Source of the DNA: Eledone cirrhosa
Taxonomy: Eukaryota
Direction: 5' to 3'
Length of the DNA: 64,000 nt
Assembly: GCA_964016885.1 (NCBI GenBank)
Contig: OZ024749.1
Coordinates: forward strand, 8,432,001 to 8,496,000
The notes beneath the pieces are model-generated. The model was not told where the DNA came from. It was given only the letters and a program-made list of their open reading frames with translations, and searched no databases. This document shows positions 1-64,000 of this stretch, piece by piece; position 1 is the stretch's first letter; every line of letters starts with the position of its first letter. Made by a program: the position numbers and the translations under genes.

Positions 1-3000
1 TGGTGGTGGTGTTAGTGGTCTTGCTGGTATAGGTGGTGGTGGTGGTGTTAATGGTCTTGCTGGTATAGGTGGTGTTGGTGTTGGTGTTAATGGTCTTGCT
101 GGTATAGGTGGTGTTGGTGTTAATGGTCTTGCTGGTATAGGTGGTGTTGGTGTTGGTGTTAATGGTCTTGTTGGTATAGGTTGTGTTGGTGTTAATGGTC
201 TTGTTGGTATAGGTGGTGTTGGTGTTAATGGTCTTGCTGGTATAGGTGGTGTTGGTGTTAATGGTCTTGCTGGTATAGGTGGTGTTGGTGTTAATGGTCT
301 TGTTGGTATAGGTGGTGTTGGTGTTAATGGTCTTGATGGTATAGGTGGTGTTGGTGTTAATGGTCTTGCTGGTATAGGTGGTGTTGGTGTTAATGGTCTT
401 GCTGGTATAGGTGGTGGTGGTGTTAGTGGTCTTGTTGGTATAGGTGGTGTTGGTGTTAATGGTCTTGCTGGTATAGGTGGTGGTGGTGTTAATGGTCTTG
501 CTGGTATAGGTGGTGTTGGTGTTAATGGTCTTGCTGGTATAGGTGGTGTTGGTGTTAATGGTCTTGCTGGTATAGGTGGTGTTGGTGTTAATGGTCTTGC
601 TGGTATAGGTGGTGGTGGTGTTAGTGTGGTCTTGTTGGTATAGGTGGTGTTGGTGTTAATGGTCTTGCTGTATAGGTGGTGGTGGTGTTAGTGGTCTTGT
701 TGGTATAGGTGGTGTTGGTGTTAGTGGTCTTGCTGGTATAGGTGGTGGTGGTGTTAGTGGTCTTGTTGGTATAGGTGGTGTTGGTGTTAGTGGTCTTGCT
801 GGTATAGGTGGTGGTGGTGTTAGTGGTCTTGTTGGTATAGGTGGTGTTGGTGTTAATGGTCTTGCTGGTATAGGTGGTGGTGGTGTTAGTGGTCTTGTTG
901 GTATAGGTGGTGTTGGTGTTAGTGGTCTTGCTGGTATAGGTGGTGGTGGTGTTAGTGGTCTTGTTGGTATAGGTGGTGTTGGTGTTAATGGTCTTGCTGG
1001 TATAGGTGGTGGTGGTGTTAGTGGTCTTGTTGGTATAGGTGGTGTTGGTGTTAGTGGTCTTGCTGGTATAGGTGGTGGTGGTGTTAGTGGTCTTGTTGGT
1101 ATAGGTGGTGTTGGTGTTAGTGGTCTTGCTGGTATAGGTGGTGGTGGTGTTAGTGGTCTTGTTGGTATAGGTGGTGTTGGTGTTAGTGGTCTTGCTGGTA
1201 TAGGTGGTGGTGGTGTTAGTGGTCTTGTTGGTATAGGTGGTGTTGGTGTTAGTGGTCTTGCTGGTATAGGTGGTGGTGGTGTTAGTGGTCTTGTTGGTAT
1301 AGGTGGTGTTGGTGTTAATGGTCTTGCTGGTATAGGTGGTGGTGGTGTTAGTGGTCTTGTTGGTATAGGTGGTGTTGGTGTTAATGGTCTTGCTGGTATA
1401 GGTGGTGTTGGTGTTAGTGGTCTTGCTGGTATAGGTGGTGTTGGTGTTAGTGGTCTTGTTGGTATAGGTGGTGTTGGTGTTAGTGGTCTTGCTGGTATAG
1501 GTGGTGGTGGTGTTAGTGGTCTTGTTGGTATAGGTGGTGTTGGTGTTAATGGTCTTGCTGGTATAGGTGGTGGTGGTGTTAGTGGTCTTGTTGGTATAGG
1601 TGGTGTTGGTGTTAATGGTCTTGCTGGTATAGGTGGTGTTGGTGTTAGTGGTCTTGCTGGTATAGGTGGTGGTGGTGTTAGTGGTCTTGTTGGTATAGGT
1701 GGTGTTGGTGTTAGTGGTCTTGCTGGTATAGGTGGTGGTGGTGTTAGTGGTCTTGTTGGTATAGGTGGTGTTGGTGTTAATGGTCTTGCTGGTATAGGTG
1801 GTGGTGGTGTTAGTGGTCTTGTTGGTATAGGTGGTGTTGGTGTTAATGGTCTTGCTGGTATAGGTGGTCGTGGTGTTAGTGGTCTTGTTGGTATAGGTGG
1901 TGTTGGTGTTAGTGGTCTTGTTGGTATAGGTGGTGGTGGTGTTAGTAGTCTTGTTGGTATAGGTGTGATGGTGTTGGTGTTAATGGTCTTGTTGGTATAG
2001 GTGGTGGTGGTGTTAATGGTCTTGCTGGTATAGGTGGTGTTGGTGTTAATGGTCTTGCTGGTATAGGTGGTGTTGGTGTTAATGGTCTTGCTGGTATAGG
2101 TGGTGTTGGTGTTAATGGTCTTGCTGGTATAGGTGGTGTTGGTGTTAATGGTCTTGCTGGTATAGGTGGTGTTGGTGTTAATGGTCTTGCTGGTATAGGT
2201 GGTGTTGGTGTTAATGGTCTTGCTGGTATAGGTGGTGTTGGTGTTGGTGTTAATGGTCTTGTTGGTATAGGTGGTGTTGGTGTTAATGGTCTTGCTGGTA
2301 TAAGTGGTGTTGGTGTTAATGGTCTTGCTGGTATAGGTGGTGTTGGTGTTAATGGTCTTGCTGGTATAGGTGGTGTTGGTGTTAATGGTCTTGTTGGTAT
2401 AGGTGGTGTTGGTGTTAATGGTCTTGCTGGTATAGGTGGTGTTGGTGTTAATGGTCTTGCTGGTATAGGTGGTGTTGGTGTTAATGGTCTTGCTGGTATA
2501 GGTGGTGTTGGTGTTAATGGTCTTGCTGGTATAGGTGGTGTTGGTGTTAATGGTCTTGCTGGTATAGGTGGTGTTGGTGTTAATGGTCTTGCTGGTATAG
2601 GTGGTGTTGGTGTTGGTGTTAATGGTCTTGTTGGTATAGGTGGTGTTGGTGTTGGTGTTAATGGTCTTGTTGGTATAGGTGGTGTTGGTGTTAATGGTCT
2701 TGCTGGTATAGGTGGTGTTGGTGTTGGTGTTAATGGTCTTGTTGGTATAGGTGGTGTTGGTGTTAATGGTCTTGTTGGTATAGGTGGTGTTGGTGTTAAT
2801 GGTCTTGCTGGTATAGGTGGTGTTGGTGTTAATGGTCTTGCTGGTATAGGTGGTGTTGGTGTTAATGGTCTTGCTGGTATAGGTGGTGTTGGTGTTGGTG
2901 TTAATGGTCTTGTTGGTATAGGTGGTGTTGGTGTTGGTGTTAATGGTCTTGTTGGTATAGGTGGTGTTGGTGTTAATGGTCTTGCTGGTATACTGGTGTT

Positions 3001-6000
3001 GGTGTTGGTGTTAATGGTCTTGTTGGTATAGGTGGTGTTGGTGTTAATGGTCTTGCTGGTATAGGTGGTGTTGGTGTTGGTGTTAATGGTCTTGTTGGTA
3101 TAGGTGGTGTTGGTGTTAATGGTCTTGCTGGTATAGGTGGTGTTGGTGTTAATGGTCTTGTTGGTATAGGTTGTGTTGGTGTTAATGGTCTTGTTGGTAT
3201 AGGTGGTGTTGGTGTTAATGGTCTTGCTGGTATAGGTGGTGTTGGTGTTAATGGTCTTGCTGGTATAGGTGGTGTTGGTGTTAATGGTCTTGCTGGTATA
3301 GGTGGTGTTGGTGTTAATGGTCTTGCTGGTATAGGTGGTGTTGGTGTTAATGGTCTTGCTGGTATAGGTGGTGGTGGTGTTAATGGTCTTGTTGGTATAG
3401 GTGGTGTTGGTGTTAATGGTCTTGCTGGTATAGGTTGTGTTGGTGTTAATGGTCTTGTTGGTATAGGTGGTGTTGGTGTTAATGGTCTTGCTGGTATAGG
3501 TGGTGTTGGTGTTAATGGTCTTGCTGGTATAGGTGGTGTTGGTGTTGGTGTTAATGGTCTTGTTGGTATAGGTGGTGTTGGTGTTAATGGTCTTGCTGGT
3601 ATAGGTGGTGTTGGTGTTGGTGTTAATGGTCTTGTTGGTATAGGGGGTGTTGGTGTTAATGGTCTTGCTGGTATAGGTGGTGTTGGTGTTAATGGTCTTG
3701 TTGGTATAGGTTGTGTTGGTGTTAATGGTCTTGTTGGTATAGGTGGTGTTGGTGTTAATGGTCTTGCTGGTATAGGTGGTGTTGGTGTTAATGGTCTTGC
3801 TGGTATAGGTGGTGTTGGTGTTGGTGTTAATGGTCTTGTTGGTATAGGTGGTGTTGGTGTTAATGGTCTTGCTGGTATAGGTGGTGTTGGTGTTAATGGT
3901 CTTGTTGGTATAGGTTGTGTTGGTGTTAATGGTCTTGTTGGTATAGGTGGTGTTGGTGTTAATGGTCTTGCTGGTATAGGTGGTGTTGGTGTTAATGGTC
4001 TTGCTGGTATAGGTGGTGTTGGTGTTGGTGTTAATGGTCTTGTTGGTATAGGTGGTGTTGGTGTTAATGGTCTTGCTGGTATAGGTGGTGTTGGTGTTGG
4101 TGTTAATGGTCTTGTTGGTATAGGTGGTGTTGGTGTTAATGGTCTTGCTGGTATAGGTGGTGTTGGTGTTGGTGTTAATGGTCTTGTTGGTATAGGTGGT
4201 GTTGGTGTTAATGGTCTTGCTGGTATAGGTGGTGGTGGTGTTAGTGGTCTTGTTGGTATAGGTGGTGTTGGTGTTAGTGGTCTTGCTGGTATAGGTGGTG
4301 GTGGTGTTAGTGGTCTTGTTGGTATAGGTGGTGTTGGTGTTAATGGTCTTGCTGGTATAGGTGGTGGTGGTGTTAGTGGTCTTGTTGGTATAGGTGGTGT
4401 TGGTGTTAGTGGTCTTGCTGGTATAGGTGGTGGTGGTGTTAGTGGTCTTGTTGGTATAGGTGGTGTTGGTGTTAGTGGTCTTGCTGGTATAGGTGGTGGT
4501 GGTGTTAGTGGTCTTGTTGGTATAGGTGGTGTTGGTGTTAATGGTCTTGCTGGTATAGGTGGTGGTGGTGTTAGTGGTCTTGTTGGTATAGGTGGTGTTG
4601 GTGTTAATGGTCTTGCTGGTATAGGTGGTGGTGGTGTTAGTGGTCTTGTTGGTATAGGTGGTGTTGGTGTTAATGGTCTTGCTGGTATAGGTGGTGTTGG
4701 TGTTAATGGTCTTGCTGGTATAGGTGGTGTTGGTGTTAATGGTCTTGTTGGTATAGGTTGTGTTGGTGTTAATGGTCTTGCTGGTATAGGTGGTGTTGGT
4801 GTTAATGGTCTTGCTGGTATAGGTGGTGTTGGTGTTAATGGTCTTGCTGGTATAGGTGGTGTTGGTGTTAGTGGTCTTGTTGGTATAGGTGGTGTTGGTG
4901 TTAGTGGTCTTGCTGGTATAGGTGGTGGTGGTGTTAGTGGTCTTGTTGGTATAGGTGGTGTTGGTGTTAATGGTCTTGCTGGTATAGGTGGTGGTGGTGT
5001 TAGTGGTCTTGTTGGTATAGGTGGTGTTGGTGTTAATGGTCTTGCTGGTATAGGTGGTGTTGGTGTTAGTGGTCTTGCTGGTATAGGTGGTGGTGGTGTT
5101 AGTGGTCTTGTTGGTATAGGTGGTGTTGGTGTTAGTGGTCTTGCTGGTATAGGTGGTGGTGGTGTTAGTGGTCTTGTTGGTATAGGTGGTGTTGGTGTTA
5201 ATGGTCTTGCTGGTATAGGTGGTGGTGGTGTTAGTGGTCTTGTTGGTATAGGTGGTGTTGGTGTTAATGGTCTTGCTGGTATAGGTGGTCGTGGTGTTAG
5301 TGGTCTTGTTGGTATAGGTGGTGTTGGTGTTAGTGGTCTTGTTGGTATAGGTGGTGTTGGTGTTAATGGTCTTGCTGGTATAGGTGGTGGTGGTGTTAGT
5401 GGTCTTGTTGGTATAGGTGGTGTTGGTGTTAGTGGTCTTGCTGGTATAGGTGGTGGTGGTGTTAGTGGTCTTGTTGGTATAGTTGGTGTTGGTGTTAATG
5501 GTCTTGCTGGTATAGGTGGTGGTGGTGTTAGTGGTCTTGTTGGTATAGGTGGTGTTGGTGTTAGTGGTCTTGCTGGTATAGGTGGTGGTGGTGTTAGTGG
5601 TCTTGTTGGTATAGGTGGTGTTGGTTTTAATGGTCTTGCTGGTATAGGTGGTGGTGGTGTTAGTGGTCTTGTTGGTATAGGTGGTGTTGGTGTTAGTGGT
5701 CTTGCTGGTATAGGTGGTGGTGGTGTTAGTGGTCTTGTTGGTATAGGTGGTGTTGGTGTTAGTGGTCTTGCTGGTATAGGTGGTGGTGGTGTTAGTGGTC
5801 TTGTTGGTATAGGTGGTGTTGGTGTTAATGGTCTTGCTGGTATAGGTGGTGGTGGTGTTAGTGGTCTTGTTGCTATATATGGTGTTGGTGTTAATGGTCT
5901 TGCTGGTATAGGTGGTGTTGGTGTTAGTGGTCTTGCTGGTATAGGTGGTGGTGGTGTTAGTGGTCTTGTTGGTATAGGTGGTGTTGGTGTTAGTGGTCTT

Positions 6001-9000
6001 GCTGGTATAGGTGGTGGTGGTGTTAGTGGTCTTGTTGGTATAGGTGGTGTTGGTGTTAATGGTCTTGCTGGTATAGGTGGTGGTGGTGTTAGTGGTCTTG
6101 TTGGTATAGGTGGTGTTGGTGTTAGTGGTCTTGTTGGTATAGGTGGTGTTGGTGTTAATGGTCTTGCTGGTATAGGTGGTCGTGGTGTTAGTGGTCTTGT
6201 TGGTATAGGTGGTGTTGGTGTTAGTGGTCTTGTTGGTATAGGTGGTGGTGGTGTTAGTAGTCTTGTTGGTATAGGTGGTGATGGTGTTGGTGTTAATGGT
6301 CTTGTTGGTATAGGTGGTGGTGGTGTTAATGGTCTTGCTGGTATAGGTGGTGTTGGTGTTAATGGTCTTGCTGGTATAGGTGGTGTTGGTGTTAATGGTC
6401 TTGCTGGTATAGGTGGTGTTGGTGTTAATGGTCTTGCTGGTATAGGTGGTGTTGGTGTTAATGGTCTTGCTGGTATAGGTGGTGTTGGTGTTAATGGTCT
6501 TGCTGGTATAGGTGGTGTTGGTGTTAATGGTCTTGCTGGTATACGTGGTGTTGGTGTTAATGGTCTTGTTGGTATAGGTGGTGTTGGTGTTAATGGTCTT
6601 GTTGGTATAGGTGGTGTTGGTGTTAATGGTCTTGCTGGTATAGGTGGTGTTGGTGTTAATGGTCTTGCTGGTATAGGTGGTGTTGGTGTTAATGGTCTTG
6701 CTGGTATAGGTGGTGTTGGTGTTAATGGTCTTGTTGGTATAGGTTGTGTTGGTGTTAATGGTCTTGTTGGTATAGGTGGTGTTGGTGTTAATGGTCTTGC
6801 TGGTATAGGTGGTGTTGGTGTTAATGGTCTTGCTGGTATAGGTGGTGTTGGTGTTAATGGTCTTGTTGGTATAGGTGGTGTTGGTGTTAATGGTCTTGCT
6901 GGTATAGGTGGTGTTAGTGTTAATGGTCTTGCTGGTATAGGTGGTGTTGGTGTTAATAGTCTTGCTGGTATAGGTGGTGTTGGTGTTAATGGTCTTGTTG
7001 GTATAGGTGGTGTTGGTGTTAATGGTCTTGCTGGTATAGGTGGTGTTGGTGTTAATGGTCTTGCTGGTATAGGTGGTGGTGGTGTTAGTGGTCTTGTTGG
7101 TATAGGTGGTGTTGGTGTTAATGGTCTTGCTGGTATAGGTGGTGGTGGTGTTAGTGGTCTTGTTGGTATAGGTGGTGTTGGTGTTAATGGTCTTGCTGGT
7201 ATGGTGGTGGTGGTGTTAATGGTCTTGCTGGTATAGGTGGTGTTGGTGTTAATGGTCTTGCTGGTATAGGTGGTGTTGGTGTTAATGGTCTTGCTGGTAT
7301 AGGTGGTGTTGGTGTTAATGGTCTTGCTGGTATAGGTGGTGGTGGTGTTAGTGGTCTTGTTGGTATAGGTGGTGTTGGTGTTAATGGTCTTGCTGGTATA
7401 GGTGGTGGTGGTGTTAGTGGTCTTGTTGGTATAGGTGGTGTTGGTGTTAGTGGTCTTGCTGGTATAGGTGGTGGTGGTGTTAGTGGTCTTGTTGGTATAG
7501 GTGGTGTTGGTGTTAGTGGTCTTGCTGGTATAGGTGGTGGTGGTGTTAGTGGTCTTGTTGGTATAGGTGGTGTTGGTGTTAATGGTCTTGCTGGTATAGG
7601 TGGTGGTGGTGTTAGTGGTCTTGTTGGTATAGGTGGTGTTGGTGTTAGTGGTCTTGCTGGTATAGGTGGTGGTGGTGTTAGTGGTCTTGTTGGTATAGGT
7701 GGTGTTGGTGTTAATGGTCTTGCTGGTATAGGTGGTGGTGGTGTTAGTGGTCTTGTTGGTATAGGTGGTGTTGGTGTTAGTGGTCTTGCTGGTATAGGTG
7801 GTGGTGGTGTTAGTGGTCTTGTTGGTATAGGTGGTGTTGGTGTTAGTGGTCTTGCTGGTATAGGTGGTGGTGGTGTTAGTGGTCTTGTTGGTATAGGTGG
7901 TGTTGGTGTTAATGGTCTTGCTGGTATAGGTGGTGGTGGTGTTAGTGGTCTTGTTGGTATAGGTGGTGTTGGTGTTAGTGGTCTTGCTGGTATAGGTGGT
8001 GGTGGTGTTAGTGGTCTTGTTGGTATAGGTGGTGTTGGTGTTAATGGTCTTGCTGGTATAGGTGGTGGTGGTGTTAGTGGTCTTGTTGGTATAGGTGGTG
8101 TTGGTGTTAATGGTCTTGCTGGTATAGGTGGTGTTGGTGTTAGTGGTCTTGCTGGTATAGGTGGTGTTGGTGTTAGTGGTCTTGTTGGTATAGGTGGTGT
8201 TGGTGTTAGTGGTCTTGCTGGTATAGGTGGTGGTGGTGTTAGTGGTCTTGTTGGTATAGGTGGTGTTGGTGTTAATGGTCTTGCTGGTATAGGTGGTGGT
8301 GGTGTTAGTGGTCTTGTTGGTATAGGTGGTGTTGGTGTTAATGGTCTTGCTGGTATAGGTGGTGTTGGTGTTAGTGGTCTTGCTGGTATAGGTGGTGGTG
8401 GTGTTAGTGGTCTTGTTGGTATAGGTGGTGTTGGTGTTAGTGGTCTTGCTGGTATAGGTGGTGGTGGTGTTAGTGGTCTTGTTGGTATAGGTGGTGTTGG
8501 TGTTAATGGTCTTGCTGGTATAGGTGGTGGTGGTGTTAGTGGTCTTGTTGGTATAGGTGGTGTTGGTGTTAATGGTCTTGCTGGTATAGGTGGTCGTGGT
8601 GTTAGTGGTCTTGTTGGTATAGGTGGTGTTGGTGTTAGTGGTCTTGTTGGTATAGGTGGTGGTGGTGTTAGTAGTCTTGTTGGTATAGGTGGTGATGGTG
8701 TTGGTGTTAATGGTCTTGTTGGTATAGGTGGTGGTGGTGTTAATGGTCTTGCTGGTATAGGTGGTGTTGGTGTTAATGGTCTTGCTGGTATAGGTGGTGT
8801 TGGTGTTAATGGTCTTGCTGGTATACGTGGTGTTGGTGTTAATGGTCTTGTTGGTATAGGTGGTGTTGGTGTTAATGGTCTTGTTGGTATAGGTGGTGTT
8901 GGTGTTAATGGTCTTGCTGGTATAGGTGGTGTTGGTGTTAATGGTCTTGCTGGTATAGGTGGTGTTGGTGTTAATGGTCTTGCTGGTATAGGTGGTGTTG

Positions 9001-12000
9001 GTGTTAATGGTCTTGTTGGTATAGGTTGTGTTGGTGTTAATGGTCTTGTTGGTATAGGTGGTGTTGGTGTTAATGGTCTTGCTGGTATAGGTGGTGTTGG
9101 TGTTAATGGTCTTGCTGGTATAGGTGGTGTTGGTGTTAATGGTCTTGTTGGTATAGGTGGTGTTGGTGTTAATGGTCTTGCTGGTATAGGTGGTGTTAGT
9201 GTTAATGGTCTTGCTGGTATAGGTGGTGTTGGTGTTAATAGTCTTGCTGGTATAGGTGGTGTTGGTGTTAATGGTCTTGTTGGTATAGGTGGTGTTGGTG
9301 TTAATGGTCTTGCTGGTATAGGTGGTGTTGGTGTTAATGGTCTTGCTGGTATAGGTGGTGGTGGTGTTAGTGGTCTTGTTGGTATAGGTGGTGTTGGTGT
9401 TAATGGTCTTGCTGGTATAGGTGGTGGTGGTGTTAGTGGTCTTGTTGGTATAGGTGGTGTTGGTGTTAATGGTCTTGCTGGTATGGTGGTGGTGGTGTTA
9501 ATGGTCTTGCTGGTATAGGTGGTGTTGGTGTTAATGGTCTTGCTGGTATAGGTGGTGTTGGTGTTAATGGTCTTGCTGGTATAGGTGGTGTTGGTGTTAA
9601 TGGTCTTGCTGGTATAGGTGGTGGTGGTGTTAGTGGTCTTGTTGGTATAGGTGGTGTTGGTGTTAATGGTCTTGCTGGTATAGGTGGTGGTGGTGTTAGT
9701 GGTCTTGTTGGTATAGGTGGTGTTGGTGTTAGTGGTCTTGCTGGTATAGGTGGTGGTGGTGTTAGTGGTCTTGTTGGTATAGGTGGTGTTGGTGTTAGTG
9801 GTCTTGCTGGTATAGGTGGTGGTGGTGTTAGTGGTCTTGTTGGTATAGGTGGTGTTGGTGTTAATGGTCTTGCTGGTATAGGTGGTGGTGGTGTTAGTGG
9901 TCTTGTTGGTATAGGTGGTGTTGGTGTTAGTGGTCTTGCTGGTATAGGTGGTGGTGGTGTTAGTGGTCTTGTTGGTATAGGTGGTGTTGGTGTTAATGGT
10001 CTTGCTGGTATAGGTGGTGGTGGTGTTAGTGGTCTTGTTGGTATAGGTGGTGTTGGTGTTAGTGGTCTTGCTGGTATAGGTGGTGGTGGTGTTAGTGGTC
10101 TTGTTGGTATAGGTGGTGTTGGTGTTAGTGGTCTTGCTGGTATAGGTGGTGGTGGTGTTAGTGGTCTTGTTGGTATAGGTGGTGTTGGTGTTAATGGTCT
10201 TGCTGGTATAGGTGGTGGTGGTGTTAGTGGTCTTGTTGGTATAGGTGGTGTTGGTGTTAGTGGTCTTGCTGGTATAGGTGGTGGTGGTGTTAGTGGTCTT
10301 GTTGGTATAGGTGGTGTTGGTGTTAATGGTCTTGCTGGTATAGGTGGTGGTGGTGTTAGTGGTCTTGTTGGTATAGGTGGTGTTGGTGTTAATGGTCTTG
10401 CTGGTATAGGTGGTGTTGGTGTTAGTGGTCTTGCTGGTATAGGTGGTGTTGGTGTTAGTGGTCTTGTTGGTATAGGTGGTGTTGGTGTTAGTGGTCTTGC
10501 TGGTATAGGTGGTGTTGGTGTTAATGGTCTTGCTGGTATAGGTGGTGGTGGTGTTAGTGGTCTTGTTGGTATAGGTGGTGTTGGTGTTAGTGGTCTTGTT
10601 GGTATAGGTGGTGTTGGTGTTAATGGTCTTGCTGGTATAGGTGGTGGTGGTGTTAGTGGTCTTGTTGGTATAGGTGGTGTTGGTGTTAATGGTCTTGCTG
10701 GTATAGGTGGTGTTGGTGTTAGTGGTCTTGCTGGTATAGGTGGTGGTGGTGTTAGTGGTCTTGTTGGTATAGGTGGTGTTGGTGTTAGTGGTCTTGCTGG
10801 TATAGGTGGTGGTGGTGTTAGTGGTCTTGTTGGTATAGGTGGTGTTGGTGTTAATGGTCTTGCTGGTATAGGTGGTGGTGGTGTTAGTGGTCTTGTTGGT
10901 ATAGGTGGTGTTGGTGTTAATGGTCTTGCTGGTATAGGTGGTCGTGGTGTTAGTGGTCTTGTTGGTATAGGTGGTGTTGGTGTTAGTGGTCTTGTTGGTA
11001 TAGGTGGTGGTGGTGTTAGTAGTCTTGTTGGTATAGGTGGTGATGGTGTTGGTGTTAATGGTCTTGTTGGTATAGGTGGTGGTGGTGTTAATGGTCTTGC
11101 TGGTATAGGTGGTGTTGGTGTTAATGGTCTTGCTGGTATAGGTGGTGTTGGTGTTAATGGTCTTGCTGGTATAGGTGGTGTTGGTGTTAATGGTCTTGCT
11201 GGTATAGGTGGTGTTGGTGTTAATGGTCTTGCTGGTATAGGTGGTGTTGGTGTTAATGGTCTTGCTGGTATAGGTGGTGTTGGTGTTAATGGTCTTGCTG
11301 GTATAGGTGGTGTTGGTGTTAATGGTCTTGCTGGTATAGGTGGTGTTGGTGTTGGTGTTAATGGTCTTGTTGGTATAGGTGGTGTTGGTGTTAATGGTCT
11401 TGCTGGTATAGGTGGTGTTGGTGTTAATGGTCTTGCTGGTATAGGTGGTGTTGGTGTTGGTGTTAATGGTCTTGCTGGTATAGGTGGTGTTGGTGTTAAT
11501 GGTCTTGCTGGTATAGGTGGTGTTGGTGTTGGTGTTAATGGTCTTGTTGGTATAGGTGGTGTTGGTGTTAATGGTCTTGCTGGTATAGGTGGTGTTGGTG
11601 TTAATGGTCTTGCTGGTATAGGTGGTGTTGGTGTTAATGGTCTTGCTGGTATAGGTGGTGTTGGTGTTAATGGTCTTGCTGGTATAGGTGGTGTTGGTGT
11701 TAATGGTCTTGCTGGTATAGGTGGTGTTGGTGTTAATGGTCTTGCTGGTATAGGTGGTGTTGGTGTTGGTGTTAATGGTCTTGTTGGTATAGGTGGTGTT
11801 GGTGTTGGTGTTAATGGTCTTGTTGGTATAGGTGGTGTTGGTGTTAATGGTCTTGCTGGTATAGGTGGTGTTGGTGTTGGTGTTAATGGATCCTGTTGGT
11901 ATAGGTGGTGTTGGTGTTAATGGTCTTGTTGGTATAGGTGGTGTTGGTGTTAATGGTCTTGCTGGTATAGGTGGTGTTGGTGTTAATGGTCTTGCTGGTA

Positions 12001-15000
12001 TAGGTGGTGTTGGTGTTAATGGTCTTGCTGGTATAGGTGGTGTTGGTGTTGGTGTTAATGGTCTTGTTGGTATAGGTGGTGTTGGTGTTGGTGTTAATGG
12101 TCTTGTTGGTATAGGTGGTGTTGGTGTTAATGGTCTTGCTGGTATACTGGTGTTGGTGTTGGTGTTAATGGTCTTGTTGGTATAGGTGGTGTTGGTGTTA
12201 ATGGTCTTGCTGGTATAGGTGGTGTTGGTGTTGGTGTTAATGGTCTTGTTGGTATAGGTGGTGTTGGTGTTAATGGTCTTGCTGGTATAGGTGGTGTTGG
12301 TGTTAGTGGTCTTGTTGGTATAGGTGGTGGTGGTGTTAGTAGTCTTGTTGGTATAGGTGGTGATGGTGTTGGTGTTAATGGTCTTGTTGGTATAGGTGGT
12401 GGTGGTGTTAATGGTCTTGCTGGTATAGGTGGTGTTGGTGTTAATGGTCTTGCTGGTATAGGTGGTGTTGGTGTTAATGGTCTTGCTGGTATAGGTGGTG
12501 TTGGTGTTAATGGTCTTGCTGGTATAGGTGGTGTTGGTGTTAATGGTCTTGCTGGTATAGGTGGTGTTGGTGTTAATGGTCTTGCTGGTATAGGTGGTGT
12601 TGGTGTTAATGGTCTTGCTGGTATAGGTGGTGTTGGTGTTGGTGTTAATGGTCTTGTTGGTATAGGTGGTGTTGGTGTTAATGGTCTTGCTGGTATAGGT
12701 GGTGTTGGTGTTAATGGTCTTGCTGGTATAGGTGGTGTTGGTGTTGGTGTTAATGGTCTTGCTGGTATAGGTGGTGTTGGTGTTAATGGTCTTGCTGGTA
12801 TAGGTGGTGTTGGTGTTGGTGTTAATGGTCTTGTTGGTATAGGTGGTGTTGGTGTTAATGGTCTTGCTGGTATAGGTGGTGTTGGTGTTAATGGTCTTGC
12901 TGGTATAGGTGGTGTTGGTGTTAATGGTCTTGCTGGTATAGGTGGTGTTGGTGTTAATGGTCTTGCTGGTATAGGTGGTGTTGGTGTTAATGGTCTTGCT
13001 GGTATAGGTGGTGTTGGTGTTAATGGTCTTGCTGGTATAGGTGGTGTTGGTGTTGGTGTTAATAGTCTTGTTGGTATAGGTGGTGTTGGTGTTGGTGTTA
13101 ATGGTCTTGTTGGTATAGGTGGTGTTGGTGTTAATGGTCTTGCTGGTATAGGTGGTGTTGGTGTTGGTGTTAATGGTCTTGTTGGTATAGGTGGTGTTGG
13201 TGTTAATGGTCTTGTTGGTATAGGTGGTGTTGGTGTTAATGGTCTTGCTGGTATAGGTGGTGTTGGTGTTAATGGTCTTGCTGGTATAGGTGGTGTTGGT
13301 GTTAATGGTCTTGCTGGTATAGGTGGTGTTGGTGTTGGTGTTAATGGTCTTGTTGGTATAGGTGGTGTTGGTGTTGGTGTTAATGGTCTTGTTGGTATAG
13401 GTGGTGTTGGTGTTAATGGTCTTGCTGGTATACTGGTGTTGGTGTTGGTGTTAATGGTCTTGTTGGTATAGGTGGTGTTGGTGTTAATGGTCTTGCTGGT
13501 ATAGGTGGTGTTGGTGTTGGTGTTAATGGTCTTGTTGGTATAGGTGGTGTTGGTGTTAATGATCTTGCTGGTATAGGTGGTGTTGGTGTTAATGGTCTTG
13601 TTGGTATAGGTTGTGTTGGTGTTAATGGTCTTGTTGGTATAGGTGGTGTTGGTGTTAATGGTCTTGCTGGTATAGGTGGTGTTGGTGTTAATGGTCTTGC
13701 TGGTATAGGTGGTGTTGGTGTTAATGGTCTTGCTGGTATAGGTGGTGTTGGTGTTAATGGTCTTGCTGGTATAGGTGGTGTTGGTGTTAATGGTCTTGCT
13801 GGTATAGGTGGTGGTGGTGTTAATGGTCTTGTTGGTATAGGTGGTGTTGGTGTTAATGGTTTTGCTGGTATAGGTTGTGTTGGTGTTAATGGTCTTGTTG
13901 GTATAGGTGGTGTTGGTGTTAATGGTCTTGCTGGTATAGGTGGTGTTGGTGTTAATGGTCTTGCTGGTATAGGTGGTGTTGGTGTTGGTGTTAATGGTCT
14001 TGTTGGTATAGGTGGTGTTGGTGTTAATGGTCTTGCTGGTATAGGTGGTGTTGGTGTTGGTGTTAATGGTCTTGTTGGTATAGGGGGTGTTGGTGTTAAT
14101 GGTCTTGCTGGTATAGGTGGTGTTGGTGTTAATGGTCTTGTTGGTATAGGTTGTGTTGGTGTTAATGGTCTTGTTGGTATAGGTGGTGTTGGTGTTAATG
14201 GTCTTGCTGGTATAGGTGGTGTTGGTGTTAATGGTCTTGCTGGTATAGGTGGTGTTGGTGTTGGTGTTAATGGTCTTGTTGGTATAGGTGGTGTTGGTGT
14301 TAATGGTCTTGCTGGTATAGGTGGTGTTGGTGTTAATGGTCTTGTTGGTATAGGTTGTGTTGGTGTTAATGGTCTTGTTGGTATAGGTGGTGTTGGTGTT
14401 AATGGTCTTGCTGGTATAGGTGGTGTTGGTGTTAATGGTCTTGCTGGTATAGGTGGTGTTGGTGTTGGTGTTAATGGTCTTGTTGGTATAGGTGGTGTTG
14501 GTGTTAATGGTCTTGCTGGTATAGGTGGTGTTGGTGTTGGTGTTAATGGTCTTGTTGGTATAGGTGGTGTTGGTGTTAATGGTCTTGCTGGTATAGGTGG
14601 TGTTGGTGTTGGTGTTAATGGTCTTGTTGGTATAGGTGGTGTTGGTGTTAATGGTCTTGCTGGTATAGGTGGTGGTGGTGTTAGTGGTCTTGTTGGTATA
14701 GGTGGTGTTGGTGTTAGTGGTCTTGCTGGTATAGGTGGTGGTGGTGTTAGTGGTCTTGTTGGTATAGGTGGTGTTGGTGTTAGTGGTCTTGCTGGTATAG
14801 GTGGTGGTGGTGTTAGTGGTCTTGTTGGTATAGGTGGTGTTGGTGTTAATGGTCTTGCTGGTATAGGTGGTGGTGGTGTTAGTGGTCTTGTTGGTATAGG
14901 TGGTGTTGGTGTTAGTGGTCTTGCTGGTATAGGTGGTGGTGGTGTTAGTGGTCTTGTTGGTATAGGTGGTGTTGGTGTTAATGGTCTTGCTGGTATAGGT

Positions 15001-18000
15001 GGTGGTGGTGTTAGTGGTCTTGTTGGTATAGGTGGTGTTGGTGTTAATGGTCTTGCTGGTATAGGTGGTGTTGGTGTTAGTGGTCTTGCTGGTATAGGTG
15101 GTGTTGGTGTTAGTGGTCTTGTTGGTATAGGTGGTGTTGGTGTTAGTGGTCTTGCTGGTATAGGTGGTGGTGGTGTTAGTGGTCTTGTTGGTATAGGTGG
15201 TGTTGGTGTTAATGGTCTTGCTGGTATAGGTGGTGGTGGTGTTAGTGGTCTTGTTGGTATAGGTGGTGTTGGTGTTAATGGTCTTGCTGGTATAGGTGGT
15301 GTTGGTGTTAGTGGTCTTGCTGGTATAGGTGGTGGTGGTGTTAGTGGTCTTGTTGGTATAGGTGGTGTTGGTGTTAGTGGTCTTGCTGGTATAGGTGGTG
15401 GTGGTGTTAGTGGTCTTGTTGGTATAGGTGGTGTTGGTGTTAATGGTCTTGCTGGTATAGGTGGTCGTGGTGTTAGTGGTCTTGTTGGTATAGGTGGTGT
15501 TGGTGTTAGTGGTCTTGTTGGTATAGGTGGTGGTGGTGTTAGTAGTCTTGTTGGTATAGGTGGTGATGGTGTTGGTGTTAATGGTCTTGTTGGTATAGGT
15601 GGTGGTGGTGTTAATGGTCTTGCTGGTATAGGTGGTGTTGATGTTAATGGTCTTGCTGGTATAGGTGGTGTTGGTGTTAATGGTCTTGCTGGTATAGGTG
15701 GTGTTGGTGTTAATGGTCTTGCTGGTATAGGTGGTGTTGGTGTTAATGGTCTTGCTGGTATAGGTGGTGTTGGTGTTAATGGTCTTGCTGGTATAGGTGG
15801 TGTTGGTGTTAATGGTCTTGCTGGTATAGGTGGTGTTGGTGTTAATGGTCTTGCTGGTATAGGTGGTGTTGGTGTTGGTGTTAATGGTCTTGTTGGTATA
15901 GGTGGTGTTGGTGTTAATGGTCTTGCTGGTATAAGTGGTGTTGGTGTTAATGGTCTTGCTGGTATAGGTGGTGTTGGTGTTAATGGTCTTGCTGGTATAG
16001 GTGGTGTTGGTGTTGGTGTTAATGGTCTTGTTGGTATAGGTGGTGTTGGTGTTAATGGTCTTGCTGGTATAGGTGGTGTTGGTGTTAATGGTCTTGCTGG
16101 TATAGGTGGTGTTGGTGTTAATGGTCTTGCTGGTATAGGTGGTGTTGGTGTTGGTGTTAATGGTGTTGTTGGTATAGGTGGTGTTGGTGTTAATGGTCTT
16201 GCTGGTATAAGTGGTGTTGGTGTTAATGGTCTTGCTGGTATAGGTGGTGTTGGTGTTAATGGTCTTGCTGGTATAGGTGGTGTTGGTGTTGGTGTTAATG
16301 GTCTTGTTGGTATAGGTGGTGTTGGTGTTAATGGTCTTGCTGGTATAGGTGGTGTTGGTGTTAATGGTCTTGCTGGTATAGGTGGTGTTGGTGTTAATGG
16401 TCTTGCTGGTATAGGTGGTGTTGGTGTTAATGGTCTTGCTGGTATAGGTGGTGTTGGTGTTAATGGTCTTGCTGGTATAGGTGGTGTTGGTGTTAATGGT
16501 CTTGCTGGTATAGGTGGTGTTGGTGTTGGTGTTAATGGTCTTGTTGGTATAGGTGGTGTTGGTGTTGGTGTTAATGGTCTTGTTGGTATAGGTGGTGTTG
16601 GTGTTAATGGTCTTGCTGGTATAGGTGGTGTTGGTGTTGGTGTTAATGGTCTTGTTGGTATAGGTGGTGTTGGTGTTAATGGTCTTGTTGGTATAGGTGG
16701 TGTTGGTGTTAATGGTCTTGCTGGTATAGGTGGTGTTGGTGTTAATGGTCTTGCTGGTATAGGTGGTGTTGGTGTTAATGGTCTTGCTGGTATAGGTGGT
16801 GTTGGTGTTGGTGTTAATGGTCTTGTTGGTATAGGTGGTGTTGGTGTTGGTGTTAATGGTCTTGTTGGTATAGGTGGTGTTGGTGTTAATGGTCTTGCTG
16901 GTATACTGGTGTTGGTGTTGGTGTTAATGGTCTTGTTGGTATAGGTGGTGTTGGTGTTAATGGTCTTGCTGGTATAGGTGGTGTTGGTGTTGGTGTTAAT
17001 GGTCTTGTTGGTATAGGTGGTGTTGGTGTTAATGGTCTTGCTGGTATAGGTGGTGTTGGTGTTAATGGTCTTGTTGGTATAGGTTGTGTTGGTGTTAATG
17101 GTCTTGTTGGTATAGGTGGTTTTGGTGTTAATGGTCTTGCTGGTATAGGTGGTGTTGTTGTTAATGGTCTTGCTGGTATAGGTGGTGTTGGTGTTAATGG
17201 TCTTGCTGGTATAGGTGGTGTTGGTGTTAATGGTCTTGCTGGTATAGGTGGTGTTGGTGTTAATGGTCTTGCTGGTATAGGTGGTGGTGGTGTTAATGGT
17301 CTTGTTGGTATAGGTGGTGTTGGTGTTAATGGTCTTGCTGGTATAGGTTGTGTTGGTGTTAATGGTCTTGTTGGTATAGGTGGTGTTGGTGTTAATGGTC
17401 TTGCTGGTATAGGTGGTGTTGGTGTTGGTGTTAATGGTCTTGTTGGTATAGGGGGTGTTGGTGTTAATGGTCTTGCTGGTATAGGTGCTGTTGGTGTTAA
17501 TGGTCTTGTTGGTATAGGTTGTGTTGGTGTTAATGGTCTTGTTGGTATAGGTGGTGTTGGTGTTAATGGTCTTGCTGGTATAGGTGGTGTTGGTGTTAAT
17601 GGTCTTGTTGGTATAGGTTGTGTTGGTGTTAATGGTCTTGTTGGTATAGGTGGTGTTGGTGTTAATGGTCTTGCTGGTATAGGTGGTGTTGGTGTTAATG
17701 GTCTTGCTGGTATAGTTGGTGTTGGTGTTAATGGTCTTGTTGGTATAGGTGGTGTTGGTGTTAATGGTCTTGCTGGTATAGGTGGTGTTGGTGTTGGTGT
17801 TAATGGTCTTGTTGGTATAGGTGGTGTTGGTGTGAATGGTCTTGCTGGTATAGGTGGTGTTGGTGTTGGTGTTAATGGTCTTGTTGGTATAGGTGGTGTT
17901 GGTGTTAATGGTCTTGCTGGTATAGGTGGTGTTGGTGTTAATGGTCTTGTTGGTATAGGTTGTGTTGGTGTTAATGGTCTTGTTGGTATAGGTGGTGTTG

Positions 18001-21000
18001 GTGTTAATGATCTTGCTGGTATAGGTGGTGTTGGTGTTAATGGTCTTGCTGGTATAGGTGGTGTTGGTGTTGGTGTTAATGGTCTTGTTGGTATAGGTGG
18101 TGTTGGTGTTAATGGTCTTGCTGGTATAGGTGGTGTTGGTGTTAATGGTCTTGTTGGTATAGGTTGTGTTGGTGTTAATGGTCTTGTTGTTATAGGTGGT
18201 GTTGGTGTTAATGGTCTTGCTGGTATAGGTGGTGTTGGTGTTCGTGTTAATGGTCTTGTTGGTATAGGTGGTGTTGGTGTTAATGGTCTTGCTGGTATAG
18301 GTGGTGTTGGTGTTGGTGTTAATGGTCTTGTTGGTATAGGTGGTGTTGGTGTTAATGGTCTTGCTGGTATAGGTGGTGTTGGTGTTAATGGTCTTGTTGG
18401 TATAGGTTGTGTTGGTGTTAATGGTCTTGTTGGTATAGGTGGTGTTGGTGTTAATGGTCTTGCTGGTATAGGTGGTGTTGGTGTTAATGGTCTTGCTGGT
18501 ATAGGTGGTGTTGGTGTTGGTGTTAATGGTCTTGTTGGTATAGGTGTTGTTGGTGTTAATGGTCTTGCTGGTATAGGTGGTGTTTATGTTGGTGTTAATG
18601 GTCTTGTTGTTATAGGTGGTGTTGGTGTTAATGGTCTTGCTGGTATATGTGGTGTTGGTGTTAATGGTCTTGTTGGTATAGGTTGTGTTGATGTTAATGG
18701 TCTTGTTGGTATAGGTGGTGTTGGTGTTAATGGTCTTGCTGGTATAGGTGGTGTTGGTGTTAATGGTCTTGCTGGTATAGGTGGTGTTGGTGTTAATGGT
18801 CTTGTTGGTATAGGTGGTGTTGGTGTTAATGGTCTTGCTGGTATAGGTGGTGTTGGTGTTAATGGTCTTGTTGGTATAGGTGGTGTTGGTGTTAATGGTC
18901 TTGCTGGTATAGGTGGTGTTGGTGTTGGTGTTAATGGTCTTGTTGGTATAGGTGGTGTTGGTGTTAATGGTCTTGTTGGCATAGGTGGTGTTGGTGTTAA
19001 TGGTCTTGCTGGTATAGGTGGTGTTGGTGTTAATGGTCTTGTTGGTATAGGTGGTGTTGGTGTTAATGGTCTTGTTGGTATAGGTTGTGTTGGTGTTAAT
19101 GGTCTTGCTGGTATAGGTGGTGTTGGTGTTAATGGTCTTGTTGGTATAGGTGGTGTTGGTGTTAATGGTCTTGCTGGTATAGGTGGTGTTGGTGTTAATG
19201 GTCTTGTTGGTATAGGTTGTGTTGGTGTTAATGGTCTTGTTGGTATAGGTTGTGTTGGTGTTAATGGTCTTGTTGGTATAGGTTGTGTTGGTGTTAATGG
19301 TCTTGTTGGTATAGGTGGTGTTCGTGTTAATGGTCTTGCTGGTATAGGTGGTGTTGGTGTTAATGGTCTTGCTGGTATAGGTGGTGTTGGTGTTAATGGT
19401 CTTGCTGGTATAGGTGGTGTTGGTGTTAATGGTCTTGCTGGTATAGGTGGTGTTGGTGTTAATGGTCTTGCTGGTATAGGTGGTGTTGGTGTTGGTGTTA
19501 ATGGTCTTGCTGGTATAGGTGGTGTTGGTGTTAATGGTCTTGCTGGTATAGGTGGTGTTGGTGTTAATGGCCTTGCTGGTATAGGTGGTGGTGGTGTTAG
19601 TGGTCTTGTTGGTATAGGTGGTGTTGGTGTTAATGGTCTTGCTGGTATAGGTGGTGGTGGTGTTAGTGGTCTTGTTGGTATAGGTGGTGTTGGTGTTAGT
19701 GGTCTTGCTGGTATAGGTGGTGATGGTGTTGGTGTTAATGGTCTTGTTGGTATAGGTGGTGGTGGTGTTAATGGTCTTGCTGGTATAGGTGGTGTTGGTG
19801 TTAATGGTCCTGCTGGTATAGGTGGTGTTGGTGTTAATGGTCTTGCTGGTATAGGTGGTGTTGGTGTTAATGGTCTTGCTGGTATAGGTGGTGTTGGTGT
19901 TAATGGTCTTGCTGGTATAGGTGGTGTTGGTGTTAATGGTCTTGCTGGTATAGGTGGTGTTGGTGTTAATGGTCTTGCTGGTATAGGTGGTGTTGGTGTT
20001 AATGGTCTTGCTGGTATAGGTGGTGTTGGTGTTAATGCTCTTGCTGGTATAGGTGGTGTTGGTGTTAATGGTCTTGCTGGTATAGGTGGTGTTGGTGTTG
20101 GTGTTAATGGTCTTGTTGGTATAGCTGGTGTTGGTGTTAATGGTCTTGCTGGTATAGGTGGTGTTGGTGTTAATGGTCTTGCTGGTATAGGTGGTGTTGG
20201 TGTTAATGGTCTTGTTGGTATAGGTTGTGTTGGTGTTAATGGTCTTGCTGGTATAGGTGGTGTTGGTGTTAATGGTCTTGCTGGTATAGATGGTGTTGGT
20301 GTTAATGGTCTTGCTGGTATAGGTGGTGTTGGTGTTGGTGTTAATGGTCTTTTTGGTATAGGTGGTGTTGGTGTTGGTGTTAATGGTCTTGTTGGTATAG
20401 GTGGTGTTGGTGTTAATGGTCTTGCTGGTATAGGTGGTGTTGGTGTTGGTGTTAATGGTCTTGTTGGTATAGGTGGTGTTGGTGTTAATGGTCTTGCTGG
20501 TATAGGTGGTGTTGGTGTTAATGGTCTTGATGGTATAGGTGGTGTTGGTGTTGGTGTTAATGGTCTTGTTGGTATAGGTGGTGTTGGTGTTGGTGTTAAT
20601 GGTCTTGCTGGTATAGGTGGTGTTGGTGTTGGTGTTAATGGTCTTGTTGGTATAGGTGGTGTTGGTGTTAATGGTCTTGCTGGTATAGGTGGTGTTGGTG
20701 TTAATGGTCTTGTTGGTATAGGTTGTGTTGGTGTTAATGGTCTTGTTGGTATAGGTGGTGTTGGTGTTAATGGTCTTGCTGGTATAGGTGGTGTTGGTGT
20801 TAATGGTCTTGCTGGTATAGGTGGTGGTGGTGTTAATGGTCTTGTTGGTATAGGTGGTGTTGGTGTTAATGGTCTTGCTGGTATAGGTTGTGTTGGTGTT
20901 AATGGTCTTGTTGGTATAGGTGGTGTTGGTGTTAATGGTCTTGCTGGTATAGGTGGTGTTGGTGTTAATGGTCTTGCTGGTATAGGTGGTGTTGGTGTTG

Positions 21001-24000
21001 GTGTTAATGGTCTTGTTGGTATAGGTGGTGTTGGTGTTAATGGTCTTGCTGGTATAGGTGGTGTTGGTGTTGGTGTTAATGGTCTTGTTGGTATAGGGGG
21101 TGTTGGTGTTAATGGTCTTGCTGGTATAGGTGGTGTTGGTGTTAATGGTCTTGTTGGTATAGGTTGTGTTGGTGTTAATGGTCTTGTTGGTATAGGTGGT
21201 GTTGGTGTTAATGGTCTTGCTGGTATAGGTGGTGTTGGTGTTAATGGTCTTGCTGGTATAGGTGGTGTTGGTGTTGGTGTTAATCGTCTTGTTGGTATAG
21301 GTGGTGTTGGTGTTAATGGTCTTGCTGGTATAGGTGGTGTTGGTGTTAATGGTCTTGTTGGTATAGGTTGTGTTGGTGTTAATGGTCTTGTTGGTATAGG
21401 TGGTGTTGGTGTTAATGGTCTTGCTGGTATAGGTGGTGTTGGTGTTAATGGTCTTGCTGGTATAGGTGGTGTTGGTGTTGGTGTTAATCGTCTTGTTGGT
21501 ATAGGTGGTGTTGGTGTTAATGGTCTTGCTGGTATAGGTGGTGTTGGTGTTGGTGTTAATGGTCTTGTTGGTATAGGTTGTGTTCGTGTTAATGGTCTTG
21601 TTGTTATAGGTGGTGTTGGTGTTAATGGTCTTGCTGGTATAGGTGGTGTTGGTGTTAATGGTCTTGTTGGTATAGGTGGTGTTGGTGTTAATGGTCTTGC
21701 TGGTATAGGTGGTGTTGGTGTTAATGGTCTTGTTGGTATAGGTTGTGTTGGTGTTAATGGTCTTGTTGGTATAGGTTGTGTTGGTGTTAATGGTCTTGTT
21801 GGTATAGGTTGTGTTGGTGTTAATGGTCTTGTTGTTATAGGTGGTGTTGGTGTTAATGGTCTTGCTGGTATAGGTGGTGTTGGTGTTAATGGTCTTGCTG
21901 GTATAGGTGGTGTTGGTGTTAATGGTCTTGCTGGTATAGGTGGTGTTGGTGTTAATGGTCTTGCTGGTATAGGTGGTGTTGGTGTTGGTGTTAATGGTCT
22001 TGCTGGTATAGGTGGTGTTGGTGTTAATGGTCTTGCTGGTATAGGTGGTGTTGGTGTTAATGGTCTTGCTGGTATAGGTGGTGGTGGTGTTAGTGGTCTT
22101 GTTGGTATAGGTGGTGTTGGTGTTAATGGTCTTGATGGTATAGGTGGTGGTGGTGTTAGTGGTCTTGTTGTTATAGGTGGTGTTGGTGTTAGTGGTCTTG
22201 TTGGTATAGGTGGTGGTGGTGTTAGTAGACTTGTTGGTATAGGTGGTGATGGTGTTGGTGTTAATGGTCTTGTTGGTATAGGTGGTGGTGGTGTTAATGG
22301 TCTTGCTGGTATAGGTGGTGTTGGTGTTAATGGTCCTGCTGGTATAGGTGGTGTTGGTGTTAATGGTCTTGCTGGTATAGGTGGTGTTGGTGTTAATGGT
22401 CTTGCTGGTATAGGTGGTGTTGGTGTTAATGGTCTTGCTGGTATAGGTGGTGTTGGTGTTAATGGTCTTGCTGGTATAGGTGGTGTTGGTGTTAATGGTC
22501 TTGCTGGTATATGTGGTGTTGGTGTTAATGGTCTTGCTGGTATAGGTGGTGTTGGTGTTAATGCTCTTGCTGGTATAGGTGGTGTTGGTGTTAATGGTCT
22601 TGCTGGTATAGGTGGTGTTGGTGTTAATGGTCTTGTTGGTATAGCTGGTGTTGGTGTTAATGGTCTTGCTGGTATAGGTGGTGTTGGTGTTAATGGTCTT
22701 GCTGGTATAGGTGGTGTTGGTGTTAATGGTCTTGTTGGTATAGGTTGTGTTGGTGTTAATGGTCTTGCTGGTATAGGTGGTGTTGGTGTTAATGGTCTTG
22801 CTGGTATAGGTGGTGTTGGTGTTAATGGTCTTGCTGGTATAGGTGGTGTTGGTGTTGGTGTTAATGGTCTTGTTGGTATAGGTGGTGTTGGTGTTAATGG
22901 TCTTGTTGGTATAGGTGGTGTTGGTGTTAATGGTCTTGCTGGTATAGGTGGTGTTGGTGTTGGTGTTAATGGTCTTGTTGGTATAGGTGGTGTTGGTGTT
23001 AATGGTCTTGTTGGTATAGGTGGTGTTGGTGTTAATGGTCTTGCTGGTATAGGTGGTGTTGGTGTTAATGGTCTTGCTGGTATAGGTGGTGTTGGTGTTA
23101 ATGGTCTTGATGGTATAGGTGGTGTTGGTGTTGGTGTTAATGGTCTTGTTGGTATAGGTGGTGTTGGTGTTGGTGTTAATGGTCTTGTTGGTATAGGTTG
23201 TGTTGGTGTTAATGGTCTTGCTGGTATAGGTGGTGTTGGTGTTAATGGTCTTGCTGGTATAGGTGGTGTTGGTGTTAATGGTCTTGCTGGTATAGGTGGT
23301 GTTGGTGTTGGTGTTAATGGTCTTGTTGGTATAGGTGGTGTTGGTGTTAATGGTCTTGTTGGTATAGGTGGTGTTGGTGTTAATGGTCTTGCTGGTATAG
23401 GTGGTGTTGGTGTTGGTGTTAATGGTCTTGTTGGTATAGGTGGTGTTGGTGTTAATGGTCTTGCTGGTATAGGTGGTGTTGGTGTTAATGGTCTTGATGG
23501 TATAGGTGGTGTTGGTGTTGGTGTTAATGGTCTTGTTGGTATAGGTGGTGTTGGTGTTGGTGTTAATGGTCTTGCTGGTATAGGTGGTGTTGGTGTTGGT
23601 GTTAATGGTCTTGTTGGTATAGGTGGTGTTGGTGTTAATGGTCTTGCTGGTATAGGTGGTGTTGGTGTTAATGGTCTTGTTGGTATAGGTTGTGTTGGTG
23701 TTAATGGTCTTGTTGGTATAGGTGGTGTTGGTGTTAATGGTCTTGCTGGTATAGGTGGTGTTGGTGTTAATGGTCTTGCTGGTATAGGTGGTGGTGGTGT
23801 TAATGGTCTTGTTGGTATAGGTGGTGTTGGTGTTAATGGTCTTGCTGGTATAGGTTGTGTTGGTGTTAATGGTCTTGTTGGTATAGGTGGTGTTGGTGTT
23901 AATGGTCTTGCTGGTATAGGTGGTGTTGGTGTTAATGGTCTTGCTGGTATAGGTGGTGTTGGTGTTGGTGTTAATGGTCTTGTTGGTATAGGTGGTGTTG

Positions 24001-27000
24001 GTGTTAATGGTCTTGCTGGTATAGGTGGTGTTGGTGTTGGTGTTAATGGTCTTGTTGGTATAGGGGGTGTTGGTGTTAATGGTCTTGCTGGTATAGGTGG
24101 TGTTGGTGTTAATGGTCTTGTTGGTATAGGTTGTGTTGGTGTTAATGGTCTTGTTGGTATAGGTGGTGTTGGTGTTAATGGTCTTGCTGGTATAGGTGGT
24201 GTTGGTGTTAATGGTCTTGCTGGTATAGGTGGTGTTGGTGTTGGTGTTAATGGTCTTGTTGGTATAGGTGGTGTTGGTGTTAATGGTCTTGCTGGTATAG
24301 GTGGTGTTGGTGTTAATGGTCTTGTTGGTATAGGTTGTGTTGGTGTTAATGGTCTTGTTGGTATAGGTGGTGTTGGTGTTAATGGTCTTGCTGGTATAGG
24401 TGGTGTTGGTGTTAATGGTCTTGCTGGTATAGGTGGTGTTGGTGTTGGTGTTAATGGTCTTGTTGGTATAGGTGGTGTTGGTGTTAATGGTCTTGCTGGT
24501 ATAGGTGGTGTTGGTGTTGGTGTTAATGGTCTTGTTGGTATAGGTTGTGTTGGTGTTAATGGTCTTGTTGTTATAGGTGGTGTTGGTGTTAATGGTCTTG
24601 CTGGTATAGGTGGTGTTGGTGTTAATGGTCTTGTTGGTATAGGTGGTGTTGGTGTTAATGGTCTTGCTGGTATAGGTGGTGTTGGTGTTAATGGTCTTGT
24701 TGGTATAGGTTGTGTTGGTGTTAATGGTCTTGTTGGTATAGGTTGTGTTGGTGTTAATGGTCTTGTTGGTATAGGTTGTGTTGGTGTTAATGGTCTTGTT
24801 GTTATAGGTGGTGTTGGTGTTAATGGTCTTGCTGGTATAGGTGGTGTTGGTGTTAATGGTCTTGCTGGTATAGGTGGTGTTGGTGTTAATGGTCTTGCTG
24901 GTATAGGTGGTGTTGGTGTTAATGGTCTTGCTGGTATAGGTGGTGTTGGTGTTGGTGTTAATGGTCTTGCTGGTATAGGTGGTGTTGGTGTTAATGGTCT
25001 TGCTGGTATAGGTGGTGTTGGTGTTAATGGTCTTGCTGGTATAGGTGGTGGTGGTGTTAGTGGTCTTGTTGGTATAGGTGGTGTTGGTGTTAATGGTCTT
25101 GATGGTATAGGTGGTGGTGGTGTTAGTGGTCTTGTTGGTATAGGTGGTGTTGGTGTTAGTGGTCTTGTTGGTATAGGTGGTGGTGGTGTTAGTAGACTTG
25201 TTGGTATAGGTGGTGATGGTGTTGGTGTTAATGGTCTTGTTGGTATAGGTGGTGGTGGTGTTAATGGTCTTGCTGGTATAGGTGGTGTTGGTGTTAATGG
25301 TCCTGCTGGTATAGGTGGTGTTGGTGTTAATGGTCTTGCTGGTATAGGTGGTGTTGGTGTTAATGGTCTTGCTGGTATAGGTGGTGTTGGTGTTAATGGT
25401 CTTGCTGGTATAGGTGGTGTTGGTGTTAATGGTCTTGCTGGTATAGGTGGTGTTGGTGTTAATGGTCTTGCTGGTATATGTGGTGTTGGTGTTAATGGTC
25501 TTGCTGGTATAGGTGGTGTTGGTGTTAATGCTCTTGCTGGTATAGGTGGTGTTGGTGTTAATGGTCTTGCTGGTATAGGTGGTGTTGGTGTTGGTGTTAA
25601 TGGTCTTGTTGGTATAGCTGGTGTTGGTGTTAATGGTCTTGCTGGTATAGGTGGTGTTGGTGTTAATGGTCTTGCTGGTATAGGTGGTGTTGGTGTTAAT
25701 GGTCTTGTTGGTATAGGTTGTGTTGGTGTTAATGGTCTTGCTGGTATAGGTGGTGTTGGTGTTAATGGTCTTGCTGGTATAGGTGGTGTTGGTGTTAATG
25801 GTCTTGCTGGTATAGGTGGTGTTGGTGTTGGTGTTAATGGTCTTGTTGGTATAGGTGGTGTTGGTGTTAATGGTCTTGTTGGTATAGGTGGTGTTGGTGT
25901 TAATGGTCTTGCTGGTATAGGTGGTGTTGGTGTTGGTGTTAATGGTCTTGTTGGTATAGGTGGTGTTGGTGTTAATGGTCTTGTTGGTATAGGTGGTGTT
26001 GGTGTTAATGGTCTTGCTGGCATAGGTGGTGTTGGTGTTAATGGTCTTGCTGGTATAGGTGGTGTTGGTGTTAATGGTCTTGATGGTATAGGTGGTGTTG
26101 GTGTTGGTGTTAATGGTCTTGTTGGTATAGGTGGTGTTGGTGTTGGTGTTAATGGTCTTGTTGGTATAGGTGGTGTTGGTGTTAATGGTCTTGCTGGTAT
26201 AGGTGGTGTTGGTGTTGGTGTTAATGGTCTTGTTGGTATAGGTGGTGTTGGTGTTAATGGTCTTGCTGGTATAGGTGGTGTTGGTGTTAATGGTCTTGTT
26301 GGTATAGGTTGTGTTGGTGTTAATGGTCTTGTTGGTATAGGTGGTGTTGGTGATAATGGTCTTGCTGGTATAGGTGGTGTTGGTGTTAATGGTCTTGCTG
26401 GTATAGGTGGTGGTGATGTTAATGGTCTTGTTGGTATAGGTGGTGTTGGTGTTAATGGTATTGCTGGTATAGGTGGTGTTGGTGTTGGTGTTAATGGTCT
26501 TGTTGGTATAGGTTGTGTTGGTGTTAATGGTCTTGTTGGTATAGGTGGTGTTGGTGTTAATGGTCTTGCTGGTATAGGTGGTGTTGGTGTTGGTGTTAAT
26601 GGTCTTGTTGGTATAGGTTGTGTTGGTGTTAATGGTCTTGTTGGTATAGGTGGTGTTGGTGTTAATGGTCTTGCTGGTATAGGTGGTGTTGGTGTTGGTG
26701 TTAATGGTCTTGTTGGTATAGGTTGTGTTGGTGTTAATGGTCTTGTTGGTATAGGTGGTGTTGGTGTTAATGGTCTTGCTGGTATAGGTGGTGTTGGTGT
26801 TAATGGTCTTGCTGGTATAGGTGGTGTTGGTGTTAATGGTCTTGTTGGTATAGGTGGTGTTGGTGTTAATGGTCTTGTTGGTATAGGTGGTGTTGGTGTT
26901 AATGGTCTTGCTGGTATAGGTGGTGTTGGTGTTGGTGTTAATGGTCTTGTTGGTATAGGTGGTGTTGGTGTTAATGGTCTTGCTGGTATAGGTGGTGTTG

Positions 27001-30000
27001 GTGTTAATGGTCTTGTTGGTATAGGTTGTGTTGGTGTTAATGGTCTTGTTGGTATAGGTGGTGTTGGTGTTAATGGTCTTGTTGGTATAGGTTGTGTTGG
27101 TGTTAATGGTCTTGTTGTTATAGGTGGTGTTGGTGTTAATGGTCTTGCTGGTATAGGTGGTGTTGGTGTTAATGGTCTTGCTGGTATAGGTGGTGTTGGT
27201 GTTGGTGTTAATGGTCTTGCTGGTATAGGTGGTGTTGGTGTTAATGGTCTTGCTGGTATAGGTGGTGTTGGTGTTAATGGTCTTGCTGGTATAGGTGGTG
27301 GTGGTGTTAGTGGTCTTGTTGGTATAGGTGGTGTTGGTGTTAATGGTCTTGATGGTATAGGTGGTGGTGGTGTTAGTGGTCTTGTTGGTATAGGTGGTGT
27401 TGGTGTTAGTGGTCTTGTTGGTATAGGTGGTGGTGGTGTTAGTAGACTTGTTGGTATAGGTGGTGATGGTGTTGGTGTTAATGGTCTTGTTGGTATAGGT
27501 GGTGGTGGTGTTAATGGTCTTGCTGGTATAGGTGGTGTTGGTGTTAATGGTCCTGCTGGTATAGGTGGTGTTGGTGTTAATGGTCTTGCTGGTATAGGTG
27601 GTGTTGGTGTTAATGGTCTTGCTGGTATAGGTGGTGTTGGTGTTAATGGTCTTGCTGGTATAGGTGGTGTTGGTGTTAATGGTCTTGCTGGTATAGGTGG
27701 TGTTGGTGTTAATGGTCTTGCTGGTATATGTGGTGTTGGTGTTAATGGTCTTGCTGGTATAGGTGGTGTTGGTGTTAATGCTCTTGCTGGTATAGGTGGT
27801 GTTGGTGTTAATGGTCTTGCTGGTATAGGTGGTGTTGGTGTTGGTGTTAATGGTCTTGTTGGTATAGCTGGTGTTGGTGTTAATGGTCTTGCTGGTATAG
27901 GTGGTGTTGGTGTTAATGGTCTTGCTGGTATAGGTGGTGTTGGTGTTAATGGTCTTGTTGGTATAGGTTGTGTTGGTGTTAATGGTCTTGCTGGTATAGG
28001 TGGTGTTGGTGTTAATGGTCTTGCTGGTATAGGTGGTGTTGGTGTTAATGGTCTTGCTGGTATAGGTGGTGTTGGTGTTGGTGTTAATGGTCTTGTTGGT
28101 ATAGGTGGTGTTGGTGTTAATGGTCTTGTTGGTATAGGTGGTGTTGGTGTTAATGGTCTTGCTGGTATAGGTGGTGTTGGTGTTGGTGTTAATGGTCTTG
28201 TTGGTATAGGTGGTGTTGGTGTTAATGGTCTTGTTGGTATAGGTGGTGTTGGTGTTAATGGTCTTGCTGGCATAGGTGGTGTTGGTGTTAATGGTCTTGC
28301 TGGTATAGGTGGTGTTGGTGTTAATGGTCTTGATGGTATAGGTGGTGTTGGTGTTGGTGTTAATGGTCTTGTTGGTATAGGTGGTGTTGGTGTTGGTGTT
28401 AATGGTCTTGTTGGTATAGGTGGTGTTGGTGTTAATGGTCTTGCTGGTATAGGTGGTGTTGGTGTTGGTGTTAATGGTCTTGTTGGTATAGGTGGTGTTG
28501 GTGTTAATGGTCTTGCTGGTATAGGTGGTGTTGGTGTTAATGGTCTTGTTGGTATAGGTTGTGTTGGTGTTAATGGTCTTGTTGGTATAGGTGGTGTTGG
28601 TGATAATGGTCTTGCTGGTATAGGTGGTGTTGGTGTTAATGGTCTTGCTGGTATAGGTGGTGGTGATGTTAATGGTCTTGTTGGTATAGGTGGTGTTGGT
28701 GTTAATGGTATTGCTGGTATAGGTGGTGTTGGTGTTGGTGTTAATGGTCTTGTTGGTATAGGTTGTGTTGGTGTTAATGGTCTTGTTGGTATAGGTGGTG
28801 TTGGTGTTAATGGTCTTGCTGGTATAGGTGGTGTTGGTGTTGGTGTTAATGGTCTTGTTGGTATAGGTTGTGTTGGTGTTAATGGTCTTGTTGGTATAGG
28901 TGGTGTTGGTGTTAATGGTCTTGCTGGTATAGGTGGTGTTGGTGTTGGTGTTAATGGTCTTGTTGGTATAGGTTGTGTTGGTGTTAATGGTCTTGTTGGT
29001 ATAGGTGGTGTTGGTGTTAATGGTCTTGCTGGTATAGGTGGTGTTGGTGTTAATGGTCTTGCTGGTATAGGTGGTGTTGGTGTTAATGGTCTTGTTGGTA
29101 TAGGTGGTGTTGGTGTTAATGGTCTTGTTGGTATAGGTGGTGTTGGTGTTAATGGTCTTGCTGGTATAGGTGGTGTTGGTGTTGGTGTTAATGGTCTTGT
29201 TGGTATAGGTGGTGTTGGTGTTAATGGTCTTGCTGGTATAGGTGGTGTTGGTGTTAATGGTCTTGTTGGTATAGGTTGTGTTGGTGTTAATGGTCTTGTT
29301 GGTATAGGTGGTGTTGGTGTTAATGGTCTTGTTGGCATAGGTGGTGTTGGTGTTAATGGTCTTGTTGGTATAGGTTGTGTTGGTGTTAATGGTCTTGTTG
29401 GTATAGGTGGTGTTGGTGTTGGTGTTAATGGTCTTGCTGGTATAGGAGGTGGTGGTGTTGGTGTTAATGGTCTTGTTGGTATAGGTGGTGTTGGTGTTGG
29501 TGTTAATGGTCTTCTTGGTATAGGTGGTGTTGGTGTTGGTGTTAATGGTCTTGTTGGTATAGGTGGTGTTGGTGTTTGTGTTAATGGTCTTGTTGGTATA
29601 GGTGGTGTTGGTGTTGGTGTTAATGGTCTTGCTGGTATAGGTGGTGTTGGTGTTTATGGTCTTGCTGGTATAGGTGGTGGTGGTGGTGGTGTTAATGGTC
29701 TTGCTGGTATAGGTGGAGGTGGTGTTGGTGTTAATGGTCTTGCTGGTATAGGTGGTGTTGGTGTTAGTGGTCTTGCTGGTATAGGTGGTGGTGGTGGTGG
29801 TGTTAATGGTCTTGCTGGTATAGGTGGTGGTGGTGTTAGTGGTCTTGCTGGTATAGGTGGTGGTGGTGTTAATGGTCTTGCTGGTATAGGTGGTGGTGGT
29901 GTTAATGGCCTTGCTGGTGTAGGTGGTGGTGGTGTTAATGGTCTTGCTGGTATAGGTGGTGGTGGTGTTAGTGGTCTTGTTGGTATAGGTGGTGTTGGTG

Positions 30001-33000
30001 TTAATGATCTTGCTGGTATAGGTGGTGGTGGTGTTAGTGGTCTTGCTGGTATAGGTGGTGGTGGTGGTGTTAATGGCCTTGCTGGTATAGGTGGTGTTGG
30101 TGTTAATGGTCTTGCTGGTATAGGTGGTGGTGGTGTTAGTGGTCTTGCTGGTATAGGTGGTGTTGGTGTTAATGGTCTTGTTGGTATAGGTGGTGTTGGT
30201 GTTGGTGTTAATGGTCTTGCTGGTATAGGTGGTATTGGTGTTGGTGTTAATGGTCTTGTTGGTATAGGTGGTGGTGGTGTTGGTTTTAATGGTCTTGCTG
30301 GTATAGGTGGTGTTGTTGTTGGTGGTAATGGTCTTGCTGGTATAGGTGGTGTTGGTGTTAATGGTCTTGATGTTATAGGTGGTGATGGTGTTGGTGTTAA
30401 TGGTTTTGTTGGTATAGGTGGTGGTGGTGTTAATGGTCTTGTTGGTATAGGTGGTGTGGGTGTTAATGGTCTTGCTGGTATAGGTGGTGTTGGTGTTAAT
30501 GGTCTTGCTGGTATAGGTGGTGTTGGTGTTAATGGTCTTGCTGGTATAGGTGGTGGTGGTGTTGGTGTTAATGGTCTTGTTGGTATAGGTGGTGTTGGTG
30601 TTAATGGTCTTGTTGGTATAGGTGGTGTTGGTGTTAATGGTCTTGCTGGTATAGGTGGTGGTGGTGTTGGTGTTAATGGTCTTGTTGGTATAGGTGGTGT
30701 TGGTGTTAATGGTCTTGCTGGTATAGGTGGTGGTGGTGTTGGTGTTAATGGTCTTGTTGGTATAGGTGGTGGTGGTGTTAATGGTCTTGTTGGTATAGGT
30801 GGTGGTGGTGTTGGTGTTAATGGTCTTGTTGGTATAGGTGGTGTTGGTGTTGGTGTTAATGGTCTTGTTGGTATAGGTGGTGGTGGTGTTGGTGTTAATG
30901 GTCTTGTTGGTATAGGTGGTGTTGGTGTTGGTGTAAATGGTCTTGTTGGTATAGGTGGTGTTGGTGTTGGTGTTAATGGTCTTGTTGGTATAGGTGGTGT
31001 TGGTGTTGGTGTTAATGGTCTTGTTGGTATAGGTGGTGTTGGTGTTGGTGTTAATGGTCTTGCTGGTATAGGTGGTGTTGGTGTTGGTGTTAATGGTCTT
31101 GTTGGTATAGGTGGTGGTGGTGTTGGTGTTAATGCTCTTGTTGGTATAGGTGGTGTTGGTGTTAATGGTCTTGTTGGTATAGGTGGTGTTGGTGTTAATG
31201 GTCTTGTTGGTATAGGTGGTGTTGGTGTTGGTGTTAATGGTCTTGTTGGTATAGGTGGTGGTGGTGTTGGTGTTAATGGTCTTGTTGGTATAGGTGGTTT
31301 TGGTGTTGGTGTTAATGGTCTTGCTGGTATAGGTGGTGGTGGTGTTGGTGTTAATGGTCTTGTTGGTATAGGTGGTGTTGGTGTTGGTGTTAATGGTCTT
31401 GTTGGTATAGGTGGTGTTGGTGTTGGTGTTAATGGTCTTGTTGGTATAGGTGGTGTTGGTGTTGGTGTTAATGGTCTTGCTGGTATAGGTGGTGTTGGTG
31501 TTGGTGTTAATGGTCTTGTTGGTATAGGTGGTGGTGGTGTTGGTGTTAATGCTCTTGTTGGTATAGGTGGTGTTGGTGTTGGTGTTAATGGTCTTGCTGG
31601 TATAGGTGGTGTTGGTGTTGGTGTTAATGGTCTTGTTGGTATAGGTGGTGTTGGTGTTGGTGTTAATGGTCTTGTTGGTATAGGTGGTGTTGGTGTTGGT
31701 GTTAATGGTCTTGCTGGTATAGGTGGTGTTGGTGTTGGTGTTAATGGTCTTGTTGGTATAGGTGGTGGTGGTGTTGGTGTTAATGCTCTTGTTGGTATAG
31801 GTGGTGTTGGTGTTAATGGTCTTGTTGGTATAGGTGGTGTTGGTGTTAATGGTCTTGTTGGTATAGGTGGTGTTGGTGTTGGTGTTAATGGTCTTGTTGG
31901 TATAGGTGGTGTTGGTGTTGGTGTTAATGGTCTTGTTGGTATAGGTGGTGTTGGTGTTGGTGTTAATGGTCTTGCTGGTATAGGTGGTGTTGGTGTTGGT
32001 GTTAATGGTCTTGTTGGTATAGGTGGTGTTGGTGTTAATGGTCTTGCTGGTATAGGTGGTGTTGGTGTTAATGGTCTTGTTGGTATAGGTTGTGTTGGTG
32101 TTAATGGTCTTGTTGGTATAGGTGGTGTTGGTGATAATGGTCTTGCTGGTATAGGTGGTGTTGGTGTTAATGGTCTTGCTGGTATAGGTGGTGGTGATGT
32201 TAATGGTCTTGTTGGTATAGGTGGTGTTGGTGTTAATGGTATTGCTGGTATAGGTGGTGTTGGTGTTGGTGTTAATGGTCTTGTTGGTATAGGTTGTGTT
32301 GGTGTTAATGGTCTTGTTGGTATAGGTGGTGTTGGTGTTAATGGTCTTGCTGGTATAGGTGGTGTTGGTGTTGGTGTTAATGGTCTTGTTGGTATAGGTT
32401 GTGTTGGTGTTAATGGTCTTGTTGGTATAGGTGGTGTTGGTGTTAATGGTCTTGCTGGTATAGGTGGTGTTGGTGTTGGTGTTAATGGTCTTGTTGGTAT
32501 AGGTTGTGTTGGTGTTAATGGTCTTGTTGGTATAGGTGGTGTTGGTGTTAATGGTCTTGCTGGTATAGGTGGTGTTGGTGTTAATGGTCTTGCTGGTATA
32601 GGTGGTGTTGGTGTTAATGGTCTTGTTGGTATAGGTGGTGTTGGTGTTAATGGTCTTGTTGGTATAGGTGGTGTTGGTGTTAATGGTCTTGCTGGTATAG
32701 GTGGTGTTGGTGTTGGTGTTAATGGTCTTGTTGGTATAGGTGGTGTTGGTGTTAATGGTCTTGCTGGTATAGGTGGTGTTGGTGTTAATGGTCTTGTTGG
32801 TATAGGTTGTGTTGGTGTTAATGGTCTTGTTGGTATAGGTGGTGTTGGTGTTAATGGTCTTGTTGGCATAGGTGGTGTTGGTGTTAATGGTCTTGTTGGT
32901 ATAGGTTGTGTTGGTGTTAATGGTCTTGTTGGTATAGGTGGTGTTGGTGTTGGTGTTAATGGTCTTGCTGGTATAGGAGGTGGTGGTGTTGGTGTTAATG

Positions 33001-36000
33001 GTCTTGTTGGTATAGGTGGTGTTGGTGTTGGTGTTAATGGTCTTCTTGGTATAGGTGGTGTTGGTGTTGGTGTTAATGGTCTTGTTGGTATAGGTGGTGT
33101 TGGTGTTTGTGTTAATGGTCTTGTTGGTATAGGTGGTGTTGGTGTTGGTGTTAATGGTCTTGCTGGTATAGGTGGTGTTGGTGTTTATGGTCTTGCTGGT
33201 ATAGGTGGTGGTGGTGGTGGTGTTAATGGTCTTGCTGGTATAGGTGGAGGTGGTGTTGGTGTTAATGGTCTTGCTGGTATAGGTGGTGTTGGTGTTAGTG
33301 GTCTTGCTGGTATAGGTGGTGGTGGTGGTGGTGTTAATGGTCTTGCTGGTATAGGTGGTGGTGGTGTTAGTGGTCTTGCTGGTATAGGTGGTGGTGGTGT
33401 TAATGGTCTTGCTGGTATAGGTGGTGGTGGTGTTAATGGCCTTGCTGGTGTAGGTGGTGGTGGTGTTAATGGTCTTGCTGGTATAGGTGGTGGTGGTGTT
33501 AGTGGTCTTGTTGGTATAGGTGGTGTTGGTGTTAATGATCTTGCTGGTATAGGTGGTGGTGGTGTTAGTGGTCTTGCTGGTATAGGTGGTGGTGGTGGTG
33601 TTAATGGCCTTGCTGGTATAGGTGGTGTTGGTGTTAATGGTCTTGCTGGTATAGGTGGTGGTGGTGTTAGTGGTCTTGCTGGTATAGGTGGTGTTGGTGT
33701 TAATGGTCTTGTTGGTATAGGTGGTGTTGGTGTTGGTGTTAATGGTCTTGCTGGTATAGGTGGTATTGGTGTTGGTGTTAATGGTCTTGTTGGTATAGGT
33801 GGTGGTGGTGTTGGTTTTAATGGTCTTGCTGGTATAGGTGGTGTTGTTGTTGGTGGTAATGGTCTTGCTGGTATAGGTGGTGTTGGTGTTAATGGTCTTG
33901 ATGTTATAGGTGGTGATGGTGTTGGTGTTAATGGTTTTGTTGGTATAGGTGGTGGTGGTGTTAATGGTCTTGTTGGTATAGGTGGTGTGGGTGTTAATGG
34001 TCTTGCTGGTATAGGTGGTGTTGGTGTTAATGGTCTTGCTGGTATAGGTGGTGTTGGTGTTAATGGTCTTGCTGGTATAGGTGGTGGTGGTGTTGGTGTT
34101 AATGGTCTTGTTGGTATAGGTGGTGTTGGTGTTAATGGTCTTGTTGGTATAGGTGGTGTTGGTGTTAATGGTCTTGCTGGTATAGGTGGTGGTGGTGTTG
34201 GTGTTAATGGTCTTGTTGGTATAGGTGGTGTTGGTGTTAATGGTCTTGCTGGTATAGGTGGTGGTGGTGTTGGTGTTAATGGTCTTGTTGGTATAGGTGG
34301 TGGTGGTGTTAATGGTCTTGTTGGTATAGGTGGTGGTGGTGTTGGTGTTAATGGTCTTGTTGGTATAGGTGGTGTTGGTGTTGGTGTTAATGGTCTTGTT
34401 GGTATAGGTGGTGGTGGTGTTGGTGTTAATGGTCTTGTTGGTATAGGTGGTGTTGGTGTTGGTGTAAATGGTCTTGTTGGTATAGGTGGTGTTGGTGTTG
34501 GTGTTAATGGTCTTGTTGGTATAGGTGGTGTTGGTGTTGGTGTTAATGGTCTTGTTGGTATAGGTGGTGTTGGTGTTGGTGTTAATGGTCTTGCTGGTAT
34601 AGGTGGTGTTGGTGTTGGTGTTAATGGTCTTGTTGGTATAGGTGGTGGTGGTGTTGGTGTTAATGCTCTTGTTGGTATAGGTGGTGTTGGTGTTAATGGT
34701 CTTGTTGGTATAGGTGGTGTTGGTGTTAATGGTCTTGTTGGTATAGGTGGTGTTGGTGTTGGTGTTAATGGTCTTGTTGGTATAGGTGGTGGTGGTGTTG
34801 GTGTTAATGGTCTTGTTGGTATAGGTGGTTTTGGTGTTGGTGTTAATGGTCTTGCTGGTATAGGTGGTGGTGGTGTTGGTGTTAATGGTCTTGTTGGTAT
34901 AGGTGGTGTTGGTGTTGGTGTTAATGGTCTTGTTGGTATAGGTGGTGTTGGTGTTGGTGTTAATGGTCTTGTTGGTATAGGTGGTGTTGGTGTTGGTGTT
35001 AATGGTCTTGCTGGTATAGGTGGTGTTGGTGTTGGTGTTAATGGTCTTGTTGGTATAGGTGGTGGTGGTGTTGGTGTTAATGCTCTTGTTGGTATAGGTG
35101 GTGTTGGTGTTGGTGTTAATGGTCTTGCTGGTATAGGTGGTGTTGGTGTTGGTGTTAATGGTCTTGTTGGTATAGGTGGTGTTGGTGTTGGTGTTAATGG
35201 TCTTGTTGGTATAGGTGGTGTTGGTGTTGGTGTTAATGGTCTTGCTGGTATAGGTGGTGTTGGTGTTGGTGTTAATGGTCTTGTTGGTATAGGTGGTGGT
35301 GGTGTTGGTGTTAATGCTCTTGTTGGTATAGGTGGTGTTGGTGTTAATGGTCTTGTTGGTATAGGTGGTGTTGGTGTTAATGGTCTTGTTGGTATAGGTG
35401 GTGTTGGTGTTGGTGTTAATGGTCTTGTTGGTATAGGTGGTGTTGGTGTTGGTGTTAATGGTCTTGTTGGTATAGGTGGTGTTGGTGTTGGTGTTAATGG
35501 TCTTGCTGGTATAGGTGGTGGTGGTGTTGGTGTTAATGGTCTTGTTGTTATAGGTGGTGTTGGTGTTGGTGTTAATGGTCTTGTTGGTATAGGTGGTGTT
35601 GGTGTTGGTGTTAATGGTCTTGCTGGTATAGGTGGTGTTGGTGTTGGTGTTAATGGTCTTGTTGGTATAGGTGGTGTTGGTGTTGGTGTTAATGGTCTTG
35701 TTGGTATAGGTGGTGTTGGTGTTAATGGTCTTGTTGTTATAGGTGGTGGTGGTGGTGTTGGTGTTAATGGTCTTGCTGGTATAGGTGGTGTTGGTGTTGG
35801 TGTTAATGGTCTTGTTGGTATAGGTGGTGTTGGTGTTGGTGTTAATGGTCTTGTTGGTATAGGTGGTGTTGGTGTTAATGGTCTTGTTGGTATAGATGGT
35901 GGTGGTGGTGTTGGTGTTAATGGTCTTGCTGGTATAGGTGGTGTTGGTGTTGGTGTTAATGGTCTTCCTGGTATAGGTGGTGTTGGTGTTGGTGTTAATG

Positions 36001-38110
36001 GTCTTGTTGGTATAGGTGGTGGTGGTGTTGGTGTTAATGGTCTTGTTGGTATAGGTGGTGTTGGTGTTAATGGTCTTGTTGGTATAGGTGGTGGTGGTGG
36101 TGTTGGTGTTAATGGTCTTGCTGGTATTGGTGGTGTTGGTGTTGGTGTTAATGGTCTTGCTGGTATAGGTGGTGTTGGTGTTAATGGTCTTGCTGGTATA
36201 GGTGGTGGTGGTGGTGGTGTTAATGGTCTTGCTGGTATAGGTGGTGGTGGTGTTGGTGTTAATGGTCTTGCTGGTATAGGTGGTGTTGGTGTTAATGGTC
36301 TTGCTGGTATAGGTGGTGGTGGTGTTAATGGTCTTGCTGGTATAGGTGGTGGTGGTGTTAATGGTCATGCTGGTATAGGTGGTGGTGGTGTTAATGGTCT
36401 TGCTGGTATAGGTGGTGGTGGTGTAAGTGGTCTTGTTGGTATAGGTGGTGTTGGTGATAATGGTCTTGCTGGTATAGGTGGTGGTGGTGTTAGTGGTCTT
36501 GCTGGTATAGGTGGTGGTGGTGGTGTTAATGGTCTTGCTGGTATAGGTGGTGTTGGTGTTGGTGTTAATGGTCTTGTTGGTATAGGTGGTGGTGGTGTTG
36601 GCGTTAATGGTCTTGCTGGTATAAGTGGTGTTGGTGTTGGTGGTAATGGTCTTGCTTGTATAGGTGGTGTTGGTGTTAATGATCTTGCTGGTATAGCTGG
36701 TGATGGTGTTGGTGTTAATGGTCTTGTTGGTATAGGTGGTGTTGGTGTTAATGGTCTTGCTGGTATAGGTGGTGTTGGTGTTAATGGTCTTGTTGGTATA
36801 GGTGGTGTTGGTGTTAATGGTCTTGTTGGTATAGGTGGTGTTGGTGTTAATGGTCTTGTTGGTATAGGTGGTGGTGGTGTTAGTGGTCTTGCTGGTATAG
36901 GTGGTGGTGGTGTTAATGGTTTGATGGTATAGGTGGTGATGGTGTTAGTGGTCTTGTTGGTATAGGTGGTGTTGGTGTTGGTGTTAGTGGTCTTGCTGGT
37001 ATAGGTGGTGTTGGTGTTGGTGTTAATGGTCTTGCTGGTATAGGTGGTGGTGGTGTTAGTGGTCTTGTTGGTATAGGTGGTGGTGGTGTTGGTGTTAATG
37101 GTCTTGCTGGTATAGGTGGTGGTGGTGTTAGTGGTCTTGCTGGTATAGGTGGTGGTGGTGTTAATGGTCTTGCTGGTATAGGTGGTGGTGGTGTTAGTGG
37201 TCTTGTTGGTATAGGTGGTGTTGGTGTTGGTGTTAGTGGTCTTGCTTGTATAGGTGGTGTTGGTGTTGGTGTTAATGGTCTTGCTGGTATAGGTGGTGGT
37301 GGTGTTAGTGGTCTTGTTGGTATAGGTGGTGGTGGTGTTGGTGTTAGTGGTCTTGCTGGTATAGGTGGTGTTGGTGTTGGTGTTAGTGGTCTTGCTGGTA
37401 TAGGTGGTGGTGGTGTTAATGGTTTGATGGTATAGGTGGTGGTGGTGTTAGTGGTCTTGTTGGTATAGGTGGTGTTGGTGTTGGTGTTAGTGGTCTTGCT
37501 GGTATAGGTGGTGTTGGTGTTGGTGTTAATGGTCTTGCTGGTATAGGTGGTGGTGGTGTTAGTGGTCTTGTTGGTATAGGTGGTGGTGGTGTTGGTGTTA
37601 GTGGTCTTGCTGGTATAGGTGATGGTGGTGTTGGTGTTAGTGGTCTTGCTGGTATAGGTGGTGTTGGTGGTGGTGTTAATGGTCTTGCTGGTATAGGTGG
37701 TGGTGGTGTTGGTGTTAATGGTCTTGCTGGTATAGGTGGTGGTGGTTTTAATGGTCTTGCTGGTATAGGTGGGGTTGGTGTTAGTGGTCTTGCTGGTATA
37801 GGTGGTGTTGGTGTTAATGGTCTTGTTGGTATAGGTGGTGTTGGTGTTGGTGTTAGTGGTCTTGTTGGTATAGGTGGGGTTGGTGTTGATGGTCTTGCTG
37901 GTATAGGTGGTGTTGGTGTTTCTGTTAATATTGTAATGGGGATGTTAGTTTTGTGGTGTTAGTTTTAATGGTCTTGCTTGTATAGGAGGTGTTGGTGCTG
38001 CTGTTTGTGTTAATGGTGGTGCTGGTATTGTTGGTATTGTTGGTGTTGGTGGTGTTGGTGGTGTTTGTGTTGGTGTTAATGGTGGTATAGGTCATATTGG
38101 TAACGGTGGT
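1..38110. repeat. 33-bp G/T-rich minisatellite/satellite array (roughly 1,100 units by length; open at the left edge)
   Basis: Tandem GGTATAGGTGGTGTTGGTGTTA(A/G)TGGTCTTG(C/T)T with 36/39/42-bp length variants made by extra GGT or GGTGTT. It decays into simple GGT/GTT triplets after ~37920. Confidence 0.98.
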
Positions 38111-38434
38111 GTTGGTGCTACTGTTAATAGTATTATGTATTTCTGCTGATGTTACTGCCACACTTCAAATTTTATTTTTTCTCTATTCTATTATTCTCCT
38201 CTTCTGTTCGTTTATAATTGGATGTAACGTATTTTATGTTATCTTTTTTTTTGTTCCATCTTTTCGTTATTCATCTCATTCTTCTATTCTAGAACTGGGG
38301 TAAATTTAATTCCTGTTCTATATTTTATGGTCACGGAGTTATTTTATAACCGCTCCAGTGTTTCATCTATTTACTGCCATGGATTCGTCGCCATTAACAA
38401 AAACTAATTACAATACCATTGCCCCCCCCTCTCT

Positions 38435-38437
<3 letters not shown>

Positions 38438-38470
<33 letters not shown>

Positions 38471-38548
38471 CTACAAATAAAACAGCTCTAACCCTAAAGA
38501 AGTCTATGATAAAATAAACAGACCTACACACACACACACACACACACA

Positions 38549-38640
<92 letters not shown>

Positions 38641-38660
38641 GTATGTGTGTGTGTGTGTGC
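38438..38660. repeat. Compound microsatellite cluster (GT)n,(CA)n,(CT)n,(TA)n
   Basis: Directly visible dinucleotide runs. Confidence 0.95.
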
Positions 38661-39432
38661 GAGACGGAAGCCGGTCGGAATATTGCTTAAAACTTACTCT
38701 GTTAATGTATTAAATATTATACTCTTGATTTGGCCAGGGATGAATATTACCAGATACTTTTTAGGTCTGACTTCCCGTATTTATTATTTGTATGTAATAT
38801 TGATTGTTCTTCCGGTATCTTGTCTCTGTTTTTAGCCTAAGAAATTACCCATATGCGTGTATAAATAATACATGCATATATTTATTTTTTTATATCAAAT
38901 TGAATTCTTCACGCATGGTTAAAATTATTGAAAGAATTAATTGACCTGCGTGCATATTATGTTATTCTTTTATGTTTTGCGATGACCTCCCCTTCCCGCT
39001 TGGTGACGGTGTGAGATTTCTCATCGTGAGACGACTGCTGGAATTTCAAATTTGGCGGTCACCCTAACACTGACGGGTACCATCGCTGAATGTTAATATC
39101 GGTAGGGTTTTTTTTATATCGATATTGTCGGGCATCCACTGATGATTTATAAGTGCCCACATACATACATTCCTATAGATTATGTATAGGCTTCTACATA
39201 ACCTGGACATTATTTTCCCAACTTGTAGAAAACTTATAATGAAACGATCGTTTGGAAAGAGAGATGTATTTAATTATGTCTTATATGAAATAATACAATT
39301 GGCTATCCGCCAAATACGTATAGTTAGCACCCCAAACGTATAACTGGGATTATACTAAGGTATATCCTAATGTTTGTTGAGTGAGACGGAAGTCGGTCGG
39401 AGTATTGCTTAAAGCTTTCTCTGTTAATGTAT

Positions 39433-39437
<5 letters not shown>
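38661..39437 (+). mobile_element. Non-coding Penelope-like/retrozyme-like unit with ~57-bp terminal direct repeats
   Basis: gagacggaagYcggtcggaRtattgcttaaa...tctgttaatgtattaaatat occurs at 38661-38717 and ~39383-39439. A hammerhead lies inside and microsatellites flank it. Confidence 0.55.
39135..39256 (+). ncRNA. Type I hammerhead ribozyme with branched, extended stem II
   Basis: tcca-CTGATGA-tttataag...cttataat-GAAAC-gatc-GTT-tgga. Stem I is tcca/tgga, stem II is ttataag/cttataa, and the internal hairpins are cctata/tatagg and ttctaca/tgtagaa. Confidence 0.72.
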
Positions 39438-39479
<42 letters not shown>

Positions 39480-39602
39480 GGCGTGGGATGCTTAAAGCGT
39501 CCGTAAGCGGTAGGCCATTTGAGCACTCGATGCTCTTACAGAGCAGAGTATAATATCACATAAGAAACGGAGAATCAGTGGTGCGATGAATAAGATTTAT
39601 TA

Positions 39603-39697
39603 GACATATTACAATCGTTTCTCTGGCGACAAGCTCGAGGCACGATTGATGCAATGATCGAACCTAACGCTGAAATCGCAAGGTCCTCAGATATGTC
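39603..39697 (-). ncRNA. Type I hammerhead ribozyme with long stem II
   Basis: Reverse strand reads gacatat-CTGAGGA-ccttgcgat...gtcgccaga-GAAAC-gatt-GTA-atatgtc-tAATAAA, with a perfect 7-bp stem I. Confidence 0.8.
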
Positions 39698-39710
39698 CCG
39701 ATTCTACGAT

Positions 39711-39751
<41 letters not shown>

Positions 39752-40420
39752 AGGGAGGGGGGACAGAGCTAGAGGAAGAGAGAGGGATCCTGGGTTAATT
39801 CGAGAGTAACGACAATAAATTAGGCACTCAATACATTAGTAGACTGAGAACATCAATATTTAATATAGAAATGGCTTCGACAGTACTAGAAATGTCCCAT
39901 TCTTATGAAATCATCAGAAGTGTGTGTGTGTGTATGTATGAAACCATCAGGAATATATATGTGTGTTTGTGTGTGTGTGTCACATATCACTCAGTAATAA
40001 CACCCTACTGACTTAAAATGCATTTGATTTAATAATGTCCACTTGATGTTAAAACAAATTAGAAGATTGATGGTCACAGCTGGAACGCTTTTAATTATAA
40101 GTCAGTTAAATTAGGGCTCACATAACACCGAACAACAACATCAACGATGGACACAAAACCACTTTGCAAAACTAATACGAGTCTAATTTCTGTTATTAAA
40201 CAACATGAGGTAGATATAAGGAAAGAGTGAAAGAGATGTATACTAATGGCTTAGAATAGAGGATGAAGAGGCTGGGAACCTGATACAGACTTTAAAATCC
40301 TGGAGCAGCTTCCCTACCAGTGAACCTCCTACAGTGGGTCATGTTATTCGGTTAGAGCACGTTTATATAATGCAGTAAACATTGTGTAAACAAGAGCTCA
40401 CACATACACACACATATACG

Positions 40421-40424
<4 letters not shown>

Positions 40425-40495
<71 letters not shown>
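40425..40495. repeat. (TA)n microsatellite
   Basis: Pure TA run. Confidence 0.95.
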
Positions 40496-40499
<4 letters not shown>

Positions 40500-40670
40500 G
40501 GGGTAACAAATAATAGTTATATGCAGTCCACTTAGGTAAAGTCCAGTTATGGTATTCCAGGTAGTGGATGATATTAACGCTTGGCTTGGTTTGACTCAAC
40601 AAGGCGTTTTCATAGTGATGCTGCGGGTATGCCGTAATTCCTATGTTGTAAATACTTGGAGTAATAATAA

Positions 40671-40907
40671 ATCAGGAAAGAAGGTTGACATGGTTTGCTA
40701 TACAAAAAAGGTTTTTAATCTCATAGCTGTGTATTTTCTTCATTCTCGCATGCTCCGAAGATCTGACTGGTTATAATTTTGTATTGGCGATCGAGTAACG
40801 TGAAAATAAGCGAATAGCGATCTCTAGACCTACCAGTTCAGAGAAACAATTGTCAGCTATGAGATTAAAAACCTTTTATGTATAGCAAACCATGTCAACC
40901 TTCTTTC

Positions 40908-40912
<5 letters not shown>
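40671..40912. mobile_element. Inverted-repeat cassette (59-bp arms) enclosing a hammerhead; Penelope pLTR-like
   Basis: 40671-40729 is the near-perfect reverse complement of 40854-40912. Confidence 0.8.
40749..40861 (+). ncRNA. Type I hammerhead ribozyme, core variant CCGAAGA (probably inactivated)
   Basis: catgct-CCGAAGA-tctgactggt...accagttcaga-GAAAC-aatt-GTC-agctatg. Confidence 0.72.
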
Positions 40913-40984
<72 letters not shown>

Positions 40985-40989
<5 letters not shown>

Positions 40990-41082
40990 AAAAAGTATGA
41001 CCCGGACGGAAGAGCTCAAGCCGTTTCGACGGCTATTTCTGGACGGCTTGAACTCTGCCGTCGGGGTCATACTTTTTCCTAT
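40985..41082. repeat. ~98-bp hairpin/inverted repeat next to (TA)n
   Basis: ataggaaaaagtatgaccc...caagccgt pairs with acggcttg...gggtcatactttttcctat across an 18-nt spacer. Confidence 0.9.
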
Positions 41083-41268
41083 TTCTCACTCTACTACCCT
41101 AAGTATTGAGTACTCTGGTGCGTTATGGTCCATTTGGTTCCTTACCACATTTCCTTTGTTATATATATATAAGCAATGAGTTATTTAATTTGTTGATTAT
41201 TCAACAGATTTAATTTATAACAGATTAGAAGCACTCAACAGATATTTTGGGCGGAGTATAATATCTAT

Positions 41269-41586
41269 AATATTAATAAATGGAAGCTATCTTTATGAAA
41301 CCAATTTTATTTTATTACATATATTTCAAGGGTACCAAGATGTTGGTACGCTCTCATCAGATAAGATACAAAAATTGGTTTACAAATAGTGACATATTCA
41401 AAACTAGAACTTAATGCTGTGAATTCTATTTGAATACAACATTAAGTTCTTGTCTGAATATGTCACTATCTGTAAACCAACTTTTGTATTTTACCTGATG
41501 AGAGTGTACCAAAGTTTTAGTACCCTTCAAATATATATAATAAAATAAATATGGTTTTATAAAGATAGCTTCCATTTATTAATATT
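41269..41586. repeat. ~318-bp quasi-palindrome carrying two opposed hammerhead motifs
   Basis: Arms 41269-41426 and 41432-41586 are reverse complements with scattered mismatches and a ~5-nt centre. Confidence 0.92.
41299..41380 (-). ncRNA. Type I hammerhead ribozyme (intact core)
   Basis: Reverse strand reads aaccaatttttgtatcttat-CTGATGA-gagcgtaccaa-catc-ttggtaccctt-GAAA-t-atat-GTA-ataaaataaaattggtt. The mirror copy at ~41475-41557 (+) has GAAA changed to CAAA. Confidence 0.8.
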
Positions 41587-41650
41587 CGATAAAATAAAGT
41601 ACCAGTAATGCACTGGGTAATTGCTGGCCTTGTGCCTAAAGTAGAAACAA
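41587..41650 (+). mobile_element. SINE 3' fragment
   Basis: cgataaaataaagtaccagtaatgcactgggt...gctggccttgtgcc matches the reverse complement of the copy at 44571-44764. Confidence 0.8.
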
Positions 41651-41678
41651 ATATTATTTATATATATAGAGAGAGAGA

Positions 41679-41727
<49 letters not shown>

Positions 41728-41840
41728 AAGTTTGTGTACAATATGTAAACAAAAAACAATATAGCAAACAAGAATGTGTATAATAAAGATATATATATAT
41801 ATACATATATAAGATTAATGCTTGATATAATATCAAAATA

Positions 41841-41878
41841 GTCTTAACGTTTCGGACATTAGTCTATCATCAGAACAA
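41841..41878 (-). ncRNA. Minimal hammerhead motif of Penelope pLTR type
   Basis: Reverse strand reads ttgtt-CTGATGA-tagac-taat-gtcc-GAAACGTTA-agac. Stem III is the palindrome AACGTT and stem I is weak. Confidence 0.65.
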
Positions 41879-42044
41879 AATGAGAAATAAAAGACGAAAT
41901 AGAAGGATAGAGAAACGCGAGAAAAGGGATAAACGGAAAAACGTGGTGAGGGGAGTGTATGTGTGTGGTCAGTCAGCCATTTTGAATGAAAATATCTATA
42001 TGAGCTTGTGTGTATGTGTGCGTGTGTGTGCGTGTGTGTGTGAA

Positions 42045-42084
<40 letters not shown>

Positions 42085-42429
42085 TGTGAGTGAGTGTATG
42101 TGTGTGCATGTCCTCTGAAACACCTTGGCATATTAGAAGCAACCATCTCCAAATGAACTAGTTGGATTCCCGAACAAGACCGGCCGAGCTTATAGATTAT
42201 GTTATCCGAATATCTTAGTTGTCGTTGACAACCTCAAGATCTCCTGTTTGTTGGCTGGCAGAAACCAAACAACGAAATCCTCTCTGAAAACATATACCAT
42301 TATAAATTAGAATAGATAATGTGTGTGACAGCTCACACCTTTTCAGATTTAACTGGCCTCCCCCAAGATATATCTCGTTGGGGGTCTCTTGGGTAATTTA
42401 ATGATAGGGACCCCAGTCCTATCATCTCA

Positions 42430-42566
42430 TTTCTCCAGCTGAGTAAACTGGAGCAACGTGAGATAAAGTGTCTTGCTCAAGGAAACAACACATCACCCGG
42501 TCCGAGAATTGAACTCACAACCTTTCGATTGCAAGCCCAATGCTCTAACCACTAAGCCATGCGCCT
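42430..42566 (-). mobile_element. tRNA-derived SINE (family B)
   Basis: Reverse strand has an A box (tggcttagtgg) and B box (gttcaattc), followed by ccttgagcaagacacttta...gttgctccag. Same family as 45857. Confidence 0.85.
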
Positions 42567-42625
42567 ATATATAGGAATATATGTAGCACGAGACTGATAA
42601 GTATCAACATTCCGGTACAAGGTGT

Positions 42626-43151
42626 TAGAAATATATAAAGAGCAAAGGATAACATATAAAACAAAGTGATGTTTTACCCGGTATATTTCAACGTAATATT
42701 TCAGGGCCTAACCTCCCTTTTAAAATGTTCAACGGAAGTATCGTCCTGATGCTGTACATTCAGATCGGGGAGCATTTAACCACGAAAGCTTCTTCTGCCA
42801 AAACCATCTTGACAGATGCCACAGCCGAGTCATTGAGGTCACCATAGAGGCGACGGAAAGGAAGGTGGGAAATTTAAGAATGAAAGAGGCCATTATCATC
42901 AACAAGAAAAAGCCACAGATACATAATAGATTGAAAATGCACGAAGCGGATTGGCTACTATAACAACTCCACGCATGCGTATTTCCGACATGTAAACAAG
43001 TTAGGTAAGAACACATCGATCGTTTGTTTGATTTTGTAATCGTTTCCGTTTCTTATATGAAAAGAGTATTTTAGCCCTGAAATATGCTGAAATATATTGG
43101 GTGAAACAATATTTTATTTTATTTGTTATTTTTTCCCTTTATATATTTCTA
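42626..43151 (+). mobile_element. 5'-truncated Penelope-like element: GIY-YIG C-terminal remnant between inverted pLTR copies
   Basis: 42734-42963 translates, with one frameshift, as GSIVLMLYIQIGEH...HLDRC...LRMKEAIIINKKKPQIHNR. Arms 42626-42711 and 43071-43151 are inverted copies. Confidence 0.75.
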
Positions 43152-43344
43152 CAGGATTTTGCTGACTTTCTGAAACATATCCACCATTTATGACATACCA
43201 TCGTGTGTTTGATGTCGTTCTTTAGTTTTGTTCTTTCACCACAGACCAACTATTGTCAATCAGTGGCTTTCATGGAAATATTTTTGGAAAGCAAAGTTAA
43301 CATTGGCGGGATTTGAACTCAGAATATTAAGACCCGGATCATAT

Positions 43345-43793
43345 ACCGATTTCAAATGTTGGCAAAAGACGAGCAGTTTGTAGGAAAAATACATACTTGT
43401 AGGAGAAATACATACTTCCAGATCATGATTTAACCCTTTACCATTTACATTACTCTATATATACTATTGTATTTTCGCCGTAAAGACTTTATTTCTCATA
43501 ATATCTCACATGATATTGAATCTATGAGATTTTGATATTATTTATTTTGAGAACAATATCTTAACATCAGTAGGAGTGCCCAGTTGCAGCCGGTTTGAAC
43601 AGAAAGTGAGAGAATTCTGGCCGGATATGGCCGGTTTAAATGCTAAAGGGTTAACTGGTATTTTATCGATGGAGGAAATCTAAAGTGGACCTCGGTGGGA
43701 TTTGAACTCAAAAGGAAAAAATCGTAACGAAATAGCCCAAAATGTTTCATCCGTCGCTCTACTGATCCTACCAATCCACCGACCGCACGTTCT
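43345..43793 (-). mobile_element. Degenerate tRNA-derived SINE (family A) interrupted by a MITE
   Basis: actggtattttatcga...gacctcggtgggatttgaactc...ccaatccacc lies right of the MITE and tail-like ttggcaaaagac lies left of it. A further fragment is at ~43288-43340. Confidence 0.7.
43434..43650. mobile_element. piggyBac-like MITE
   Basis: TTAA|CCCTTTAcCATTTA ... TAAATGcTAAAGGG|TTAA: terminal inverted repeats plus a TTAA duplication. Confidence 0.85.
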
Positions 43794-43853
43794 TCGTTAA
43801 TGTTATTGATAGTTATTTAATTATTATTTTTTATTAATTATATACACACAAAC

Positions 43854-43893
<40 letters not shown>

Positions 43894-44075
43894 GGAGAGA
43901 GAGAGAGAGAGGGGCATACATATTTGAAGATATCTATTAATTAATTTTCCAATTAATGAGTAATTCTTCCAGCTAATTATGTCAAATACAACATTCTCAC
44001 ATCACTTGCTTATTACCAACTTATTTAATTATTTCAACTACAAGCTGAAGACAACTAATTTTCATATTCTTCTCC

Positions 44076-44348
44076 ATCATCATCATCACTAAAACTGCTG
44101 GTGCTACTACTACTACTGCTACCACTACTACCACCACTACTGATACTACCACCACTACTACTACTACTACCACTACTACTACTATTGCTACTACCACCAC
44201 TACTGATACTACCACCACTACTACTACTACTACTACTATTGCTACTACCACCACTACTACTACCACTGCTACTAATACTACTACTACCACTCCTGCTACT
44301 GCTACTACTACTACTATTGCTACTACTGCTGCTACTACTAATAATAAT
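44076..44348. repeat. Mixed (CAT/CTA/CCA)n trinucleotide array
   Basis: Directly visible; it explains the poly-S/L/V ORFs. Confidence 0.95.
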
Positions 44349-44530
44349 GGTTTCTGATTTAGGCACAAGGCCAGCAATTTGAGCGGGAAGGGAAAGTCGA
44401 TTAAATCGACCAGTTCATTACTGGTACTTTATTTTATCGACCCCGTAAGGACGAAAGGCAAAGTTAACCCCGGTGGGATTTAAACTCAGAACGTAAAGGG
44501 CCGTAACTATGCTGCAAATCATGTTATTAG
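44349..44530 (-). mobile_element. tRNA-derived SINE (family A)
   Basis: ggcacaaggccagcaa...ctggtactttattttatcgacccc...aaaggcaaagt...ggatttaaactc. Confidence 0.85.
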
Positions 44531-44570
44531 ACGTTCTATCAATCGACAGATAATAATAATAATAATAATT

Positions 44571-44764
44571 GTTTCTACTTTTGGCACAAGGCCAGCAAAT
44601 ACCCAGTGCATTACTGGTACTTTATTTTATCGACCCCGTCAGGATGAAAGGCAAAGTCAACCTCGGCGGGATTTGAACGCAGATCGTAAAGGGACGTAAC
44701 TATGCTGGAAAGCATGGCGTCCGACCCTCTACCGATACTGCCAATCCACCCTGCCAATCCACCG
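44571..44764 (-). mobile_element. tRNA-derived SINE (family A)
   Basis: Reverse strand has an A-box-like tggcagtatcgg and B box gttcaaatcc, a conserved body gactttgcctttcatcc...gggtcgataaa, and an (ATT)n tail. Confidence 0.9.
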
Positions 44765-44818
44765 ATAATAATAATAATAATGATAGTTTTACAACTACTA
44801 CTACTACTATTACTACTA

Positions 44819-44990
44819 GGGTGGTGGGGACCCAGAATCGGTAGAGCTTCGCTCAAATACGTTGTGACATGTGTTCCGGCTCTTTACGTTCTGATTGAAA
44901 GTCCGGCCAATGTCAACTTGACCTATCATCTATCTGGAGTTAAGAGCCACCTTCTCTCGTTAAACTGCTGGTCTTCAGCATAAATTAAAC
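44819..44990 (+). mobile_element. Degenerate SINE (family A)
   Basis: cagaatcggtagagc...ctttacgttctga...tcaacttgacctatcatc resembles the family A head and body. Confidence 0.6.
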
Positions 44991-45690
44991 CCCCTGCATC
45001 CCAGCAGGCACCGGATTTGACGGCTTCCGGTCTTCGAGCCGTACATATTTCATATATAATTAACTATGAGCTTCAACTGGCTTCAATTGAAGACAAGCAA
45101 ATCTACAGAAACTCTACCCAACAAAACGGCACCCATAAACATACACCGAAAGACACTCAACAGAATATACCGCTCATCACAAAGTAAAATCCAATCACAC
45201 TAATCAAAACTATACTCTAATACTCCCAGCATAACAACACCCAGCCTCCCTGCAGCAATTACTGGTATAGTAGCGACAGAAGTCATCCGACTGCATCCGT
45301 ATTGGCTGGTTTCTTTATAACTCTGCTCCCACCACAATCCCCGTTGAGTAGTTGCTATTGCAACCACACATAATAAGTATTTCCACCGGACTCTATGTCT
45401 GCAATGGACCTGATCCAATATAGAGACATGTACCGAAAGGAAATACACACCCCACAAACATAAGCAAAACCAAAACAAATTCACGCAAACATCACATTAA
45501 CCTAATCGAGACCCTATCAGGCTTAAAGAACAGACAAACCGGAACGAAGTAAATGAGGTCAAACAACGAAATCGGCGAATAATTTCATGGCCCCAAACCA
45601 TAAAGAGCTGATCATTAAATTTACCAACACAAAACTTGAACGAAATGAAGTTATGGGCTCGGACATTCGAACAGACACACACGCGCTCGC

Positions 45691-45856
<166 letters not shown>

Positions 45857-46100
45857 GAAGGAGCATGGCTTTGTGGTTATGATATACGACTTCAATCGTA
45901 AAGTTGTGAGTTCGATTCCCAGTAGCGTGTTCTGTCCTTGAGCAAGAGACTTTATTTTACGTTGCTCCAGTTCACACAGCTGGCAAAAATGAGTTGTACC
46001 TGTAATTCGAAGGGTCACGCTGAATATCCCTGAGAACTATGTTGAGGGTACACATGACCGTGGAATGCTCAGTCACTTGCACGATAATTTCACGTTGAAA
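45857..46100 (+). mobile_element. tRNA-derived SINE (family B)
   Basis: gcatggctttgtggtt (A box), gagttcgattccc (B box), gtccttgagcaagagacttta...gttgctccag. Confidence 0.85.
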
Positions 46101-46134
46101 GCTTCAAATAAAAACTCATCGTCGTAGTAACTTA

Positions 46135-46151
46135 ATATATATATATGTATG

Positions 46152-46185
<34 letters not shown>

Positions 46186-46616
46186 TATACACATGTATAT
46201 ATACACATAGATATATATACACATAGATATATATGCACATATATATACATACATATATATATACACATATATATATATATACACATATATATATATATAC
46301 ACATATATATATATACACACATATATATATACACACATATATATATATATACACATATATATATATACACATATATATATATACACATATATATATACAC
46401 ACATATATATATACACATATATATATACACACATATATATATACACATATATATATATACACATATATATATATATACACATATATATATATATGCACAC
46501 ATATATATACAAATATATATATACAAATATATATATATAAACATATATATATACAAATATATATATACAAACATATATATATACAAATATATATATACAA
46601 ATATATATATATACAC

Positions 46617-46647
<31 letters not shown>

Positions 46648-46698
46648 CACATATATATATATATACATATATACACACATATATACATATATACACAC

Positions 46699-46741
<43 letters not shown>

Positions 46742-46797
46742 TATATATACATATATATATACACACATATATATATATACATATATATATACACACA
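46135..46797. repeat. (TA)n/(CA)-interrupted microsatellite array
   Basis: (TA)k-CACA units; source of the YI/CV ORFs. Confidence 0.97.
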
Positions 46798-47402
46798 TGG
46801 TGGCTGCCAACTCGTTTTCGAGTACGGCCACTACTTTATATCCATGTAGGAGAACCCCTACCGATGCGCTGAACGAACGTGACTTTTTATTCCAGCCAGC
46901 GACTTGAAAACTCTGGTACAAACACTACACTTGTGACAATTATTGACACATAGTGCTGGGCCCATGGTACCCTGTGACGACAAGTGCAGAGATCTCCAGA
47001 TATAAAGCAATGACTGTGCCGTGAAGCTTTTATAGTGAGCAAAGGCACTGCACAAAGCCAGTCCCACTCTCTTAACCAAGATGATATTTACCAAAAAGAA
47101 GAACAAGTCAACATCATTGGATACCATCAGGGTTGCAGGTGTTATATCAGAGTTTTCCTTCTCCTAGAATTCTGCCTTGACAAAGGCTAAGGGGTCATCT
47201 CTCCCGGTGATTTTGGATGGCCATTGACTCTTAAGAGCTCCTTTGCCCTTTGACAGGTTTTGTTTTTAGTCCTGCAGGATGTCCAAAGTCACCCTCCTCA
47301 CCAAGAAACCTTGGTGGGGTTGCCAGTTTAGTCGCCAACGACCCGACCATGAGACAGGTTGTACTGGGATACATGTTACCAGTAGCACCAACTGGTGACC
47401 TG
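46798..47402 (-). mobile_element. Probable internally deleted RTE-like LINE derivative
   Basis: C2H2 finger [22 protein letters not shown] at 46858-46950 is typical of RTE ORF C-termini. 47130-47402 resembles an RTE 5' region (from recall, not aligned). Confidence 0.55.
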
Positions 47403-47433
47403 ATATACACACATATATATATATATACACACA

Positions 47434-47465
<32 letters not shown>

Positions 47466-48281
47466 CACACATATATATATATATATACATATATATATAC
47501 ACACATATATATATACACATATATATATACACATATATATATTCACATATATATATATACACATATATATATATATATATACACACATATATATATATAC
47601 ACATATATATATTCACATATATATATATACACACATATATATACACACATATATATATATATACACACATATATATATATACACATATATATACACACAT
47701 ATATACACACATATATATATATATACACACATATATATATATACACACATATATATACACATATATATATATATACACACATATATATACACACATATAT
47801 ATATATATATACACATATATATATATATACACATATATATACACACACATATATATATACACACACATATATATATATTCACACATATATATATATTCAC
47901 ACATATATATATACACACACATGTATATATATTCACACATATATATATACACATATATATATATACACACATATATATATATACACACACACATATATAT
48001 ATATACACATATATATACACACACACATATATATATACACACATATATACACACACATACACATATATATACACATACCCATATATACTCATACACATAT
48101 ATATATGCACACACATATGTATACACACACATATATATATATATACACACATATATATAAATACATAAAGGAATTGTGGTATATATACATATGTATATAT
48201 ATACATATGTATATATATATGTACATACATATATATGTATATATATGTACATATATATATATATATGTACATATATATATA
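47403..48281. repeat. (TA)n/(CA)-interrupted microsatellite array
   Basis: Directly visible. Confidence 0.97.
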
Positions 48282-49095
48282 TCTATATATATAAAACTGT
48301 GGTTGTCTGTCTGTCTATCGATTTTTGGCACACATCTCCTCTTAGAATCTCTGACGGAATTGCACCGAAATTGCTATACTTGTACATTAAGCCCTAGCGA
48401 AGACATCGGAAAAAAATATTTCAAATTGACCCACCCTATGTGACGAAATCGAATATAATGTATCGATTTTTGAGCGTAAGTTATCAGTTATTTCCCTTTG
48501 TTCTGTTTACATTGAGCGTCTTACGTTAAAAATTACGCTGGCTTTCTCAGCGTTTAAAATGACATTAACACAATACACGAACAGTTGTCGAGCCAGCAAA
48601 ATATTGACCTGCAAAATTCATCAGTTCGAACACTAAGCTTCTGTTTTGCTTCATTTCCATTTAAAAGCATTTTAAAACAATATTTTTACTTGAAAACAAG
48701 TCTATTTAAAGACTACGTAAAACAAGCAAATATTTCAGGCGTGCAGACAGACAGTCGTGCAGAGAGGTGATATAGGCGTGCAGACAGACATAACTGATAA
48801 TTTGGTTACGCTAATGTTTTTCTCTGCGTTGCAGTGTTTACATTTTCGATCTTTGTTAATAAATAACCAGTGCAGTTTTTATCCCCAGCATCCTCTTTTG
48901 TTATAACATTCGGGTTATCGTTATGTTTTCTTAACTTCATAAGTCATATTGTTGGTTGAGGGAATATTAATCAAAAACACCACATGCAAGTCTGCACAGT
49001 AGACACTACAGTTTTTAAGCCAAAAAAGAAACTTAACATTGTAACTTTAACACAGCTACTGAGCGACCCCGAGCAGCGCCTGGCTTTACTGCTAG
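48282..49095 (+). mobile_element. Non-autonomous Helitron
   Basis: A|TCtatatatataaaa at the 5' end and CTAG|T at the 3' end, preceded by a decayed GC hairpin (cccgagcagcgcctgg, 49068-49083). No TSD and no ORF. Confidence 0.85.
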
Positions 49096-49200
49096 TATAT
49101 ATATAAATATACATATATATCTATATATATATATATAAATATACATATATATATATATATAAATATACATATATATAAATATACATATATATATATATAT

Positions 49201-49457
49201 TCCCCCACCCCGGAAAAAACCCCAGTTGATGGATGTGAATCCGAAATATATAGGGACTATTAAATCTCTCCCAAGGTAACTCTCTCTCTCTTGTGTTGTT
49301 ATTATTATTTTTATGCTTTTACTCTTCCCTTCATTCTACACATCTTATACACACCACGCATCTCAACGTACACCCACTTACATATCTCTCTCTCCACCAC
49401 CGGACCTTGTTACCCGGAGATTTACCCATTTGCATTGTCGAGGCTTCCAAACGACTT
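49201..49457 (+). mobile_element. Penelope pLTR-like remnant with decayed minimal hammerhead (49220-49255)
   Basis: ccc-CAGTTGA-t-ggat-gtga-atcc-GAAA-tatata-ggg followed by ATTAAA; two core substitutions. Confidence 0.5.
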
Positions 49458-49751
49458 ATATATATATTTATATATATATATACACATATATATATATATA
49501 AATGAAAATATATTTGTATGTAGTGCATACTTATTGTTTCAAATATAAGCCCGTCGGTTATAGAAAGACTGTTCCTAAACCTAATCTTGAGTTAAGAAAG
49601 GATTTTACTACAGTAGGGTGTTATATACAAAATAGAAATACACACGCACACACACTCTCGCATGCGTGTGTATGTATGTGTGTATGTGTATGTATATATA
49701 TGTGTGTTTGTTTGTATGTGTATGTGTATATATATATGTATATGTGTGTGT

Positions 49752-50697
49752 TACAGTAAAGCCAGTGTCCTGGTGTTTCTCCAGTGCAAGGCGCATACAA
49801 TAGTCCACTACGATGATAAAAAGGTAGGGAGCCAATGTATCTCCCTGGAGCACTCCAGCCAGTATCTCAAAGAACTCTGTCATCCCATCAGGTGTAATGA
49901 CTTCATCCCATCAGGCGAAAAAGATATCGGATGCTTAATTTGCCGACGACATAGTTTTGGTGACAAATACAGTGAAGGAGGCAGAGGATTTGATGCGGGA
50001 GGTTGAGACTGTGTCGATGAGTGTGGGGCTGAGAATGAATGAGACTAAAACAAAAAATCTGGTAGAGAATGTTGAGAAGCCAGAGGGGATCACTAATGTA
50101 GGCGGGAAGCCGCTGGAATTGGTTGAGGACTTCCTGTATTTGGGAGCAAAGATTGGGAATACGGAAGATGATGTGGTTGAGAGGAAGAGCAAGGCCTGGG
50201 CGGCGTGTCACAGCTTGAGATCGGTGTGGAAGTCGGACCTTCGTAGAGACCTGAAAATCCGCCTCTTCATTGCTGTAGTGGAGTCTGTGCTGCTGTGTGG
50301 GTCTGAGACTTGGACACTGACCAAGAGACTCACTCAGATGGTGGTTGGGTGCTACACGAGAATGCTGAGGATGGCTCTGAACATTAATCAGTATACACTG
50401 AGGATGAAAAACTCAGAGCTGTATGGGAGCATCCCAAAAGTCAGCTCAAAAGTGACACAGAGGAGACTGAGGTTGGCTGGACATGCTCACCGACATCCAG
50501 AGTTGACATTGCACTCAGTGCTCCTTTGGGAGCCCCTACATGGACACACTAGAAGAGGAAGACCAAGGTTAACATATGTTGATGCCCTAAGGACAGACAC
50601 TGGTCTGTTGGAGATGCAGGATATGGCAGCGATAATGAGGGACAGAGACCGCTGGAGAGAACTTGTCCATGGATCTCGGGAATTTTACCCGCCTTAG
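49752..50697 (+). mobile_element. 5'-truncated RTE/RTEX-like LINE with inverted 5' segment
   Basis: Plus strand encodes FADDIVLVTN...FLYLG...ESVLLCGSETW...RRLRLAGHAHR. Minus strand 49752-49900 encodes the upstream RT motif GVLQGDTLAPYLFII. Confidence 0.9.
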
Positions 50698-51227
50698 ATA
50701 TAGATAGATGGATATATGTGTGTGTGTGTGTATGTCTGTGTCTGTGTATGCGTGTATGTATGTTTGTATGTGTATGTGTATGTATGTGTTTGTGTGTGTG
50801 AGTATGCGTGTGTGTGTGTTCCTACATAAAAACAAGCTAAATATAATTGAAATAAAGACATCTGGATGGCTTTCGTTGTTCTGTAACGAGATGGAGATAA
50901 ATACATCTCCACTCCAGACCGCACTTACACCAGTGTATTACAAAAACAATATTAATTATATATTGTAATACATAGGAAAACATGGAAAAGAATTGGAATA
51001 GAAATATATTACTTTATACACGCACACACACATCATATATACACACGTAGGACGGCATGTATATTTCCTCTGATAATTTGTAATATTTTTACATAGATCT
51101 ATATGATATACATACCAACACACATATACATCCCAGAAACGATCGTAAAAATGATGAATTTTTTAATATAAGGAACTTGTTCTTTGTTTTATTTCATTGT
51201 TTTTATTAACTTTTATATATATATACT

Positions 51228-51279
<52 letters not shown>

Positions 51280-51453
51280 GATTATATATATATATAATGA
51301 TAATAGTAATAAATGGAGAATATATCACTATAGCATCATATTTATTTCATATATATATAATACAGATATTTGCTCTAGGGTCCTTATTATTTGATATATA
51401 TTTATCCTTATCGAGCCCTCTTTGGATTTTAGTCTTCAAATTTATTATTATTA

Positions 51454-51490
<37 letters not shown>

Positions 51491-51644
51491 CGTATATATA
51501 TATATATATACGTATATATATATCTATATATATACGTATATATATATATATACGTATATATATATATACGTTCAAATAGCTTGACAAACTGAAAATTGCG
51601 GTAGGCGAAACCCAACCATACAATACCAAAGTACTAATCAGGTG

Positions 51645-51677
<33 letters not shown>

Positions 51678-51782
51678 TCCAGGGAGTGTAACTTGTAGTT
51701 ACTGTAGGTTCACCCAGCTAAGCACTCGATGTTTAGGTTCACTTTAGTGTTGAGATGTAGAGCTAGACAGAGTGTAATTTAG

Positions 51783-51939
51783 TGAAAAGATAGCAAGGAC
51801 GATTGGTTACTCCTTCATTACATTTATTGGTTGGTGACGCATGTTTCGCCACTGATCAACCCAAGGTTCGACCTGTATTGCGCGTCCCCAACCAGTAAAT
51901 GTAATGAAGGAGTAACCAATAGTCCTTGTTATCATTTCA
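51783..51939. repeat. Inverted repeat (58-bp arms) containing the 3' half of a hammerhead
   Basis: 51783-51840 pairs with 51882-51939. The minus strand reads c-GAAAC-atgc-GTC-accaacc-AATAAA. Confidence 0.85.
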
Positions 51940-51969
51940 TAATATATATAATATATATATATATATATA

Positions 51970-52343
51970 CCGTATTTCCCGGCGCCGAAGGTGCTTCATC
52001 CTCGAGGACGCACCCTAATTTTGAAAACCAAAAATTTGAAAAAAAATTATTATTTCTACATTTGGCACAAGGCCAGCAATTAACCCAGTACATTACTGGT
52101 ACTTTATTTTATCGACCCCCGAAAGGATGAAAGGCAAAGTTAACCTCGGCGGAGTTTGAACTCAAACGGTAAAGGGACATACCTCTATGTTGCGAAGCAT
52201 GGCATCCGACCCTCTACCGATACTGCCAATACACCGCCAATTTGAAAAAAAATAATAAACAACCTTCGGCCTCCGGGACGAATGGTAGATTTTTGAGATT
52301 TATTTGAAGAAAAAAGTAGCGTCTTCGACGCCGGGAAATGCGG
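51970..52343. mobile_element. Tc1/mariner-superfamily MITE (CCGTA-type TIRs) with nested SINE
   Basis: TA|CCGTATTTCCCGGCGcCGAAG ... CTTCGaCGCCGGGAAATgCGG|TG. Confidence 0.85.
52048..52238 (-). mobile_element. tRNA-derived SINE (family A) with 15-bp TSD
   Basis: Close match to 44571-44764. AATTTGAAAAAAAAT occurs at both 52033-52047 and 52239-52253. Confidence 0.92.
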
Positions 52344-52370
52344 TGTGTGTGTGTATATATATATATATAA

Positions 52371-53037
52371 ATATGAATAAATTTAGTCCTTCATCAGTGA
52401 TCTTCCAACCTTCATTGGTATTTCATCGCTTTAAAGACCATATACCTCCGGTATGAAGGACTCTATTTATTCATATGTAACCCATATGCAACCACGCAGC
52501 ACGCCATGTTTTCATATTCATACATATATATTTTCCACCGCTGTGACCCGTCTGTTTCTTTCTTACTGCTTCCTCTTTTCTCTGTATCTCTCACTTCCCT
52601 TTACCACCTTTAACAGTCACTCTCTCTGTTAGCCTCTTTCTCACCTTTCACTCACTCACTCTCTGCTACGCCCTCTCCTACTTCCTCCCGTTTGACCTGT
52701 GCGAAATTCTTTCCTTGCTCACATTTCGACCAGGTTTGATGGTCTTTATTCTCTCTCGTCCACGATTTCACAGAACTTATATTCATCGATTTCTGGGACT
52801 TCACTCCTTCTTCCTCACTTTTCGTTGCATTACCATCTTTGATTGTTTACAGTCTCGCTTGTTCCCCTTATTTACGTGTCCCAACGACTTTCTTTAGCCG
52901 TTGCTCGCACCAACCTGAGGTATTTGGTCTTTAAAGCGATGAAATACCAATGAAGGTTGGAAGATCACTGATGAAGGACTAAATTTATTCATATGTAACC
53001 TATTTCAAATCACGCAGCACGCCATATTTGCATATTT
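52371..53037 (+). mobile_element. Non-coding element with combined inverted and direct terminal duplications (Penelope-like architecture)
   Basis: 52371-52448 is the reverse complement of ~52917-52994, and 52453-52518 is a direct copy of ~52971-53036. The body is pyrimidine-rich. Confidence 0.65.
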
Positions 53038-53045
53038 ATATATAT

Positions 53046-53076
<31 letters not shown>

Positions 53077-56000
53077 TGTTTCTTTTATTTGCCACCAGGG
53101 CATCAAAAGTGGGACAAGTACAATGGGGGGAGTTTACAAAACAATGCGTCCTCAATAAGGAGGAGGCAATAACAATATATATAAATAAAATAAAATATAA
53201 CAAAAAATAAAATTTATAACAAAGTCCTCAGTAGAGAGGAGGCGCCTTGGGGGGTCGCACACACCCCCGAAAAAAAGTGTGCAACCCTTCTCCTCAGGAG
53301 CACAGAGAAGGGGTGCTCCCTTGGTCTTTCATCTTCCTCACCTATAGTCTGATGTAGAGTGAAGGCCCATTCACACGGGCCATTCTCGCCACTTTCACCC
53401 ACCTTTCATAGAAACGGCTGGGGTGCAGCACCTCTCTCTCCATCCTGATCCTTCTTCCGAAATGATATCGGAAGAAACGGACCAGTTGTTGGCCAGAGAG
53501 AAAGGTGTCTGACCTCAGTCCTTTCAGACGCGTCCACCATACAACCTCTTTCGCCATGGCTATTACGCACAGAAACACCGCCTCTCCTTCGTTTTTGAAG
53601 AGGGGAGGCGGCTTGATCGTTACAATAGACTCGGTGGTCAACCGGATCGGTCCCACCCTTGACAGCAGTTGTTCGACATAGCCCCACAGATCGGCAATGC
53701 CCGAGCAGTGTACCAATGCGTGTGCAACGGTTTCCTCGTCGCACACGCATCTGGGACAGATCTTTTTCGATGGGTCCCTACCCGGGCGCCTGTGTCTGTA
53801 GAGCCTTTCTCGAACGGGCAGAGCCCTTCTGTAGCATTGCCAGGCCAGGGACCTCTGGAAGTTATCCATGGGTCCCGGGCTGAATGTCCTACCGAACAGG
53901 TTGGCCAGTTCGTCTTCCTCCATGCCTAGGGCTTCTCCGAGGGCGTCGTCGCACCTGCTAACCACCAGCCCTCTATAGAATGACGAGGTGGATTCTCCAC
54001 TGACAGCCGGGTCCGCCTGCCAGAGAGCCGTGAGCGCCTGGGCACACTCGGTGTGCCAGGCGCCCAGTTTTCTCGGTCTTTGCTTGACCCAGTATTGCAG
54101 CTCGGTGAGTGAGACGAGTCTGGGAAAGGCTCGCCTCACAAACGGGGCCCACACCGGTTGACCGGAGAGGAATACCTGAAGGTGCCGTAGCCTTAATGCG
54201 TGTTTACGTATCATCAGCCACGGCATCCCCAGCCCTCCTTTCGAAGGGTGTTGACAGCAGATAGATCTCCTCACCATAGGAGCCCGCTTCTTCCAAAGGA
54301 ATTGGAAGAGTGCGCGCTCCATTTTGGCGAGCGTTTCCCTTGGGCAAGGCACCACGGTCAGGCGGTAGTAGATGACGGATGCTATATAAGTGTTCGCCAC
54401 CTCCGCCCGACCTTTCAGGGACAGTTTGCACTCGGCTCACTTCTGGGTCAGTGCAAACACCCTGCTCGTCACCTCACCCCAGTTCTTCTCCACCTGGAGG
54501 TCTGGTCCGAACCAGACCCCGAGCAATTTCACCGGGCCCTCCGTCCAGCGCCCGACGACGCCATCGGAGGGCATCGATCTGCCCCTCCACGTGCCGAGTT
54601 GCAGACCGATCGACTTGTCCCGGTTCAGCTTAGCCCCTGTAACCTTTCGTACTCCTCCAGTAAGGTGCCGATCGCCCCGATTTCCGAGGCCGTCGACACC
54701 ATTACTGTTACGTCATTGGCGTAGGCTGACACCGCTTTCCGCAATCCCGGTTCCAACGGGATGCCCTGCAACAACTCCAACTTCCGCAGCAGTGGCTCTA
54801 GAGTCACTACATACAGAAGGGAGGAGAGAGGGCACCCCTGTCGGATGGACCGCGCGATTTCGAACGGCTCCGATAGGTAGCCGTTCACCTTGACCCTAGA
54901 GCAGATGCGGCTGCTGTGCATGGCATTGATCCAGCCCCTGAAAACGGGTCCGAAGCCTGCCGCCGCTAGAACCGCATCCAGGTAACCATGGTCGACCCTA
55001 TCGAATGCCTTAGATTGATCCAAGTTGATCAGGGCCCCACCAAAGCCGGGTTCGTTCCCAACCCTCTCTATGATGTATCGCATGAGGTGGAGGTTATCGT
55101 GGATGGACCTGGACGGGATAGCACATGTCTGCGCATCTCCCACCAGGTTGCCCACGACAAGCGCCAACCTCTTTGCTAGCACCTTGGCCAAAATCTGTAA
55201 CTCTGTATTTAGCAGAGTTATGGGCCTGAAATTATTTATTTCGACCCCTTGTTCTCGTCCTTCCTCACTAGCGTGACTACGCCCTTGGTCACAGCACAGG
55301 GAATTCTCCCGTTCTGTCGCCAGTTGCAGTAGACCGCCTCGAGGAGTTCGGGGAACAAGTCCGGCATAACTAGATATAGTTCGTATGGAAGACCATCGAG
55401 ACCCGGGGATTTGCGTTTGCCGCATTTGCTCAGCACGTCCTCTATCTCAGCGGCTGAAATCGGCTCCTCGCAGGACTTCGCCTCCCTGTCCGAGAGACGC
55501 GGCAGGCCGTCGAGGTATGGACCGAAGTCCACGTCCCCAACCGGCCCCCCGCCCCTTCCGAACAATTCGGCAAAGTGCTTTTGAAAAGCCTCGCACATCT
55601 GCTTAGGTTCAAGGATCACCCGTCCATCCTGGTCTCGCAAAGACCGGATAGTGGATCTGCTCCCTCTTTTGGCTTCTGTCACGCGGGCCCAGCTAACAGC
55701 TTTGGTCCCCTCGTTTCCCAGAGCACGTATTTTGCTTAGGACGATGCAGCCTTCGTGTTTCGCGTCGAAGAACTGGCCCAGGGCCGTTCTCGACGCTAGC
55801 ACTCTGGCCACGTCGCCGCTTCTAATTGCCTCTTCTACACTATCTACCAACTCCCTTTCCTTCCTATTTCTATTGGAGGCTAACTCCTTACTAAATTCTA
55901 TAGAGACTACTCTAATCTCTCTTTTGAGAGATCCTCACCACCTGCTGTTGACGATGGCGTCCGTCAACCGCTCCTTAACTAAAGTGCTAATCCGGTTCCT

Positions 56001-56954
56001 GTAAGCCTTACTTGCTGGTAAGGACAAGTTGAGCTTCCAGTAACCGGGTCCCTGTCTATGAGTTCTGTCAAGGTTGACCATGCAGGTCACTAATTTGTGG
56101 TCTGAATAGCCAACCATGCGCATTTTTGGACAACTTAAAAAGTCCTTATCTTTAATTCTAACTAAGAACCTATCTAGGTACGACCTAGATGTTCCGCTAC
56201 GATTTGCCCAAGTCCAGGTTGGCGCAGTCGGAAAAGCTAGTCGATATCTATCGGCCAGGTCAAATCGACCGATTAACCCTTTGAGGCTATTACACCCCTC
56301 TCTATCGGGACAGGCCCCTACGTAGTCCCAGCGTGCATCTAGGATACCATTCCAGTCCCCCACTAATAGCAAGGAGCGGGACGTCCCTAGAAAAGTCTCC
56401 AGACGATGGAAGAAGTCCGGCTGCATTGACCCGAAAGGGCCGTAGGCGGCTACCAACCTAAACGCTCCGCCTTTACCACTGCCAAGGTCCAGAACCACTA
56501 GTCGACCCTCCGGGTCCAAATGTACCATCTGTGTTGCGAGACCCAGATGTTTTTGCAGCAGAACGACAACTCCACCCCCACCTCCGGGCTGACAGAGTGA
56601 TGCGTGCATCTCAAAGTCATCAAAGGTGGGGGCCAGCTGTCGCACGTTGCTGATCCGGGCCTCGCAAATAACCATCACATCTATACGTTGTGACCTGAGG
56701 TCATTTAGAAGCATTGCTTGCTTCCAAGTTGAGCCCAGGCCACGCGCATTTAAACAGCCTACTCTTAGCATAGCCATGTTGGTGGTGAAGAGAAAAGGCA
56801 CTTACCTCTCTGCATCCCGGGTATCGGGCTGCACAATTTCCATTAGGGTGGGGGATGGGTTGTTGGGTAGGGTGGTGGTTTGTGGAAGTGTAGGGGCATC
56901 AGTGTGTTGTGTGGTTGGGGAGCTTGGAGTTGTGTGGGTGTTTGGGGGAGGGGG
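53077..56954 (-). mobile_element. Tx1-clade (L1-like) LINE: full ORF2 with disablements, ORF1 mostly lost
   Basis: APE domain (CLNARGL, GDWN, SYLDRFL, SDHK; 55935-56801), RT (KSPGLDGLPYE, NFRPITLLN, DQSKAFDRVDH, RQGCPLS, YANDV) and C-terminal CPRC...[10 protein letters not shown]. One premature stop at 55935 and frameshifts near 55240, 54625 and 54440. Confidence 0.95.
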
Positions 56955-57004
<50 letters not shown>

Positions 57005-57006
<2 letters not shown>

Positions 57007-57671
57007 TTTATTTTTATTTGCCACCAGGGCATCAAAAAGTGGGACAAGTACAATGGGGGGAGTTTACATAACAAGGCGTCCTCAATAAGGAGGAGGCAAT
57101 AACAAAATATAAAAATAAAATAAAATATAAGATGAAATTTATAACAAAATCCTCAATAGAGAGGAGGCGCCTTGGGGGGTCGCACACACTCCCGAAAAAA
57201 AGTGTGCAACCCTTCTCCTCGGGAGCACAGAGAGGGGGTGCTCCCTTGGTCTTTCATCTTCCTCACCTATAGTCTGATGTAGAGTGAAGGCCCATTCACA
57301 CGGGCCATTCTCGCCACTTTCACCCTTCTTTCATAAAAACGACTGGGGTGCAGCACCTCTCTCTCCATCCTGATCCTTCTTCCGAAATGATATCGGAAGA
57401 AACGGACCAGTTGTTGGCCAGAGAGAAAGGTGTCTGACCTCAGTCCTTTCAGACGCGTCCACCATACAACCTCTTTCGCCATGGCTATTACGCACAGAAA
57501 CACCGCCTCTCCTTCGTTTTTGAAGAGGGGAGGCGGCTTGATCGTTACAATAGACTCTGTGGTCAACCGGATCGGTCCCACCCTTGACAGCAGTTGTTCG
57601 ACATAGCCCCACAGATCGGCAATGCCCGAGCAGTGTACCAATGCGTGTGCAACGGTTTCCTCGTCGCACAC
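57005..57671 (-). mobile_element. 5'-truncated second copy of the same Tx1 LINE
   Basis: Near-identical to 53077-53746 ([13 protein letters not shown]...SLYIRL* plus 3' UTR). Confidence 0.97.
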
Positions 57672-57803
57672 GTATATAGATAGATAAATAAATATAGTTA
57701 TATATATATATAGATAGATATGTATATATATATATATATATATAGATAGATATGTATATATATATATATATATAGATATGTATATATGTATATATATAGA
57801 TAG

Positions 57804-57834
<31 letters not shown>

Positions 57835-57943
57835 GATATGTATATATATATATATATATAGAGATAGATATGTATATATATATATAGATAGATATGTATA
57901 TATATATATATATAGATATGTATATATATATATATATATATAG

Positions 57944-57977
<34 letters not shown>
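57672..57977. repeat. (TA)n-GATATG interrupted microsatellite array
   Basis: Directly visible. Confidence 0.95.
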
Positions 57978-57979
<2 letters not shown>

Positions 57980-60900
57980 TCATCATCATCATCATCATCA
58001 TCAACGTTTAACGTCCGTGTTCCACGCTTGCATGGGTTTGGACGGGGGTAGTCCCACTTGAGGCAAGAGTGATTGTCTTGCTCGCATAGGACTGTCTGGC
58101 AGGTTTTCTACAGTTGGATGCCCTTCCTAACACCAACCACATTTACAGTGTGGGTCTGGGAGGTTTTTACCGTGTTGCCTACACGGCCACATTACAGCGT
58201 GGACTGTGTGTTTTTTGTCGTGACACCTACACGATCTCATTTGTTTCGGCCTCGATGGCGCGGCACCAACATAACTTTACATAGAACGGGGTGGTGTGGA
58301 TGGGGTGGGGGGTGGGGGTGGGGCGGGGTGTATTTTGTTAGAGATGCCTACTGGCTGGAGTAGGTTTTACTATATATTTAGGTAAGGCGGGTCTTCTCTG
58401 TTACTGAGTACCGCCAAAGGTCTCGGTCCAGTGACATTGTCTTGGAGAGGTGTAAGTGTGTGATGTCGGAGTTTATCAGCTCGTCCCAGGTTTTTCTAGG
58501 TCTGCCTATTCCGTGACTACCGTCTATCTTTATTGCCCTGCACTTTGTTATACAGCTATCGACTTTCATGCGCATCACGTGTCCATACCAACGTAGCCTT
58601 CTCTCGAGTAAACAACATCTGATCCCTCTTATCTCTAATTTTTTCCTTAGTTCGTTTATGCTTTGCCGTTCACGTATATTACTGTTACACATCCAGCGGA
58701 GCATGCAAGCTTCGTTCCTCTCTAGTCTGCGTATATCCTCTGCACACAATGCCCAGGTCTCACTGCCATGCAACATTGCTGTTCGTATGCAGGCATCGTA
58801 CAACCTGCCTTTCATTTTTAGTGAGAACCCTTTAGCAGCTAATAGTGGTATAAGCTCTCTGAACTTTTTCCAACCAGTTCTGACTCTAGCTACAGTACTT
58901 TCAGAGCACCCTCCCCCACTGCTGATTTTATCGCCCAGGTAACGGAAGCTGTCCACTATTTCTATGGAACCCTCTGCGCAATTGAAAGAGCTAGTATTTT
59001 GTGGGCACTTGCTGCTACTTATTGCACCAGAGCACCGGCCACATGTAAAATCTATGTTCTTAGTTAGCTTACCTGTGATCCCACTACATCTTTTATGCAC
59101 CCATACTTTGCATTTAGGACATAAAATGGAGTTTCTACCTACGCCTTTCCTACACACCGAGCACGACCATTTCCCAGAAGGGACCGCCGCCTTGTTTTCT
59201 TTCCTACAAACTAGTACTTTGGTCTTAGCCAGGTTAATTTTAAGTCCTTTTGACTCTAGGCCGTGCTTCCATGTTTGGAATTTCTTCTCTAGCTCGGCCA
59301 TTGATTCCGCTATGAGTGTCAGGTCGTCTGCGTATAGGAGTTCCCATGGGCAGCCTGTCTTGAACTCCTCTGTTATAGCCTGAAGGGCAATAATAAATAG
59401 TAGTGGGCTGAGAACAGAGCCCTGATGGACGCCAACTTTTACGCTAAACTCTTCACTATATTCGTTGTTAATTCTAACCTTGCTGACTGTTTCTTTATAC
59501 ATGGCTTGTATAGCCCTCACAAGCCATTCGTCAACGCCTAGTTTTCTAAGAGCCCACCAGATAATGGAGCGGGGGACTCTGTCGAAGGCTTTCTCCAAGT
59601 CAACAAAAGCTAAGTAGAGGGGTTTACCTTTAGCTAGGTACTTCTCCTGTAGTTGTCGTACTATGAAAAGAGCGTCTGTGGTACTTTTGCCTGACACAAA
59701 CCCGAACTGCATTTCATCTAGGTCAATTCTCTCTCTGATTAGTTGCGCTATTACTTTTTCCGTGACCTTCATGACCTGGTCGATTAATTTAATGCCTCTA
59801 TAGTTACTCCTATCTAGGGCGTCTCCTTTACCCTTATAACAGTTAACGATGATGCTGCTATGCCAGTCCTTCGGAACAACCCCATTCTGTACGACTTGGT
59901 TAACTATGCGGGTGACCATGGTGTGTCCCACCGTGCCAGATGCCTTCAGCATCTCAGCAACTATTTCCGAAGGCCCAGCCGCCTTACCCGTCTTCCATAT
60001 CCTTGATTGCCTTACTTATTATACTCCCCTCGACTAACACTGCTGGTCCCTCTATTGGGTCGATATGGGGAGACTGTCTTTCTCCCATTTATTCTCCTCA
60101 TTTAGTAGCCTTTCATAGTGACACTTCCAAGCTACCTTCTTATCAGCGTCGGTGATGGCAAGTGTGCCATCGTCGTTTAGTACACACTTCTCCCCGACAA
60201 TATCACGGTTTTCCTTGACGCATTGCCTAGCAATCCTGAACACCTCACGTTTTTGGTCATCGCGTTGTAGAACATGCTTGAACTTTCTTTCCTCAGCTTC
60301 CCTTCTTGCTAAGTACACTTGTCTCCTAGCTTCCCTCCTGGCCACTTGATAGTCTTCTCTACTTCCCCCATCCCGCCATACTTTCCAAGCCTGCTTTTTG
60401 GCCTTAATTGACCCCTCCACCTTACTGTTCCACCACCATGTTACTCTCCTCCTGCCTACAGGCCTGCTCCGGCCACAGACTTCGTCTGTCGCCAACAGCA
60501 GGTTTGCTTTCAGAAATTCCCACTCTCCCTCTATATTGTCCGACTCTAAATGTTCTTCCTTACTGTCGAAAGCATCAAGTAATATGCTTTGAAATTTATT
60601 CCTGGCTGTGGGGTCCTTTAGCTTCCATATTTTTCTCCTGAGGATAGTCCTCTTCTGCTGTCGAGTACGTCTCGTCCTGACTATGAGGTCGCTAATTATC
60701 AGTCTATGTTGGGAGGTGCATTCTTCATGGGGGAGGGATTTAGTGTTTACAACAGACACTCTGTCACGTCTTCTGGTAAGGATATAATCTACCTGGCTTG
60801 TGTGTTCCCCGGATCTATAGGTGATCAGGTGATTGTCACGTTTTTTGAAGTTAGTGTTACAGATAGTTAGGTTATTTGCATCACAGAATTCCAGGATTCT

Positions 60901-62302
60901 GGAGCCTTCCTCATTTCTAGTACCAAACCCATAGCCTCCATGGATTTCGTCGTAGCCGTCACAATGTTGTCCAACGTGACCATTTAGGTCGCCTGCGATA
61001 ATTATATAGTCACTGTCGGATATTTGGGAGGTAGTTAGCATCAGTGTCTCATAGAATCTGTCTTTTATAGTGCCGGGCAGTCCGGATTGGGGTGCGTACG
61101 CAGATATTACTGTCACCGTAGTTCTATTGAGGACAAGTCGTATTTTAATTATTCTGTCGTTCACTCTATTTACGTCTATTATCTTATCTGCCCACTTTTC
61201 TGCTACCATGATTCCTACTCCACCCAGCCCATCGTCGTTTCCCACCCAGAAAAGCTTATAACATCGTTTTTTACCCTCAATGAACCTAGCAGACCCACCC
61301 CTCCACCTGGTCTCTTGAATACAACAAACATCGACCTCCTTACGTTCAAGCATTTCTACAACCTCGTTAGCGCGACCCTTTAGGGTTCCTACATTTATGG
61401 TACCAACTCTGAAGTTTTGGATTGCGTTTGGGGGTTGGGGGCGGTGGGGGGCGGGGGGCGATGGGGTTATGTTAGCCGTCCGCGGTCGAAACAATGAGGA
61501 GTGCTCGCATTCTCGTCCAAGAGGTGAATTTGTCTTTATCTTTGGCATTGTCGCTGAGCGTCCAGATTTTTCTCTCTCTCTCCTCCACTCTCCAGGATTC
61601 CGCAGTCCATCCATCCATCATATATCGAAAGGCAACCAGGCAAGCGATAGTATAGGCCTCTGGCTTCTGATTGGTCCGCGTAATAATACTGGTGATGCGT
61701 GGGGGCTCTGTTTTATGATTGGTCCACGTAATAGCAATGGTGGTGCGTGGGGTGGGAGGGAGAGGTGTTGGGTAGCTAGCTAGAAGGTAATGATTGAATG
61801 GGTCCTTGCATTTAACAAGCGATTAACAAAAATACAAAATTTGTTCTGTTCAATACGACCAAAAACTTTCGTAGTTAACAATTAATAGAAACAAAAACTG
61901 TAGTTTGTTTTAGCGATAGATTGGCTATTTGGACTTGATACGAAATATGGATTGTTTTGAAAATACGCTAGAATTAGAATTAAATACGCTAGAATTAGGA
62001 TTTGTGGAGGGAGCGAAATGAAATCTGTACATTACGTTACATGAATATCGTGAGGTAGAGACAGCAAGCAATGAAATTTGGCGAAGTGAATTCCTATCAT
62101 ATATATATAGAGAGAGAGAGAGAGGGGGGGCGCATGATGGTTGTGTGTGTTAGGCGTTTGACCGCCCCATGCCTTCGAAGAAGGAAGAAGGAAAGGATTT
62201 TGTTTTTTTGGTTTTGAAGATACGCTAGAATTAGGGATTGAGGTTTGAAAATACGTTAGGAATTAAGGTTTGAAAATACGCTAGCTAGAAGGTAATGATT
62301 GA
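57978..62302 (-). mobile_element. Near full-length RTE-clade LINE with (ATG)n tail
   Basis: APE plus RT ORF at 58378-61614, 3' UTR ending in (CAT)n on the plus strand at 57978-58003, and a repetitive 5' region to ~62302 (5' limit uncertain). Confidence 0.92.
58378..61614 (-). CDS. RTE LINE endonuclease/reverse transcriptase polyprotein, split by two compensating 1-nt indels
   Basis: APE motifs GTINVGTL, CIQETRW, SAYAPQ, AGDLNGHVG, QVDYIL, SQHR. RT motifs NYRGIKL, QFGF, VDLEKAFDRV, GVHQGSVLSPLLF, YADD, FRYLG, HGSETW, RLRWYGHV. Both annotated ORFs are in the same frame. Confidence 0.88.
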
Positions 62303-62303
62303 G

Positions 62304-62341
<38 letters not shown>

Positions 62342-62347
62342 AGATAG

Positions 62348-62437
<90 letters not shown>

Positions 62438-62449
62438 ATATATATATAT

Positions 62450-62485
<36 letters not shown>

Positions 62486-62521
62486 ATATATATATATAGA
62501 TATATATATATATATATATAG

Positions 62522-62560
<39 letters not shown>

Positions 62561-62592
62561 TATGTGTATATATATATATATATATAGATATG

Positions 62593-62682
<90 letters not shown>

Positions 62683-62990
62683 TATGTATATATATATATA
62701 TATATAGATATGTATATAGATATGTATATATATATAGAGATATGTATATATATATATAGATATGTATATATATATAGATATGTATATATATATATATAGA
62801 TATGTATATATATATATAGATATGTATATATATATATAGATATGTATATATATATATAGATATGTATATATATATAGATATGTATATATATATATAGATA
62901 TGTATATATATATATAGATATGTATATATATATAGATATGTATATATCTATATATATATACATATCTATATATATATACATATATACATA
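62303..62990. repeat. (TA)n-GATATG interrupted microsatellite array
   Basis: Directly visible; tatatatagatatg-like units. Confidence 0.97.
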
Positions 62991-62992
62991 TC

Positions 62993-63807
62993 TCCGGCCC
63001 GTTCAAAATTAGGTTTCGAACACATCTCCACTCTTCACAAATAGAAAACTAAGGCACTCCACCTCGCTCGCGGACTACATCACATCACTAAAGGACTTAA
63101 ACATTAGCTTCTCCACGCACTGGGAGATTGTCGACTGGGCTGCACCGTACAACTTCAAGAGGAAATGCGAACTTTGCCTCATGGAGCTCTACCACATCAT
63201 AACTGCACCCCAGGAGCTCATCAACAGCAGAGCTGAAACAGCGATAAGTTGTACACATCGCTTAAAAATATCCTTCTTTAGATGGGTTAAGAATGGAGAG
63301 TGAAATAACACACTGGATCTCCCTGCAACAAGTCTTAACACCCCGGCGGGCAGGCGCAGCAAAACAACACCCAGAAAACGATCCCTGCATACCAAAAATT
63401 ATCCGGGAAAGACTGCCCTAAACCGGCCAAAGTTACCTCCCTTGACCTGCTGCAAAATCAAAACAAGATATTTTTGCGAGCGATGAATCTTGATGTCGAT
63501 TTAACCCCCAAATCTCTTTCCAAACTATATAAGGAACACTTGTGGCTGTTTATGCCCTTGAGAAGCCCAACTGGGCGAAACGTACGTAGGTGATATTTTA
63601 AATAAACATGTTTTAACGGTCTATTCTCCGATTTTTTACTTTCCCACGTGCTTACGCTCTGCTAACTCTCTAGCCCACTAAATATTATCACTTCGAATAT
63701 TTAATACTGCCGGCACTAGTATCGAGCACCTTTGGCATACGCTACTTGGCAAATAACTATATGTATCACCTATCCCTCCATTTTTTCTCTCTTTCTCGAT
63801 ACGTAAA

Positions 63808-63810
<3 letters not shown>
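62993..63810 (+). mobile_element. 3' end of a Penelope-like element (Naiad-type GIY-YIG C-terminus) plus pLTR
   Basis: 62993-63268 translates, with one frameshift, as [34 protein letters not shown]...WEIV...PYNFKRKCELCLME...INSRAE...CTHR. A hammerhead and AATAAA follow. Confidence 0.8.
63551..63597 (+). ncRNA. Minimal type I hammerhead, U3-A8 covariant core
   Basis: cc-TTGAGAA-gccc-aact-gggc-GAAAC-gtac-GTA-gg, with AATAAA at 63601. Confidence 0.75.
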
Positions 63811-63849
<39 letters not shown>

Positions 63850-63880
63850 ACATATATATATATATATGTATATATATATG

Positions 63881-63927
<47 letters not shown>

Positions 63928-63966
63928 GTATATATACATACATATATATATATATATATGTATATA

Positions 63967-63997
<31 letters not shown>

Positions 63998-64000
63998 GTA
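63811..64000. repeat. (TA)n-rich microsatellite
   Basis: Directly visible. Confidence 0.97.

What the first reader, a model, noticed from the sequence alone, without database searches (positions are those of the whole stretch)
40671..40912. Inverted duplication starts exactly at the ribozyme cleavage site
The right arm starts at the C of GTC (40854), and the left arm is its reverse complement only up to that base. Inference: the copied template had its 5' end made by self-cleavage, so this is a DNA footprint of in vivo ribozyme activity during Penelope-type insertion.
Basis: partly seen in the sequence, partly recalled or inferred. Interest (0 to 1): 0.72.

Follow-up and report, generated by a model that had tools for sequence, protein, structure and literature searches.

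The report
Back-to-back Penelope insertion near ribozyme cut
This is a small back-to-back insertion of a Penelope-type jumping gene, likely made when both DNA strands primed copying of its RNA; one arm stops within three bases of a predicted ribozyme cut, which in this copy is more likely chance, although a sister subfamily shows a small excess of stops at that site.

Summary
The inverted repeat is real (58 of 59 bases). It is part of a 414-nt head-to-head insertion of a young Penelope-like element in (TA)n. The left arm (40499-40729) stops near the predicted hammerhead cut; the right arm runs on through the ribozyme. 'Exactly' cannot be shown: the joint has a 3-nt microhomology, and the C of GTC lies on the wrong side of the cut. 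Genome-wide, about 1% of 1,273 anchored arms stop at the cut. In this copy's subfamilies (A/B) there is no peak (4 observed, 2.3 expected, of 68). In sister subfamily C the cut is the top position (7 against 1.9, of 57, P 0.003, scored by eye), with three perfect fold-backs. A larger cluster lies in stem II, and the cut site is itself a 4-nt palindrome, so cleavage is not the only reading. The firmest result: 122 of 124 head-to-head insertions pair one short (+59) with one long (+230) end, which points to double priming. The scan noted similar cases before, in this genome and three others. Odds that this copy is a cleavage footprint: about 1 in 3.

The parts
40425..40496 (.). (TA)n target, left side
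40499..40729 (-). Left (inverted) arm: element positions +230 (long end, E2) back to -1 of the predicted cut
40727..40729 (.). 3-nt microhomology shared by both arms; the true joint lies somewhere in or beside it
   Evidence: family sequence upstream of 40730; overlap of 3
40727..40912 (+). Right (direct) arm: element positions -128 to +58 (short end, E1); reads through the ribozyme
40745..40863 (+). Predicted type I hammerhead, drawn by hand: stem I 40745-54 with 40855-63; core CCGAAGA 40755-61 (U4C); stem II 40763-71 with 40832-41, one variable unpaired base each side (40762, 40842); GAAA 40843-46; one-pair stem III with palindromic loop 40847-52; predicted cut after C40854
   Evidence: no Rfam hit; activity untested
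40913..40987 (.). (TA)n target, right side

Best explanation
This is a 414-nt head-to-head insertion of a young Penelope-like retroelement into a (TA)n run, likely made by two priming events, one from each target strand, whose two cDNAs were likely joined through a 3-nt microhomology, and the left arm's stop beside the predicted ribozyme cut is probably a coincidence in this copy. Shown: the anatomy, the family, the two fixed 3' ends (+58 to +62 and +230) and their one-of-each pairing. Inferred: the GIY-YIG endonuclease nicks both strands of (TA)n; one end primes reverse transcription internally at +230 and the other at about +59 of the RNA, each beside a short UA-rich stretch; both cDNAs stop early at scattered places and are joined. 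The usual template is uncut (or precisely re-joined) across the ribozyme.
For: Family of 3,576-nt unit with RT and C-terminal GIY-YIG frame in tandem copies. 122 of 124 head-to-head pairs have one E1 and one E2 end (44 of 45 among spans over 500 nt, and 19 of 21 in a second family). In 50 of 105 mapped pairs the E2 arm lies wholly downstream of +60, so neither arm can be a fold-back copy of the other. Microhomology at 50 of 54 clean inverted joints, 3 nt or more at 24 of 54, so this joint is typical. In subfamilies A/B breaks occur at about 1 per base around the cut, with 5 observed against 3.1 expected at +1..-2 of 87 arms; 16 of 82 equal windows hold as many. Frangieh 2024 (PMC11167929): a PLE protein cuts and extends both strands, starts internally at two sites, and needs no ribozyme cleavage in vitro.
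Against: Subfamily C has a peak at the cut (7 against 1.9 of 57), pooled 11 against 4.2 of 125 (P 0.004), so some stops there may be real footprints and this copy could be one. In A/B itself 4 arms stop at +1/-1 against 2.3 expected, and at one A locus both arms start at +1 (L034). The pairs are not a random sample (loci were mostly picked for short arms). Frangieh 2024 saw no difference in start site between the two strands in vitro, which the strict one-of-each rule does not follow from.
Confidence: 0.6

Rival explanations
1. One reading: same double-primed insertion, but the left cDNA ran off the 5' end of an RNA that the hammerhead had cut, so this copy is one of a rare class (about 0.5% of arms) that records cleavage in the germ line.
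For: +1 lies inside the ambiguity interval of this joint. Subfamily C: 5 of 57 arms stop at +1 (1.0 expected, top of 59 positions) and 7 at +1/-1. Both arms start at +1 at four loci: three perfect fold-backs in C (L326/327, L335/336, L337/338) and L034 in A with a 74-nt palindromic filler found nowhere else in the genome. Two C loci restart with a short duplication at the site (L332, L333).
Against: No significant excess in A/B, the subfamilies of this copy (P 0.20). The pooled counts are overdispersed (variance/mean 1.5) and a larger cluster lies at -13..-24 (42 against 25), so a uniform null overstates the significance. C was found after a post hoc look and scored by eye with the cut known. 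The motif has U4C, no G10.1-C11.1 pair and no compensatory changes.
Confidence: 0.3
2. The small peak at +1 is real but has nothing to do with cleavage: the 4-nt palindrome that begins at +1 favours symmetric joining, the TA before it in B/C resembles the target, and reverse transcriptase pauses at RNA stems.
For: 3 of the 7 C arms at the cut are fold-backs on that palindrome, and in 2 the joint is at or beside (TA)n. Symmetric fold-backs also occur at +11, -49 and -67 in A. Breaks cluster on the 3' strand of stem II.
Against: No symmetric joint was seen at other short palindromes among the 57 scored C breaks, nor in three longer C pairs read directly. This copy's joint is not symmetric. This rival explains the family peak; for the window copy it merges with the best explanation.
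Confidence: 0.3
3. One cDNA folds back on itself, or switches to an antisense RNA, to make the inverted arm (self-priming model of Arkhipova 2013).
For: Proposed for head-to-head palindromes in PMC3846280 (passages); a few symmetric joints exist.
Against: 50 of 105 pairs have non-overlapping arms; both outer ends are fixed and sit in (TA)n. In the window each arm holds sequence that the other lacks.
Confidence: 0.08

Closest known systems
Endonuclease-bearing Penelope-like elements with an inverted 5'-truncated partner and a tail at one end (Craig 2021, PMC8557442, passages; Arkhipova 2013, PMC3846280, passages)
   Same: Head-to-head truncated copies, partial tandems, RT plus C-terminal GIY-YIG, microsatellite target, tail on one arm.
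   Different: The tail is about 170 nt, not 30-40 nt. 'Often' or 'optionally at one end' is here a near-strict rule (122 of 124).
PAc (Poseidon of Anolis carolinensis), internal initiation at two sites (Frangieh 2024, PMC11167929, main text read)
   Same: Two internal start sites downstream of the ribozyme; both strands extended; AT-rich target; uncut RNA as the dominant template.
   Different: There the start sites lie in the ORF, 30-40 nt apart, with no strand difference seen; here they lie in the 5' UTR and pair one per end. That paper found no reads ending at the cut; here a small genomic excess appears in one subfamily.
Minimal PLE hammerheads (Cervera and De la Pena 2014, PMC4209133, results and discussion read)
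   Same: Type I layout in the pseudo-LTR, long stem II, extra base after A9, tiny stem III with palindromic loop.
   Different: U4C, no G10.1-C11.1, an extra base before GAAA, and a 60-nt loop II.
R2 HDV-like ribozyme, which cuts at the element's 5' junction (PMC3774820, start of abstract only)
   Same: Precedent for a ribozyme cut matching a genomic 5' junction.
   Different: In R2 it defines the element's end; here about 99% of arms ignore the cut.
L1 twin priming (recalled; PMC2837659 listing only)
   Same: Two target-primed cDNAs joined by microhomology give a 5' inversion.
   Different: Here the inversion appears to be the rule, both start sites are fixed and internal, and the arms often overlap (55 of 105 E2 arms pass +59, none pile up there).

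Membership tests
EN+ Penelope-like element | Single ORF with RT and C-terminal GIY-YIG | tested here: met
   [quoted passage not shown] Pfam and PDB scans gave nothing.
EN+ Penelope-like element | Partial tandems forming pseudo-LTRs; inverted 5'-truncated partner; tail | tested here: met
   3,576-nt repeat unit; 124 head-to-head pairs.
EN+ Penelope-like element | RT phylogeny within PLEs | not tested
   No tree was built.
Neptune clade | Cys-rich linker before the endonuclease; microsatellite target | tested here: inconclusive
   A four-cysteine motif precedes the endonuclease and (TA)n is the target; Nematis shares such a linker; no tree.
Type I hammerhead ribozyme | Conserved core CUGANGA...GAAA...NUH | tested here: inconclusive
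   All positions present except U4, which is C; U4C is a natural, weaker variant (PMC3088659 passage). No Rfam hit.
Type I hammerhead ribozyme | Three stems around the core | tested here: met
   Descriptor hit once in the sense unit, never antisense, in 0 of 300 and 0 of 1,000 controls (the descriptor was written after seeing the motif). Stems I and II appear in the predicted fold, z-score only -0.4.
Type I hammerhead ribozyme | G10.1-C11.1 pair and compensatory changes | tested here: not met
   The two bases flanking stem II vary independently (T/A 68, A/A 26, T/T 17 of 116 copies); no compensatory change among 12 aligned copies.
Type I hammerhead ribozyme | Self-cleavage after the NUH triplet | not testable with these tools
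   Needs an in vitro assay or 5'-OH/cyclic-phosphate sequencing.
   Not met in A/B (4 of 68, 2.3 expected); met weakly in C (7 of 57, 1.9 expected).

The most novel reading that the evidence does not exclude
The atypical hammerhead does cut in the germ line, and a small class of insertions, among them the perfect fold-backs where both cDNAs end at +1, are DNA records of cut RNA; every insertion of this element is made by obligatory double priming at two fixed RNA sites, one per target strand.
Probability: 0.4. Interest if true: 0.65.

Novelty: new member of a known kind. Interest (0 to 1): 0.42.

Why it matters
[quoted passage not shown] A breakpoint census is a direct genomic test. Here it says that cut RNA is at most a rare template (about 1% of arms or less), with one subfamily hinting that it exists. 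The one-short-one-long end rule gives a testable model for how PLEs make their inverted ends and tails.

Tried and rejected
Rfam at gathering score and at E up to 10: no hammerhead. Pfam on three family frames and five relatives, and PDB sequences: nothing useful. Sequencing runs: no RNA holder listed; two contig sets of unknown kind were laid and cannot show RNA ends. Source of the L034 filler: only itself in the genome. Census in a second family with a canonical hammerhead (44 rows): unusable, because its cut lies in a TA run that attracts later insertions. Covariation test of the hammerhead: subfamilies too close. My first conclusion, 'no peak at all', rested on an anchor that missed subfamily C and was revised. 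The idea that subfamily B alone is enriched (3 of the 5 A/B cases) was post hoc, and one search added no new B break. Assembly artefact rejected: the same architecture recurs at 124 loci.

Full report
1. Observation. The arms 40671-40729 and 40854-40912 pair at 58 of 59 bases and pairing ends at 40730/40853. The window lies in a 3.0-Gb animal genome (G000). The stretch 40730-40912 matches a young repeat family: 2,093 candidates, the 40 scored at 99% identity. In intact copies the three bases before 40730 are the same as 40727-40729. So the joint has a 3-nt microhomology, and the left arm may start anywhere from -1 to +3, counting +1 as the first base after the predicted cut (40855). The right arm does not start at the cut; it runs from -128 to +58. 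The left arm does stop there and runs out to +230 at 40499. Both outer ends sit in (TA)n.

2. The element. [quoted passage not shown] The Atlas returns RT and GIY-YIG clusters at 0.95-0.98; Pfam and PDB scans were blank. It is an endonuclease-bearing Penelope-like element, Neptune-like by motif only. The ORF begins about 275 nt after the cut, so both 3' ends (+58 to +62, E1; +230, E2) are internal to the next unit's 5' UTR, as with the internal initiation of Frangieh 2024 (PMC11167929; parts 1-2 of 4 read).

3. The ribozyme. Rfam finds none. By hand there is a type I layout at 40745-40863. A relaxed descriptor, written after seeing the motif, hits once in the sense unit, never antisense, and in 0 of 300 and 0 of 1,000 controls. 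It resembles the minimal PLE hammerheads of Cervera 2014 (PMC4209133; parts 1-2 of 4 read) but has U4C, lacks G10.1-C11.1, and shows no compensatory change. U4C is a natural variant with lower activity (PMC3088659, passage). Activity is untested.

4. Breakpoint census, subfamilies A and B. An anchor at +36..+55 has 466 matches. Two probes for arms that lose homology upstream gave 89 and 102 matches; 136 distinct arms were held, 124 with a break within 175 nt. I dropped 7 duplicates or second arms of symmetric joints and 5 internal deletions. Of 87 arms breaking in +35..-49 (about 100 by recapture), 5 end at +1..-2 against 3.1 expected (P 0.20); 16 of 82 equal windows hold as many. The window copy was not caught by either probe and is not counted. 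Microhomology is the rule: 50 of 54 clean inverted joints, 24 with 3 nt or more. One locus has both arms starting at +1 around a 74-nt palindromic filler with no other copy.

5. Subfamily C changed the picture. A post hoc search (27 matches: 8 chance, 4 point changes, 15 rows at 12 loci with a break at the cut, 3 of them already counted) revealed a subfamily that the first anchor missed (807 anchor matches). I scored the 136 rows by eye over +34..-25: 57 breaks, after leaving out 6 rows of an unrelated element, 2 second arms of fold-backs, 5 internal deletions, 1 restart duplication at -1 and 65 rows with no break in view. Seven end at +1/-1 against 1.9 (P 0.003, top of 58 windows), five at +1 itself. 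Over the same range A/B give 4 against 2.3 of 68 (P 0.20). Pooled: 11 against 4.2 of 125 (P 0.004), with 3 of 58 windows as high. Against this: counts are overdispersed (1.5), a larger cluster lies on the 3' strand of stem II (-13..-24, 42 against 25), the cut site starts a 4-nt palindrome on which 3 of the 7 C cases fold back, and the scoring was not blind. Either way only 12 of 1,273 anchored arms, about 1%, were seen to stop at +1..-2, of which about 6 are excess.

6. The stronger result. Among 124 head-to-head pairs with both ends in view, 122 have one E1 and one E2 end; one exception is a rearranged E2 arm and one a true E1/E1 pair. The sample is enriched for short arms, but 44 of 45 pairs spanning over 500 nt and 19 of 21 pairs of a second family follow the rule. 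In 50 of 105 mapped pairs the arms do not overlap, which excludes simple fold-back; 55 E2 arms pass +59 and none ends in +50..+70. In 4 of 5 tandem copies E2 is followed by a TA-like stretch. Inference: both target strands prime, one at each site, and the two cDNAs are joined by microhomology. Whether one RNA or two are used is open.

7. Comparison. Inverted truncated partners and a tail at one end are known (PMC8557442, PMC3846280, PMC8969392; passages). I found no breakpoint census against the hammerhead cut, and no count of the one-of-each rule, in searches; these cover open-access text only, and no supplements were read. R2 is the precedent for a ribozyme cut at a genomic junction (PMC3774820, start of abstract). 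PMC9977147 and bioRxiv 10.64898/2026.07.22.740005 (passages) added nothing on the point. Earlier notes of this scan (read after my census) describe double priming in this genome and cut-centred palindromes in another; they are unchecked and were not used as support.

8. Verdict. A real, ordinary-kind PLE insertion. Interest 0.42.

Noticed in passing
window 41180-41590: Second PLE-type family, head-to-head, with a canonical minimal hammerhead (minus strand, 41360) and two fixed 3' ends about 93 nt apart; 2,601 candidates, best about 92% identical; 19 of 21 pairs have one end of each kind.
   Followed up: partly
window 41803-41882, minus strand: A third canonical minimal hammerhead-like motif at 41873.
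   Followed up: no
window 40989-41170: Near-perfect hairpin (40989-41081) of another repeat family that recurs next to (TA)n at other loci (L005, L341); probably another head-to-head insertion.
   Followed up: no
window 1-38070: About 38 kb of strongly skewed G/T-rich tandem array (39-nt unit); it reads like a long Pro/Thr-rich repeat on the minus strand, not tested.
   Followed up: no
L034/L035 (G000:C15:30591670-30592027): Both arms start at +1 around a 74-nt palindromic filler with no other copy in the genome.
   Followed up: yes
family positions -13..-24 (window 40831-40842): Breakpoints cluster on the 3' strand of stem II (42 against 25 expected), perhaps reverse transcriptase pausing at the hairpin.
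   Followed up: partly
G000:C4:276455937 (row): A subfamily C copy with a 9-nt deletion of +1..+9 that ends at the predicted cut.
   Followed up: no
subfamily B loci (L066, L331): Subfamily B has the A-type 5' half of the ribozyme and the C-type 3' half; it looks like a recombinant.
   Followed up: partly
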